Assembly: GCA_946629655.1 (NCBI GenBank)
Contig: CAMOYG010000001.1
Coordinates: forward strand, 1-45,246
From: an uncultured Lachnoclostridium sp.
GTDB lineage: Bacteria > Bacillota > Clostridia > Lachnospirales > Lachnospiraceae
Reading direction: 5' to 3'
DNA length: 45,246 bases
The notes beneath the pieces were generated by a model. That model had not been told where the DNA came from and ran no database searches. It saw only the letters and a program-made list of their open reading frames with translations. Below are positions 1 to 45,246 of this stretch, in pieces. Both the position numbers and the translations under genes were made by a program. Each line of letters starts with the position of its first letter. Position 1 is the stretch's first letter.

Positions 1-83
1 CGAATAGATTGCAATCGGTACCTGTTGCTCTTCTGCCCGGCAAATAACGTCTTTTACGGACAATTTCCCTTTATAAAGACTTC

Positions 84-120
84 AAAACGCCGCCTGCGGT
101 TTATTCTGCAGACGGCGTTT
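84..120 (-). terminator. Intrinsic terminator downstream of the TetR gene
   Basis: Inverted repeat AAACGCCGCCTGCGG-TTTATT-CTGCAGACGGCGTTT with 13 of 15 positions Watson-Crick paired. It ends in TTTT on the minus strand and begins 13 nt past the TetR stop. Confidence 0.7.
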
Positions 121-133
121 CTTTGTACATTGG

Positions 134-709
134 TTATGCGATGCTCATGAATATTGCAGCCATTTCTTCCGGCGTTTCCCGGTATCCGTGCTTTACCCAG
201 CTGTTGAACAGACCAAACAGTCCGTAGGCGTAATAATTACGGATATATTCGGCCTTATGCTGATCTTTGCCGGATTCGCAATTCTTTGAGGCGTCTAAGG
301 CATTTTCCCGGCTGTTTTCATCATCCGAAGCCTCCGGCAGGTCGTAGCTCCTTATAACCTCCAGAAAGGCGTTCAGGAAGGCTTCCTGGCGTCCACGCAT
401 GTATACAAGGTCAATGGTGTCCCGTACCTCCAGACAGAAGGAAAAATACTTTCCTGCGGCGTAATCACGGGCCCGGAGGTCCACCTGGCCGTTTTTCTCC
501 GTGTATCGTTCCCACAGCTTGCGGAATTTCCAGGAAAGCACCTCATCCTTTGATTTAAAATAACGAAAGTAAGTAACTCTTCCCACATCGGCTCTGGCCG
601 TCATCTCTTCAATGGAGATTTTTTCCAGAGGCTTTTCCCTCATCAGGTCCAGAAGGGCATCTCCCATGCTCTCCTTCAGCATTTCTGTCGTTTCTCTGCG
701 TCGTCTCAT
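134..709 (-). CDS. TetR/AcrR family transcriptional regulator (191 aa)
   Basis: N-terminal HTH 'ALLDLMREKPLEKISIEEMTARADVGRVTYFRYFKSKDEVL' and C-terminal 'YYAYGLFGLFNSWVKHGYRETPEEMA', typical of Firmicutes TetR proteins. Start moved from 853 to ATG 709, which follows an AGGAG SD. Confidence 0.9.
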   Translation of the reverse strand: MRRRRETTEMLKESMGDALLDLMREKPLEKISIEEMTARADVGRVTYFRYFKSKDEVLSWKFRKLWERYTEKNGQVDLRARDYAAGKYFSFCLEVRDTIDLVYMRGRQEAFLNAFLEVIRSYDLPEASDDENSRENALDASKNCESGKDQHKAEYIRNYYAYGLFGLFNSWVKHGYRETPEEMAAIFMSIA

Positions 710-791
710 CTGCTCTCCTATTTGATACATTTTTAACAAATCGTATCTTTGATACCCTGCATTGTGTTTTGTACCACTTGCTGCCATATGC

Positions 792-819
792 TTGCTTTTT
801 CCGGTATAAGTGATACTAT
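792..819 (+). promoter_or_regulatory. Putative sigma-A promoter for the NRPS-like gene
   Basis: TTGCTT (792-797), N16, TACTAT (814-819) with an extended -10 TG. It overlaps the palindrome at 811-826. Confidence 0.5.
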
Positions 820-884
820 AGTATCCGTTACAAAAATGATATACATGTATCAATATACTACTGTATCACGATACTACCATTTCA
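811..884. promoter_or_regulatory. Array of four 16-bp putative TetR operators, consensus TGATAC-N4-GTATCA
   Basis: 811-826 TGATACTATAGTATCC (perfect 14-bp core palindrome), 837-852 TGATATACATGTATCA, 853-868 ATATACTACTGTATCA, 869-884 CGATACTACCATTTCA (degenerate). All lie in the divergent tetR/NRPS spacer. Confidence 0.7.
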
Positions 885-899
885 AAGCACCACCGTCAA
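871..899 (-). promoter_or_regulatory. Putative sigma-A promoter for tetR
   Basis: Minus strand TTGACG (899-894), N17, TAGTAT (876-871) with an extended -10 TG. Confidence 0.6.
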
Positions 900-912
900 G
901 GAGGTTTTTTAT

Positions 913-3900
913 ATGCTTTCACTGGAAAATACACATACGATAGCAGATCTGGTTCGAAATGCCTGTGAGGACTACGACGACCGTGTATTCCTGCGCTATG
1001 AGCGCAATGACTCCATATATGATGTCACATACCGGCATCTGGCCGGCGAATGCCGCGCCTTTGCAGCATGGGCCAAGGACCGGAAGAACGAGCTCGGACA
1101 CCCGCTGAAGGCCGGGCTTCTGGGAAGTGCCAGCTCCCACTATATCGCTCTTATGCTGGGGCTTATGGCCGGCGGTGCCGTAGCTGTTCCGCTGGATATC
1201 CAGCTGGATTTTGAAACCCTGGCGGATAATCTGAACCGTTCGGACGTGGACGTCCTCTTCTATGACTGGGATTATGAAAGCCGTATCCGCGGTATCGGAG
1301 AACGCTGTCCGAAGCTTTCGGAGATTCGCTGCCTTCAGCAGGGAAAAAATGTCCTCTGTTCCGAGGATATTCTGGTTAACTATCTGGACGCACCCTATAA
1401 GAAAGCAGATATCCGGCCCGAGGACCTGGCCATGATCCTCTTTACATCCGGCACCACCGGCAAGGGCAAGGGCGTCATGCTCTCCCACCGGAACCTGATT
1501 GACAACACGTTTAACTATGAGGAGCCGGAAGGGGCGGACAAAGATACCTGCCTCAACGTGCTCCCGATCCATCATGTATTCTGCATTACCTGTGATATTC
1601 TGACAACAGCCCGTTACGGCGGGAATGTGGCGCTGAATCCGGAGATCGCAAAGATAAGCCGGAGCATTCAGCACTTCCAGCCCACGGTCATCCGCATGGT
1701 ACCCATGATGGCGAAGGCGCTGTACAACCGGATTCAGAGCGTATCCGCTGCAAACCCCGGGATGACCTGCAAAGAGGCGGCAAGACAGGTGCTGGGACAT
1801 CGCCTGAAGCGCATCGTATGCGGCGGCGGTTATCTCACCCCGGAGCTTGCAGAGCGCTATCTTGCCCTGGGAATCCCGATTGCACAGGGCTACGGCATGT
1901 CCGAATGCGCACCCAAAATATCAGTTCCGGACTGGTCCAGAACCGACAAGGCCGCTTCCGTCGGACGCCTGGTGGACCGGTGTCAGGTTCGTATCGTGGA
2001 CGGGGAAATCCAGGTAAAGAGCCCCTCTGTCATGATGGGATATTATAATGATCCCGAGAATACCCGGGCTGCCCTTACCGACGACGGATGGCTTCGGACC
2101 GGCGATCTCGGCCGGCTGGATGAGGAGAACTTCCTCTATCTCACCGGCCGCAAGAAGAACCTGATTATTCTTGCCAACGGCGAAAATGTGGCGCCGGAGG
2201 AGCTGGAAAATAAATTCGTGGACGAGCCCCTGACCGAGGATGTGCTGATCTACGGCGCCGATGATATGATCTGCGCGGAGATCTATCCGAACTACAAATA
2301 TGCGGATGATGAGGGGATCCGGGATGTGAAGAATGCCGTGGAGGAACTGGTGCAGAAGGTCAATGCTGCTCTTCCCGGATTCAAGCGGATACTCCGGGTT
2401 CACGTGCGGAAAAAGCCCTTCAAAAAGACCTCCTCGAAAAAGATTATCCGGGCGGCCTTCTTCGAAGAACTGAAGCAGAAAAAGGAAGCCGAGAATACAA
2501 AGAAGCTTCCGGAAAATGAGATTCAGAATACCATTTACGAGCTGGCGGCAGCCCAGCTGGGTCACCGGGACTTCGGCACGGATACGGATCTCGGGGAGGC
2601 GGGACTGGATTCCCTCGGATGTGTGATGCTGCTCTCCGCCCTCTATGAGGGCCTGCAGCTCTCTCTGACCCTGGATGACCTGATGCAGCACCGTTCTGTG
2701 CTGGCCCTGGAAGCCCTGTACAATGAAAGAAAGAATGCGGAGACGCCGGATTATTCCCCGAGAAGCATTTATCCTCTCACCACCGTCCAGCTGTACTTTG
2801 CCTATGTGATGCGGGGCAATACCACCTCCAATCTCCCCTTCTGCTGGAAGCTGGATGAGGATGTGGATACGGATCGGCTGATTCGGTCGGTGAAAGCCCT
2901 GTTCGAGCTGCATCCGGAGATGAAGGATATCATTCAGCAGGATACCGACGGCGTATACAAAAACTTCCGGGATGACAGCCGCCCGGTGGAGATTCCGGTC
3001 ATTGATATGAGTGAAAAGGAATGGCAGGAAACCTTCCAGTCGATGGTTGCGCCCTTTATGTACACACCGGGTGAGCTTCTGTATCATATCGGCATTTACC
3101 GTACGGAGGTTAACCGCTACTTCTTCTTCGATCTGGCCCACGCTCTGGGCGACGGCATGAGCCTGAACGTGATTTTTGAGGATCTGAACCGGCTGTATGC
3201 GGAGGATCGCCCTGAAGATGTAAAGCCGGAGAAATATACCTTCTATGAGTATATTCTCGATGAGCAGGCCAAAGACCAGGCCGGCCTGCGGCAGAAAAAC
3301 ATAGAGTATTATACAGATTTGATGAAGAATTTCCGTGTCCGGAAAAGTATTCTTACGAGAAGGGACTGCTATGATCTGGAGAATGGGCGGAATGCAACCC
3401 TGCGGAATCACTTTTATCAGCTGAGCCGCAGCCGTCTTCAGGGCTACTGCCAGAAGTTCGGCGTATCGGAAAATGTCGTCTTCCTGACAGCATTCAATTA
3501 CTGCATCGGTCTCTTCAGCAATGAGACAGATACGGTCAGCTCCAGCATTCACAGCGGCCGCACGGACAGCCGCTGGAACCGGCTGGTGGGACCGCTGTTC
3601 AGGACCTACTTCTACCGCCAGACCGAAAGGCCTCATGAGAAGGTATCGGACCTCCTGAAACGCGCCGGAGATCAGATCCTTCAAACCATGCGCTGCTACA
3701 TCTCCACCCAGCATCCGGATGAGATGTTTTTCCAGTACCAAGGAGACATCCTGAATATTGATTCCATCGGCGGACGGCCTGCGGCAAAACAGCCCATCCA
3801 TCTGGATTCCCTGCCCTTCCATCTGATGATTATGTGTGACTGGCGCGGATACTATTACGAGCTAAGGTACTGGGAGAACCGGTTCGACCGGGAACAGCTG

Positions 3901-4566
3901 GAGGTTTTCATGACAGCCTATGAGGCCGTGGTGATGGCCATGATGCAGGTAAATTCCGTGGACGAGATACGCCCGAAGCTTCCGGAAACCATCTATCCGA
4001 AGCACTACGAGCTCCAGAAGGGAGAACTGGAGCGCGCCCTCTCGGTGGTCAGGAAAAACCGGCTCATGCCGGAGATTCCGGAGGACAGTCGGCTGAAGGT
4101 TTATGTGCTGGATGAGACCCTTCAGAAGAAGCCCTTCGGCGCCTGGGGACGTCTGTATATCCGGGATCAGGAATTCCCGGATATGACAGCCTCCTATAAG
4201 AATCCCTTCGGGGAAGGCAGAATCTGTGAGACACCTTATACGGCAAGGATTCTTCCGGACGGTTCCCTGGACCTCCTGGAACACAGCGGCCGCACCATCA
4301 TGGCCGAGCGGACCATGGGCCGTTCCTTCCCGAATCTCTATGCGATGGAACAGGCACTCCTCACCTGTCCCGGCGTAACATCTGCGGAATGCTTTGTCAG
4401 CTACGGCGGGAACAACGCGCTGCAGCTCACGGCAGAGCTCGAACTTGACGATGCGGCCAAACAAGAAATGTATACAGCGGAGTCGGTCAGCGCGTTCCTT
4501 ACGGAAAAGCTGAACCACCCCTGTGAGGTACAGTCCGTTCATCTGCGGACGGACGCTGTCCGGTAA
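913..4566 (+). CDS. Stand-alone NRPS-like protein: acyl-CoA-synthetase-type adenylation domain, phosphopantetheine carrier, condensation domain and truncated adenylation fragment (1217 aa)
   Basis: AAGGAGG SD. A-domain motifs ILFTSGTTGKGKGV, GYGMSE, GWLRTGDLG, GRKKNLIILANGENVAPEELE and KTSSKKIIR. Carrier motif GLDSLG (Ser567). Condensation motif AHALGDG (His743/Asp747). The C-terminal VYVLDETLQKKPFGAWGRLYI and ARILPDGSL resemble the second half of an NRPS A domain. Confidence 0.9.
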   Translation: MLSLENTHTIADLVRNACEDYDDRVFLRYERNDSIYDVTYRHLAGECRAFAAWAKDRKNELGHPLKAGLLGSASSHYIALMLGLMAGGAVAVPLDIQLDFETLADNLNRSDVDVLFYDWDYESRIRGIGERCPKLSEIRCLQQGKNVLCSEDILVNYLDAPYKKADIRPEDLAMILFTSGTTGKGKGVMLSHRNLIDNTFNYEEPEGADKDTCLNVLPIHHVFCITCDILTTARYGGNVALNPEIAKISRSIQHFQPTVIRMVPMMAKALYNRIQSVSAANPGMTCKEAARQVLGHRLKRIVCGGGYLTPELAERYLALGIPIAQGYGMSECAPKISVPDWSRTDKAASVGRLVDRCQVRIVDGEIQVKSPSVMMGYYNDPENTRAALTDDGWLRTGDLGRLDEENFLYLTGRKKNLIILANGENVAPEELENKFVDEPLTEDVLIYGADDMICAEIYPNYKYADDEGIRDVKNAVEELVQKVNAALPGFKRILRVHVRKKPFKKTSSKKIIRAAFFEELKQKKEAENTKKLPENEIQNTIYELAAAQLGHRDFGTDTDLGEAGLDSLGCVMLLSALYEGLQLSLTLDDLMQHRSVLALEALYNERKNAETPDYSPRSIYPLTTVQLYFAYVMRGNTTSNLPFCWKLDEDVDTDRLIRSVKALFELHPEMKDIIQQDTDGVYKNFRDDSRPVEIPVIDMSEKEWQETFQSMVAPFMYTPGELLYHIGIYRTEVNRYFFFDLAHALGDGMSLNVIFEDLNRLYAEDRPEDVKPEKYTFYEYILDEQAKDQAGLRQKNIEYYTDLMKNFRVRKSILTRRDCYDLENGRNATLRNHFYQLSRSRLQGYCQKFGVSENVVFLTAFNYCIGLFSNETDTVSSSIHSGRTDSRWNRLVGPLFRTYFYRQTERPHEKVSDLLKRAGDQILQTMRCYISTQHPDEMFFQYQGDILNIDSIGGRPAAKQPIHLDSLPFHLMIMCDWRGYYYELRYWENRFDREQLEVFMTAYEAVVMAMMQVNSVDEIRPKLPETIYPKHYELQKGELERALSVVRKNRLMPEIPEDSRLKVYVLDETLQKKPFGAWGRLYIRDQEFPDMTASYKNPFGEGRICETPYTARILPDGSLDLLEHSGRTIMAERTMGRSFPNLYAMEQALLTCPGVTSAECFVSYGGNNALQLTAELELDDAAKQEMYTAESVSAFLTEKLNHPCEVQSVHLRTDAVR

Positions 4567-6240
4567 TCAGTCTTCATCATTATACAGCCAGAGGGCGCCT
4601 TTGGAAGGATCGCCAGCGCCCTTCCGATACTGCCGGAGTATCCCGTCCGCGGGATGGTCCGGCTTTTTGACATGAGACAGCCTCTCTTTTATAACCTCAT
4701 CCGGCACATCCAGGTGAATGATGCGGTTTTTCAGGTCGATGGTAATGATATCTCCGTTCTCCACCGCGGCCAGCGGTCCGCCCTCCCAGGCCTCCGGGGA
4801 AATGTGGCCGACACACGGTCCGCGGGTGGCGCCGGAGAATCTTCCGTCGGTGATCATGGCGGTTGTTTTATGAAGTCCCATGCCGACCAGCATGGCGGCG
4901 GGGATGGAAAGCTCCCGCATGCCGGGACCGCCCTTCGGCCCCTCGTAGCGCACCACAAGCACGCTGCCGGGCTTTACGGCACCGGATTGCAGATGATCTC
5001 TCACCTCTTCCTCCGAGTCAAATACGACGGCAGGACCGGTATGACAGAACATCTCCGGCTCTACCCCGCTCTGCTTTACCACACAGCCGCCTGGAGCAAG
5101 ATTGCCGTGGAGAACGGCAAAGCACCCTTCGGGATACAGCGGGTCATCGACGGTATGAATTACCTCCCGGTTGATCGGGAAGTCAAAGCGGTCGAGATAA
5201 TCCCGGAGCGTTGTTCCGAATACCATGGGCACATCCAGGTCCAGGTAATCCCGGATGGATAAAAGGGTTGCCCCCACGCCGCCGGCAAGGTGCCAGTCAT
5301 TCAGATTGTATCTGGACGAGGGCTTGAACTTTGCAATCAGAGGAACATCCTTCTGGATGGCATCAAAGTCGGACAGATTGATATTAAGGCCCAGTACCTT
5401 AGAGATAGCCATGACGTGCATCACCGCGTTTGTGGAGCCGCCGGTGGCCGCAATATGACGGATTCCGTTCTTGATGGATGCTTCCGTCATGAACTCATGG
5501 GACGTCCGGCCTTGCCGGGTCAGCTCCACAATCCGCTCTCCCACATCCCGCGCCATCTTTGCCTTGGCCGCGGAGGCGCTCAGCATGGTGGTGCTGCCGA
5601 TGGGAGCCAGGCCGATGGCCTCAGCGAAGACGCCCATGGTATTGGCGGTACCGTACATGGAACAGGTGCCGCAGGAGGCACACATATTGCTGCGGTATCT
5701 GGAAAATGTCTCCGCCGAAATCTTTCCGGATGTGACGCTTCCCATGGATTCCTTCAGGTCACAGGTAACCCATGTCGCCTTATCATAGGGATCTTCATAG
5801 GGAAGCATGGCGCCGGCCGTGATAAACACGGAGGGCTTGTTCAGCGCCGCGCAGGCCATGAGCATGCCGGGAACAATCTTATCGCAGGAGCACAGGAAGA
5901 CAAGTCCGTCATATCCCTGGGAATTAACCATCGCCTCGATGGAGGCGGCGATCAGGTCCCGCTGGGGGAGAATATAGTGCATGCCGAAGCCCTGTCCGTG
6001 GGCGTCGCAGGGACTGGGCACGGTAAACTCCACCGGTGTGCCGCCGGCAGCCCAGATTCCCGACTTGATGATTCCGGCCATTTCTTTAAAGGGCTTATGC
6101 CCCGGATTGCCGTCACTCCAGGAGTTGACGACGCCGATGACCGGATTGGCCAGATCCCTCATCCGGTATCCGGCAGATTCCATAAGGCCCACATAATAGG
6201 CCTCGGTAACCTCTTCCCTGTGTTTTCCCCGTATCTCCAT
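4567..6240 (-). CDS. ilvD: Dihydroxy-acid dehydratase, IlvD/Edd family (557 aa); substrate uncertain
   Basis: Motifs [46 protein letters not shown] and [14 protein letters not shown] 6240 follows AAAGGAG. Confidence 0.85.
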
Positions 6241-6253
6241 AGATACTCCTTTC

Positions 6254-6285
6254 AAAAAAGCGGCTTCCGTGAAGCCGCTTTTTTT
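6254..6285. terminator. Bidirectional intrinsic terminator
   Basis: AAAAAA-GCGGCTTC-CGT-GAAGCCGC-TTTTTTT: a perfect stem with A and T tracts on either side, 15 nt after the GNAT stop. Confidence 0.9.
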
Positions 6286-6300
6286 GCTGCTATTAACTTT

Positions 6301-6627
6301 TCAGATTCCCCGCAGGGCCTCCGCCTGATCCGGATCCACCAGCAGGAACATATATTCCATATGCTTGCAGAACCAGTCCTGTGCGTAGCTGCAGGTAACC
6401 AGCGTGTGTTTCCCGTCCTTCCGGATGGTCTCCACCGTCTCCCGCATCATGCGGGCGGCGATACCCTGGCCTTCGTAGGAGGGATCCACCACCGTGTGTT
6501 CAATATTGACCAGGCCGTTTCCGGCTTCGGGGAAAGAGATATAGGCAATCTCCCGCCCGCTCTCATCTTCCACCCACACCCGGTTCGGTGAAGTGCGGAG
6601 CTGTCGTTCCAAATCAATCGTGGGCAT
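6301..6627 (-). CDS. Small GNAT family N-acetyltransferase (YjdJ-like)
   Basis: 'IEHTVVDPSYEGQGIAARM' (acetyl-CoA motif A) and 'TCSYA', in a 108-aa protein. Confidence 0.85.
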   Translation of the reverse strand: MPTIDLERQLRTSPNRVWVEDESGREIAYISFPEAGNGLVNIEHTVVDPSYEGQGIAARMMRETVETIRKDGKHTLVTCSYAQDWFCKHMEYMFLLVDPDQAEALRGI

Positions 6628-6631
6628 TCGT

Positions 6632-7303
6632 TTAGTCCTCGTCTTTCAGACCGGCTTTCTCCCGGTTCTTTTTATTGAAGGCCTGCTTGACCTCGGCGAA
6701 CTTCAGAATCACGTCCACGGCACCGTCATAGCCCAGAGCACTGCTGTTGATGCAGAGGTCGTAGCTCTTGGAACTGCCCCAGCGCTTGTTGGAATAATAA
6801 TTGTAATAGCTGGAACGGCTCTTGTCCGTGCGGTTCATCACGTCCTTTGCCTTATCCTCGGAGATGTTGTACTTCGCCGCCAGATGACGGATCTTGTCCG
6901 CCTGATCACCGCGGATGAAAACGCTGACCACATTCGGATAATCCGAAAGTGCGTAATCCGCGCAGCGGCCGACGATCACGCAGGATTCTCTCTCAGCCAG
7001 ACGCTTGATGGAATCAAACTGGGCCAGAAATACCTTGTGGTTGAGCGGCATGTCCATATAGCCGGATGCATTGTATCCGCCGACAGAATAGGTATCCATC
7101 ACCAGAGAATACAGGAAGCTGTTGGTAGGCTTCTCGTCGTGATTATGGAACAGTTCCTCGCAGAGACCGCTTTCCTTGGCCGCCAGCGTCAGGAGCTCTT
7201 TATCATAACACTTTACACCAAGACGCTCCGCAAGCTTCTGTCCGATGAGACGTCCTGCACTGCCGCACTCGCGGCCGATGGTAATTACTAAGTTGTTTTT
7301 CAT
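6632..7303 (-). CDS. Cytidylate kinase-like family protein
   Basis: 'VITIGRECGSAGRLIGQKLAERLG', 'SCVIVGRCADY' and 'YDLCINSS' signatures. Confidence 0.85.
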   Translation of the reverse strand: MKNNLVITIGRECGSAGRLIGQKLAERLGVKCYDKELLTLAAKESGLCEELFHNHDEKPTNSFLYSLVMDTYSVGGYNASGYMDMPLNHKVFLAQFDSIKRLAERESCVIVGRCADYALSDYPNVVSVFIRGDQADKIRHLAAKYNISEDKAKDVMNRTDKSRSSYYNYYSNKRWGSSKSYDLCINSSALGYDGAVDVILKFAEVKQAFNKKNREKAGLKDED

Positions 7304-7333
7304 ATTATCAGACCACCTGCCTTTCCTGGGTAT

Positions 7334-7342
7334 ATTATATCA
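7334..7342 (-). promoter_or_regulatory. Extended -10 promoter element upstream of the cytidylate-kinase-like gene
   Basis: TGATATAAT on the minus strand about 30 nt upstream of the ATG; no convincing -35. Confidence 0.45.
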
Positions 7343-7378
7343 TATCTCTCACAAAAATTGTGGAATTGTTCTGAAAAA

Positions 7379-8299
7379 TCAGGCGTCTTTTTTCTTTCGC
7401 AGTTTATCTAACAGCTCTTCGAAGTAGTCCGGCAGCGGCACGGAAAACTCCATATACTCCTTTGTTTCCGGATGGATAAAGCCGAGAACTCCGGCGTGGA
7501 GCACCTGCCCCTCGGTCTTATAGGGCTGTTTTTCCGGCCCGTAAACTGTATCTCCCAGAAGCGGGTGGTGAAGGCTTGCCATATGCACGCGTATCTGGTG
7601 TGTCCGTCCCGTCTCCAGCCGGCAGGTGATATAGGTGTAATCGCCGAACCGCTCAAGTACCCGGTAATGGGTCACCGCGCGTCTTCCGTGTTTTTCGTTG
7701 ATGCTCATCTTTTTCCGGTCCGTGGGATGGCGTCCGATGGGCTTATCGACGGTTCCCTCATCTTCCGTGAGGTTCCCCCGGACGATGGCAAAGTACCGTC
7801 TTGTGATGGAATGCTCCTTCAGCTGTTCTGCGACAAAACGGTGGGCCGCATCGTTCTTGCAGACGATGAGGATGCCGGTAGTGTCCCGGTCAATGCGGTG
7901 GACAATACCGGGCCTGAGCTCCCCGTTGATGCCGGAAAGATCATTCCGGCAGTGATACATCAGGGCGTTGACCAGTGTGCCGCTGTAATGTCCCGGTGCG
8001 GGGTGAACGACCATTCCCTTCGGCTTGTTTACAAGTATGACCGAGGCGTCCTCATAGACAATGTCCAGGGGAATGTCCTCGGCCTCAATATGAATATCTT
8101 CCGGTTCCGGCACCTCAAAGGTGATGGAGTCGCCGGCCTCCAGCCGGTAGCTGCTCTTGACGGCGCAGTCATTGACCAGTACCTTTTCTGCCTTTAAAAG
8201 CTTCTGCAGAAAGGAGCGGGAATACTCCCCGGAGGCTGCGAGAAACCGGTCGATCCGCTCGCCTTCATCCTTTTCCGGTACGGTATACTCTTCTGTCAT
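7379..8299 (-). CDS. rluD: RluA/RluD family 23S rRNA pseudouridine synthase
   Basis: N-terminal S4 domain (RIDRFLA), NKPKGMVVHP, catalytic HRIDRDTTG and GRTHQIRVH. Lies downstream of lspA. Confidence 0.92.
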   Translation of the reverse strand: MTEEYTVPEKDEGERIDRFLAASGEYSRSFLQKLLKAEKVLVNDCAVKSSYRLEAGDSITFEVPEPEDIHIEAEDIPLDIVYEDASVILVNKPKGMVVHPAPGHYSGTLVNALMYHCRNDLSGINGELRPGIVHRIDRDTTGILIVCKNDAAHRFVAEQLKEHSITRRYFAIVRGNLTEDEGTVDKPIGRHPTDRKKMSINEKHGRRAVTHYRVLERFGDYTYITCRLETGRTHQIRVHMASLHHPLLGDTVYGPEKQPYKTEGQVLHAGVLGFIHPETKEYMEFSVPLPDYFEELLDKLRKKKDA

Positions 8300-8304
8300 T
8301 ACAG

Positions 8305-8838
8305 TTATTTCCTTTCTTTCTCGCTGCCTGCCCGAAGGCCCGGAAATACAATGAAGGAAAGCTCATTCTCCTGATAGAAAAAGAAGAAAAGATACATCAG
8401 AAGAAAGGCCGATACCGTCACATAGATGTCCGCCACATTGAATACGGGAAAATCAATCAGGGAAAAATACAGAAAATCCACCACAAAGCCGTTCAGCGTC
8501 CGGTCGATGAGATTGCCCACGGCGCCGTAAAATAAGAGGGACAAAGTCAGGGCCAGGGGAAGAAAGCGCTTTGTCATCGGGATGATCTTCAGGATATACA
8601 GGATTCCGACAAGAACCACCGCCGTCAGGATAAAGAAGAGAATCCGGCCGCCCTGGAGCATGCCGAAGGCAGCGCCCCTGTTTTCCACATACCGGAGTTC
8701 AAAGACGCCGGGAATCAGCACGATGGGGGCCTTCCCCATCAGGTGGTCGACGGCCAGCTTCTTCGTATACTGGTCGAGAAAGGTTGCAATAAGAAGTCCT
8801 GCGGCAAAGAGCAGGAAAAACTGTTTTCTGGATTTCAT
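8305..8838 (-). CDS. lspA: Lipoprotein signal peptidase II
   Basis: DQYTK, NRGAAFG, GAVGNLIDR, VVDF and FPVFNVAD motifs with hydrophobic segments. Confidence 0.95.
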   Translation of the reverse strand: MKSRKQFFLLFAAGLLIATFLDQYTKKLAVDHLMGKAPIVLIPGVFELRYVENRGAAFGMLQGGRILFFILTAVVLVGILYILKIIPMTKRFLPLALTLSLLFYGAVGNLIDRTLNGFVVDFLYFSLIDFPVFNVADIYVTVSAFLLMYLFFFFYQENELSFIVFPGLRAGSEKERK

Positions 8839-8927
8839 CTGGTTTTATCCTCACAGGTATTAAAGGTATTGGATGCAGGCAGCAGCGGGAACGGGACAGA
8901 AAGGCCGTGGGAATGGGAGCTGCTCGG

Positions 8928-9689
8928 TCATGCGAACAGTTCGCAGTTTACAAAGCAGCGTCCCTTCCGGGTTTCCTTTTCTACGCCGAGAAACCGGAAC
9001 TTGCCGAGCCCTCTCACGGAGACAACCTCCCCCTCCTTCAGCTGATGTGCCGCTGAAAGCACCTGACGGCCGTCACAAAAGACTTTTCCCCCTTCGATAT
9101 AGGGAGTTACCTTTCCGCGGGAAAGACGGAATACGAGGGCGATAACGGCGTCCAGCCGGGGTGAGGCCACAGAGCCTCCGACCGGCAGATAATTCCGGGC
9201 AATTTCCTCTTCTTCCCCGGCGCGGACGCAGTCCACATCGGTATGGCGCACCCGTCGGAATTCTTCACAGAGATAATCTGCCATCCGTTCCAGGCAGAAC
9301 AGCTGTGCGCCGCTCTCCGATACCAGGATGTCGCCGATATTGGAACGCTCAATACCCAGGTTCATCAGGGAGCCGAGGTAATCCCGGTGGGTCAGCTTCT
9401 CCGCAAAGCGCAGGTCCCGGGGTGTTACGGCAAGCCGTACGACAGGGAGATGCTCCCTTCCGGATTCACTGCTGTAAGACGGAAGAAAACAGACAACTCT
9501 TCGTTCCGCGTCTTCATAACCGCCGTCCAGCAGATATCTCACGGGGGGCAGGTCGTGAAGAACAGAATGAAAAACTGTCTGTTCCTCCAGTCCGAGAAAA
9601 TCAGTGCAAGACGGAACATCTCGCTGCCAGGTGGCATCGGCCAGTTCCGCAATGCGCTTTTTCAGGATCATATTCTCTTTATCATTCAT
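8928..9689 (-). CDS. ylmH: YlmH family S4-domain RNA-binding protein
   Basis: TDFL, GGYEDAERR, HRDYLGSLMNLGIERSNIGDI and C-terminal S4 (SPRLDAV...SVRGLGK). Follows sepF. Confidence 0.9.
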   Translation of the reverse strand: MNDKENMILKKRIAELADATWQRDVPSCTDFLGLEEQTVFHSVLHDLPPVRYLLDGGYEDAERRVVCFLPSYSSESGREHLPVVRLAVTPRDLRFAEKLTHRDYLGSLMNLGIERSNIGDILVSESGAQLFCLERMADYLCEEFRRVRHTDVDCVRAGEEEEIARNYLPVGGSVASPRLDAVIALVFRLSRGKVTPYIEGGKVFCDGRQVLSAAHQLKEGEVVSVRGLGKFRFLGVEKETRKGRCFVNCELFA

Positions 9690-9700
9690 AATACGTAGAA

Positions 9701-10228
9701 TTACAGATGGAGATTCATACCGGAGATGTTCAGGGAACCATCCGGCATCAGCTCCGGGAAATCGCCGGAAAGCTCAACGCTGGCCGGTGTCGCAATAAAG
9801 ATATAGTTGGAAATCTTCTGCAGGTTTCCGTTCATGGAATAGGTGGCGCCGCAGGTGAAATCGATGATTCTCTGTGCCATCTCCATGCGCATGCCTTCCA
9901 TGTTCAGCACAACGGCCTTGCCGCTCAGAAGGAGATCGCAGATCTCACGGGTGTCTTCCATGGAACTGGGCTTTACCAGAGAAACTTCCATCTGGCGCTT
10001 CATCGGAACTACTTTATTGTTAGCAGAGGATCTTGCCGGAAGGAAACGGGCCTTCGGCTGCTCCTGCACTTCCTCTGTATTATCTTCTTCACGCTCTGCA
10101 CTGCGTCCAAACAGCTTCTTTCTGGGAGCAGGCTCTTCCTCTTCGAATTCTTCCTCGTCGTCGTAGAATTCGTCGTCATCCGGCTCGGTAAGACGCATGG
10201 TGTCCATCAGTTTGCTGAAAATGCTCAT
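9701..10228 (-). CDS. sepF: Cell division protein SepF
   Basis: Amphipathic N-terminus, acidic linker, and 'VVLNMEG...AQRIIDFTCGATYSMNGNLQKISNYIFIATP'. Confidence 0.95.
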   Translation of the reverse strand: MSIFSKLMDTMRLTEPDDDEFYDDEEEFEEEEPAPRKKLFGRSAEREEDNTEEVQEQPKARFLPARSSANNKVVPMKRQMEVSLVKPSSMEDTREICDLLLSGKAVVLNMEGMRMEMAQRIIDFTCGATYSMNGNLQKISNYIFIATPASVELSGDFPELMPDGSLNISGMNLHL

Positions 10229-10245
10229 ATTTCATACTCCCCACT

Positions 10246-10929
10246 CTAGGTTCGGGCGCCGAAGATGGCGGTGCCCACTCTTATCATTGAAGCACCCTCT
10301 TCCACAGCAACCTCGTAATCGTTCGTCATACCCATTGAGAGTGCGCTCACATAAACATTATCAAGGTTTTTACTTTTGGTGTCAACCGCCAAATCTGACA
10401 ATTTTCTGAAGAATTTCCGGTTATCTTCGGGCGTTTCCGTGTCGGGAGCACTGGTCATAAAACCGCGGATATGCACTCTGGGAAATGCCGCAATGGCGCG
10501 CACCGCATCTTCTGTTTCTTCCAGCCGGAACCCGAACTTGGTCTCCTCTTCGGCCACATTGACCTCCAGAAGAATATCCACATCCAGGTCCTGCTTTTCG
10601 GCTTCCTTCTCAATCTTTTCCGCCAGCTCCACGGTATCCACGGAGTGAATCAGGCAGGCCGTCCCGATAATCTGACGGACCTTGTTCTTCTGGAGATGGC
10701 CGATCATATGCCAGCGCACATCCGCCGGCATTAGGGGTGCTTTCCGCAGAATCTCCTGTACTTTATTCTCTCCGAAATCCCGGATACCGGCCTCGTAGGC
10801 TTCCATCATCAGCTCGATGGGCTTTGTCTTGCTGACGGCGATGAGAAGAACATCCTCCGGCTTTCTGCCGGCCCGGAGTGCCGCTGCCGTAAGCTTTTCC
10901 TGCACTTCCCGCAGATTCTCTCTGACCAT
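10246..10929 (-). CDS. yggS: YggS/YlmE PLP homeostasis protein
   Basis: IAVSKTK, FGENKVQE, WHMIGHLQKNK, LSMGMTND and IRVGTAIFG motifs; GGAGG SD. Confidence 0.95.
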   Translation of the reverse strand: MVRENLREVQEKLTAAALRAGRKPEDVLLIAVSKTKPIELMMEAYEAGIRDFGENKVQEILRKAPLMPADVRWHMIGHLQKNKVRQIIGTACLIHSVDTVELAEKIEKEAEKQDLDVDILLEVNVAEEETKFGFRLEETEDAVRAIAAFPRVHIRGFMTSAPDTETPEDNRKFFRKLSDLAVDTKSKNLDNVYVSALSMGMTNDYEVAVEEGASMIRVGTAIFGART

Positions 10930-10968
10930 ACAAACCTCCCTGCTGTCTTCTCTTCTGCGCCTTCTTTA

Positions 10969-12372
10969 CTACTGGTAAATCAGCTGTCCGTCCTGAATGG
11001 TGGATGCGTCCAGCACGATATGGTCATATACCGACAGCCCGTACCGGGTGTCCTTTTTCACAATCACGTATTCCCCGTTGGAGGCCAGTTCCTCGATATA
11101 CTTGAAGACGGCGTAGCCCTTGTTGATATTGTAGGCGCCGGCTCGTGTCTCGGTGGCGCCCACCTGATAGCGCTCCGTCGAATCCGGCATCACCAGATAG
11201 TCGCCGGATTTGATGGCGCCCTCTTCCACCTTTTCCACGTAGACGTAGTTTTCGTCCTGATTGAAAATCTCTACCGGCGTGAATTCCACAGAACTCTCGC
11301 CGTTCTCGCCGTAAACCTCTTTCAAAAAGCCGTTTTCGCCGGGATTGGCGTCCCCGCCGCCGGTGAGGTAGGCCACGGGAATGGTGAAGAATTCCCTCTC
11401 CACGATGGATGTCACGGGGATCTTAAGACCCCGCGCCTCGTCGGAAATGACCTCAAAATCCATGAAACGGTCGGCGCAGTATTCAATCATATATTTGTCA
11501 AAATCCAGCTTGCCGTACTTGGTGCCGTCGGTCCCGGCAAAGGTGCTGTATCGTCCCACCAGCTTCAGATCGGATGCAGCCGGCTTAATCGTCAGACTCC
11601 GGCGGTCGGCAAAGTTCTGCTCCGACTCCTCGTCCAGCGGGAATACCACGGACCAGTCCTCGGAGGAAATCAGCTTATAGACCGGGGTTCCGGCCTCGGT
11701 CAGTTCACCGGATTTAATGCTCTTTCTGCTGTACTTGGTACGGTCAAACAGCTCCGGTGTCACGGTGGTGGAATCGATCCCTTCATAGCCGTCCACGGCA
11801 TAGGAAACCACGCCGGCCTCACCCGTCGTAATCTGCTGATAATTGATGCCGTGCTCCTGAAGCGCCGCGTCCAGACTGTCCATCGCATTGATATTCATAT
11901 ATTCGGCGACGGAGGACTGCAGCGCATACTGGGCGGAATAGACGGAACCGAAATCCGCGTCGTAATAAGACAGGGAAAAGGCGCTCAGCTGCTTTTTGAG
12001 CTCCGACAGATTCTCGGAAGAAAGGTCGGAGCCCTGAGCCCGGTTCTCTTCCAGGAACTTGCCCAGCTCGCCGGTCTCATCCAGCGAATAGATACGGGAC
12101 CCGCGGGCAGCCCGCTTGCCCTCACGGATGAAATAATTGACGTAGCCGGTGCTCTGGGTCTGCTGTACGGACTCCTGACGGAAAATGATTCCGGTATAAG
12201 TTTTGTCGTTGACGATACTTCCTTCCGAAACCTCATAAAACTGGACCTTGTCCCGCTTTGCATACGCATAGAGGCTGAAGGCAAGATATACGAAGATGGC
12301 GGCAAAGATAATCACGCCGATATTGAGATGAAACGGCCGCCTGTAGCGGATGACTTTCCTGTTTCTCGCCAT
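10969..12372 (-). CDS. Membrane-anchored HlyD/adaptor-like conserved protein (467 aa)
   Basis: Basic N-terminus, one TM helix, barrel-sandwich-like halves (GYVNYFIREG ... AGVVSYAVDGYE) around a helical region, then GLKIPVTSIV and GLSVYDHIV. Start moved to ATG 12372 after AGAGGA. Confidence 0.7.
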   Translation of the reverse strand: MARNRKVIRYRRPFHLNIGVIIFAAIFVYLAFSLYAYAKRDKVQFYEVSEGSIVNDKTYTGIIFRQESVQQTQSTGYVNYFIREGKRAARGSRIYSLDETGELGKFLEENRAQGSDLSSENLSELKKQLSAFSLSYYDADFGSVYSAQYALQSSVAEYMNINAMDSLDAALQEHGINYQQITTGEAGVVSYAVDGYEGIDSTTVTPELFDRTKYSRKSIKSGELTEAGTPVYKLISSEDWSVVFPLDEESEQNFADRRSLTIKPAASDLKLVGRYSTFAGTDGTKYGKLDFDKYMIEYCADRFMDFEVISDEARGLKIPVTSIVEREFFTIPVAYLTGGGDANPGENGFLKEVYGENGESSVEFTPVEIFNQDENYVYVEKVEEGAIKSGDYLVMPDSTERYQVGATETRAGAYNINKGYAVFKYIEELASNGEYVIVKKDTRYGLSVYDHIVLDASTIQDGQLIYQ

Positions 12373-12403
12373 GGTTGCGTGTCCTCTGATGACTACAGGA
12401 ATA

Positions 12404-12439
12404 CAGGCGCAGGAACGGATAGGTCCGTGCCGGCGCCTG
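12404..12439 (-). other. Intergenic stem-loop (weak terminator, or mRNA processing/stability element)
   Basis: CAGGCGC-a-GG-a-ACGGA-tagg-TCCGT-g-CC-g-GCGCCTG: 14 paired bases with two mismatches and no strong U tract. Confidence 0.4.
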
Positions 12440-12479
12440 CACTCTGTCATATATTAACCTGATACTGGTTCAGCGAAAA

Positions 12480-12899
12480 TTAGAGAGAAACAATAATGTT
12501 CTCCTTGAATGCTTCCGGAATCTCATGCGCATCTCTGGAAATGCTGAGGATGAAATCCACATGATACTTCTTGCTGAGGCTGTCGATCATGGTGAGCACG
12601 TGCTCGATGTCCTCGCCCTCAAGACTGGAAAGCTTGATGAAGCTGTCAAGATACATCTGCTCCAGGTCATGGTCCTGGCAGATGATGCCGCAGAGAAATC
12701 CCACGAATCCTTCCCCGTTCTCAATCGGGTACTCCTGTACATTGATCAGTCGGATGCGGTTGTTGAGCTCATACATGTGCTTGGAGCTCTTGTCAAGGTA
12801 AACGACGGTACCCTTGGACTCCTTCACAGCCTTGTTGGCCATGTCAAGAAGATACTTTGTCTTACCTTTACCTTTTCCGCCTGCAATAATCTGAACCAT
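12480..12899 (-). CDS. Small conserved P-loop protein (139 aa)
   Basis: Walker A 'IIAGGKGKGKT' at the N-terminus and Walker-B-like 'MYLDS'. ATG 12899 is 8 nt after AGGAGG. Confidence 0.8.
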   Translation of the reverse strand: MVQIIAGGKGKGKTKYLLDMANKAVKESKGTVVYLDKSSKHMYELNNRIRLINVQEYPIENGEGFVGFLCGIICQDHDLEQMYLDSFIKLSSLEGEDIEHVLTMIDSLSKKYHVDFILSISRDAHEIPEAFKENIIVSL

Positions 12900-12979
12900 A
12901 GTCATGTCCTCCTTGTTTCCGCATATTGTAATCTCGTCAAATACGGTTATTGTTCTTTTAAATGATTGATTATGTACCA

Positions 12980-13008
12980 ATTATAGTATAAACCCGCCGG
13001 AATCGCAA
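12980..13008 (-). promoter_or_regulatory. Sigma-A promoter for the P-loop/HlyD-like/yggS/sepF cluster
   Basis: TTGCGA, N17, TATAAT on the minus strand. Confidence 0.7.
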
Positions 13009-13011
13009 CGA

Positions 13012-14061
13012 CTAATTAACCGCTTTCGAGATTATATTTGTCATATCCGAATAGAGCGCGGGCCGGTCTGCCGCTTTGAGAACCACCGAGATGAATTCCC
13101 GCTGCGAACCATCCTGCTCTCCCATAATGAGACAGGAGCCGGCAGCCTTGGTGGTTCCGGTTTTTCCGCCGAGGGCGGTCAGTCCCGACGGTACCTGGGC
13201 CTTTCCGGCAAGATACCAGTTGCTGTTCTCCCACTTCTTCAGGACCGGCATGCCCTGGGCTGAGGTATATACGCCGTCATGGGCCACCGTACCGATGATT
13301 TCCCGGAACAGCGGCTGCTTCATAGCCTCCCGGAAAATCAGGTAAAGATCGTAGGCCGTGGTGTAATGATTGTCGTCATTCAGCCCGCTGGGATTCATAA
13401 AGTGGGTACTCGTGGCACCCAGTTCCCAGGCGCGCCGGTTCATGTGCTCCGCAAAGGCTTCCACGCTGCCGTCCAGATGAACGGCGATGGCATTGGCCGC
13501 ATCATTGCCCGAAGGGAGAAGAAGGCCGTACATCAATTCACGCATGGAGATCCGGTCTCCCGGCTGGATGCCGCACATGGATGCGCCGGGTTCTGTGATA
13601 AGGACAGCGTCGGTTACGGTGACCACATCGTCCATATTGCCGTTCTCCAGCGCAAGAAGCGCTGTCATGACCTTTGTGATGCTGGCGGGGTACATACGGG
13701 CAAACAGATTCCTTCCGCACAGCACCGTGTGTTCCGTATCATTGAACAGACCGCCGGCCTCGCAGGTAAGTCCTTCATCCGCAAGGGAACCGGAGGGCTC
13801 GGCGACACAGAGGTCTTCCGCAAACATGGAAAGCCTGCCGTTACGGACAGAAACCGTCTGCATCAGCTGCGGCTCCCGCACAGAAGCCTGATACCGCTCC
13901 TTTTCAAAACGCCGGCCGGACCAGAAAAAGAGGCCGCCTGCGACAAGGATTATCAGAAATACAACCGGGAGACATCCGGCCCGGAATCTTCTGCGGCGGC
14001 GTCTGCGCCGGTAGTGTCCACGGGTCTTCTGGCTCCCGGTACGATTATAATTCTCACTCAT
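13012..14061 (-). CDS. D-alanyl-D-alanine carboxypeptidase (peptidase S11)
   Basis: SxxK (PASITK), SxN (PSGND) and KTG motifs; Arg-rich N-terminus followed by a TM anchor. ATG 14061 overlaps the mgsA stop (ATGA). Confidence 0.9.
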   Translation of the reverse strand: MSENYNRTGSQKTRGHYRRRRRRRRFRAGCLPVVFLIILVAGGLFFWSGRRFEKERYQASVREPQLMQTVSVRNGRLSMFAEDLCVAEPSGSLADEGLTCEAGGLFNDTEHTVLCGRNLFARMYPASITKVMTALLALENGNMDDVVTVTDAVLITEPGASMCGIQPGDRISMRELMYGLLLPSGNDAANAIAVHLDGSVEAFAEHMNRRAWELGATSTHFMNPSGLNDDNHYTTAYDLYLIFREAMKQPLFREIIGTVAHDGVYTSAQGMPVLKKWENSNWYLAGKAQVPSGLTALGGKTGTTKAAGSCLIMGEQDGSQREFISVVLKAADRPALYSDMTNIISKAVN

Positions 14062-14453
14062 CGGTAAAGCTCTCTCCATTCCAGATCGCCCCGGTCGAGG
14101 GCCTTAATCAGAAGCTCTGCCGTCGCAAGATTGGTTGCCATGGGAATATTGTGGGTATCGCAGAGCTGTACGCAGTCATTGACATTCGGCTCATGGGGCT
14201 TGGGAGCCAGCGGATCTCTCAGGAAAATGAGAAGATCGATCTGATTGTTCTCAATCTGTGAACCCAGCTGCTGGCTGCCGCCGAGATGTCCCGGCAGAAG
14301 CTTATGCACGGACAGGTTGGTCACCTCTTCTATCAGACGTCCCGTGGTGCCGGTGGCGTAAAGCTCGTGCTTTGTGAGAATTCCCCGGTACGCAATGCAG
14401 AAATTCTGCATCAGTTTTTTCTTTGCATCGTGAGCAATGAAGCCTATATTCAT
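14058..14453 (-). CDS. mgsA: Methylglyoxal synthase homologue with a degenerate active site
   Basis: IAHDAKK, YATGTTG, IFLRDP and NIPMATNLATA place it in the family. The canonical GGDQQ reads GGSQQ and HEPDV reads HEPNV. Confidence 0.85.
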   Translation of the reverse strand: MNIGFIAHDAKKKLMQNFCIAYRGILTKHELYATGTTGRLIEEVTNLSVHKLLPGHLGGSQQLGSQIENNQIDLLIFLRDPLAPKPHEPNVNDCVQLCDTHNIPMATNLATAELLIKALDRGDLEWRELYR

Positions 14454-14466
14454 CTGTGTCTCCTCC

Positions 14467-15591
14467 TTACTGCTCCTCGGTTTCCTTCTGAAGTCCGATA
14501 TTCAGAACGATGCCTGTCCCGATAAACATGCTCATCAGTGAAGTCAGACCGGAACTGATAAATGGGAGCGGCAGTCCGGTATTCGGAAAAATTCCGGTCG
14601 CTACGGCAATATTTGCAAAGCTCTGAAATGCCACAAGGGCTGCCATGCCGGTGGCGATGATTCTGCCCTCCGTATCCTTCGCGTGGGCGCCTATCCAGAG
14701 GCACTCAAATACCAGAAGGGCGTACAGCATGATGACGGCGGTACAGCCGACAAATCCCAGTTCTTCACCGATAATTGCGAAAATAAAATCTGTTCTCTCC
14801 TCGGAGAGGAAATTACCGTTCTTGACGGAAGCCAGCGTATTGTTGAACAGTCCCTTGCCCGTCAGCTGTCCGGATCCGATGGCCATGATGGAATTGTTCT
14901 GCTGGCGGTTCAGGTCCGCGTACTGATTGTTGCTGTTGAAGAACCTGGCGAGAATACGCTCTGCCTGGTACTGTTTCAGGAAAGGAATCAGCCCGTGCAG
15001 CGCCAGATAAAGAAGCGCCGAAACCGATGGTATGCCGAAGGCCAGGGTTCCCAGGATCCAGCGGTAGCTGAGGCCTGCGGCAAACAGCATGCTGAAGATA
15101 ATGACCGCAATAACGATGGTCGTGGACAGGTTGGGCTGCAGGTAAACCAGCACCAGCGGAATTCCCGCCAGAAGTGCAACACGCGCGATGGTGGCGGAAC
15201 GGTTGAGCACCTCGATAAACCTGGAAAGATACCAGGCCATAAAAAGAATCAGGCCGATCTTTACAAACTCGGAGGGCTGTATCGTGATGGGGCCCACCTT
15301 GAGCCAGCGGGTTGCGCCGTTGGTGCTTCTGCCCCGGATCAGAACCAGGACAAGAAACGCGATGCAGACGCCGTATATAACCCAGGAAAAACGGTTGAAC
15401 CAGTGATAATCGATCATTGAGATCACGACGCAGATGGTAATCGATATCACAACGCCGATGATCTGCTTGATGGCTACGGAAGGATCCTGAATGCTAGCGC
15501 TGCGGATGGCCATGATGCCGATGATGCTCAGGAACGTGGTATACAGCAGCAGACGAAGATTGTAATTCCGGAAATGATAATCAAACAGCAT
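14467..15591 (-). CDS. rodA: Rod shape-determining SEDS protein RodA
   Basis: GATRWL, IQPSEFVK, QPNLST, TDFIFAIIGEELGF and PNTGLPLPFISSG motifs. Lies downstream of PBP2. Confidence 0.9.
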   Translation of the reverse strand: MLFDYHFRNYNLRLLLYTTFLSIIGIMAIRSASIQDPSVAIKQIIGVVISITICVVISMIDYHWFNRFSWVIYGVCIAFLVLVLIRGRSTNGATRWLKVGPITIQPSEFVKIGLILFMAWYLSRFIEVLNRSATIARVALLAGIPLVLVYLQPNLSTTIVIAVIIFSMLFAAGLSYRWILGTLAFGIPSVSALLYLALHGLIPFLKQYQAERILARFFNSNNQYADLNRQQNNSIMAIGSGQLTGKGLFNNTLASVKNGNFLSEERTDFIFAIIGEELGFVGCTAVIMLYALLVFECLWIGAHAKDTEGRIIATGMAALVAFQSFANIAVATGIFPNTGLPLPFISSGLTSLMSMFIGTGIVLNIGLQKETEEQ

Positions 15592-15617
15592 GAAAAAATC
15601 CTTTTCTGTCAGATAAT

Positions 15618-15646
15618 ATTCTACATGAACCGGCAGAACCTTACAA
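15618..15646 (-). promoter_or_regulatory. Sigma-A promoter for rodA-mgsA-dac
   Basis: TTGTAA, N17, TAGAAT in the 83-bp gap between PBP2 and rodA. Confidence 0.6.
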
Positions 15647-15674
15647 GTAAAAAGTTGGCTGCCCGCGGCGGATT

Positions 15675-18548
15675 TTAATCGCCGTTGATGCGTTCATTGG
15701 AGGCATCCAGAGCGCCGGAGGTCATAACCTCGGCAAGGGATGTATATCCGTAATAGAGATTATATATGTGCTTCGCGGCCATGGCGGCATTCGATGAAGA
15801 ATAACCGTTCGGAATACTTACCGTCACCGCCACCTCCGGGTTTTCAAAGGGGGCAAAGGAGATAAAGAACGCGTGGTTTCCGCGCTTCTCCGACTCCTGG
15901 GCCGTACCGGTCTTGCCGGCAATATGAACCGGAAGATCGCTGAAAATCTTGTTGACGGAGCTGTTCTCTACCACGGCCCGCATGCCGGACGTAACTGCAT
16001 TCCAGGTACTGTCCGAGATGTTCAGGGATGCACTGATATTGGGCGTAAAATCCTGTACCAGATTTCCGCGGGAGTCCGTCTCCTTGTCCACCAGGCTCAG
16101 GTCAAAGACGGTTCCCCTGTTTGCCAGTGCCGTCACGTATCTTGCCAGCTGGATGTTTGCAAACTGGTGGGTGCCCTGTCCCATGCAGGAACGCTCCGGG
16201 TCACTGTCGGAAATATGGGGGGAGGCCTCAAAAATCTCGATTCCCGAGGTTCGGTCCAGTCCGAACATGGTGGCGTATTTCCGGATGGTCGTCAGGCCCT
16301 TATTGGTATTGTAGCTGCCGTCCGATTCCTGGGAGAGCCGGTGTCCCAGCTCAGAAAAATAATAGTTGCAGGAATTCTCGATGGCGCCGATGACATTCAG
16401 AGCTGAATGGAATCCCGGGTAAATCCAGCACTTGATCGGTACGGTGACCTCTTCATAGATGCCGGTACAGTCGATGCGGTCGTACACATCCACCACCTGC
16501 TCCTCCAGGCCGGCGATGGCCGCGATGGGCTTGAAGGTGGAACCGGGAGCCTTCAGGGTCTGGGTGGCGTTGTTACGGAGCGGCAGGGACAGATCCGCAT
16601 TCAGCTGCGCGAAGTAGACCGGGTCGTCGATCCGGCCGTTGTCATAGCTGGGGTAGGTGACCAGCGCCACCACCTCGCCGGTGCGGACATTGGTCACGGT
16701 GCAGCTGGCCGTACAGGGATCGAGGGCCAGCTGGGCCGGCGTCAGCTCGATGGTGCGGATCTTTTCCATCAGCACCGCAAACGCCGTGTTTTCATCGCCG
16801 GAACGGAGTCTCGCCACGGTTTCGGGATCCTCCGGGAGACCGCCCTGCTCATAGAGGGCAAGAAGGAGCTCACGGCCCGTCACCGTATTGCTGTTGATGA
16901 GGTAGCGGTAAATGCGCTTGGTAAATTCCGTATCCGATGCCAGCGAGCGGCTCACATAGGCCGAAAGGGCTAAGAACACATCGTCCGCATCGGAATACTT
17001 GCTGGTGATGTCCAGCTTTGTCGTGTCAATCCAGCTGGCGGAGATACCGTAGTAGAGGTAATCCCGGAGACTGATGTTGCCGTCCTTCCAGGCATTGTAT
17101 TCTGCGCTTCCGGTATCGATGGCGCTCTTCTGGATGATGCCCACATTATCCCTGGAAAGGAAGGAATAGATATAGTTCATGTAGGCCTGCATATCCTCCG
17201 GCAGCTGGTTCATGGGCAGAGGATTGTCTCCCGTCAGCTGCTCGGTGATGGCGTTGTCGATGCGGACGCGGGCGCTGCGGTACTTTTCCGCGATGGCCGC
17301 CTCAACGGGACTGGCCTCGGAACCGTTCAGATGGTCCAGAGAGACCACGTTATTATTGACCAGCTGGAAATAGGCATCCTTTACCGGAATCTTCAGCTTG
17401 GAGGAGTCGATATACTCGATGGTATCCGCCTCCTGGTTCACGATGGTTCCCAGAAGAACACCGGCCAGCTGTCTCTCCAGAATATAATAGATGCCCTTCT
17501 GCAGGTTCAGATCCAGGGTCAGGTAGATATCATCGCCGGCCGCGGCTTCATGGCTGTCGGTGATATCCAGAATACGTCCTTTGTTGTCGACATAGGCGGT
17601 CTGGGAGCCCTTCCGGCCCTTCAGCACCAGCTCCATGGAAGACTCGATGCCCGTTCTTCCCACGATATCATTAATCTCATAGTCCGGATTGGTCTTCTGC
17701 AGCTCTTCGAGACGCTCGGCCGTGATCTTGCCGGTGTAGCCGATGATCGGTGCAAAGTAGACAGACTCGTAGTAGACGCGGCTGGTGGATTCATCCACAT
17801 TGACGCCGGCGATGTCTGCCTCATGCTCGAGAATATCCGCCACCGTCTCATCATCCACATTCCGGGCGATGGTCGTGGATTCATACTTCTGGAATTCGGT
17901 AAACCGCATGGTATAGCGGATATCCAGCATCTGCAGCGCGGTCCGCTTATCCAGAGAAACGGGACTTCCGTCCCGGTCTGTGGTCCGCTCCAGATGATAG
18001 TCATTATAAAGCCGTGTAAAAAGCTCTTCTGCCGTGATATCGGAAGGATATTTCCCGGCCTCGTCATCCAGCTCGCTGACATTCTTCAGGCCGTAATAGT
18101 CGCGCAGAAAACGCTTTCTGGCATCCGCGGACTCACAGGTATAAACCACATTGCCCAGGTCATCCAGTCCCAGTTCCAGACTGCAGGAGGCCTGCGTATT
18201 ATGCCGCTCCAGAATCCGGATGAGCCGGAACAGCATGCTGTTGATCTCCGCATCTCCCCGGTAGGCGCCCACATCCTGGATGGATATGTTGTAGGCCAGA
18301 CGGTTGCCGGCCAGGATATTGCCGTTGCGGTCGTAGATATTGCCACGGGTGCCCGAGGTACGGATCACCTTTTCCGCCATCGACACATAATCTTCCTGGT
18401 ACTTCTCTCCTTCCAGAATCTGGAGGCGGAACAGACGCACGACCAGGATGGAAAACATACCAAAAAAAATCACCGCGAGAAGAAACAGCCGCGATGTGAT
18501 CAGTCTCTTCGCCAGATCCGTGATATATTCCCTGAAATCTTCAAACAC
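15675..18548 (-). CDS. mrdA: Class B penicillin-binding protein 2 (957 aa)
   Basis: TM anchor, RGNIYDRNG, GRTGIE and LTLDLNLQ, then transpeptidase motifs PGSTFK, SCN and KTGTAQ. GTG start; follows mreD. Confidence 0.9.
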   Translation of the reverse strand: MFEDFREYITDLAKRLITSRLFLLAVIFFGMFSILVVRLFRLQILEGEKYQEDYVSMAEKVIRTSGTRGNIYDRNGNILAGNRLAYNISIQDVGAYRGDAEINSMLFRLIRILERHNTQASCSLELGLDDLGNVVYTCESADARKRFLRDYYGLKNVSELDDEAGKYPSDITAEELFTRLYNDYHLERTTDRDGSPVSLDKRTALQMLDIRYTMRFTEFQKYESTTIARNVDDETVADILEHEADIAGVNVDESTSRVYYESVYFAPIIGYTGKITAERLEELQKTNPDYEINDIVGRTGIESSMELVLKGRKGSQTAYVDNKGRILDITDSHEAAAGDDIYLTLDLNLQKGIYYILERQLAGVLLGTIVNQEADTIEYIDSSKLKIPVKDAYFQLVNNNVVSLDHLNGSEASPVEAAIAEKYRSARVRIDNAITEQLTGDNPLPMNQLPEDMQAYMNYIYSFLSRDNVGIIQKSAIDTGSAEYNAWKDGNISLRDYLYYGISASWIDTTKLDITSKYSDADDVFLALSAYVSRSLASDTEFTKRIYRYLINSNTVTGRELLLALYEQGGLPEDPETVARLRSGDENTAFAVLMEKIRTIELTPAQLALDPCTASCTVTNVRTGEVVALVTYPSYDNGRIDDPVYFAQLNADLSLPLRNNATQTLKAPGSTFKPIAAIAGLEEQVVDVYDRIDCTGIYEEVTVPIKCWIYPGFHSALNVIGAIENSCNYYFSELGHRLSQESDGSYNTNKGLTTIRKYATMFGLDRTSGIEIFEASPHISDSDPERSCMGQGTHQFANIQLARYVTALANRGTVFDLSLVDKETDSRGNLVQDFTPNISASLNISDSTWNAVTSGMRAVVENSSVNKIFSDLPVHIAGKTGTAQESEKRGNHAFFISFAPFENPEVAVTVSIPNGYSSSNAAMAAKHIYNLYYGYTSLAEVMTSGALDASNERINGD

Positions 18549-18565
18549 GGACAGTGCGCTCCTTT

Positions 18566-19105
18566 CTAGTGATTTTTCCGGAATCCCCCAAAGATATGGG
18601 GAAGCTCCGGTGAGAAGTTCCTGACGGCATTATTCACCGCAAGAAGCAGCCGGTAGATGAACAGGGTTACCACGGTGGTAAAAATCATCTCCGGCAGCAT
18701 GATTTTGAGAAAATAGTATCCGAAATCCAGCTTCCCGTGGATCAGGAACCGGAAAACGAATATGTAGAGATTGTAGAATAACTCATTCAGGATGCTCAGC
18801 GTGAGGGGCAGCGTGATGTACTCCTCGTAGTAATAGCGCTGGAAACAGCCGTTGATATACCCCATGTTGATGAAAAAGAGGGTATAGAAACCAAAGGGTC
18901 CGCTGTAGAACAAATCCAGCAGAAGACCCGCGACGAGGCCGTACAGAATGCCGCATTCTCTCCCGTCGATGAAGGAACAGATGGAAACCACAATCAGCAG
19001 AAGATTCGGCCAGCATGCCACGACATCAATGATGGGAAATACACACACCTGCAGGGTAAATGCGAGAATGATAATTATGATATTCAGGAAAATCCGTCGA
19101 ATCAT
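18566..19105 (-). CDS. mreD: Rod shape-determining protein MreD
   Basis: Very hydrophobic 179-aa protein with PNLLLI and GLLLDL. Coupled to mreC by an ATGA overlap. Confidence 0.9.
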   Translation of the reverse strand: MIRRIFLNIIIIILAFTLQVCVFPIIDVVACWPNLLLIVVSICSFIDGRECGILYGLVAGLLLDLFYSGPFGFYTLFFINMGYINGCFQRYYYEEYITLPLTLSILNELFYNLYIFVFRFLIHGKLDFGYYFLKIMLPEMIFTTVVTLFIYRLLLAVNNAVRNFSPELPHIFGGFRKNH

Positions 19106-20031
19106 TCCTCTGTCTCTTCGCTCTCCTCTTCTTCCGACTCAGTCTCTATCTCATCCGGGGTATCGTTATGATCCTCCGGGGCTTCCTCCGCCGCTTCATC
19201 GCCGATCTGAAGCTCATTCTTCAGCTGGGTGATGACCAGCACTTCCTGCAGTCCCTCGAAGGTACCGGCAGGAATCAGGGCACCGGACTTCGTGATATTA
19301 TTCGCGTCCGTAACCACATTCTCCGCGTATCCGATGAGAATACCGGGAAGGTACACCTCACTGATGTTGGAGGTGACGATTCGGTCGCCCGATTCAATAT
19401 CCGATTCCTTCCGGATGTGGTCAAGGCCGAGACGGCCCTGCTCATAGAGCTCCATATCGCCGGCGACATTGCAGATGTCACCGGTGCGCTGGGACATGCC
19501 GCTGACATTGCTGCTGTCATCGATGATTGTACGTACCGTCGCGTAGTTTAATCCCACGTCGGTGACAATGCCGATCAGTCCGCCGTTTACCATTACGTTC
19601 ATGTCCGGACGGATACCGTCCTTCGTACCCTTGTCAATGCGGAAAATGCGGAACCAGTTGCCGGAATCCCGGGCAATAACACGGGCGGCCACCTTCGGAT
19701 ACTGAAGATATTCCTGGTCCAGCTCGTAAAGCTCCCGCAGCCGTGCCAGCTCATAGACCTCGGAGGAGAGTCTGGTATTCTCTTCCGTCAGTGCGCCGAC
19801 ACGCTCCGTGAGCCGCCTGTTTTCTTCCTGAACCCGGCGGAGCTCCGCCAGATCATGCGCATGGTGATAGATCCCCCCTCCCAGCGCGTTCACGCCCCGC
19901 TCCATCGGCACAAGAAAGATTCCCGCGCCGTTTCTGAGCGGGGCCAGAAAACCGCTGTTGAAGGAAGTGATACCAATAAGCAATATGCAGAATACCGAAA
20001 GAACCGTCACGATAATCCTGCTTCTCTTCAT
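19102..20031 (-). CDS. mreC: Rod shape-determining protein MreC
   Basis: TM helix, coiled coil (ENRRL), ARVIARD, IDKGTKDGI, GLIGIV and GDRIVTS...PGILIG; acidic tail. Confidence 0.93.
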   Translation of the reverse strand: MKRSRIIVTVLSVFCILLIGITSFNSGFLAPLRNGAGIFLVPMERGVNALGGGIYHHAHDLAELRRVQEENRRLTERVGALTEENTRLSSEVYELARLRELYELDQEYLQYPKVAARVIARDSGNWFRIFRIDKGTKDGIRPDMNVMVNGGLIGIVTDVGLNYATVRTIIDDSSNVSGMSQRTGDICNVAGDMELYEQGRLGLDHIRKESDIESGDRIVTSNISEVYLPGILIGYAENVVTDANNITKSGALIPAGTFEGLQEVLVITQLKNELQIGDEAAEEAPEDHNDTPDEIETESEEEESEETEE

Positions 20032-20732
20032 TGAATCAATCCTCGTTCTTTAAAACTGTAATATGTCTGATCCCCGATAATCAGGTGATCCATCAGGCAG
20101 AGGTCCAGCAGTTTGGCGCCCTCCTGCACCTGTTCGGTCAGCGCCACATCATCCTCACTGGGTTCGGGATCCCCGCTGGGGTGATTGTGGACCAGTACGA
20201 TGCTCACTGCGCCGCCCTTCAGCGCCTCGCGGAAAATCTCCCGGGTAGACGCGATAGAACTGCTGACGGTACCCCGAAACAGTGTCAGGTCCCGCAGAAG
20301 CATGCATCGGCCATTTAAGAGCATCAGATGGAGCTCTTCCTGCTCCAGATGACGCATGCTCTCCATGTAATAACCGGAAATCCGGTCCGGACGGTCAAAG
20401 GTCTGTTCCCGCACGTTGATGAGGGACCGCCAGATTCGCTTGGAGATCTCCGCCGCGCAGAGCATCTCGATGCCTTTGACCCGGCCCACGCCGCGAAGCT
20501 GCATGAGCTGCGGCAGGGAATAATGCAGAAGTCCCGGAAGGCCCGGAGGCTGTCCGTTTGCAAGGATCCGCTGCGCCAGTTCCACGGAGGATTCTCCGCG
20601 GCTTCCGGTGCGAAGAAGCACCGCAAGAAGTTCTGCGTCGGTCAGGGCTTCCGGACCGTGGCCCGCGCACTTCTCATAGGGCCGAAGCTGGGCGAAAGAT
20701 TCCTCTGTTTCTCTCTTATGTCGTCGTTTCAT
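20028..20732 (-). CDS. radC: RadC family JAB-domain protein
   Basis: RPYEK, LTDAELLAVLLRTG, HhH GVGRVK, HNHPSGDPEPSEDD and DHLIIG motifs. Confidence 0.95.
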   Translation of the reverse strand: MKRRHKRETEESFAQLRPYEKCAGHGPEALTDAELLAVLLRTGSRGESSVELAQRILANGQPPGLPGLLHYSLPQLMQLRGVGRVKGIEMLCAAEISKRIWRSLINVREQTFDRPDRISGYYMESMRHLEQEELHLMLLNGRCMLLRDLTLFRGTVSSSIASTREIFREALKGGAVSIVLVHNHPSGDPEPSEDDVALTEQVQEGAKLLDLCLMDHLIIGDQTYYSFKERGLIQ

Positions 20733-20839
20733 TCATCCCTCCTGTCCGGACTCTCCAAGTACTTAAGGCGGGATGCTGCAGATGCCTGCAGTCTGTATTA
20801 TTTTACCATAGGAACGATTTTTCGTTTATAAAAGTTTTA

Positions 20840-22120
20840 TTACAATACGAGAACGCCCTTATCCACCAGGCGCTGCAGGGCCATCAGGATGCCGAACTTC
20901 GCGTGATACCAGGTCAGTCCGCCCTGGAAGAACACGGAATAGGGGGGCTTGATGGGGCCGTCAGCGGAGAGCTCGATGGAGGAACCCTGGATAAATGCAC
21001 CCGCCGCCATAATCACATCGGAATCATATCCGGGCATGGCCCAGGGCTCCGGGGTGACAAAGCTGTCCACGGGTGCGGCTGCCTGAATGCCCTCGCAGAA
21101 GGCGATGACGCCTTCCGGCTTTCCGAAGGTGACGGCCTGGATAATGTCATGGCGCTCTTCTTTTCCGGAGGGATAGACCTCGAGGCCCAGGCCCTCAAAG
21201 ACATTGGCCGCAAAGATGGCGCCCTTCAGGGCACCGCCGGTGACGGATGGCGCAAGGAACAGTCCCTGGAAGAAGGCACTGTTTACACTGAGGGTTGCGC
21301 CCACTTCCCGGCCCAGTCCCGGGGAACCCAGACGGTAGGCTGCATTCTCAATGCAGTCAGCCCGGCCGGCGATGTATCCGCCGATGGGGGCAAGGCCGCC
21401 TCCCGGGTTCTTGATGAGGGAGCCGACAACCATATCCGCGCCCACCTGGGAGGGTTCGATGCGTTCCACGAACTCACCGTAGCAGTTGTCCACCATGCAG
21501 ATGACATCCGGCTTCTTTGATTTCACAAAGGATATCAGCTCGCCGATCCGGGCAACCGAGAGGGTCGGTCTTGTGGCATATCCCTTGGATCGCTGAATGG
21601 TAACCAGTTTTGTCTTTTCATTGATGGCTGCGGCGATGGCGTCATAGTCAAATTCCCCGTCGGGAAGAAGGTCGGCCTGGCGGTAGGTAATACCGTATTC
21701 GGCAAGCGATCCGTTGGATTTGCGGATACCGATCACCTCCTCCAGCGTGTCATAGGGCTTTCCCACCGGGGACATGACCTCGTCGCCGGGCCGGAGATTC
21801 CCGGCCAGAGCCGTATAGAGGGCGTGGGTGCCGCAGGTAATCTGCGGACGGACCAGTGCGTCTGCGGTGCCGAACACATCGGCATAAACCTTTTCCAGGG
21901 TCTCCCTGCCCAGGTCGTTGTAGCCGTATCCGGTGGTGCCGGAGAGGTGAACGTCGCTCACCCGGTTTTTCTGCATAGCAGAGATTACCTTCAGCTGGTT
22001 GTACTCGGTGGTCGCATCGATGGCGCGGAACCGATCCGTGAGACTTTCTTCTACCTGATTTCCGTAAGAAAGCACCCTGTCGCTGATTCCCAGGGTGCGG
22101 TACATTTCCGTAAGTTCCAT
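20840..22120 (-). CDS. Methionine gamma-lyase-like / aluminium resistance family PLP protein (YnbB-like)
   Basis: TGYGYNDLGR, GTHAL, QRSKGY, DNCYGEF, GSLIKNPGGG and GSSIELSADGP motifs. Sits after miaA, its usual position. Confidence 0.9.
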   Translation of the reverse strand: MELTEMYRTLGISDRVLSYGNQVEESLTDRFRAIDATTEYNQLKVISAMQKNRVSDVHLSGTTGYGYNDLGRETLEKVYADVFGTADALVRPQITCGTHALYTALAGNLRPGDEVMSPVGKPYDTLEEVIGIRKSNGSLAEYGITYRQADLLPDGEFDYDAIAAAINEKTKLVTIQRSKGYATRPTLSVARIGELISFVKSKKPDVICMVDNCYGEFVERIEPSQVGADMVVGSLIKNPGGGLAPIGGYIAGRADCIENAAYRLGSPGLGREVGATLSVNSAFFQGLFLAPSVTGGALKGAIFAANVFEGLGLEVYPSGKEERHDIIQAVTFGKPEGVIAFCEGIQAAAPVDSFVTPEPWAMPGYDSDVIMAAGAFIQGSSIELSADGPIKPPYSVFFQGGLTWYHAKFGILMALQRLVDKGVLVL

Positions 22121-22139
22121 TGTTTCCGCAGTTTCCTTT

Positions 22140-23102
22140 CTAATCTGTCATTCCGGCAGCCTTCATATCCATCTGAATTCTCCGGAGTATTTCATCCTGT
22201 GTATTCTTGTCCGCCTCAATCCAGCGCACGTCTCTCTCCCGTCTGAACCAGGTCAGCTGGCGCTTGGCGAAATGCCGCGTATTCTGCTTGATGGCATCCA
22301 CCGCATCCGGAAGCGACGTGCCGTTCTCCAGGCAGCTTAAGAGCTCCTTATAGCCCAGACCCTGCATGGAGGTCATGTCGGGCCTGCAGCCCAGCGCGCG
22401 CAGCTCTTCCATCTCCCCAAGGAATCCATCCTCCATCATCCGGTCGACCCGGCGGTTGATCCGGTCATAGAGAAGGGCTCTATCCATGGTGAGCACATAG
22501 TACAGGAAGTTATAGGGAGATTCCTTCTGCCGCTCGGAGGCATTGTGCTCGGAGATCCGTTTTCCGGAGGACCGGTGAAATTCGAGGGCCCGGATCATCC
22601 GCTTGACATTGTTCTCATGGATGGCCGCCGCGGAGGCAGGATCCACCTCCTTAAGCATCCGGTGCAGCGCCTGAGGTCCCTCGCGGAGGGCAAGGGCTGC
22701 CAGCTCATCCCGGTATCCGCTGTCCTCCTCCGTTACGGTAAAGTCGATATCATAGAGCAGGGCCTGAATATAAAATCCGGTGCCTCCTGCCAGAATGGGG
22801 ATATGCCCGTGGGAAAGGATGGTCTCCATGGCCTCTTTCGCCATCTTCTGAAACACCACCACATTAAATTCGTCGGTGGGTTCCAGCACGTCGATGAGGT
22901 AATGGGGAATTCCCTGGCGCTCCTCTTCGGTAACCTTGGCAGAGCCGATATCCATATGGCGGTAAACCTGCATGGAATCCGCACTGATGACCTCTCCGCC
23001 GATGGCCTGGGCAAGCCGGACGGACAGGGAGGTTTTGCCGGAAGCGGTCGGCCCGGCGATAATAATCAGGGGTTTTCTGGTAATCTTATTCTCTTCCGGC
23101 AT
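22140..23102 (-). CDS. miaA: tRNA dimethylallyltransferase
   Basis: GPTASGKT, SADSMQVY, GGTGFY and FAKRQLTWFR motifs. ATG 23102 chosen because AAAGGA lies 9 nt upstream. Confidence 0.95.
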   Translation of the reverse strand: MPEENKITRKPLIIIAGPTASGKTSLSVRLAQAIGGEVISADSMQVYRHMDIGSAKVTEEERQGIPHYLIDVLEPTDEFNVVVFQKMAKEAMETILSHGHIPILAGGTGFYIQALLYDIDFTVTEEDSGYRDELAALALREGPQALHRMLKEVDPASAAAIHENNVKRMIRALEFHRSSGKRISEHNASERQKESPYNFLYYVLTMDRALLYDRINRRVDRMMEDGFLGEMEELRALGCRPDMTSMQGLGYKELLSCLENGTSLPDAVDAIKQNTRHFAKRQLTWFRRERDVRWIEADKNTQDEILRRIQMDMKAAGMTD

Positions 23103-23103
23103 G

Positions 23104-25176
23104 TCATACAATCCTTTTAAACTTCTTTTCCAGCTCCGTGCGGCTCATGGAAATGATGGTGGGACGCCCGTGGGGGCACGCGTAGGGATTGTCCAGGGTC
23201 AGCAGCTCGTCGATCAGTTCTTCCGCCTCTTTCACCGAGAGCCGGTTATTTCCCTTGACGGCGGCCTTGCAGGACATGGTGGCAATCCGGTGGTTCAGGG
23301 TTTCGCCGGTCACCATGCCGCTCTCGGCTGTCAGGCTGTCCAGAATCTCCAGGAACAGTTCCCCCTTGTCGACAGAGAACAGGTTGTCCGGCACGGCCCG
23401 GAGGGCAAAATCATTGCCCCCGAAGGGTTCCGCCTCGAATCCGAGATGCCGGAATTCTTCCCCGTACTTCTGAAGCATCAACTGTTCTTCCCCGGTCAGG
23501 GTCACAACCGCCGGCGGATTGAGCATCTGGGAGGTATAGCTCCGGTCCCGGAGGGACTTTATGGTCCGCTCATACAGGACTTTCTCATGGGCTGCATGCT
23601 GGTCGATAATATACAGATTTTCGCCGAACTCCACCAGCCAGTAGGTGGAAAACAGCTGTCCGATGATCCGGTGATGCTTCCGGGCCTCCGGGGTCAGCAG
23701 CTTTTCCGTGAACATGGTCATCTGTTCCGGCTTTTTGTCCGTCACATAGGGAAGCCGCTGTTCCGAAATCCGGGACGGCGTAACCGAAGCAGGTGATGGC
23801 ACAGGTCTAAGCGCAGGCGCTTCCGAAGCTGCCGTCGGCATGGCGGTTTCCTTCGGAATATCTGCCGGCGCTGCGTTCTCCGGTACAGTGGTTTCGACTG
23901 CTTTATCGGCCGGCGCAGTGGATTCTGTCGAAACAGCCGCAGGCATCGCAGGTTCTGCGGAGGCTGCGGGTTTTACCGCAGTTTTGGCATCTTCCGCTGT
24001 ATCAGCCGCAATATGCACCTGACCTGCAGTCTTAACGGCAGGCATCGGTGCCGCAGGCGCCGGGAAGGCGTCGCGGAATCTTACTGCCCGCAGTCCGGCG
24101 GGTGCAGCGGGTGCTCCCGCTCTGTCCGTTGCCGGTTCCTGCGCTTTCCGATCGCTCTCCTTCTCAAGGTCCACCTCCGGAATCAGCTCCTGTCCGGAGA
24201 GAAGGACGGATATGGTGTGGTAGACCGTGCGGTACACCGTCTCATCATTGCGGAACCGAAGCTCCAGCTTGGACGGATGGACGTTTACGTCAATAAAGGA
24301 CGGGTCCACCGTGAAGGAAAGCATGGTAAAGGGATACTTATGCTGCATCATGAATGGCTTGTAGGCATCCTCGACGGCCTTTCCGATGAGGCCGTTGCGG
24401 ATATACCGCCCGTTGATGAAATAAACCTCAAAGCTGCGGTTGCTCCGGGCAATGACCGGCTTTCCGATAAAGCCTCCCACAGTGATCGGGTCCGCGCCGC
24501 CTGCGACGGGAACCAGGTTCTGGGCAATCTCCCGCCCGTAGACGGCGTAGATAATGTCCTTCAGATTTCCGTTGCCGGAGGTAAAGAGCTTTGTCTGGTT
24601 ATTCTGAATAAAGCGGAAGGAGATTTCCGGATGGGACAGGGCAATCTTTTCCACCAGGCCCGCCACATGGGAGGCCTCCGTGGCCGGCGTCTTCAGGAAC
24701 TTCCGCCGTGCCGGCGTATTAAAGAACAGGTCCCGTACCAGGAAGGTTGTGCCCTCCGGGGCGCCGACCTCCTCGAGGCCGACTTCCTTTCCGCCTTCGA
24801 TGCGGTAGCGGCTTCCGGAGATACTTCCCGGCGTGCGGGTAATCAGCTCCACCTTCGCAACGGCCGCAATGCTGGAAAGGGCCTCACCGCGGAATCCCAG
24901 GGAAGCGATGGTCACCAGGTCCGCCGCGTCACGGATTTTGCTGGTGGCGTGGCTCAGGAATGCGGTGGGAATCTGCTCCGGCTCGATTCCGCATCCGTTA
25001 TCGGTGATGCGGATGACGGAAAGGCCCCCGTCCCGGATCTCCACCGTGACGGCCGTCGCTTTCGCGTCGATGGCATTTTCCAGGAGCTCCTTTACCACGG
25101 AAGCCGGTCTCTCGATAACCTCTCCCGCTGCAATCTGATTGATTGTATCCTGGTCAAGCACATGAATTTCGGGCAC
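23104..25176 (-). CDS. mutL: DNA mismatch repair protein MutL
   Basis: IAAGEVIERPASVVKELLENAID, LGFRGEAL, and endonuclease motifs DQHAAHE, SCK and CPHGRP; GTG start. Confidence 0.97.
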   Translation of the reverse strand: MPEIHVLDQDTINQIAAGEVIERPASVVKELLENAIDAKATAVTVEIRDGGLSVIRITDNGCGIEPEQIPTAFLSHATSKIRDAADLVTIASLGFRGEALSSIAAVAKVELITRTPGSISGSRYRIEGGKEVGLEEVGAPEGTTFLVRDLFFNTPARRKFLKTPATEASHVAGLVEKIALSHPEISFRFIQNNQTKLFTSGNGNLKDIIYAVYGREIAQNLVPVAGGADPITVGGFIGKPVIARSNRSFEVYFINGRYIRNGLIGKAVEDAYKPFMMQHKYPFTMLSFTVDPSFIDVNVHPSKLELRFRNDETVYRTVYHTISVLLSGQELIPEVDLEKESDRKAQEPATDRAGAPAAPAGLRAVRFRDAFPAPAAPMPAVKTAGQVHIAADTAEDAKTAVKPAASAEPAMPAAVSTESTAPADKAVETTVPENAAPADIPKETAMPTAASEAPALRPVPSPASVTPSRISEQRLPYVTDKKPEQMTMFTEKLLTPEARKHHRIIGQLFSTYWLVEFGENLYIIDQHAAHEKVLYERTIKSLRDRSYTSQMLNPPAVVTLTGEEQLMLQKYGEEFRHLGFEAEPFGGNDFALRAVPDNLFSVDKGELFLEILDSLTAESGMVTGETLNHRIATMSCKAAVKGNNRLSVKEAEELIDELLTLDNPYACPHGRPTIISMSRTELEKKFKRIV

Positions 25177-25179
25177 GTC

Positions 25180-27828
25180 TTATCCCTCCCATCTGTTCTT
25201 CAGCCGGTTCTGCAGCCGGTCAAGCTCATTCAGCGCCTCTAAGGGCGACATCAGATTAACCTTGAGATTCAGGATCTCCTGGATAATTTCCTCGTAATTG
25301 ACGGTTCCCGCAAAGGACAGCTGATTTCGGTCCACCTCATCCTGTTTGGCAATCCGCTTCCTCGTAGTGGCGCTGCCGTCCGCCAGTTCCTTCGCTCTGG
25401 CCGCGATGTCGGCATCGCTCAGGACACTCAGAATTTCCTTGGCCCTCTGGATGACGGAATCCGGAATCCCCGCCAGCTTTCCGACCTGGATGCCGTAGCT
25501 CTTGTCGGCGCCGCCGCGGATGATTTTCCGGAGGAAGATGATATCGTCCCCCTGTTCCCGCACGGCGATGCAGTAGTTGTTTACGCCCGCCAGAGACCCT
25601 TCCAGCTCGGTCAGCTCATGATAATGGGTGGCAAAGAGGGTCTTTGCTCCCAGTGTCTTGGTGCTGCTCACGTATTCCACCACGGCCCAGGCGATGGACA
25701 GTCCGTCCAGGGTGCTGGTTCCGCGGCCGATCTCGTCCAGAATGATCAGACTCGACCGGGTGGCGTTGCGGAGAATATTCGCCACCTCCGTCATCTCCAC
25801 CATGAAGGTGCTCTGTCCGGAGGCCAGGTCATCCGATGCGCCGACACGGGTAAAGATCCGGTCACAGATGCCGATGTCCGCTTCCTCCGCCGGCACAAAG
25901 CTTCCGATCTGCGCCATCAGGACAATCAGGGCGGTCTGCCGCATATAAGTGGACTTTCCTGCCATGTTCGGTCCGGTGATGACGGCGAAGCGGTTCTTCC
26001 CGTTGTCCAGAAGGGTGTCGTTGGCGACAAACAGGTCACTCTTGAGCATCCGCTCCACCACCGGATGGCGGCCGTTTTTGATGCGGACAAGGCCCTTCTC
26101 GTTGATGGAGGGCTTCACATAGTTGTATCTGGTGGCGACCACCGACAGGGAGATGAGAACGTCAACCAGGGCCACCGCGTGGGCAGACTTCTGGATGCGC
26201 ACCACCTCGTCGCCGATGCGGTCTCTCACTTCGCAGAACAGGTCATATTCCAGGGTGTTCAGCCGGTCGGCGGACCCGAGAATCTTCTCCTCCGTCAGCT
26301 TCAGCTCGTCGGTGGTATAGCGCTCCGCATTCACCAGGGTCTGCTTCCGGATGAAATAGTCCGGAACCAGGTCCTTAAAGGAATTGGTGACCTCAAAATA
26401 ATAGCCGAACACCTTGTTGTATTTGATTTTCAGGTTTTTGATGCCGGTTTTTTCCCGTTCGGAAGCCTCCAGATTTGCAAGCCAGATCTTGCCGTCGGTG
26501 CTGGCATGGCGCAGCTCGTCGGCCTCTTTGCTGTAGCCCTCCCTTATGATGCCGCCTTCTCTGAGCATCACATTCGGATCGTCATCGATGGCGGATCGGA
26601 TGAGTTTCGTTATATCCTCCAGCGGATCGATGGCTTCTGCCGTTTCCTTCAGGAGCGGGCTGGTAAAGTGGGACAGCTCGTTCTTAATGTGCGGAAGCAT
26701 CTCCAGGGAAGAAGCCAGCGCGTTCAGGTCCCTGGGATTTGCGGTTTTATAGCTGATGCGGCCCAGAAGCCGCTCCAGGTCATAGACCGGGCCCAGGTAT
26801 TCGGCGATCTCCTCCCGGGAAATATAGTTCATGTTGAACTCTTCCACGGCGTTCTGGCGGTCTGTGATGGCATGGATGTCAATCAGGGGCTGTTCGATAA
26901 AGGTGCGCAGCAGCCGTCCGCCCATGGCGGTTTTCGTGCGGTCCAGCACCCACAGAAGCGTCCCTCTCTTCTGTTTTTCCCGGAGGGTTTCCACCAGTTC
27001 CAGGTTTCGTCTCGTGGAGGTGTCCAGCATCATGAACTGGCCAGTGGTATAGGGGATAATCCGGGTCAGATGCTCCAGCCGGTTTTTCTGGGTCTCATAC
27101 AGATAGCTGAGAACCGCGCCGGCGGCAATGACGCCCGTCTGAAACTCTTCGATACCGAGCCCGGCAAGACTCTGCAGTCCGAAATGGGAAAGAAGGATCT
27201 CCCGGCAGGCCTCGTCGGAAAAGCGGGCATTCTCCAGCTGCGTGATAATGAGGTTCATCCGCTCCCGCAGTTCTTCCGTATCGATGCCGGCCATGGTAAA
27301 GGCCTCGTTGCAGACCAGCTCCGAAGGGGCAAAGCGGTAGATCTCATCCAGGAGACTCCGGGTACTCTTAACCTCCGTCACATAATAATCTCCCGTGCTC
27401 ACATCCACCGTGGAGATACCATAGGTGCCGTCCATGCAGACGACGCACATCAGATAATTATTCTTGTTCTCTTCCGTATCGCCGGAATTTAAGAGGGTTC
27501 CGGGGGTCACAACGCGGATGACTTCCCTTTTTACCAGGCCCTTGGCCAGCTTCGGGTCCTCCACCTGCTCTGCGATGGCAACCTTATAGCCCTTTTTCAC
27601 AAGACGGGAAATGTAGGAATCCACCGCATGGAAGGGAACGCCGCACATGGGCGCCCGCTCCTCCAGACCGCAGTCCTTGCCTGTCAGGGTCAGTTCCAGC
27701 ACCTGGGATGCCGTCTTCGCATCCTCAAAAAACATTTCGTAAAAATCGCCGAGCCGGTAGAACAGAATACAGTCGGGATACTGTCTCTTGGTCTCCAGGT
27801 AGTGCGTCATCATCGGGGAAAGTGCCAC
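25180..27828 (-). CDS. mutS: DNA mismatch repair protein MutS
   Basis: GDFYEMF, GRHPVVE, TGPNMAGKSTYMRQ, DEIGRGTST and SYGIQV motifs; GTG start. Confidence 0.97.
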   Translation of the reverse strand: MALSPMMTHYLETKRQYPDCILFYRLGDFYEMFFEDAKTASQVLELTLTGKDCGLEERAPMCGVPFHAVDSYISRLVKKGYKVAIAEQVEDPKLAKGLVKREVIRVVTPGTLLNSGDTEENKNNYLMCVVCMDGTYGISTVDVSTGDYYVTEVKSTRSLLDEIYRFAPSELVCNEAFTMAGIDTEELRERMNLIITQLENARFSDEACREILLSHFGLQSLAGLGIEEFQTGVIAAGAVLSYLYETQKNRLEHLTRIIPYTTGQFMMLDTSTRRNLELVETLREKQKRGTLLWVLDRTKTAMGGRLLRTFIEQPLIDIHAITDRQNAVEEFNMNYISREEIAEYLGPVYDLERLLGRISYKTANPRDLNALASSLEMLPHIKNELSHFTSPLLKETAEAIDPLEDITKLIRSAIDDDPNVMLREGGIIREGYSKEADELRHASTDGKIWLANLEASEREKTGIKNLKIKYNKVFGYYFEVTNSFKDLVPDYFIRKQTLVNAERYTTDELKLTEEKILGSADRLNTLEYDLFCEVRDRIGDEVVRIQKSAHAVALVDVLISLSVVATRYNYVKPSINEKGLVRIKNGRHPVVERMLKSDLFVANDTLLDNGKNRFAVITGPNMAGKSTYMRQTALIVLMAQIGSFVPAEEADIGICDRIFTRVGASDDLASGQSTFMVEMTEVANILRNATRSSLIILDEIGRGTSTLDGLSIAWAVVEYVSSTKTLGAKTLFATHYHELTELEGSLAGVNNYCIAVREQGDDIIFLRKIIRGGADKSYGIQVGKLAGIPDSVIQRAKEILSVLSDADIAARAKELADGSATTRKRIAKQDEVDRNQLSFAGTVNYEEIIQEILNLKVNLMSPLEALNELDRLQNRLKNRWEG

Positions 27829-27872
27829 TGTTTACCTCACTTTGAAGGATTTTTTCCTTCATCAATAACACT

Positions 27873-27918
27873 GAAAGGCGGCGAAATGGCCCGATAAAAT
27901 CGGGCCGGTTCACCGCCT
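27873..27918 (-). terminator. Probable intrinsic terminator after the L,D-transpeptidase gene
   Basis: Minus strand AGGCGGTGAAccGGCCCGAT-TTT-ATCGGGCCatTTCGCCGCCT-TTC: a long stem with a short U tail. Confidence 0.6.
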
Positions 27919-27936
27919 CGCAGTTGCTTATTCAAA

Positions 27937-29499
27937 TCAGTTCAGTACAACCGTCGGGTCTGTCGGATCCCATCTCTGTGCGAAGGAGATGGAAACCTGA
28001 TCCGGAATCATGAACGGAGACGGGGATGTGGAATCCTCGTAGATCGTGATTGCGGTGCCTACCGCGCAGTTGTCATAAATCCACTTTGCGTTCTTTGCGA
28101 TCAGACGGACGCAGCCGTGGGATCTGGAAACGCTCAGGTTGTTGTAGCCCCAGTTGTTCATCCACATGTTGTCGGACTTCTCATAGGTGATGGTATGCAT
28201 CATGAAGCCCTGGGTGATTCGGGCGGCCCACTGGGTGTAGCTGTCGTCGATCATCAGATGCCAGCGGAACTTCTCCGGTGTGTGGAAGGTTCCGATGGGG
28301 GTGTCATCACCGACGGAAGTCATCATCGCCATAACCGGGATAACATATCCGTTGCTGCCGTCCGGAGCATAAACCGTCAGGCAGTTCATGGTCTTGTTCA
28401 CCTTCAGCAGGTAGGAAGACTGCTTTCCGATAATCTCATCCACATTCTGGCAGAGTACGCCGTTGTTGTAGAAGTAGAACTTCAGGCCGTCGATGTACTG
28501 CCATCCGGTAACTGCCTTGCCGTCCACGAAGTAATATCTCTTCCGGTCGTCATCAAGCCAGCCGTTATATGCGGAACCGTCGGCATTCGTGTAGGTGGTG
28601 CCGCCATCGGATACCTTCAGACGGGAGGTCTTGTCGGAATAGTATCTTGCCTTGTTGGTGCCGGACGGTGTGCCGCTGCCCTTCGGTACAATCTGCACTT
28701 CCAGACCGGTAATGCCTTCCACATCGATGGCGCCGGCAATCTCGCCGTTCTTCGCCCATCCCAGCATACCCTGGGAAGCGGTGGAAACACGGTAGTAAAC
28801 GTCGTATTCCTTCTCCATATAACCGGAGAGCTGGATCTGCATACCCTGTACGATGCAGCCCGGATGTGCGAATCCGGTCGGATCGCCGTCATGTCTCCAG
28901 AGCAGATAGCCGCCGGCTGTGTTGTAGGCACGGTAGGAAATACCGCCGACCTTGCTGTAGCCGCTGACGCTCAGAGCCACCGCAACGATATTGTTCAGCG
29001 GGTCTCTCACATAATCAATCCGCAGCGGGAAATACCCGGCCTGGACGTTATGGGTCTCCAGGGTTGTGCCGGCCATCATATAATACTCGATGGGGTTCAC
29101 CAGCTCTCTGGCGCTCTCCCATGCCAGCTGCTTTGCTGCGGCATTCTTTGCATCCATCTCCGCAACAGCTGCGGGATCCTGGCCAACACCGACTGCGACA
29201 TTCGGGTCGATGGTCGGAATCTGGGCCGGAGCTGCCTGCACCGGAGTCTCGGCTGCCGGAGCCGCCGCTGCAGTTTCCTGGGCTGCGGTGGTCTCTGCGG
29301 TCACAGTCTGGCTGGAGGCTGTCTCTGCCGGAGCTGCCTCCGTCTCTGCCGCCTCGGTCTTCTCCGGATAGGTTACGGTTGTTCCCTGGGCCTCTGCTGC
29401 TGCAATATCATCTGCAGGTCCGGCATAGGATGCAAATCCGCTGCCTGCCACCAGCGATGCTGCAAGAACTGCGCAGACCGCCTGTTTTAATCTTTTCAT
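27937..29499 (-). CDS. Secreted L,D-transpeptidase (YkuD domain) with Ala/Glu/Thr-rich linker and cell-wall-binding repeats (520 aa)
   Basis: Signal peptide MKRLKQAVCAVLAASLVAGSGFASYA; repeats GWLDDDRKRYYF and GWQYIDGLKFYF; TPIGTF and catalytic H...SHGCVRL. ATG 29499 follows AGGAGG. Confidence 0.88.
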   Translation of the reverse strand: MKRLKQAVCAVLAASLVAGSGFASYAGPADDIAAAEAQGTTVTYPEKTEAAETEAAPAETASSQTVTAETTAAQETAAAAPAAETPVQAAPAQIPTIDPNVAVGVGQDPAAVAEMDAKNAAAKQLAWESARELVNPIEYYMMAGTTLETHNVQAGYFPLRIDYVRDPLNNIVAVALSVSGYSKVGGISYRAYNTAGGYLLWRHDGDPTGFAHPGCIVQGMQIQLSGYMEKEYDVYYRVSTASQGMLGWAKNGEIAGAIDVEGITGLEVQIVPKGSGTPSGTNKARYYSDKTSRLKVSDGGTTYTNADGSAYNGWLDDDRKRYYFVDGKAVTGWQYIDGLKFYFYNNGVLCQNVDEIIGKQSSYLLKVNKTMNCLTVYAPDGSNGYVIPVMAMMTSVGDDTPIGTFHTPEKFRWHLMIDDSYTQWAARITQGFMMHTITYEKSDNMWMNNWGYNNLSVSRSHGCVRLIAKNAKWIYDNCAVGTAITIYEDSTSPSPFMIPDQVSISFAQRWDPTDPTVVLN

Positions 29500-29515
29500 T
29501 GGACGATTCCTCCTG

Positions 29516-30967
29516 TTATTCATCTGAACAAAGTGTTCCAATATAATAAAAACCTTTGGACTCCGTAAGCTTTACTCTGACAATGGAACCAATCAGGTTT
29601 TCCTTACCTTCAAAGTGTACCAGCATGTTGTTGGAAAGACGGCCGGAAAGCCAGCCTTCCATGTGGTCATCCTTCTCCTCCGCCAGCACCTCGCGCACCG
29701 ACCCTTCGGCCAGGGCACATCTGGCCTGGGCTTCTTCCTGCACCACCGAAAGCAGCCGGTCGAACCGGTCCTTCACCACATCCTCCGGTACCTGGTTCTC
29801 CATGGAGGCCGCCGGTGTTCCGGAACGTTTGGAATAGATAAAGGTAAATGCACCGTCAAAATGCACCTTCTTTACCACATCGACGGTTTCGAGGAAATCC
29901 TCCTCCGTCTCGCCGGGGAACCCGACGATAATATCGGTGGTAATGGCCATATCCGGAATCTCTCTGCGGATCTTCTCCGCCAGGGCCAGGTACTGCTCCT
30001 TCGTGTAGTGCCGGTTCATGACCCGGAGAATCTCTGTACTTCCCGACTGAAGCGGCAGGTGAAGGTGACGGCAGATTTTATCGGAGTGCTTCATGACTTC
30101 GATGAGCTCGTCCGACAGATCCTTGGGATGGGATGTCATAAAGCGGATTCGTTTAAGCCCCTCGATTTTTTCCATCCGCCGCAGCAGCTCTGCGAAGGTT
30201 ACCGGATGCTCCAGGGTCTTTCCGTAGGAATTGACATTCTGTCCCAGAAGCATGATCTCCACAACGCCGTTCTGCACCAGGTTTTCGGCTTCCGCGATGA
30301 TATCCTCCGGCGCCCGGCTCTGCTCTCTTCCCGTTACATAAGGAACAATGCAGTAGCTGCAGAAATTATTGCAGCCGTACATGATGTTCAGTCCGGACTT
30401 GAAGGAATACTTGTGGTCCGCCGGGAGGTCCTCCACGATTTTCCGGCTTCCGCCGATAATATCGATGACCTGCGAGCCGCCGTCAATCCTCTCCGAGAGA
30501 AGCTCCGCCAGCTTGTAGTTATTCATATTGCCGAAGATAACGTCCACAAAGGGGTAGCTCTTTCGAAGCTTTTCGATGACGTGCTTCTCCTGCATCATGC
30601 AGCCGCAAAGGGCGATCATCATCTCCGGATGCTTTTTCTTCAGGCTTCCGATGCGTCCGAGACGTCCGTAGACGCGCTGGTCTGCATTCTCCCGCACCGT
30701 ACAGGTATTGTACAGAACGAAATCCGCCTGCTCACTGTCCGACTCCGCAAAACCGGACTCCTTGAGAATCCCGCGGAGCTTTTCGGAATCATGTGCATTC
30801 ATCTGGCACCCGAAGGTCGCCACATGATAGGTCAGAGGTCTCCCCCGTCTGGCCGATTCCTTCTCCGTGTACCGGCGAAGTCTCGCAATAAAATATCGCT
30901 GCCTGGCCGGTTCCGTCTCCGGCGGAAGGGCCGACAGATCGATGCTGTCGTAATCAAAAGCTGTCAT
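29516..30967 (-). CDS. miaB: tRNA-2-methylthio-N6-dimethylallyladenosine synthase (radical SAM)
   Basis: TFGCQMN, NTCTVRENA, CNNFCSYC, TDIIVGFPGET and a C-terminal TRAM region. The start is probably ATG 30967 or TTG 30973 after AAGGAG; ATG 31000 is only 2 nt from the -10 box. Confidence 0.95.
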   Translation of the reverse strand: MTAFDYDSIDLSALPPETEPARQRYFIARLRRYTEKESARRGRPLTYHVATFGCQMNAHDSEKLRGILKESGFAESDSEQADFVLYNTCTVRENADQRVYGRLGRIGSLKKKHPEMMIALCGCMMQEKHVIEKLRKSYPFVDVIFGNMNNYKLAELLSERIDGGSQVIDIIGGSRKIVEDLPADHKYSFKSGLNIMYGCNNFCSYCIVPYVTGREQSRAPEDIIAEAENLVQNGVVEIMLLGQNVNSYGKTLEHPVTFAELLRRMEKIEGLKRIRFMTSHPKDLSDELIEVMKHSDKICRHLHLPLQSGSTEILRVMNRHYTKEQYLALAEKIRREIPDMAITTDIIVGFPGETEEDFLETVDVVKKVHFDGAFTFIYSKRSGTPAASMENQVPEDVVKDRFDRLLSVVQEEAQARCALAEGSVREVLAEEKDDHMEGWLSGRLSNNMLVHFEGKENLIGSIVRVKLTESKGFYYIGTLCSDE

Positions 30968-31002
30968 CTGCAAACAGAACTCCTTTAGTGATACGTTCAT
31001 TA

Positions 31003-31031
31003 ATCATAGCAAAATGGTCAGGAAAAGTAAA
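31003..31031 (-). promoter_or_regulatory. Sigma-A promoter for miaB
   Basis: TTTACT, N17, TATGAT with an extended TG. Confidence 0.6.
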
Positions 31032-31033
31032 GT

Positions 31034-31561
31034 CTATTCCGCCGTCTGATATGTGATATAGGATACGGTTCCGCGCAGCTTGTTGATGCTGACAACCACT
31101 TCTGTGCCGTCCTTTTCTGCGGTATACTCTCCGTTTTCCTCCGTGCAGTCCGGGTAGACTTCGGTGACACGGCTCTCCTCATCTCCCACGGAAAGACCTT
31201 CCTCCGTGCTCACCTTCCCGCTCATGAGGGTGATGGTCTTAATGACATCCATGGTCTCCGACTCATTCAGATCCGCAAATACCTCAAAGTCCCGGTCGCC
31301 GTAGGAATATGCTTTCCGGACGGCGCCCCTTGCACAGTTATTCACATCCCGGCTGGCGGTGGGCTCTCCCAGAAGCGACAGGGCTTCCTCCGCATCCATT
31401 CCCGGCACATACCGGTGATCCTCATAGGTAAATCCGTATCCGGCCGCAGTTTCGGCTGTACTGCTTCCGGCAGATTCACTGCTTCCTCCGCAGGCAGAAA
31501 GTGTGAGGGCGGCAGCCATCGTCAGTGCCCCCAGCATGCGCATTCCCTTATGCATCATCAT
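31034..31561 (-). CDS. Hypothetical lipoprotein (175 aa)
   Basis: Signal peptide ending in lipobox LSA-C, then a Ser/Ala linker. ATGA overlap with the upstream gene. Confidence 0.8.
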   Translation of the reverse strand: MMMHKGMRMLGALTMAAALTLSACGGSSESAGSSTAETAAGYGFTYEDHRYVPGMDAEEALSLLGEPTASRDVNNCARGAVRKAYSYGDRDFEVFADLNESETMDVIKTITLMSGKVSTEEGLSVGDEESRVTEVYPDCTEENGEYTAEKDGTEVVVSINKLRGTVSYITYQTAE

Positions 31562-32133
31562 TCCTCCGTTCTCTGAAAAACTTCTGTCGGCGTGACAATA
31601 TAGTCCATCATAATATCATATGTGTCGCTTTCCAGTTCCGGAAAGATCTGGAAGTCGTAGGCTATGGCAATTTTCTTATGTTCCGGCTCCGCGGCAAAGA
31701 GGCGGTCGTAGAAGCCTCCGCCGTAGCCGCTTCTTCCGCCCTCGCGGGTAAAGGCCACTCCGGGGACAATCACCGGACAGTTCTTATCCATGGCCCGCCG
31801 GCAGGTTTTCTTCGGCTCCAGCAGTCCGAAGACGCCGGGCTCCAGGTCATCCGGCCCGGTAATATAGTAGAAATCCAGCCATTTATCGGTAGAAGTCTTC
31901 ACAACCAGCGGGACAGCCACACGGACGCCCGCAGAAAGAAGCTCTTCAATGAGGGGACCGGTCTCCGCCTCGCCGTTTACGCTGATATAGGCGTAGACCA
32001 CCTTCTCCTTTTCCAGATGAAACGGCTGAAGGTTGGCCAGAAGGCCCTTATCCCAGATGGCCTTCTCCTCCGGCTTTATCCCGCTCCGGTATTCCTTTAC
32101 ATATTTCCGCAGTGCTTTTTTTGTGTATTCCAT
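31558..32133 (-). CDS. 5-formyltetrahydrofolate cyclo-ligase
   Basis: KKALR, FGLLEP and IVPGVAFTREGGRSGYGGGFYDR motifs. Confidence 0.92.
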   Translation of the reverse strand: MEYTKKALRKYVKEYRSGIKPEEKAIWDKGLLANLQPFHLEKEKVVYAYISVNGEAETGPLIEELLSAGVRVAVPLVVKTSTDKWLDFYYITGPDDLEPGVFGLLEPKKTCRRAMDKNCPVIVPGVAFTREGGRSGYGGGFYDRLFAAEPEHKKIAIAYDFQIFPELESDTYDIMMDYIVTPTEVFQRTEE

Positions 32134-32196
32134 TCTGTCATCTCCAAATTATATGGATCCATGTACGGGTCCTTTCCTCTCTGGCCATGCACCGTC

Positions 32197-33786
32197 CTAA
32201 TAGGCAGGCCGGTACTTTGCCGCAACGGCCTCCGCTATCCGCATGCCGTCCATGGCCGCGGAGGTGATTCCTCCCGCATATCCTGCACCCTCACCGCAGG
32301 GATAGAGGCCGGATACCGCAGACTGCAGGGTTTCATTGCGAAGAATCCGCACGGGCGAGGAGGTTCTGCTCTCCACCCCCGCCAGGATGGCGTCGGGCCG
32401 GTCAAAGCCCTGAATGCGCCTGGAAAAGGACCGAATCCCCTCCTCCAGACTGTCTGCAAGATAAGCGGGGAAGATTCCCCGGACGTCGCCGAACCGGTAA
32501 TTTCCACGGAATGCAGGGGCCACATCGCCGAACCGGTCGGATATCCTGCCGCTTATGAAATCTCCGAAGAGCTGAACGGGGATATCTCCGGCCCCGGCCA
32601 GATATGCATTCCGTTCCAGTCTTCTCTGGAATGCCATGCCTGCCAGGACGCCGCCTTCCCCGAAGTCCCTGGGATCCACAGTCACGATGATGGCGCTGTT
32701 TGCATTTTCCCCTGCCCGGTCATGATAGCTCATGCCGTTGACGGCCGTCATGCCCTCTTCGGAAGAGGCATTCACCACGTATCCGCCGGGGCACATGCAG
32801 AAGGAATAGACGCCCCGCCCTGCGGCCGTCTGCGCCGTGACCTTGTAGGGCGCAGGACCGATGATTTCCGGATGTTCGGTTCCGTACAGGGCCTGATTGA
32901 TCATGGACTGGGGATGCTGAATCCGCACGCCGACGGCAAAGGCCTTGGGCTCCATCGGGATCTGCATCTTGTGCATCATGGCAAAGGTATCTCTGGCGGA
33001 GTGGCCTACGGCCAGGATCACGCATTCCGCCGGAATAAGCGTCTCATCCAGGCAGACGCCCGCGATATGTCCGTTCTTTACGGAAAAATCCGTGACTCTC
33101 GCGCCGAAGCGGACCTCGCCGCCCAGGCGGATGACCTCCTCCCGCAGATTCTTTACCACGGATGTAAGGACATCCGTACCCACATGGGGGTGGCTGTCAT
33201 AGGTTACGGAAGAATCGGCGCCGAATCCCGCAAACTCCAGAAGAACCTGCCGGCCCCGCCCGGAGGGGTCTTTTACCATGGTATTAAGCTTTCCGTCGGA
33301 AAATGTTCCCGCACCGCCCTCACCGAACTGCACGTTGCACTCCGGATCCAGAATACCCTCTTTCCAGAAGCGGTTTACGGAGAGAATACGGCTGTCAGCA
33401 TCCAGTCCCCGCTCCAGAACCAGGGGCTTAAACCCGGCCCGTGCAAGAAACAGGGCACAGAACATGCCGGCAGGACCGAATCCGATAATGACGGGCCGAT
33501 TTCCCAGAGGCGTATCCCCCGGCTTCGGGAAGTGATAGTGCTGCTCCTGCTTTACCAAAATATCGGGGCCCTTTGCCCTTTTTGCAGTCTTTTCCTCATT
33601 CTTTACCCGCAGGTCTACCGTATACGAAAAAAGAATATTGTCCTTTTTTCTCGCATCCAGCGAGCGGCGGACAATATCCAGGGAGAGGATCTCCTCCGGC
33701 GCAATGTGCAGAAGCTTTGCCGCCTTGCGCCGGAGATCCTCCGGTGTATGTTTCAGCGATAATTTCAGCTGGTTAATCCGAATCAC
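32197..33786 (-). CDS. Conserved FAD-dependent oxidoreductase (529 aa)
   Basis: IGFGPAG dinucleotide motif, FGEGGAGTFSDGKL, SFCMCPGG, ESRTSSP and GEGAGYAGGITSAA; GTG start. Confidence 0.9.
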   Translation of the reverse strand: MIRINQLKLSLKHTPEDLRRKAAKLLHIAPEEILSLDIVRRSLDARKKDNILFSYTVDLRVKNEEKTAKRAKGPDILVKQEQHYHFPKPGDTPLGNRPVIIGFGPAGMFCALFLARAGFKPLVLERGLDADSRILSVNRFWKEGILDPECNVQFGEGGAGTFSDGKLNTMVKDPSGRGRQVLLEFAGFGADSSVTYDSHPHVGTDVLTSVVKNLREEVIRLGGEVRFGARVTDFSVKNGHIAGVCLDETLIPAECVILAVGHSARDTFAMMHKMQIPMEPKAFAVGVRIQHPQSMINQALYGTEHPEIIGPAPYKVTAQTAAGRGVYSFCMCPGGYVVNASSEEGMTAVNGMSYHDRAGENANSAIIVTVDPRDFGEGGVLAGMAFQRRLERNAYLAGAGDIPVQLFGDFISGRISDRFGDVAPAFRGNYRFGDVRGIFPAYLADSLEEGIRSFSRRIQGFDRPDAILAGVESRTSSPVRILRNETLQSAVSGLYPCGEGAGYAGGITSAAMDGMRIAEAVAAKYRPAY

Positions 33787-33800
33787 TTTTGTTCCTTTTC

Positions 33801-34673
33801 TCAGGGGGTCATATTTCCCTGCAGAATTTTCGCGATCTCACTCTGTTCGTCGAGAATAATGGTTTTATTGCCTCCCTTGAGGGAGATTTTCAGTGCATCC
33901 AGGGAGCGGACATAATTGTAGAAGTCCGCCTTGTCGGCATCGTTGTAGGCTTCGCTCAGGATGCGCATATACTCGGCTTCGCCCTCGGCCTTGATCTTCT
34001 GGGCCTCGGCGTTGGCCTTCGCCACCGTCTCCCGGACGGTTTTATCCGTGGAGTTCCGAAGAAGGGAGGACTTGTAATCGCCGTCCGCCGTGTACTGGGC
34101 TGCAATGTTGTTGCGCTCCGAGATCATTCGCTGGTAAACCGACTCCTTGTTGGAATCCGGCAGGTCCAGTTTTTTCGTCTCCACCGCGATGATGCGGATG
34201 CCGTAGGGATCCATCTGGCTTCCGATGTTGGAGGTGATGGTCTGGGCCAGCTTTCCGTCGCGCCCGGAGATGATATCCTCCTGGGATGTGGCGGAAAGGA
34301 CGGTTTTCAGGGAGTTGTATACCACATTGCCGATGCGGGTCTCCGCCTTCTCCTGGCTGGCGTTCAGCGCAGACATGTAGCGGACCGGGTCGGTTACCTC
34401 CCAGATGATGAAAGAGTCCACATTCATGACCTTTTTGTCCTTCGTCGTCACATCGCTGGGGGACAGGTCATAGAGCATCTTCTTTTTCGGAATACTCTGG
34501 GTACTCTGGATAAATGGAATCTTCAGGTGGGGTCCGGGCGTTTCGTAGACACTCACCACGCTTCCGAACTGGGTTACCACCTTGTATTCATAGGCGTGAA
34601 CGATCACCACCGACTGGAGAACCAGAAACAGCGCAAGAACAATCAGAACCAACAGGGGTGTTTTCCGTTTCAT
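33801..34673 (-). CDS. hflC: FtsH protease modulator HflC (SPFH domain)
   Basis: N-terminal TM, PGPHLKIPFIQ, TKDKK, VYQRMISER and FYNYVRSLDA. ATG 34673 follows AAGGAGG; paired with hflK. Confidence 0.9.
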   Translation of the reverse strand: MKRKTPLLVLIVLALFLVLQSVVIVHAYEYKVVTQFGSVVSVYETPGPHLKIPFIQSTQSIPKKKMLYDLSPSDVTTKDKKVMNVDSFIIWEVTDPVRYMSALNASQEKAETRIGNVVYNSLKTVLSATSQEDIISGRDGKLAQTITSNIGSQMDPYGIRIIAVETKKLDLPDSNKESVYQRMISERNNIAAQYTADGDYKSSLLRNSTDKTVRETVAKANAEAQKIKAEGEAEYMRILSEAYNDADKADFYNYVRSLDALKISLKGGNKTIILDEQSEIAKILQGNMTP

Positions 34674-34686
34674 GCTGTCCTCCTTT

Positions 34687-35706
34687 CTACTGCGGCGCAT
34701 CCGGCACGGCAGCCTGTACAAAGGGCTCCAGCGGCAGCATCGTCTGCGTTCCGTCGGAGCTGTTGATGATGACCTTCAGATCCGGCAGCACCTGCTCCAG
34801 GGTCTCATACAGCATGCGCTTTTTCGTGATCAGCGGATACTTCTGGTATTCCCGGTACATGTCGTTAAAGCGGGCTGCCTGTCCCTCCGCCTCGCTGATG
34901 CGCTCCTGGCGGTAGGCCTCGGCATCCTGAATCACCTTGTCCGCCCTGGCGTTGGCCGCAGGGATCTGCTCGGAGGCATATTTGTTGGCCTCGTTGATGC
35001 GGGTATCCATGCCCTGCTTGGCGTCCTCCACGGCGCGGAAGGCGCTGATGACCTCCGCGGTGGGCGGCTCCGCATCCTGGATGGTGACATTGACCACGCC
35101 GAGTCCCACATTCTCCTTTTCCATCCGTTCGGACAGAAGGGTCTTTATCTTGGACTGAATCTCGGCCTTTCCGGTGGTGATGACGTCATCCACATTGTAG
35201 ACGCCGACGGTGTCGCGGATGTAGGACTGGGCCAGATTCCGGAGAATATCATAGGCGGTGTCCATGTGAATATAATATTCCACCGGGTCGTTCATCTGGT
35301 ATTCGATGTAAAAATCAACGTTGACGAAGTTGAAGTCCTTGGTGATCATCTCGGACTCGCTGGGCACCGACTGATTGCTGGCGTCGTAGCCGATGGTCAT
35401 GCCCTGGATCTCCCGGCTCATCTTCACCACGTTCTGCACAAAGGGAATCTTAAAGTGTACCCCCGGCGTCGTAACACTCGCGGGACGTCCCAGGGTGGTC
35501 ACCACCGCGGATTCATTCACATTCAGCGTAAAGAATGCACCGTCGGAGGCGCGCACGACAAACAGAATAAAGGCGATGACAAGCACCAGCCGGAAGGAAT
35601 CAAAATTCCGCCGGGGCTTCTGACCTCCGGGAACTTCCTCCGATGTCTGCCGGCTTCTGCGAATCCGGTCGAACAGATCCTGCGGATCAAATCTCTTTCC
35701 TGGCAT
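34687..35706 (-). CDS. hflK: FtsH protease modulator HflK (SPFH domain)
   Basis: TM, PGVHFKIPF, MITKDFNFV, QDAEPP, AEGQAARF and RMLYETLE motifs. Confidence 0.9.
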   Translation of the reverse strand: MPGKRFDPQDLFDRIRRSRQTSEEVPGGQKPRRNFDSFRLVLVIAFILFVVRASDGAFFTLNVNESAVVTTLGRPASVTTPGVHFKIPFVQNVVKMSREIQGMTIGYDASNQSVPSESEMITKDFNFVNVDFYIEYQMNDPVEYYIHMDTAYDILRNLAQSYIRDTVGVYNVDDVITTGKAEIQSKIKTLLSERMEKENVGLGVVNVTIQDAEPPTAEVISAFRAVEDAKQGMDTRINEANKYASEQIPAANARADKVIQDAEAYRQERISEAEGQAARFNDMYREYQKYPLITKKRMLYETLEQVLPDLKVIINSSDGTQTMLPLEPFVQAAVPDAPQ

Positions 35707-35774
35707 AAAGATACCCCCTCTCTTACAGATTCTGTCCCCGGCCTTTGGCCGGAGGGAGCGTATCGCTCGTCGTA

Positions 35775-35803
35775 ATCATAGCAAGAGAAGGGGTTAAAAG
35801 CAA
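35775..35803 (-). promoter_or_regulatory. Sigma-A promoter for hflKC
   Basis: TTGCTT, N17, TATGAT with an extended TG. Confidence 0.65.
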
Positions 35804-35814
35804 TTACATCAATC

Positions 35815-37071
35815 TTACAATTGGCTGCCGGATGCGGCAAGACCGGCCATATGGCCGCTGCTCCAGGCCCACTGGAGATTATAGCCGCCGCAGATTCCGT
35901 CCACGTCCAGGATTTCACCGGCAAAATAGAGTCCCGGTACCAGAAGAGACTCCATGGTCTCCGGCTGTACATCCCGGAGATCCACGCCGCCGGAGCAGAC
36001 CTGACACTGGTCGAAGGAATTTGTTCCGGTGATATCTGTCCGGAAATGGCGTATCCTCTTTCCGAGACCATAAAGCCGTTCCTGGGAAATGCTTCCGGTC
36101 TCTTCTTCTGCTCCGATGTGTTCGAGAGAAAGGAAGAGATCCGCCAGCTTCCGGTTAAACCAGCCGGTAAAGAATTCCCTCATGGGAAGTCCGGAAAGCA
36201 TCTTCTGCCGCGCTGACAGCATCCCGAAGAAGGATTCCTCCTTCGCGGCGGGCCAGAAATCCAGCTCACAGAATACCTTTTTTCGCTCTGCCAGTGCCCG
36301 GGAGGCAAACCGGCTCACCTGAAAGACGGGAATGCCGGAGATACCGTAATCCGTCAGCTGCAGCTCCCCGCGGTCTGCGGCAAGAAGCGCAGGTCCCTTG
36401 TTGGATTCGGCAAAAAGGGAAACACATCCTTCCGTCCGTACGCCGGAAACCCGTTTCCAGAAGGTTTCCGCGCATCGGAGCTGTACCAGAGCCGGCAGCG
36501 GCCGGATAATCCGGTGGCCGAGACTCTCTGCCAGCACGTAGCCGGAGCCGTCAGAACCGGTCCTCGGCGCAGCCTTCGAGCCGCAGGCGAGAATCACACA
36601 GTCCGCCGTCCGGTTTCCGCCATCCGTCACAATACGGAATCCGCGGCGTAAGGGGAGAATCTCCTTCACCGCCGTTCCGGTCAGAACCTGAACCTGCTCC
36701 GTTTCCAGGGCATTCCGCAGCACATCCAGGACAGAGTTTGCCTGGCCGGAGGCCGGATAGAGATAGCCGTTTTTCTCCTGGGGGACAATGCCCAGCCCCT
36801 CAAAAAAGGATATGGTATCTTCTGTGCCGAACCGTTCAATCACCTGCATGGGAAAATGCGGCACATCGGATCGGTAACAGGAGGCATCCATATATCGGTT
36901 GGTATAATTGCACTTCCCGTTTCCCGTGGACAGGATCTTTTTTCCCACCCGGTCGGTGTGCTCCAGGAGCATCACCGAAGCACCGGCACGGGCTGCCGTA
37001 ATCGCAGCCATCATACCGGAGGCGCCGCCGCCGATGACGGCCACGCGATTCTTCCCCGTGTGTTTGTCCAT
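35815..37071 (-). CDS. HI0933/BaiN-like NAD(P)/FAD-dependent oxidoreductase
   Basis: IGGGASGM, GKKILSTGNGKCN, GSDGSG and GEILDVDGICGGYNLQWAWSSG motifs. Confidence 0.92.
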   Translation of the reverse strand: MDKHTGKNRVAVIGGGASGMMAAITAARAGASVMLLEHTDRVGKKILSTGNGKCNYTNRYMDASCYRSDVPHFPMQVIERFGTEDTISFFEGLGIVPQEKNGYLYPASGQANSVLDVLRNALETEQVQVLTGTAVKEILPLRRGFRIVTDGGNRTADCVILACGSKAAPRTGSDGSGYVLAESLGHRIIRPLPALVQLRCAETFWKRVSGVRTEGCVSLFAESNKGPALLAADRGELQLTDYGISGIPVFQVSRFASRALAERKKVFCELDFWPAAKEESFFGMLSARQKMLSGLPMREFFTGWFNRKLADLFLSLEHIGAEEETGSISQERLYGLGKRIRHFRTDITGTNSFDQCQVCSGGVDLRDVQPETMESLLVPGLYFAGEILDVDGICGGYNLQWAWSSGHMAGLAASGSQL

Positions 37072-37098
37072 ACCCTTTTCCTTTCTGCCGGAATTCTG

Positions 37099-38769
37099 TT
37101 ACATAAGATGAAGTTTTTTCGCCAGCACAAGGAGTCTTGTGCCGCCGCGCACACTGTGAAGCTCCGCCTCCGTAATGCCGCCGAGCCGGAGAAATACCGC
37201 CATGTAGACAAAGACCGCGCAGGCCACGGAGACCACCACCCCGAAAAGGTTCGACGGAATGATGCGGTGCACCCCGTAATATACCACGAGGGCCGCAATT
37301 CCCATGACCGCGGAAGCTGCCGCCGGAAGAAGGAAGGTTTTCCGGATCTCCTGCCGGTAGGGAATATGCTTCCGGATGGAACGCTGGTTGAGAACGCACA
37401 TGGCAATGGCAAAAAAGATGCTGGCAAATACCATGCTGTAGATGCCCATGCGGAATACAAACAGTAAGACCGCAAGCACTCCGATATGAAGTACCAGAGA
37501 GATAAAGGCATTCTTTACCGGCTCCCGCATATGTCCCAGGCCCTGCAGCACGGCGTTGGTCACCGTAGACAGGGACAGGAATACGACCGCGGCCGATCCC
37601 ACCGTGAGCATCCGGATGCCGTCCGCATTGCGTCCGCTCCGGAACAGCAGGTTCATTACCGGTCCGGCCAGAACCGTCAGTCCGACGGCGGCAGGAATGG
37701 CAATCAGCATAGCGACGCGGATGACCAGACTGGTCTTTTCCACCATCTCCTTCGTGTCCTCCCGGGAGGAGGCAGCGGAAAGAGACGGAATCAGGGAGGA
37801 TGACAGGGAATTGGCCATGGCCAGAGGCACGTGAACCAGAAGCATATACTTGTTGTTGTAGATTCCCCACAGCCGGAGGAAGGAAGCACCCTGTCCGGTC
37901 GCCCGCATGCCGTGGGCCATGATTCCGTTGTCAATCACCGAATTGATATTGTAGACCGCGGAGCTTAACAGCACGGGAATGACCGTGAACATCAGCACGC
38001 TGCTGACCTGCCGGAAGCTCTCCGGATGGTCCCCTGTGTCCCGGGTTACGCGGTTTTTAAATACCGGAAGGTAGATAATAAACAGTACCGCTACAAAAAG
38101 GAGTGCCGCAAAGGCACCGGAACCGGTACCCAGGGTTCCTCCGGCAGCGCCGTAGGCCTCCGCATAGCCCTCTTTTCCCATCGCTTCGGAGGCTTTTAAT
38201 CCTGCGGCAAACAGAAATCCCGCTGCAGCCACGCTGACAATCGCATTGACAATCTGCTCCAGTATCTGGGAAATGGCTGTGGGAACCATGGTTCCGTGTC
38301 CCTGAAAGAATCCGCGGAGGACGCCCAGGTAAGCCATAATCCATATGGTCGGTGCCAGCGTTTTCAGCGCATACACCGCGAGAGGCGTATCAAAGACGGA
38401 ACTGGCAAAGAAATCGGCAAAGAACCAGGTAATGGCGCAGGATATGCCGCCGGCCACCGTCGCATAGGCCAGCGCGGCCTGAAGCACCCGGGCGGCGTTC
38501 CGGTATTCATTTTTTGCAAGTCTTGCGGAAAGCATCCGCGATACGGCCACCGGAAGACTGTAGGATGACAGGATCAGCATGATATTATAGACGTTGAAGG
38601 CGGTGGAATAATATCCCATTCCCTCATCGCCGATAATATTCGTCATCGGGACACGGTAGAGTATTCCGATCAGCCGTACGATGATGCCGGCTGCCGCAAG
38701 GATCGTGCCCTGCAGGACAAAATTTGATCTCTGTCTGGAATTCCTGTCGGAAAGATTCACCTGTTTCAC
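37099..38769 (-). CDS. MurJ/SpoVB-like MOP superfamily flippase
   Basis: GTILAAAGIIVRLIGILYRVP, IGDEGMGYY and LRGFFQG...PTAISQILEQ with many TM segments. GTG overlaps the ybeY stop. Confidence 0.9.
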   Translation of the reverse strand: MKQVNLSDRNSRQRSNFVLQGTILAAAGIIVRLIGILYRVPMTNIIGDEGMGYYSTAFNVYNIMLILSSYSLPVAVSRMLSARLAKNEYRNAARVLQAALAYATVAGGISCAITWFFADFFASSVFDTPLAVYALKTLAPTIWIMAYLGVLRGFFQGHGTMVPTAISQILEQIVNAIVSVAAAGFLFAAGLKASEAMGKEGYAEAYGAAGGTLGTGSGAFAALLFVAVLFIIYLPVFKNRVTRDTGDHPESFRQVSSVLMFTVIPVLLSSAVYNINSVIDNGIMAHGMRATGQGASFLRLWGIYNNKYMLLVHVPLAMANSLSSSLIPSLSAASSREDTKEMVEKTSLVIRVAMLIAIPAAVGLTVLAGPVMNLLFRSGRNADGIRMLTVGSAAVVFLSLSTVTNAVLQGLGHMREPVKNAFISLVLHIGVLAVLLFVFRMGIYSMVFASIFFAIAMCVLNQRSIRKHIPYRQEIRKTFLLPAAASAVMGIAALVVYYGVHRIIPSNLFGVVVSVACAVFVYMAVFLRLGGITEAELHSVRGGTRLLVLAKKLHLM

Positions 38770-39263
38770 CTTATATAACCCTTCAATTTCAGAATCTCTT
38801 CCTGTTTTGCTTCCATGATCTTCCGCTCTTCATCCTCCATATGGTCGTAGCCGAACAGATGGAGCATGCTGTGAGCCACCAGGAAGGCCAGCTCCCGCTT
38901 CTCGGAATGCCCATAGGCCTCGGCCTGTTCCCGGACCTTCTCCACGGAGATCACGATATCGCCCAGAAGCAGCTCGCCGCTCTCGGGATGGAAACAGTCA
39001 TCACCGTGCTCCTCCAGCCAGTCAAAGTCTCCCGGCGTGTCATAGTCGCACATGGGGAAGGAAAGAACGTCCGTCGGACGGTCAATTCCGCGGAATTCCC
39101 GGTTCAGCTCATGAATCCGGTCGTTGTCGGTGAGAAGGACACTGACCTCCGCCTCATAGGGACACTCTTCATAGTCCATCGCAGCGAGGACGATCTCATT
39201 TATGATCTTTTCGCAGTCCAGATCCAGTTTCTCTTCTGCTTCGTACTCGATGTTTATCGTCAT
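38766..39263 (-). CDS. ybeY: rRNA maturation endoribonuclease YbeY
   Basis: LNREFRGIDRPTDVLSFP, LGDIVIS and HSMLHLFGYDH motifs. ATG 39263 follows AAGGA. Confidence 0.95.
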   Translation of the reverse strand: MTINIEYEAEEKLDLDCEKIINEIVLAAMDYEECPYEAEVSVLLTDNDRIHELNREFRGIDRPTDVLSFPMCDYDTPGDFDWLEEHGDDCFHPESGELLLGDIVISVEKVREQAEAYGHSEKRELAFLVAHSMLHLFGYDHMEDEERKIMEAKQEEILKLKGYIR

Positions 39264-40242
39264 TTTCTTCCTTTTTCTCTTTATCCGTATGTCTCTCGTA
39301 TCTGTCGTAGGCCTCGACAATCTTCTGCACCAGCGGATGACGCACCACGTCCTCGCTGCTCAGCGTGCAGAAGCCGATATCACTTATCCCCTTCAGAACC
39401 CGTATGGCCACGTCCAGTCCCGAAACCGCGTCCGCAGGAAGGTCCTTCTGGGTCCGGTCGCCGGTGATAATCACCTTGGAGCCAAAGCCGATACGGGTCA
39501 GGAACATCTTCATCTGCGCCGGCGTCGTATTCTGGGCTTCATCCAGGATGATGTAGGCATTGTCCAGGGTGCGCCCGCGCATGTAGGCCAGGGGCGCCAC
39601 CTCGATGAGTCCTTTCTCGGCATTGTGCAGGTAGCTGTCCGCTCCCATAATCTGATACAGGGCATCATACAGGGGCCGCAGGTAGGGGTCGATCTTCGAC
39701 TGCAGGTCACCGGGAAGGAATCCCAGCTTCTCTCCCGCCTCGATGGCCGGTCTTGTCAGGATGATCCGGTTCACCTCACCGGTCTTGAAGGCCTGAATGG
39801 CCATGGCCATCGCCAGATAAGTCTTGCCGGTGCCGGCCGGTCCGATGCCGAACACGATCATCTTCTTCCGGATACTGTCCACGTAATTCTTCTGTCCCAC
39901 AGTCTTGGGCTTGACCGGTTTTCCGTCCACGGTCCGGCAGATCACATCCTTGTCAATCTCCAGAATCTGCCCCTCCTGGGCACGGAACGACAGGGCCAGG
40001 GCATAGTCCACATTCTGCTCTGTAATCTTGTTTCCGCGCACGGAAAGCTCCAGCAGGTTGTTTATGACGCTTTTCGCCTGCCGGATGGTCTGCTCGGGCC
40101 CGATGATCTTCAGGGCGCCGTCCCGCAGAATGATGGTGGTATGCAGTGTACGCTCAATCTTTTTGATATAGGCGTCAAACTGGCCGCAGATATTCTGAAC
40201 ATGCTCCATCGGAATATCGATGGTGGACTCGATGATGCTCAT
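39196..40242 (-). CDS. phoH: PhoH family ATPase
   Basis: GPAGTGKT, RPAIEAGEKLGFLPGDL, MRGRTL, DEAQN and VVRHPLV motifs. Confidence 0.95.
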   Translation of the reverse strand: MSIIESTIDIPMEHVQNICGQFDAYIKKIERTLHTTIILRDGALKIIGPEQTIRQAKSVINNLLELSVRGNKITEQNVDYALALSFRAQEGQILEIDKDVICRTVDGKPVKPKTVGQKNYVDSIRKKMIVFGIGPAGTGKTYLAMAMAIQAFKTGEVNRIILTRPAIEAGEKLGFLPGDLQSKIDPYLRPLYDALYQIMGADSYLHNAEKGLIEVAPLAYMRGRTLDNAYIILDEAQNTTPAQMKMFLTRIGFGSKVIITGDRTQKDLPADAVSGLDVAIRVLKGISDIGFCTLSSEDVVRHPLVQKIVEAYDRYERHTDKEKKEENDDKHRVRSRRETGSGLRKDHK

Positions 40243-40261
40243 CGGCAGAACAGTCTCCTTT

Positions 40262-40296
40262 CAACAACGAAACCCCGGTTACAAAACCGGGGTCTC
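40262..40296 (-). terminator. Intrinsic terminator after rpsU
   Basis: Minus strand GAGACCCCGGTT-TTGT-AACCGGGGTTTC followed by GTTGTTG, 12 nt past the rpsU stop. Confidence 0.65.
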
Positions 40297-40308
40297 ACTT
40301 TTCATCGC

Positions 40309-40485
40309 TTATTTAAATTTGCGCTTTCTGGCAGCCTCAGACTTTTTCTTACGTCTAACGCTCGGCTTCTCGTAATGCTCTCTCTTACGAATCTCCTGCT
40401 GAATACCTGCCTTAGCGCAGTTTCTCTTGAATCTGCGCAGAGCGCTGTCAAGACTCTCGTTCTCTTTTACGATAACATTCGACAT
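40309..40485 (-). CDS. rpsU: 30S ribosomal protein S21 (58 aa; not in the supplied ORF track)
   Basis: Translated by hand: [68 protein letters not shown]. Confidence 0.97.
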
Positions 40486-40565
40486 AGCTTACACCCAACC
40501 TCCCTTCAGTTGCCAGTATTCCGTGCACAGTTATACAACTGATGGGTATCCTTGCACTAAAGTTG

Positions 40566-40593
40566 ATTATAGCATAAATGTTCGGTTCGTCAA
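40566..40593 (-). promoter_or_regulatory. Strong sigma-A promoter for rpsU
   Basis: TTGACG, N16, TATAAT with an extended TG and a T-rich upstream tract. Confidence 0.8.
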
Positions 40594-40630
40594 CAGAAAA
40601 TTAAAAAAAGTACACACAATTTTGCCGGAC

Positions 40631-43279
40631 TTATTTAATCTGCTCTGCAAGAACCTCTGCGGCCTTCTCCAGGGCCTGCGGGATGCCGGCAGGATTCTTT
40701 CCGCCTGCCTGTGCCATATTCGGACGGCCGCCGCCGCCACCGCCGACCAGGCCTGCGATGGCCTTGATCAGATTGCCGGCATGGGCGCCCTTCTTCATGG
40801 CCTCTTCGGTTGCTGCAGCCATCAGGCTGACCTTGCCGTCCTTCTCGGAGGCGATGACAACCACGCCCTCGCCGATCTGTGTGCGAAGTTCGTCGCCCAG
40901 GTTGCGGAGCTCATTCATCTCCACATCCTTCACGGCTGTGGCAATCAGCTTCACGCCCTTGATCTCCTGAACCTCGTCTGCCGCATTGCCCAGAGACTGG
41001 TTGGCCAGCTGGCTCTTCAGCTTCTGGTTCTCGGAATTCAGTGCTTTAATCTCCTCCTGGAGGGCCAGAATGCGGTTATTCAGCTCGGAAGGCGCTGCCT
41101 TTGCGATGGAGGCTGCCTCCTGGAGCTTCTTCTCTGTATTTCTGTAATATTCCATCAGTCCCGCGGAGGTGAGAGCCTCGATACGGCGCACGCCGGCCGC
41201 GATGCCGGACTCGGAAAGAATATGGAAGAAGGCGATATCGCCGGTATTCTTTACATGGGTTCCGCCGCAGAATTCCTTGGAGAATTCGCCCATCTCCACA
41301 ACACGGACCTCGGCGCCGTACTTCTCGCCGAACTGGGCCACTGCGCCGGTCTTTCTTGCTTCCTCGATGGGAAGAACCTCTGTGACGACGGCGATGCTCT
41401 CGGCAATCTTTTCATTGACCAGCTGCTCGACCTTCGCCAGCTCTTCCGCCGTCATGGCCTCAAAGTGGGTGAAGTCAAAGCGCAGGTGGTCTCTGTTCAC
41501 CAGGGATCCGGCCTGCTCAACATGGGATCCCAGAACCTCCTGCAGCGCTGCGTGAAGCAGATGGGTAGCAGAATGATTTCTTGCGGTAAGGGCACGGTTC
41601 TCCTTATCAACGGTAAGCGTTACCTTCTCGCCGACCGAGAACATGCCGGAAACCATGGTTCCCACATGGCCTACTTTGCCGCCCTGGAGATGGATGGTGT
41701 CTTCCACGCGGAATTCGCCCTTCTCGGTGGAGATTACGCCGGTATCAGCCTGCTGGCCGCCCATGGTGCCGTAGAAGGGAGTCTCCTCGGTGATGATGGT
41801 TCCCTTCTGGCCGTCGGTCAGTGCCTCCACGATCTCATCCTCTGTGGTAAGGCAGGTGATGACGGAGTCGGCAGTCAGTGTGTCATAGCCCACAAAAGCG
41901 GTGGTCAGCGCAGGATCGATCTGGTCATAGACAGAATCGTCGCGGCCGGTCAGGCTGTGGGTTCCGTGAAGCTTCCGGTCCTCTCTTGCCTTCTCCCGCT
42001 GTGCTGTCATGGCCTTCTCAAAGCCCTCCTCATCGATGCCGAAGCCCTTCTCCTCCAGAATCTCTCTGGTGAGGTCGATGGGGAAGCCGTAGGTATCATA
42101 GAGCTTGAAGGCCGCCTCGCCGCCGAGAACCTTCTCGCCCTTTGCATTCATCTCATCTTCCATATCGGACAGGATCTGCAGACCCTGATCGATGGTGCGG
42201 TTGAACTTGTCCTCCTCGCTGGAAAGCACGCGGAAGATCATGGCCTTCTTCTCATCCAGCTCCGGATAGCCGTCCTTGCAGAGCTCAATCACGGTAGAAG
42301 CCAGGTCTGCCATGAACTTGCCCTCGATGTCGATCTTTCTTCCGTGACGGGCAGCTCTTCTAAGAAGTCTTCTGAGGACATAGCCTCTTCCCTCGTTGGA
42401 GGGCATAATGCCGTCGGAGATCATGAAGGTGCAGGACTTGATGTGGTCCGCAATGATGCGGAGGGACATATCGGTCAGCGCATCATGATTGTATTCCTTG
42501 CCGCTGAGGGTGCATACCCGGTCAAGCAGAGCCCTGTTGGTATCGATGGAGTACAGGGAATCGGCATCCTGCACCACCATGGCCAGACGCTCCAGACCCA
42601 TGCCGGTATCAATATTCTTGTGCTCCAGATCGGTGTAGTTGCCCTTGCCGTCGTTGTTGAACTGGGAGAATACGATATTCCATACCTCGCAGAAACGGTC
42701 GCAGTCGCAGCCTACATGGCAGTCCGGCTTGCCGCAGCCGTACTTCTCGCCTCTGTCATAGTAAATCTCGGAGCAGGGGCCGCAGGGACCGGAGCCGTGC
42801 TCCCAGAAGTTATCTTCCTTGCCGAAGCGGTAAATGCGCTCGGCCGGAATTCCCATCTTATCATGCCAGATATCCCAGGCTTCCTGGTCATCCAGGTAGA
42901 CAGACGGATACAGGCGGTTGGGATCGAGTCCTACCACCTCGGTCAGAAATTCCCATGCCCACGGAATCGCTTCATTCTTGAAATAATCGCCGAAGGAGAA
43001 ATTGCCCAGCATCTCAAAGAAGGTGCCGTGGCGTCCGTCCTTGCCGATATTCTCAATATCGCCGGTACGGATGCACTTCTGGCATGTGGTCACGCGGTTT
43101 CTCGGCGGAATCTCCTGTCCGGTAAAATAGGGCTTGAGGGGCGCCATACCGGAATTGATGATAAGAAGACTGTTGTCATTGTGGGGTACAAGAGAAAAAC
43201 TCTTCATAGCAAGATGTCCCTTGCTCTCAAAATACTCGAGGAACATTCTCCTGAGTTCGTTTACGCCGCGATACTGCAC
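40631..43279 (-). CDS. alaS: Alanine--tRNA ligase
   Basis: NSGMAPLK, HGTFFEMLGNFSFGDYFK, IDTGMGLER, editing motifs HSATH and CGGTH, and GGGGGGR. GTG follows AAGGAGG. Confidence 0.98.
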   Translation of the reverse strand: MQYRGVNELRRMFLEYFESKGHLAMKSFSLVPHNDNSLLIINSGMAPLKPYFTGQEIPPRNRVTTCQKCIRTGDIENIGKDGRHGTFFEMLGNFSFGDYFKNEAIPWAWEFLTEVVGLDPNRLYPSVYLDDQEAWDIWHDKMGIPAERIYRFGKEDNFWEHGSGPCGPCSEIYYDRGEKYGCGKPDCHVGCDCDRFCEVWNIVFSQFNNDGKGNYTDLEHKNIDTGMGLERLAMVVQDADSLYSIDTNRALLDRVCTLSGKEYNHDALTDMSLRIIADHIKSCTFMISDGIMPSNEGRGYVLRRLLRRAARHGRKIDIEGKFMADLASTVIELCKDGYPELDEKKAMIFRVLSSEEDKFNRTIDQGLQILSDMEDEMNAKGEKVLGGEAAFKLYDTYGFPIDLTREILEEKGFGIDEEGFEKAMTAQREKAREDRKLHGTHSLTGRDDSVYDQIDPALTTAFVGYDTLTADSVITCLTTEDEIVEALTDGQKGTIITEETPFYGTMGGQQADTGVISTEKGEFRVEDTIHLQGGKVGHVGTMVSGMFSVGEKVTLTVDKENRALTARNHSATHLLHAALQEVLGSHVEQAGSLVNRDHLRFDFTHFEAMTAEELAKVEQLVNEKIAESIAVVTEVLPIEEARKTGAVAQFGEKYGAEVRVVEMGEFSKEFCGGTHVKNTGDIAFFHILSESGIAAGVRRIEALTSAGLMEYYRNTEKKLQEAASIAKAAPSELNNRILALQEEIKALNSENQKLKSQLANQSLGNAADEVQEIKGVKLIATAVKDVEMNELRNLGDELRTQIGEGVVVIASEKDGKVSLMAAATEEAMKKGAHAGNLIKAIAGLVGGGGGGRPNMAQAGGKNPAGIPQALEKAAEVLAEQIK

Positions 43280-43318
43280 GTCTATCTCCTCCTTAGGATT
43301 GATTGTTATAATTACAGC

Positions 43319-43352
43319 AAAAACTCAGTGCCGGCAAAGCCGCCACTGAGTT
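43319..43352 (-). terminator. Intrinsic terminator after rnhA
   Basis: Minus strand AACTCAGTG-gCGGC-TTT-GCCGg-CACTGAGTT-TTT. Confidence 0.75.
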
Positions 43353-43381
43353 ATCTTAGCACAGGCAATTTTATTTCGCAA
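43353..43381 (-). promoter_or_regulatory. Sigma-A promoter for alaS
   Basis: TTGCGA, N17, TAAGAT with an extended TG, directly abutting the terminator stem. Confidence 0.6.
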
Positions 43382-43385
43382 GACC

Positions 43386-43862
43386 TCATATATCTTTGTC
43401 ATCCGTCAGCAGATTCTCTCCGTCCGCCGCCGTGGTGGCCAGTCTGTCGCACCGCTCGTTCTCCGGGTGTCCGTTGTGCCCCCGCACCCAGTGGAAGGTC
43501 ACTTCATGGGGTTCCTTCGCCTTAAGAAGCCGCTTCCAGAGGTCCGTGTTTTTGACCGGGTCGTTCTTTCCCCGCATCCAGTTCTTCTTTACCCAGCCGT
43601 CAATCCAGTTCTGATTAAAAGCATTGACCAGGTACTGGGAATCGGACCAGAGATCCACGCTGCAGGGCCTGTTTAAGGCCTCCAGCGCAGCGATGGCCGC
43701 CATCAGCTCCATGCGGTTGTTTGTGGTCTTGCGGTAGCCGGCGGAGAGCTCCTTTTCATGAAGCTGCCCCTTCGGGTCGGTATACTGTATCACTGCTCCA
43801 TAGCCTCCGGGGCCGTCGGGATTGCCCCGGGCGGCCCCATCGGTATAAATCACTACATGCAT
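43386..43862 (-). CDS. rnhA: Ribonuclease HI
   Basis: [18 protein letters not shown] and [15 protein letters not shown], with all four acidic catalytic residues present. ATG 43862 follows GAAGGA. Confidence 0.95.
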
Positions 43863-43885
43863 GCAAATATCCTTCCAGAATATCT

Positions 43886-45246
43886 TTATCTGTCCCAGCG
43901 GTCGCACAGGCGGTTGATCTGGTCGGCAAACTTCTGCAGATCCTGATTGGCTCCGCCCTTATTGTGCATGATAACCTTACGCAGCCGGTCGCAGGCAGCC
44001 AGCAGGTTGTTGAAGATCTCCTGCGCCTTTCCGGAGGGAGACTTCTCCTTCTCGATGCGCACGCCCTCGGTCACCTTCACAAATTCTCCGGTGATCAGGT
44101 CAAATACCGTGCCGCTGAAGGGAGCATCCGCATTGAAGCCGTACCGCTCCTTGATCACGTCCGCGAACTCCGTGGTTACTTCATCATCGCCGTGAACCAC
44201 AAACACATGCTCCGGATGATTCATGAAGTTTCCGATCCACTCCAGCAGGCCGTTCTGGTCCGCATGGCCGCTGAGGCCTTCAATTTTTTCGATTCGCGCA
44301 AGAACCTCGATGGACTCCCCGAACAGCTTGACTTCAGTTCTTCCGTCCACAAGGCTTCTTCCGAGGGTTCCCACCGCCTGGTAACCGGCAAACAGGATGG
44401 TACATTCCGGACGCCAGAGGTTGTGCTTTAAGTGATGTCTGACACGGCCGGCGTCACACATGCCGGAGGCGGAAATAATGACCTTCGGCGTCTCGTCCGT
44501 GTTGATCTTCATGGATTCCTGGCTGGTAACCGACAGATGCAGCCCCGGGAATGCACAGGGGTTCTTTCCCTGGCGGACCATCTCCTGAATCTCGTCATTA
44601 TAGCAGTCCATCTGGTTGTCGCGGAAGACTTCCGTGGCTTCCACGGCCATGGGGCTGTCCAGGTAAACCGGGAAATCCTCAAAGCCCGGCACAAGGCCCT
44701 CTTCCTTGATGATGCGGATATAATTCAGGATCTCCTGGGTCCGGCCGACGGCAAAGGCAGGGATGACGACATTGCCGCCCTTTTCCAGCGTCTCCCGGAT
44801 TACCCTGGCAAAGGCATCCACGTGGTCGGCGTTGATTCCCTTATGGAACCGGTTGCCGTAGGTGGATTCCATCACAATATAGTCTGCCTGATGGGTATAC
44901 TGGGGGCTTCGGATCAGAGGCTTGTTCTTATTGCCCAGGTCACCGGAGAACACGACCTTCCGCTCCTCTCCGTTTTCCTCAAGCCATACTTCAATGGATG
45001 CGGAGCCTAACAGATGTCCCACGTCCGTGAAACGGATATCGATCCCTTCGGTGATATGTATCTGTTCTGCGTAGTTGCAGGGCACAAAGAGTGCCAGCAC
45101 CCCCTCGGCATCCGCCATGGTGTAAAGCGGCGGTTCGGAGGGCTTTCCTGCACGCATCGCCTTGCGGTTCTTCCACTCCGCTTCCTGTTCCTGGATATGC
45201 GCGCAGTCCTTCAGCATAATCTCGCACAGATCACAAGTCGCACGCG
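43886..45246 (-). CDS. Metallo-beta-lactamase / beta-CASP RNA-processing nuclease (5' end outside the window)
   Basis: GHLLGSA, FSGDLG, ESTYG, PAFAVGR, SASGM and SGHAD motifs. The frame stays open to the window edge (...[13 protein letters not shown]). Confidence 0.9.

What the first reader, a model, noticed from the sequence alone, without database searches (positions are those of the whole stretch)
134..4566. TetR-controlled single-gene A-T-C NRPS-like system: candidate N-acyl amide (fatty acid amide) synthase
Seen: one 1217-aa protein fuses three parts. Its adenylation domain has long-chain fatty acyl-CoA ligase motifs (GYGMSE, GRKKNLIILANGENVAPEELE) rather than amino-acid A-domain motifs. 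It also has an intact carrier Ser (GLDS567) and a condensation domain that keeps the catalytic HxxxDG (first His replaced by Ala). There is no thioesterase or reductase, no second module and no tailoring or export gene, only a divergent TetR. Established: terminal C domains can release an acyl chain onto a free amine, and gut Clostridia have been reported to make fatty acid amides with minimal C/T/A NRPS-like gene sets. Inference: this is a one-polypeptide version that activates a fatty acid and joins it to a soluble amine or alcohol, for signalling or fatty-acid detoxification, induced through the TetR ligand. The PPTase must be encoded elsewhere.
Basis: partly seen in the sequence, partly recalled or inferred. 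Interest (0 to 1): 0.8.

Follow-up and report, generated by a model that had tools for sequence, protein, structure and literature searches.

The report
One-piece acyl-transfer enzyme of gut bacteria
This is an intact, strongly conserved single protein of gut and rumen bacteria, also found in rumen fungi, that likely picks up a fatty acid and attaches it to a small molecule; it was pieced together from two different enzyme lineages, and in some hosts it appears to share a control switch with the cell's fatty-acid synthesis genes.

Summary
Confirmed, with one miss. The 1217-aa ORF is A(acyl)-T-C, but it ends in a folded, conserved stub of a second, dead adenylation domain. It belongs to an uncharacterised stand-alone family (279 GTDB stretches; Pecoramyces and Piromyces copies). 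Ser567, His743 and Asp747 are invariant in 72 of 72 sequences, and dN/dS is about 0.06-0.11 in every domain, the stub included.

It is not a fused copy of the known fatty-acid-amide (FAA) system. Its A domain is closest to FAA A domains, but its C domain comes from multimodular NRPSs (AU test rejects C-domain monophyly with FAA, p=0.006).

The TetR pairing is real here (three conserved GATAC-N4-GTATC sites) but clade-specific: 2 of 72 loci. Other clades use a MarR (7 of 72) or the box found at the fabH promoter (9 of 75), which matches a published FabT site. That argues for lipid homeostasis, not fatty-acid detoxification.

Best reading: ATP-driven acylation of a free amine (0.5); O-acylation of a lipid is the main rival (0.25). 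No PPTase was found in this 88%-complete genome, and acpS is missing from its usual site. The scan noted this family once before, in another genome.

The parts
134..709 (-). TetR-family regulator (TetR_N + TetR_C_8), 191 aa from the likely ATG at 709; the longest ORF starts at TTG 853
   Evidence: 81% orthologue beside the same gene in genus-mate G353, also L001, L216-L218
812..825 (.). Predicted TetR operator 1, perfect GATAC-N4-GTATC palindrome
   Evidence: same site in L120; the pattern also stands in L001
838..851 (.). Predicted TetR operator 2 (1 mismatch; perfect in L120 with a different spacer)
854..867 (.). Predicted TetR operator 3 (1 mismatch; perfect in L001 with a different spacer)
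871..899 (-). Promoter-like site for tetR (TTGACG-17-TAGTAT, extended TG); consensus match only, not above the shuffle rate
898..904 (+). Ribosome-binding site AAGGAGG of the large gene
   Evidence: sequence; conserved in L001 and L120
913..2487 (+). Acyl-adenylation domain (aa 1-525), intact P-loop, A5, A7, A8 and Lys510; closest to FAA-pathway A domains
2530..2715 (+). Carrier (T) domain, aa 540-601, Ser567 at 2611-2613
2746..4002 (+). Condensation domain, aa 612-1030, AHxxGDG with His743 at 3139-3141; derived from multimodular NRPS C domains
4003..4563 (+). Stub of a second, catalytically dead A domain (A6-A8 region and small subdomain; P-loop half gone, no catalytic Asp or Lys), folded and conserved

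Best explanation
The protein is a stand-alone A-T-C enzyme with a structural stub that likely activates a fatty acid with ATP, loads it on its own phosphopantetheinylated Ser567, and likely uses His743 to transfer the acyl chain to a free amine, releasing an N-acyl amide without a thioesterase. Shown: domain anatomy, invariant catalytic residues, purifying selection, stand-alone context, and the separate origins of the A and C domains. Inferred: a fatty-acid substrate (kinship to FAA A domains; a fab-operon box upstream in one clade), carrier loading, a free amine as acceptor (no downstream carrier, first His lost as in other chain-releasing C domains), and a role of the stub in keeping the C-A platform fold. 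Expression is likely tied to lipid status by regulators that differ between clades; here it is a TetR acting on three GATAC-N4-GTATC sites.
For: Thr178, Ser179, Gly180, Lys186, Glu331, Asp398, Arg413, Lys510, Ser567, His743, Asp747 and Gly748 are invariant in 72 of 72 full-length sequences. dN/dS over 24 close pairs: A 0.057, T 0.097, C 0.061, stub 0.062 and 0.114. The nearest free-standing A domains (37-42% identity) lie beside a free-standing C with the FAA motif xHxxxD[A/S] in 14 of 14 loci read; SCP2, hydrolase and C genes were confirmed by Pfam in 3 of 3 checked. In the A tree the family sits with FAA A domains (SH-aLRT 91, open fork with one A-T protein), inside a clade whose members are all carrier-linked (96); the genome's other acyl ligase falls outside. 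The Asp that binds the amino group of amino-acid substrates (position recalled) is absent. FAA C domains acylate free amines (PMC13310621), and terminal C domains carry SHxxxD (PMC10510592); this family has AHxxGDG in 68 of 72 and SHxxxDG in fungal copies. A matrix built only from fab-operon promoters scores 14 or more upstream of 9 of 75 family genes against 2 of 687 control genes, and both controls share the same intergenic site. 49 of 50 carrier genomes have a PPTase.
Against: No biochemistry. The C domain is not FAA-type, so amine selectivity cannot be carried over from that family. No PPTase was found in this genome, and acpS is missing from the rex-nnr site where three genus-mates have it. 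A FabT-type box would switch the gene off when acyl chains are plentiful, which is odd for an enzyme that spends free fatty acid. The acyl pocket differs from FAA A domains (Lys335 in 54 of 64 against Val/Leu in 13 of 13; Gly306 against Ala), so the acid may not be a plain long chain. The A domain has no FAAL-type insertion and may also make acyl-CoA. 3 of 80 loci are split or stopped.
Confidence: 0.5

Rival explanations
1. Lipid-remodelling acyltransferase: same A-to-T loading, but the C domain O-acylates a hydroxyl (lysolipid, glycolipid, hydroxy fatty acid or bile acid/sterol), or hands the chain to the cell's ACP. It would be a C-domain analogue of E. coli Aas (recalled).
For: In five genomes a strict fab box has only 12 sites: 5 at fabH, 5 at this gene (genomes chosen for having it), 2 before a divergent HlyIII gene. 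The box matches the published FabT probe ANTTTGATTATCAAATT (PMC10138225), and a FabT-like MarR is present in 4 of 4 such genomes (below cut-off). The TetR's nearest other relatives (49%) lead a PLD-family / CrtO acyltransferase / MGDG synthase operon. The TetR-clade genomes G000, G353 and G301 lack fabF. MBOAT-DHHW genes follow the gene in 3 of 80 loci.
Against: No membrane anchor is evident in the predicted secondary structure. No enrichment in genomes lacking fabF: present in 44 of 50 and 4 of 7 carriers against 247 of 300 family genomes. The fab box is in 9 of 75 loci only, from one subclade. Ester-forming C domains exist but are rarer than amide-forming ones (recalled).
Confidence: 0.25
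2. Lipo-initiation in trans: the acyl chain is condensed with an amino acid on a separate carrier protein encoded elsewhere, docking on the C-stub platform.
For: The C domain descends from carrier-dependent NRPS C domains and keeps the Gly of HxxxDG typical of them (PMC13310621). The stub keeps the C-A platform geometry.
Against: No partner carrier or C gene in 80 loci. This genome has no other C domain and only acpP plus one weak carrier hit. The gene moved alone between genomic sites and into fungi.
Confidence: 0.1
3. It works only as an acyl-CoA ligase; T, C and the stub are passengers or regulatory.
For: Best family hits are CoA ligases; no FAAL insertion; no PPTase found in this genome; two fungal fragments have lost the His.
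Against: Ser567, His743 and Asp747 invariant in 72 of 72, and C as constrained as A; nearest A relatives are carrier-linked.
Confidence: 0.08
4. Decayed remnant of a larger NRPS without function.
For: The second A domain is truncated; 3 of 80 loci are broken.
Against: 71 of 80 loci full-length at 1193-1234 aa, dN/dS about 0.06-0.11, conserved operators, same architecture down to 32% identity.
Confidence: 0.02

Closest known systems
Gut-Clostridia fatty acid amide (FAA) NRPS-like pathway (OaaA/OaaACP/OaaC; ebf/ecf)
   Same: Related acyl-activating A domain (37-42%), carrier relay, terminal C with no downstream carrier or TE, same hosts; FAA-type loci also have divergent TetRs (4 checked).
   Different: Fused, not free-standing; C domain of another lineage (AU p=0.006), AHxxGDG instead of (D/H)HxxxD[S/A]; no conserved SCP2, hydrolase or PPTase neighbour; carries an A-domain stub.
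Multimodular C-A-T-(R) NRPSs of Lachnospiraceae (e.g. locus L099, C-A-T-C-A-T-R)
   Same: Source lineage of the C domain (SH-aLRT 100) and probably of the T and stub (profile hits).
   Different: The second A has lost its N-terminal core and catalytic residues; no second T or R; first His replaced; acyl-type first A.
Carboxylic acid reductase and A-T-R enzymes
   Same: Acyl A fused to T; best Foldseek hit of the A-T model is a CAR A-PCP didomain (5msw); A-T-R proteins are next of kin in the A tree.
   Different: C domain instead of a reductase, so transfer rather than reduction.
Fungal terminal C (CT) domains and single-module A-T-C enzymes
   Same: Domain order; first His replaced (SHxxxD per PMC10510592).
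   Different: Those activate amino or aryl acids and cyclise or dimerise (recalled); kinship not tested here.
NRPS modules with truncated A domains (e.g. fimsbactin FbsE)
   Same: A truncated A domain kept beside a C-type domain (PMC11661926, passage).
   Different: FbsE has a downstream carrier loaded in trans within a cluster; here there is none.

Membership tests
FAA NRPS-like pathway (Oaa/ebf) | Free-standing A, ACP and C proteins | tested here: not met
   Single ORF, fused in 71 of 80 loci; definition from PMC13310621
FAA NRPS-like pathway (Oaa/ebf) | C motif (D/H)HxxxD[S/A] | tested here: not met
   AHxxGDG in 68 of 72; Gly748 in 72 of 72; FAA-type loci show xHxxxD[A/S] in 14 of 14
FAA NRPS-like pathway (Oaa/ebf) | C domain in the monophyletic FAA clade | tested here: not met
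   Trees; AU p=0.00575. FAA references were identified by gene set and motif, not by OaaC itself
FAA NRPS-like pathway (Oaa/ebf) | Acyl-type A domain of the FAA lineage | tested here: met
   Nearest free-standing relatives, 37-42%; tree support 91; 70 positions invariant across 64 family and 13 FAA sequences
FAA NRPS-like pathway (Oaa/ebf) | Cluster with lipid-transfer, hydrolase and PPTase genes | tested here: not met
   No conserved neighbour in 80 loci; Pfam on one representative per neighbour cluster found no SCP2 or PPTase; unrelated hydrolases beside L034, L052, L061, L063
FAA NRPS-like pathway (Oaa/ebf) | Forms a fatty acid amide from a free amine | not testable with these tools
   Needs in vitro reconstitution or heterologous expression
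Long-chain acyl-CoA ligase (FACL) | Score over a curated FACL model cut-off | tested here: not met
   Best PRK06187 226 bits against cut-off 476
Fatty acyl-AMP ligase (FAAL) | FAAL-specific insertion blocking the CoA step | tested here: not met
   No insertion relative to CoA ligase 8wev or in the A alignment, where another row shows one; position of the insertion is recalled
Canonical two-module NRPS | Second active A, downstream T and release domain | tested here: not met
   Stub lacks the P-loop, A7 Asp and A10 Lys; no T, TE or R after it
Carboxylic acid reductase (A-T-R) | C-terminal reductase domain | tested here: not met
FabT regulon member (other clades, not this window) | FabT box overlapping the promoter, shared with the fab operon | tested here: met
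   9 of 75 loci; same box at fabH in 4 of 4 and 5 of 5 genomes; absent in the window
FabT regulon member (other clades, not this window) | FabT binds and represses | not testable with these tools
   FabT-like MarR present, below the curated cut-off

The most novel reading that the evidence does not exclude
A second, independently assembled route to acyl conjugates in the gut: an FAA-type acyl ligase was grafted onto a T-C-(A stub) fragment of a peptide synthetase, the elongation C domain was converted into a releasing acyltransferase held in shape by the stub, the gene was wired into the core fatty-acid (FabT) regulon as a lipid-homeostasis enzyme, and it was passed to anaerobic rumen fungi. 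Its product would be an unassigned gut lipid made by hundreds of species.
Probability: 0.35. Interest if true: 0.8.

Novelty: new variant of a known kind. Interest (0 to 1): 0.6.

Why it matters
Gut-bacterial acyl amides act on host GPCRs and some are linked to bowel disease (PMC10871352, PMC13310621). Searches for them use the free-standing FAA C and A genes, and this family is labelled only 'AMP-binding protein'. It is a one-gene system, so it is easy to express and test, and it could assign a source to an orphan gut lipid. It is also a natural example of NRPS re-engineering: an acyl A joined to an elongation C, with part of the next A kept under purifying selection, probably as a scaffold. 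The shared box with fab operons points to primary lipid physiology rather than occasional secondary metabolism.

Tried and rejected
TetR as a defining part of the system: rejected; adjacent in 2 of 72 loci with enough upstream DNA, plus the window clade. A conserved gene neighbourhood: none; the commonest neighbour clusters are generic. The protein as a fused FAA cluster: rejected for the C domain. Specific to fatty-acid auxotrophs: rejected. PPTase in this genome: not found by PF01648, PF22624, motif scan, tblastn or two custom profiles; the genome is 88% complete, so absence is not shown. Pfam and NCBIfam on the tail alone: nothing. Self-duplication of the first A domain as the stub's source: no similarity. 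Rumen RNA runs hold contigs over most of the gene, but contigs cannot show transcription, strand or level, and neighbours are covered too; not used as evidence. OaaC was not among the structure hits, so no direct comparison. The careful C tree did not finish; both C trees and the A tree are quick trees, and 23 of 56 rows (long branches and near-duplicates) were dropped for the AU test. The carrier-domain check used a wrong profile through a file-name clash and was redone. Class-wide sample: 0 of 398 other genomes. Literature: 10 searches found no description of this fused family; Chang et al. 2021 is not held, and its text and supplements may list such genes.
Full report
Observation. The ORF 913-4566 (+) encodes 1217 aa with Pfam AMP-binding, AMP-binding_C_3, PP-binding and Condensation above their cut-offs. 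The quoted motifs are at the stated residues, including Ser567 and His743. A TetR gene is divergent (134-709) and an ilvD-family gene converges right after the stop. GC is that of the genome (0.548 against 0.558). The genome has no other C domain.

The last 190 residues have no Pfam hit but match the A6-A8 region of NRPS A domains. A 72-sequence profile extends the match through the small subdomain of TycB, SrfA-C, McyA/B and GrsA, and the language-model search returns AMP-binding_C clusters. The P-loop half is gone, and the A7 Asp and A10 Lys are missing (motif names recalled). AlphaFold gives C plus stub pLDDT 91 and pTM 0.91. The model superposes on LgrA C-A (6mfz: Z 24.5, 474 residues, rmsd 3.9), so the stub likely keeps part of the C-A platform described in PMC10510592 (passages).

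The family. At least 726 proteins among 7994 scored candidates match, and all 120 listed carry the same four Pfam domains. 279 stretches of GTDB genomes encode a relative; 80 were fetched, nearly all Lachnospiraceae and related gut Clostridia. 71 of 80 are full-length (1193-1234 aa), 3 are split or stopped, and the other 6 are cut by contig ends or by start calling. It is patchy: 5 whole, 1 cut and 1 broken in 300 genomes of the family, 0 of 398 across the class, and 1 of 5 genus-mates, a partial copy in G353. All catalytic residues checked are invariant in 72 of 72, as are six stub residues; dN/dS over 24 pairs is 0.057 (A), 0.097 (T), 0.061 (C), 0.062 and 0.114 (stub). The architecture persists to 32% identity. 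It includes whole copies from the anaerobic fungi Pecoramyces and Piromyces, with carrier Ser and SHxxxDG intact. Five fungal-type rows form one clade (100) with a distinct composition, which fits old transfer rather than contamination; direction is inferred, as the tree is unrooted. Transfer of bacterial NRPS genes to these fungi is known in general (PMC8106346, passages).

Origin. The nearest free-standing A domains (37-42%) sit in SCP2-hydrolase-C-T-A loci with xHxxxD[A/S] C domains (14 of 14 read). That is the gene set and motif published for FAA pathways (PMC10871352, passages; PMC13310621, abstract, introduction, section 8 and passages). The A tree places the family beside them (91, open fork) inside a carrier-linked clade (96) that also holds A-T-R proteins. 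The C domain tells another story: profile scores are 130-190 bits for a group of Lachnospiraceae multimodular NRPS C domains and 12-38 for FAA C domains. Both trees put it with the former (100), and the AU test rejects a clade with FAA (p=0.00575). So the protein is a chimera and, if it makes amides, does so by convergence.

Context and regulation. Neighbours differ from locus to locus; there is no second C or carrier gene in 80 loci. Here three GATAC-N4-GTATC sites lie within 56 bp between the two genes. They are the only matches in the 45 kb window (0.76 expected, 5 of 100 shuffles reach 3) and the only cluster among 58 sites in the genome. They are conserved with changed spacers in L001 and L120. 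Binding by the TetR is inferred. A TetR is adjacent in only 2 of 72 loci and a MarR in 7 of 72, the latter clade with its own palindrome in 10 of 75 upstream regions. In a third clade TTTGA-N3-TCAAA stands upstream in 11 of 75 (1.05 expected). The same box is at the fabH promoter in 4 of 4 genomes and in 20 of 30 fabK-centred loci. A matrix from fab promoters alone picks 9 of 75 family promoters against 2 of 687 controls. In five genomes chosen for having the box, a strict pattern has 12 sites: 5 at fabH, 5 at this gene, 2 before a HlyIII gene. It matches the FabT probe in PMC10138225 (passage); FabT represses when bound by acyl-ACP (PMC13046290, passages). These nine loci are kin, so this counts as one event, not nine. 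The window's TetR has 49% relatives that lead a membrane-lipid operon.

Results against. No PPTase was found in this genome by five approaches, against 49 of 50 carriers and 40 of 40 relatives. acpS is absent between rex and nnr on a continuous contig, where genus-mates have it; contigs from 2 of 4 other runs bridge the same junction. An Sfp-type gene on unassembled DNA remains possible: the genome is 88% complete, and the best PPTase hit lies in an open frame of 200 aa or more in 34 of 49 carriers. fabH, fabF and fabK are also not found here, and fabF is not found in G353 or G301, so the acid would be imported in this clade; across the family there is no link to fabF loss. The acyl pocket differs from FAA enzymes at several positions.

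Mechanism. Step 1, adenylation of a carboxylic acid: strongly implied by intact motifs. Step 2, loading of Ser567: inferred from invariance and carrier-linked kin. Step 3, His743-dependent transfer to a free acceptor: inferred from invariance and the lack of any downstream carrier. A fatty acid as donor is likely; an amine as acceptor is the commonest C-domain chemistry (recalled) but is the weakest link. I give amide formation 0.5, O-acylation or lipid remodelling 0.25, a carrier in trans 0.1, CoA ligase only 0.08, remnant 0.02. Co-repression with fatty-acid synthesis argues against detoxification of excess fatty acid as the family's role.

Novelty. It works like the FAA pathway but is not a member: four defining features were tested and not met. 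Ten literature searches found no description of the family (most hits seen only as listings; PMC2766626 was opened and added nothing); Chang et al. 2021 could not be read. The separate origins of A and C, the fab box, the TetR operators, the fungal copies and the acpS loss do not appear in the lines of that note that I saw. Verdict: new variant of a known kind, interest 0.6.

Noticed in passing
G000:C26:14551-14691 (L215:952-1092): acpS is missing between rex and nnr, where genus-mates G351, G353 and G355 carry it; no PPTase, fabH, fabF or fabK was found, yet acpP is kept beside plsX (C92). Possibly a fatty-acid auxotroph; the genome is 88% complete.
   Followed up: partly
L216:9240-14193: In a 99%-identical metagenome contig a Tn7-like element (TnsA-like endonuclease, integrase, AAA ATPase and a fourth ORF) lies about 650 bp beyond the end of tetR, past the point where the window's contig ends.
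   Followed up: partly
P0167, P0290, P0291, P0292, P0221; fragments P0170, P0176, P0214: Copies named from Pecoramyces and Piromyces, plus unnamed ones of the same type; two fragments have lost the catalytic His.
   Followed up: partly
L197 and L200, around 1501-1519: The fab box also lies before a divergent HlyIII-family gene in two genomes, suggesting a three-member fatty-acid regulon.
   Followed up: partly
L047, L048, L052, L053, L054, L056, L061, L078 upstream regions: Strong palindrome TATTTCGCA-T-TGCGAAATA with an adjacent MarR gene in most; ligand unknown.
   Followed up: partly
L063, L070, L074 upstream regions: A fourth palindrome, ATTCGACC-N3-GGTCGAAT, with no regulator identified.
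   Followed up: no
L100, L101, L102 (about 1000-aa ORFs): A-T-R proteins resembling carboxylic acid reductases in Lachnospiraceae, with A domains related to this family.
   Followed up: no
L015:5991-11597: One record fuses a glycogen branching enzyme in frame to the N-terminus of the A-T-C protein (1868 aa; cluster of 6 sequences, P0303); may be a lost stop or an assembly effect.
   Followed up: no
L231:8001-11662 and similar human-gut contigs: TetR relatives (49%) head a PLD-family, CrtO-like acyltransferase, MGDG-synthase operon, flanked in some contigs by recombinase-like ORFs.
   Followed up: partly
window 4567-6255: ilvD/Edd-family dehydratase below the ilvD cut-off, ending immediately beside the large gene's stop with no terminator gap; absent from this place in two genus-mates.
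   Followed up: no
L003, L005, L006: The gene is followed by an MBOAT-DHHW pair; in L006 and several kin it lies near spoIVB and spo0A.
   Followed up: no
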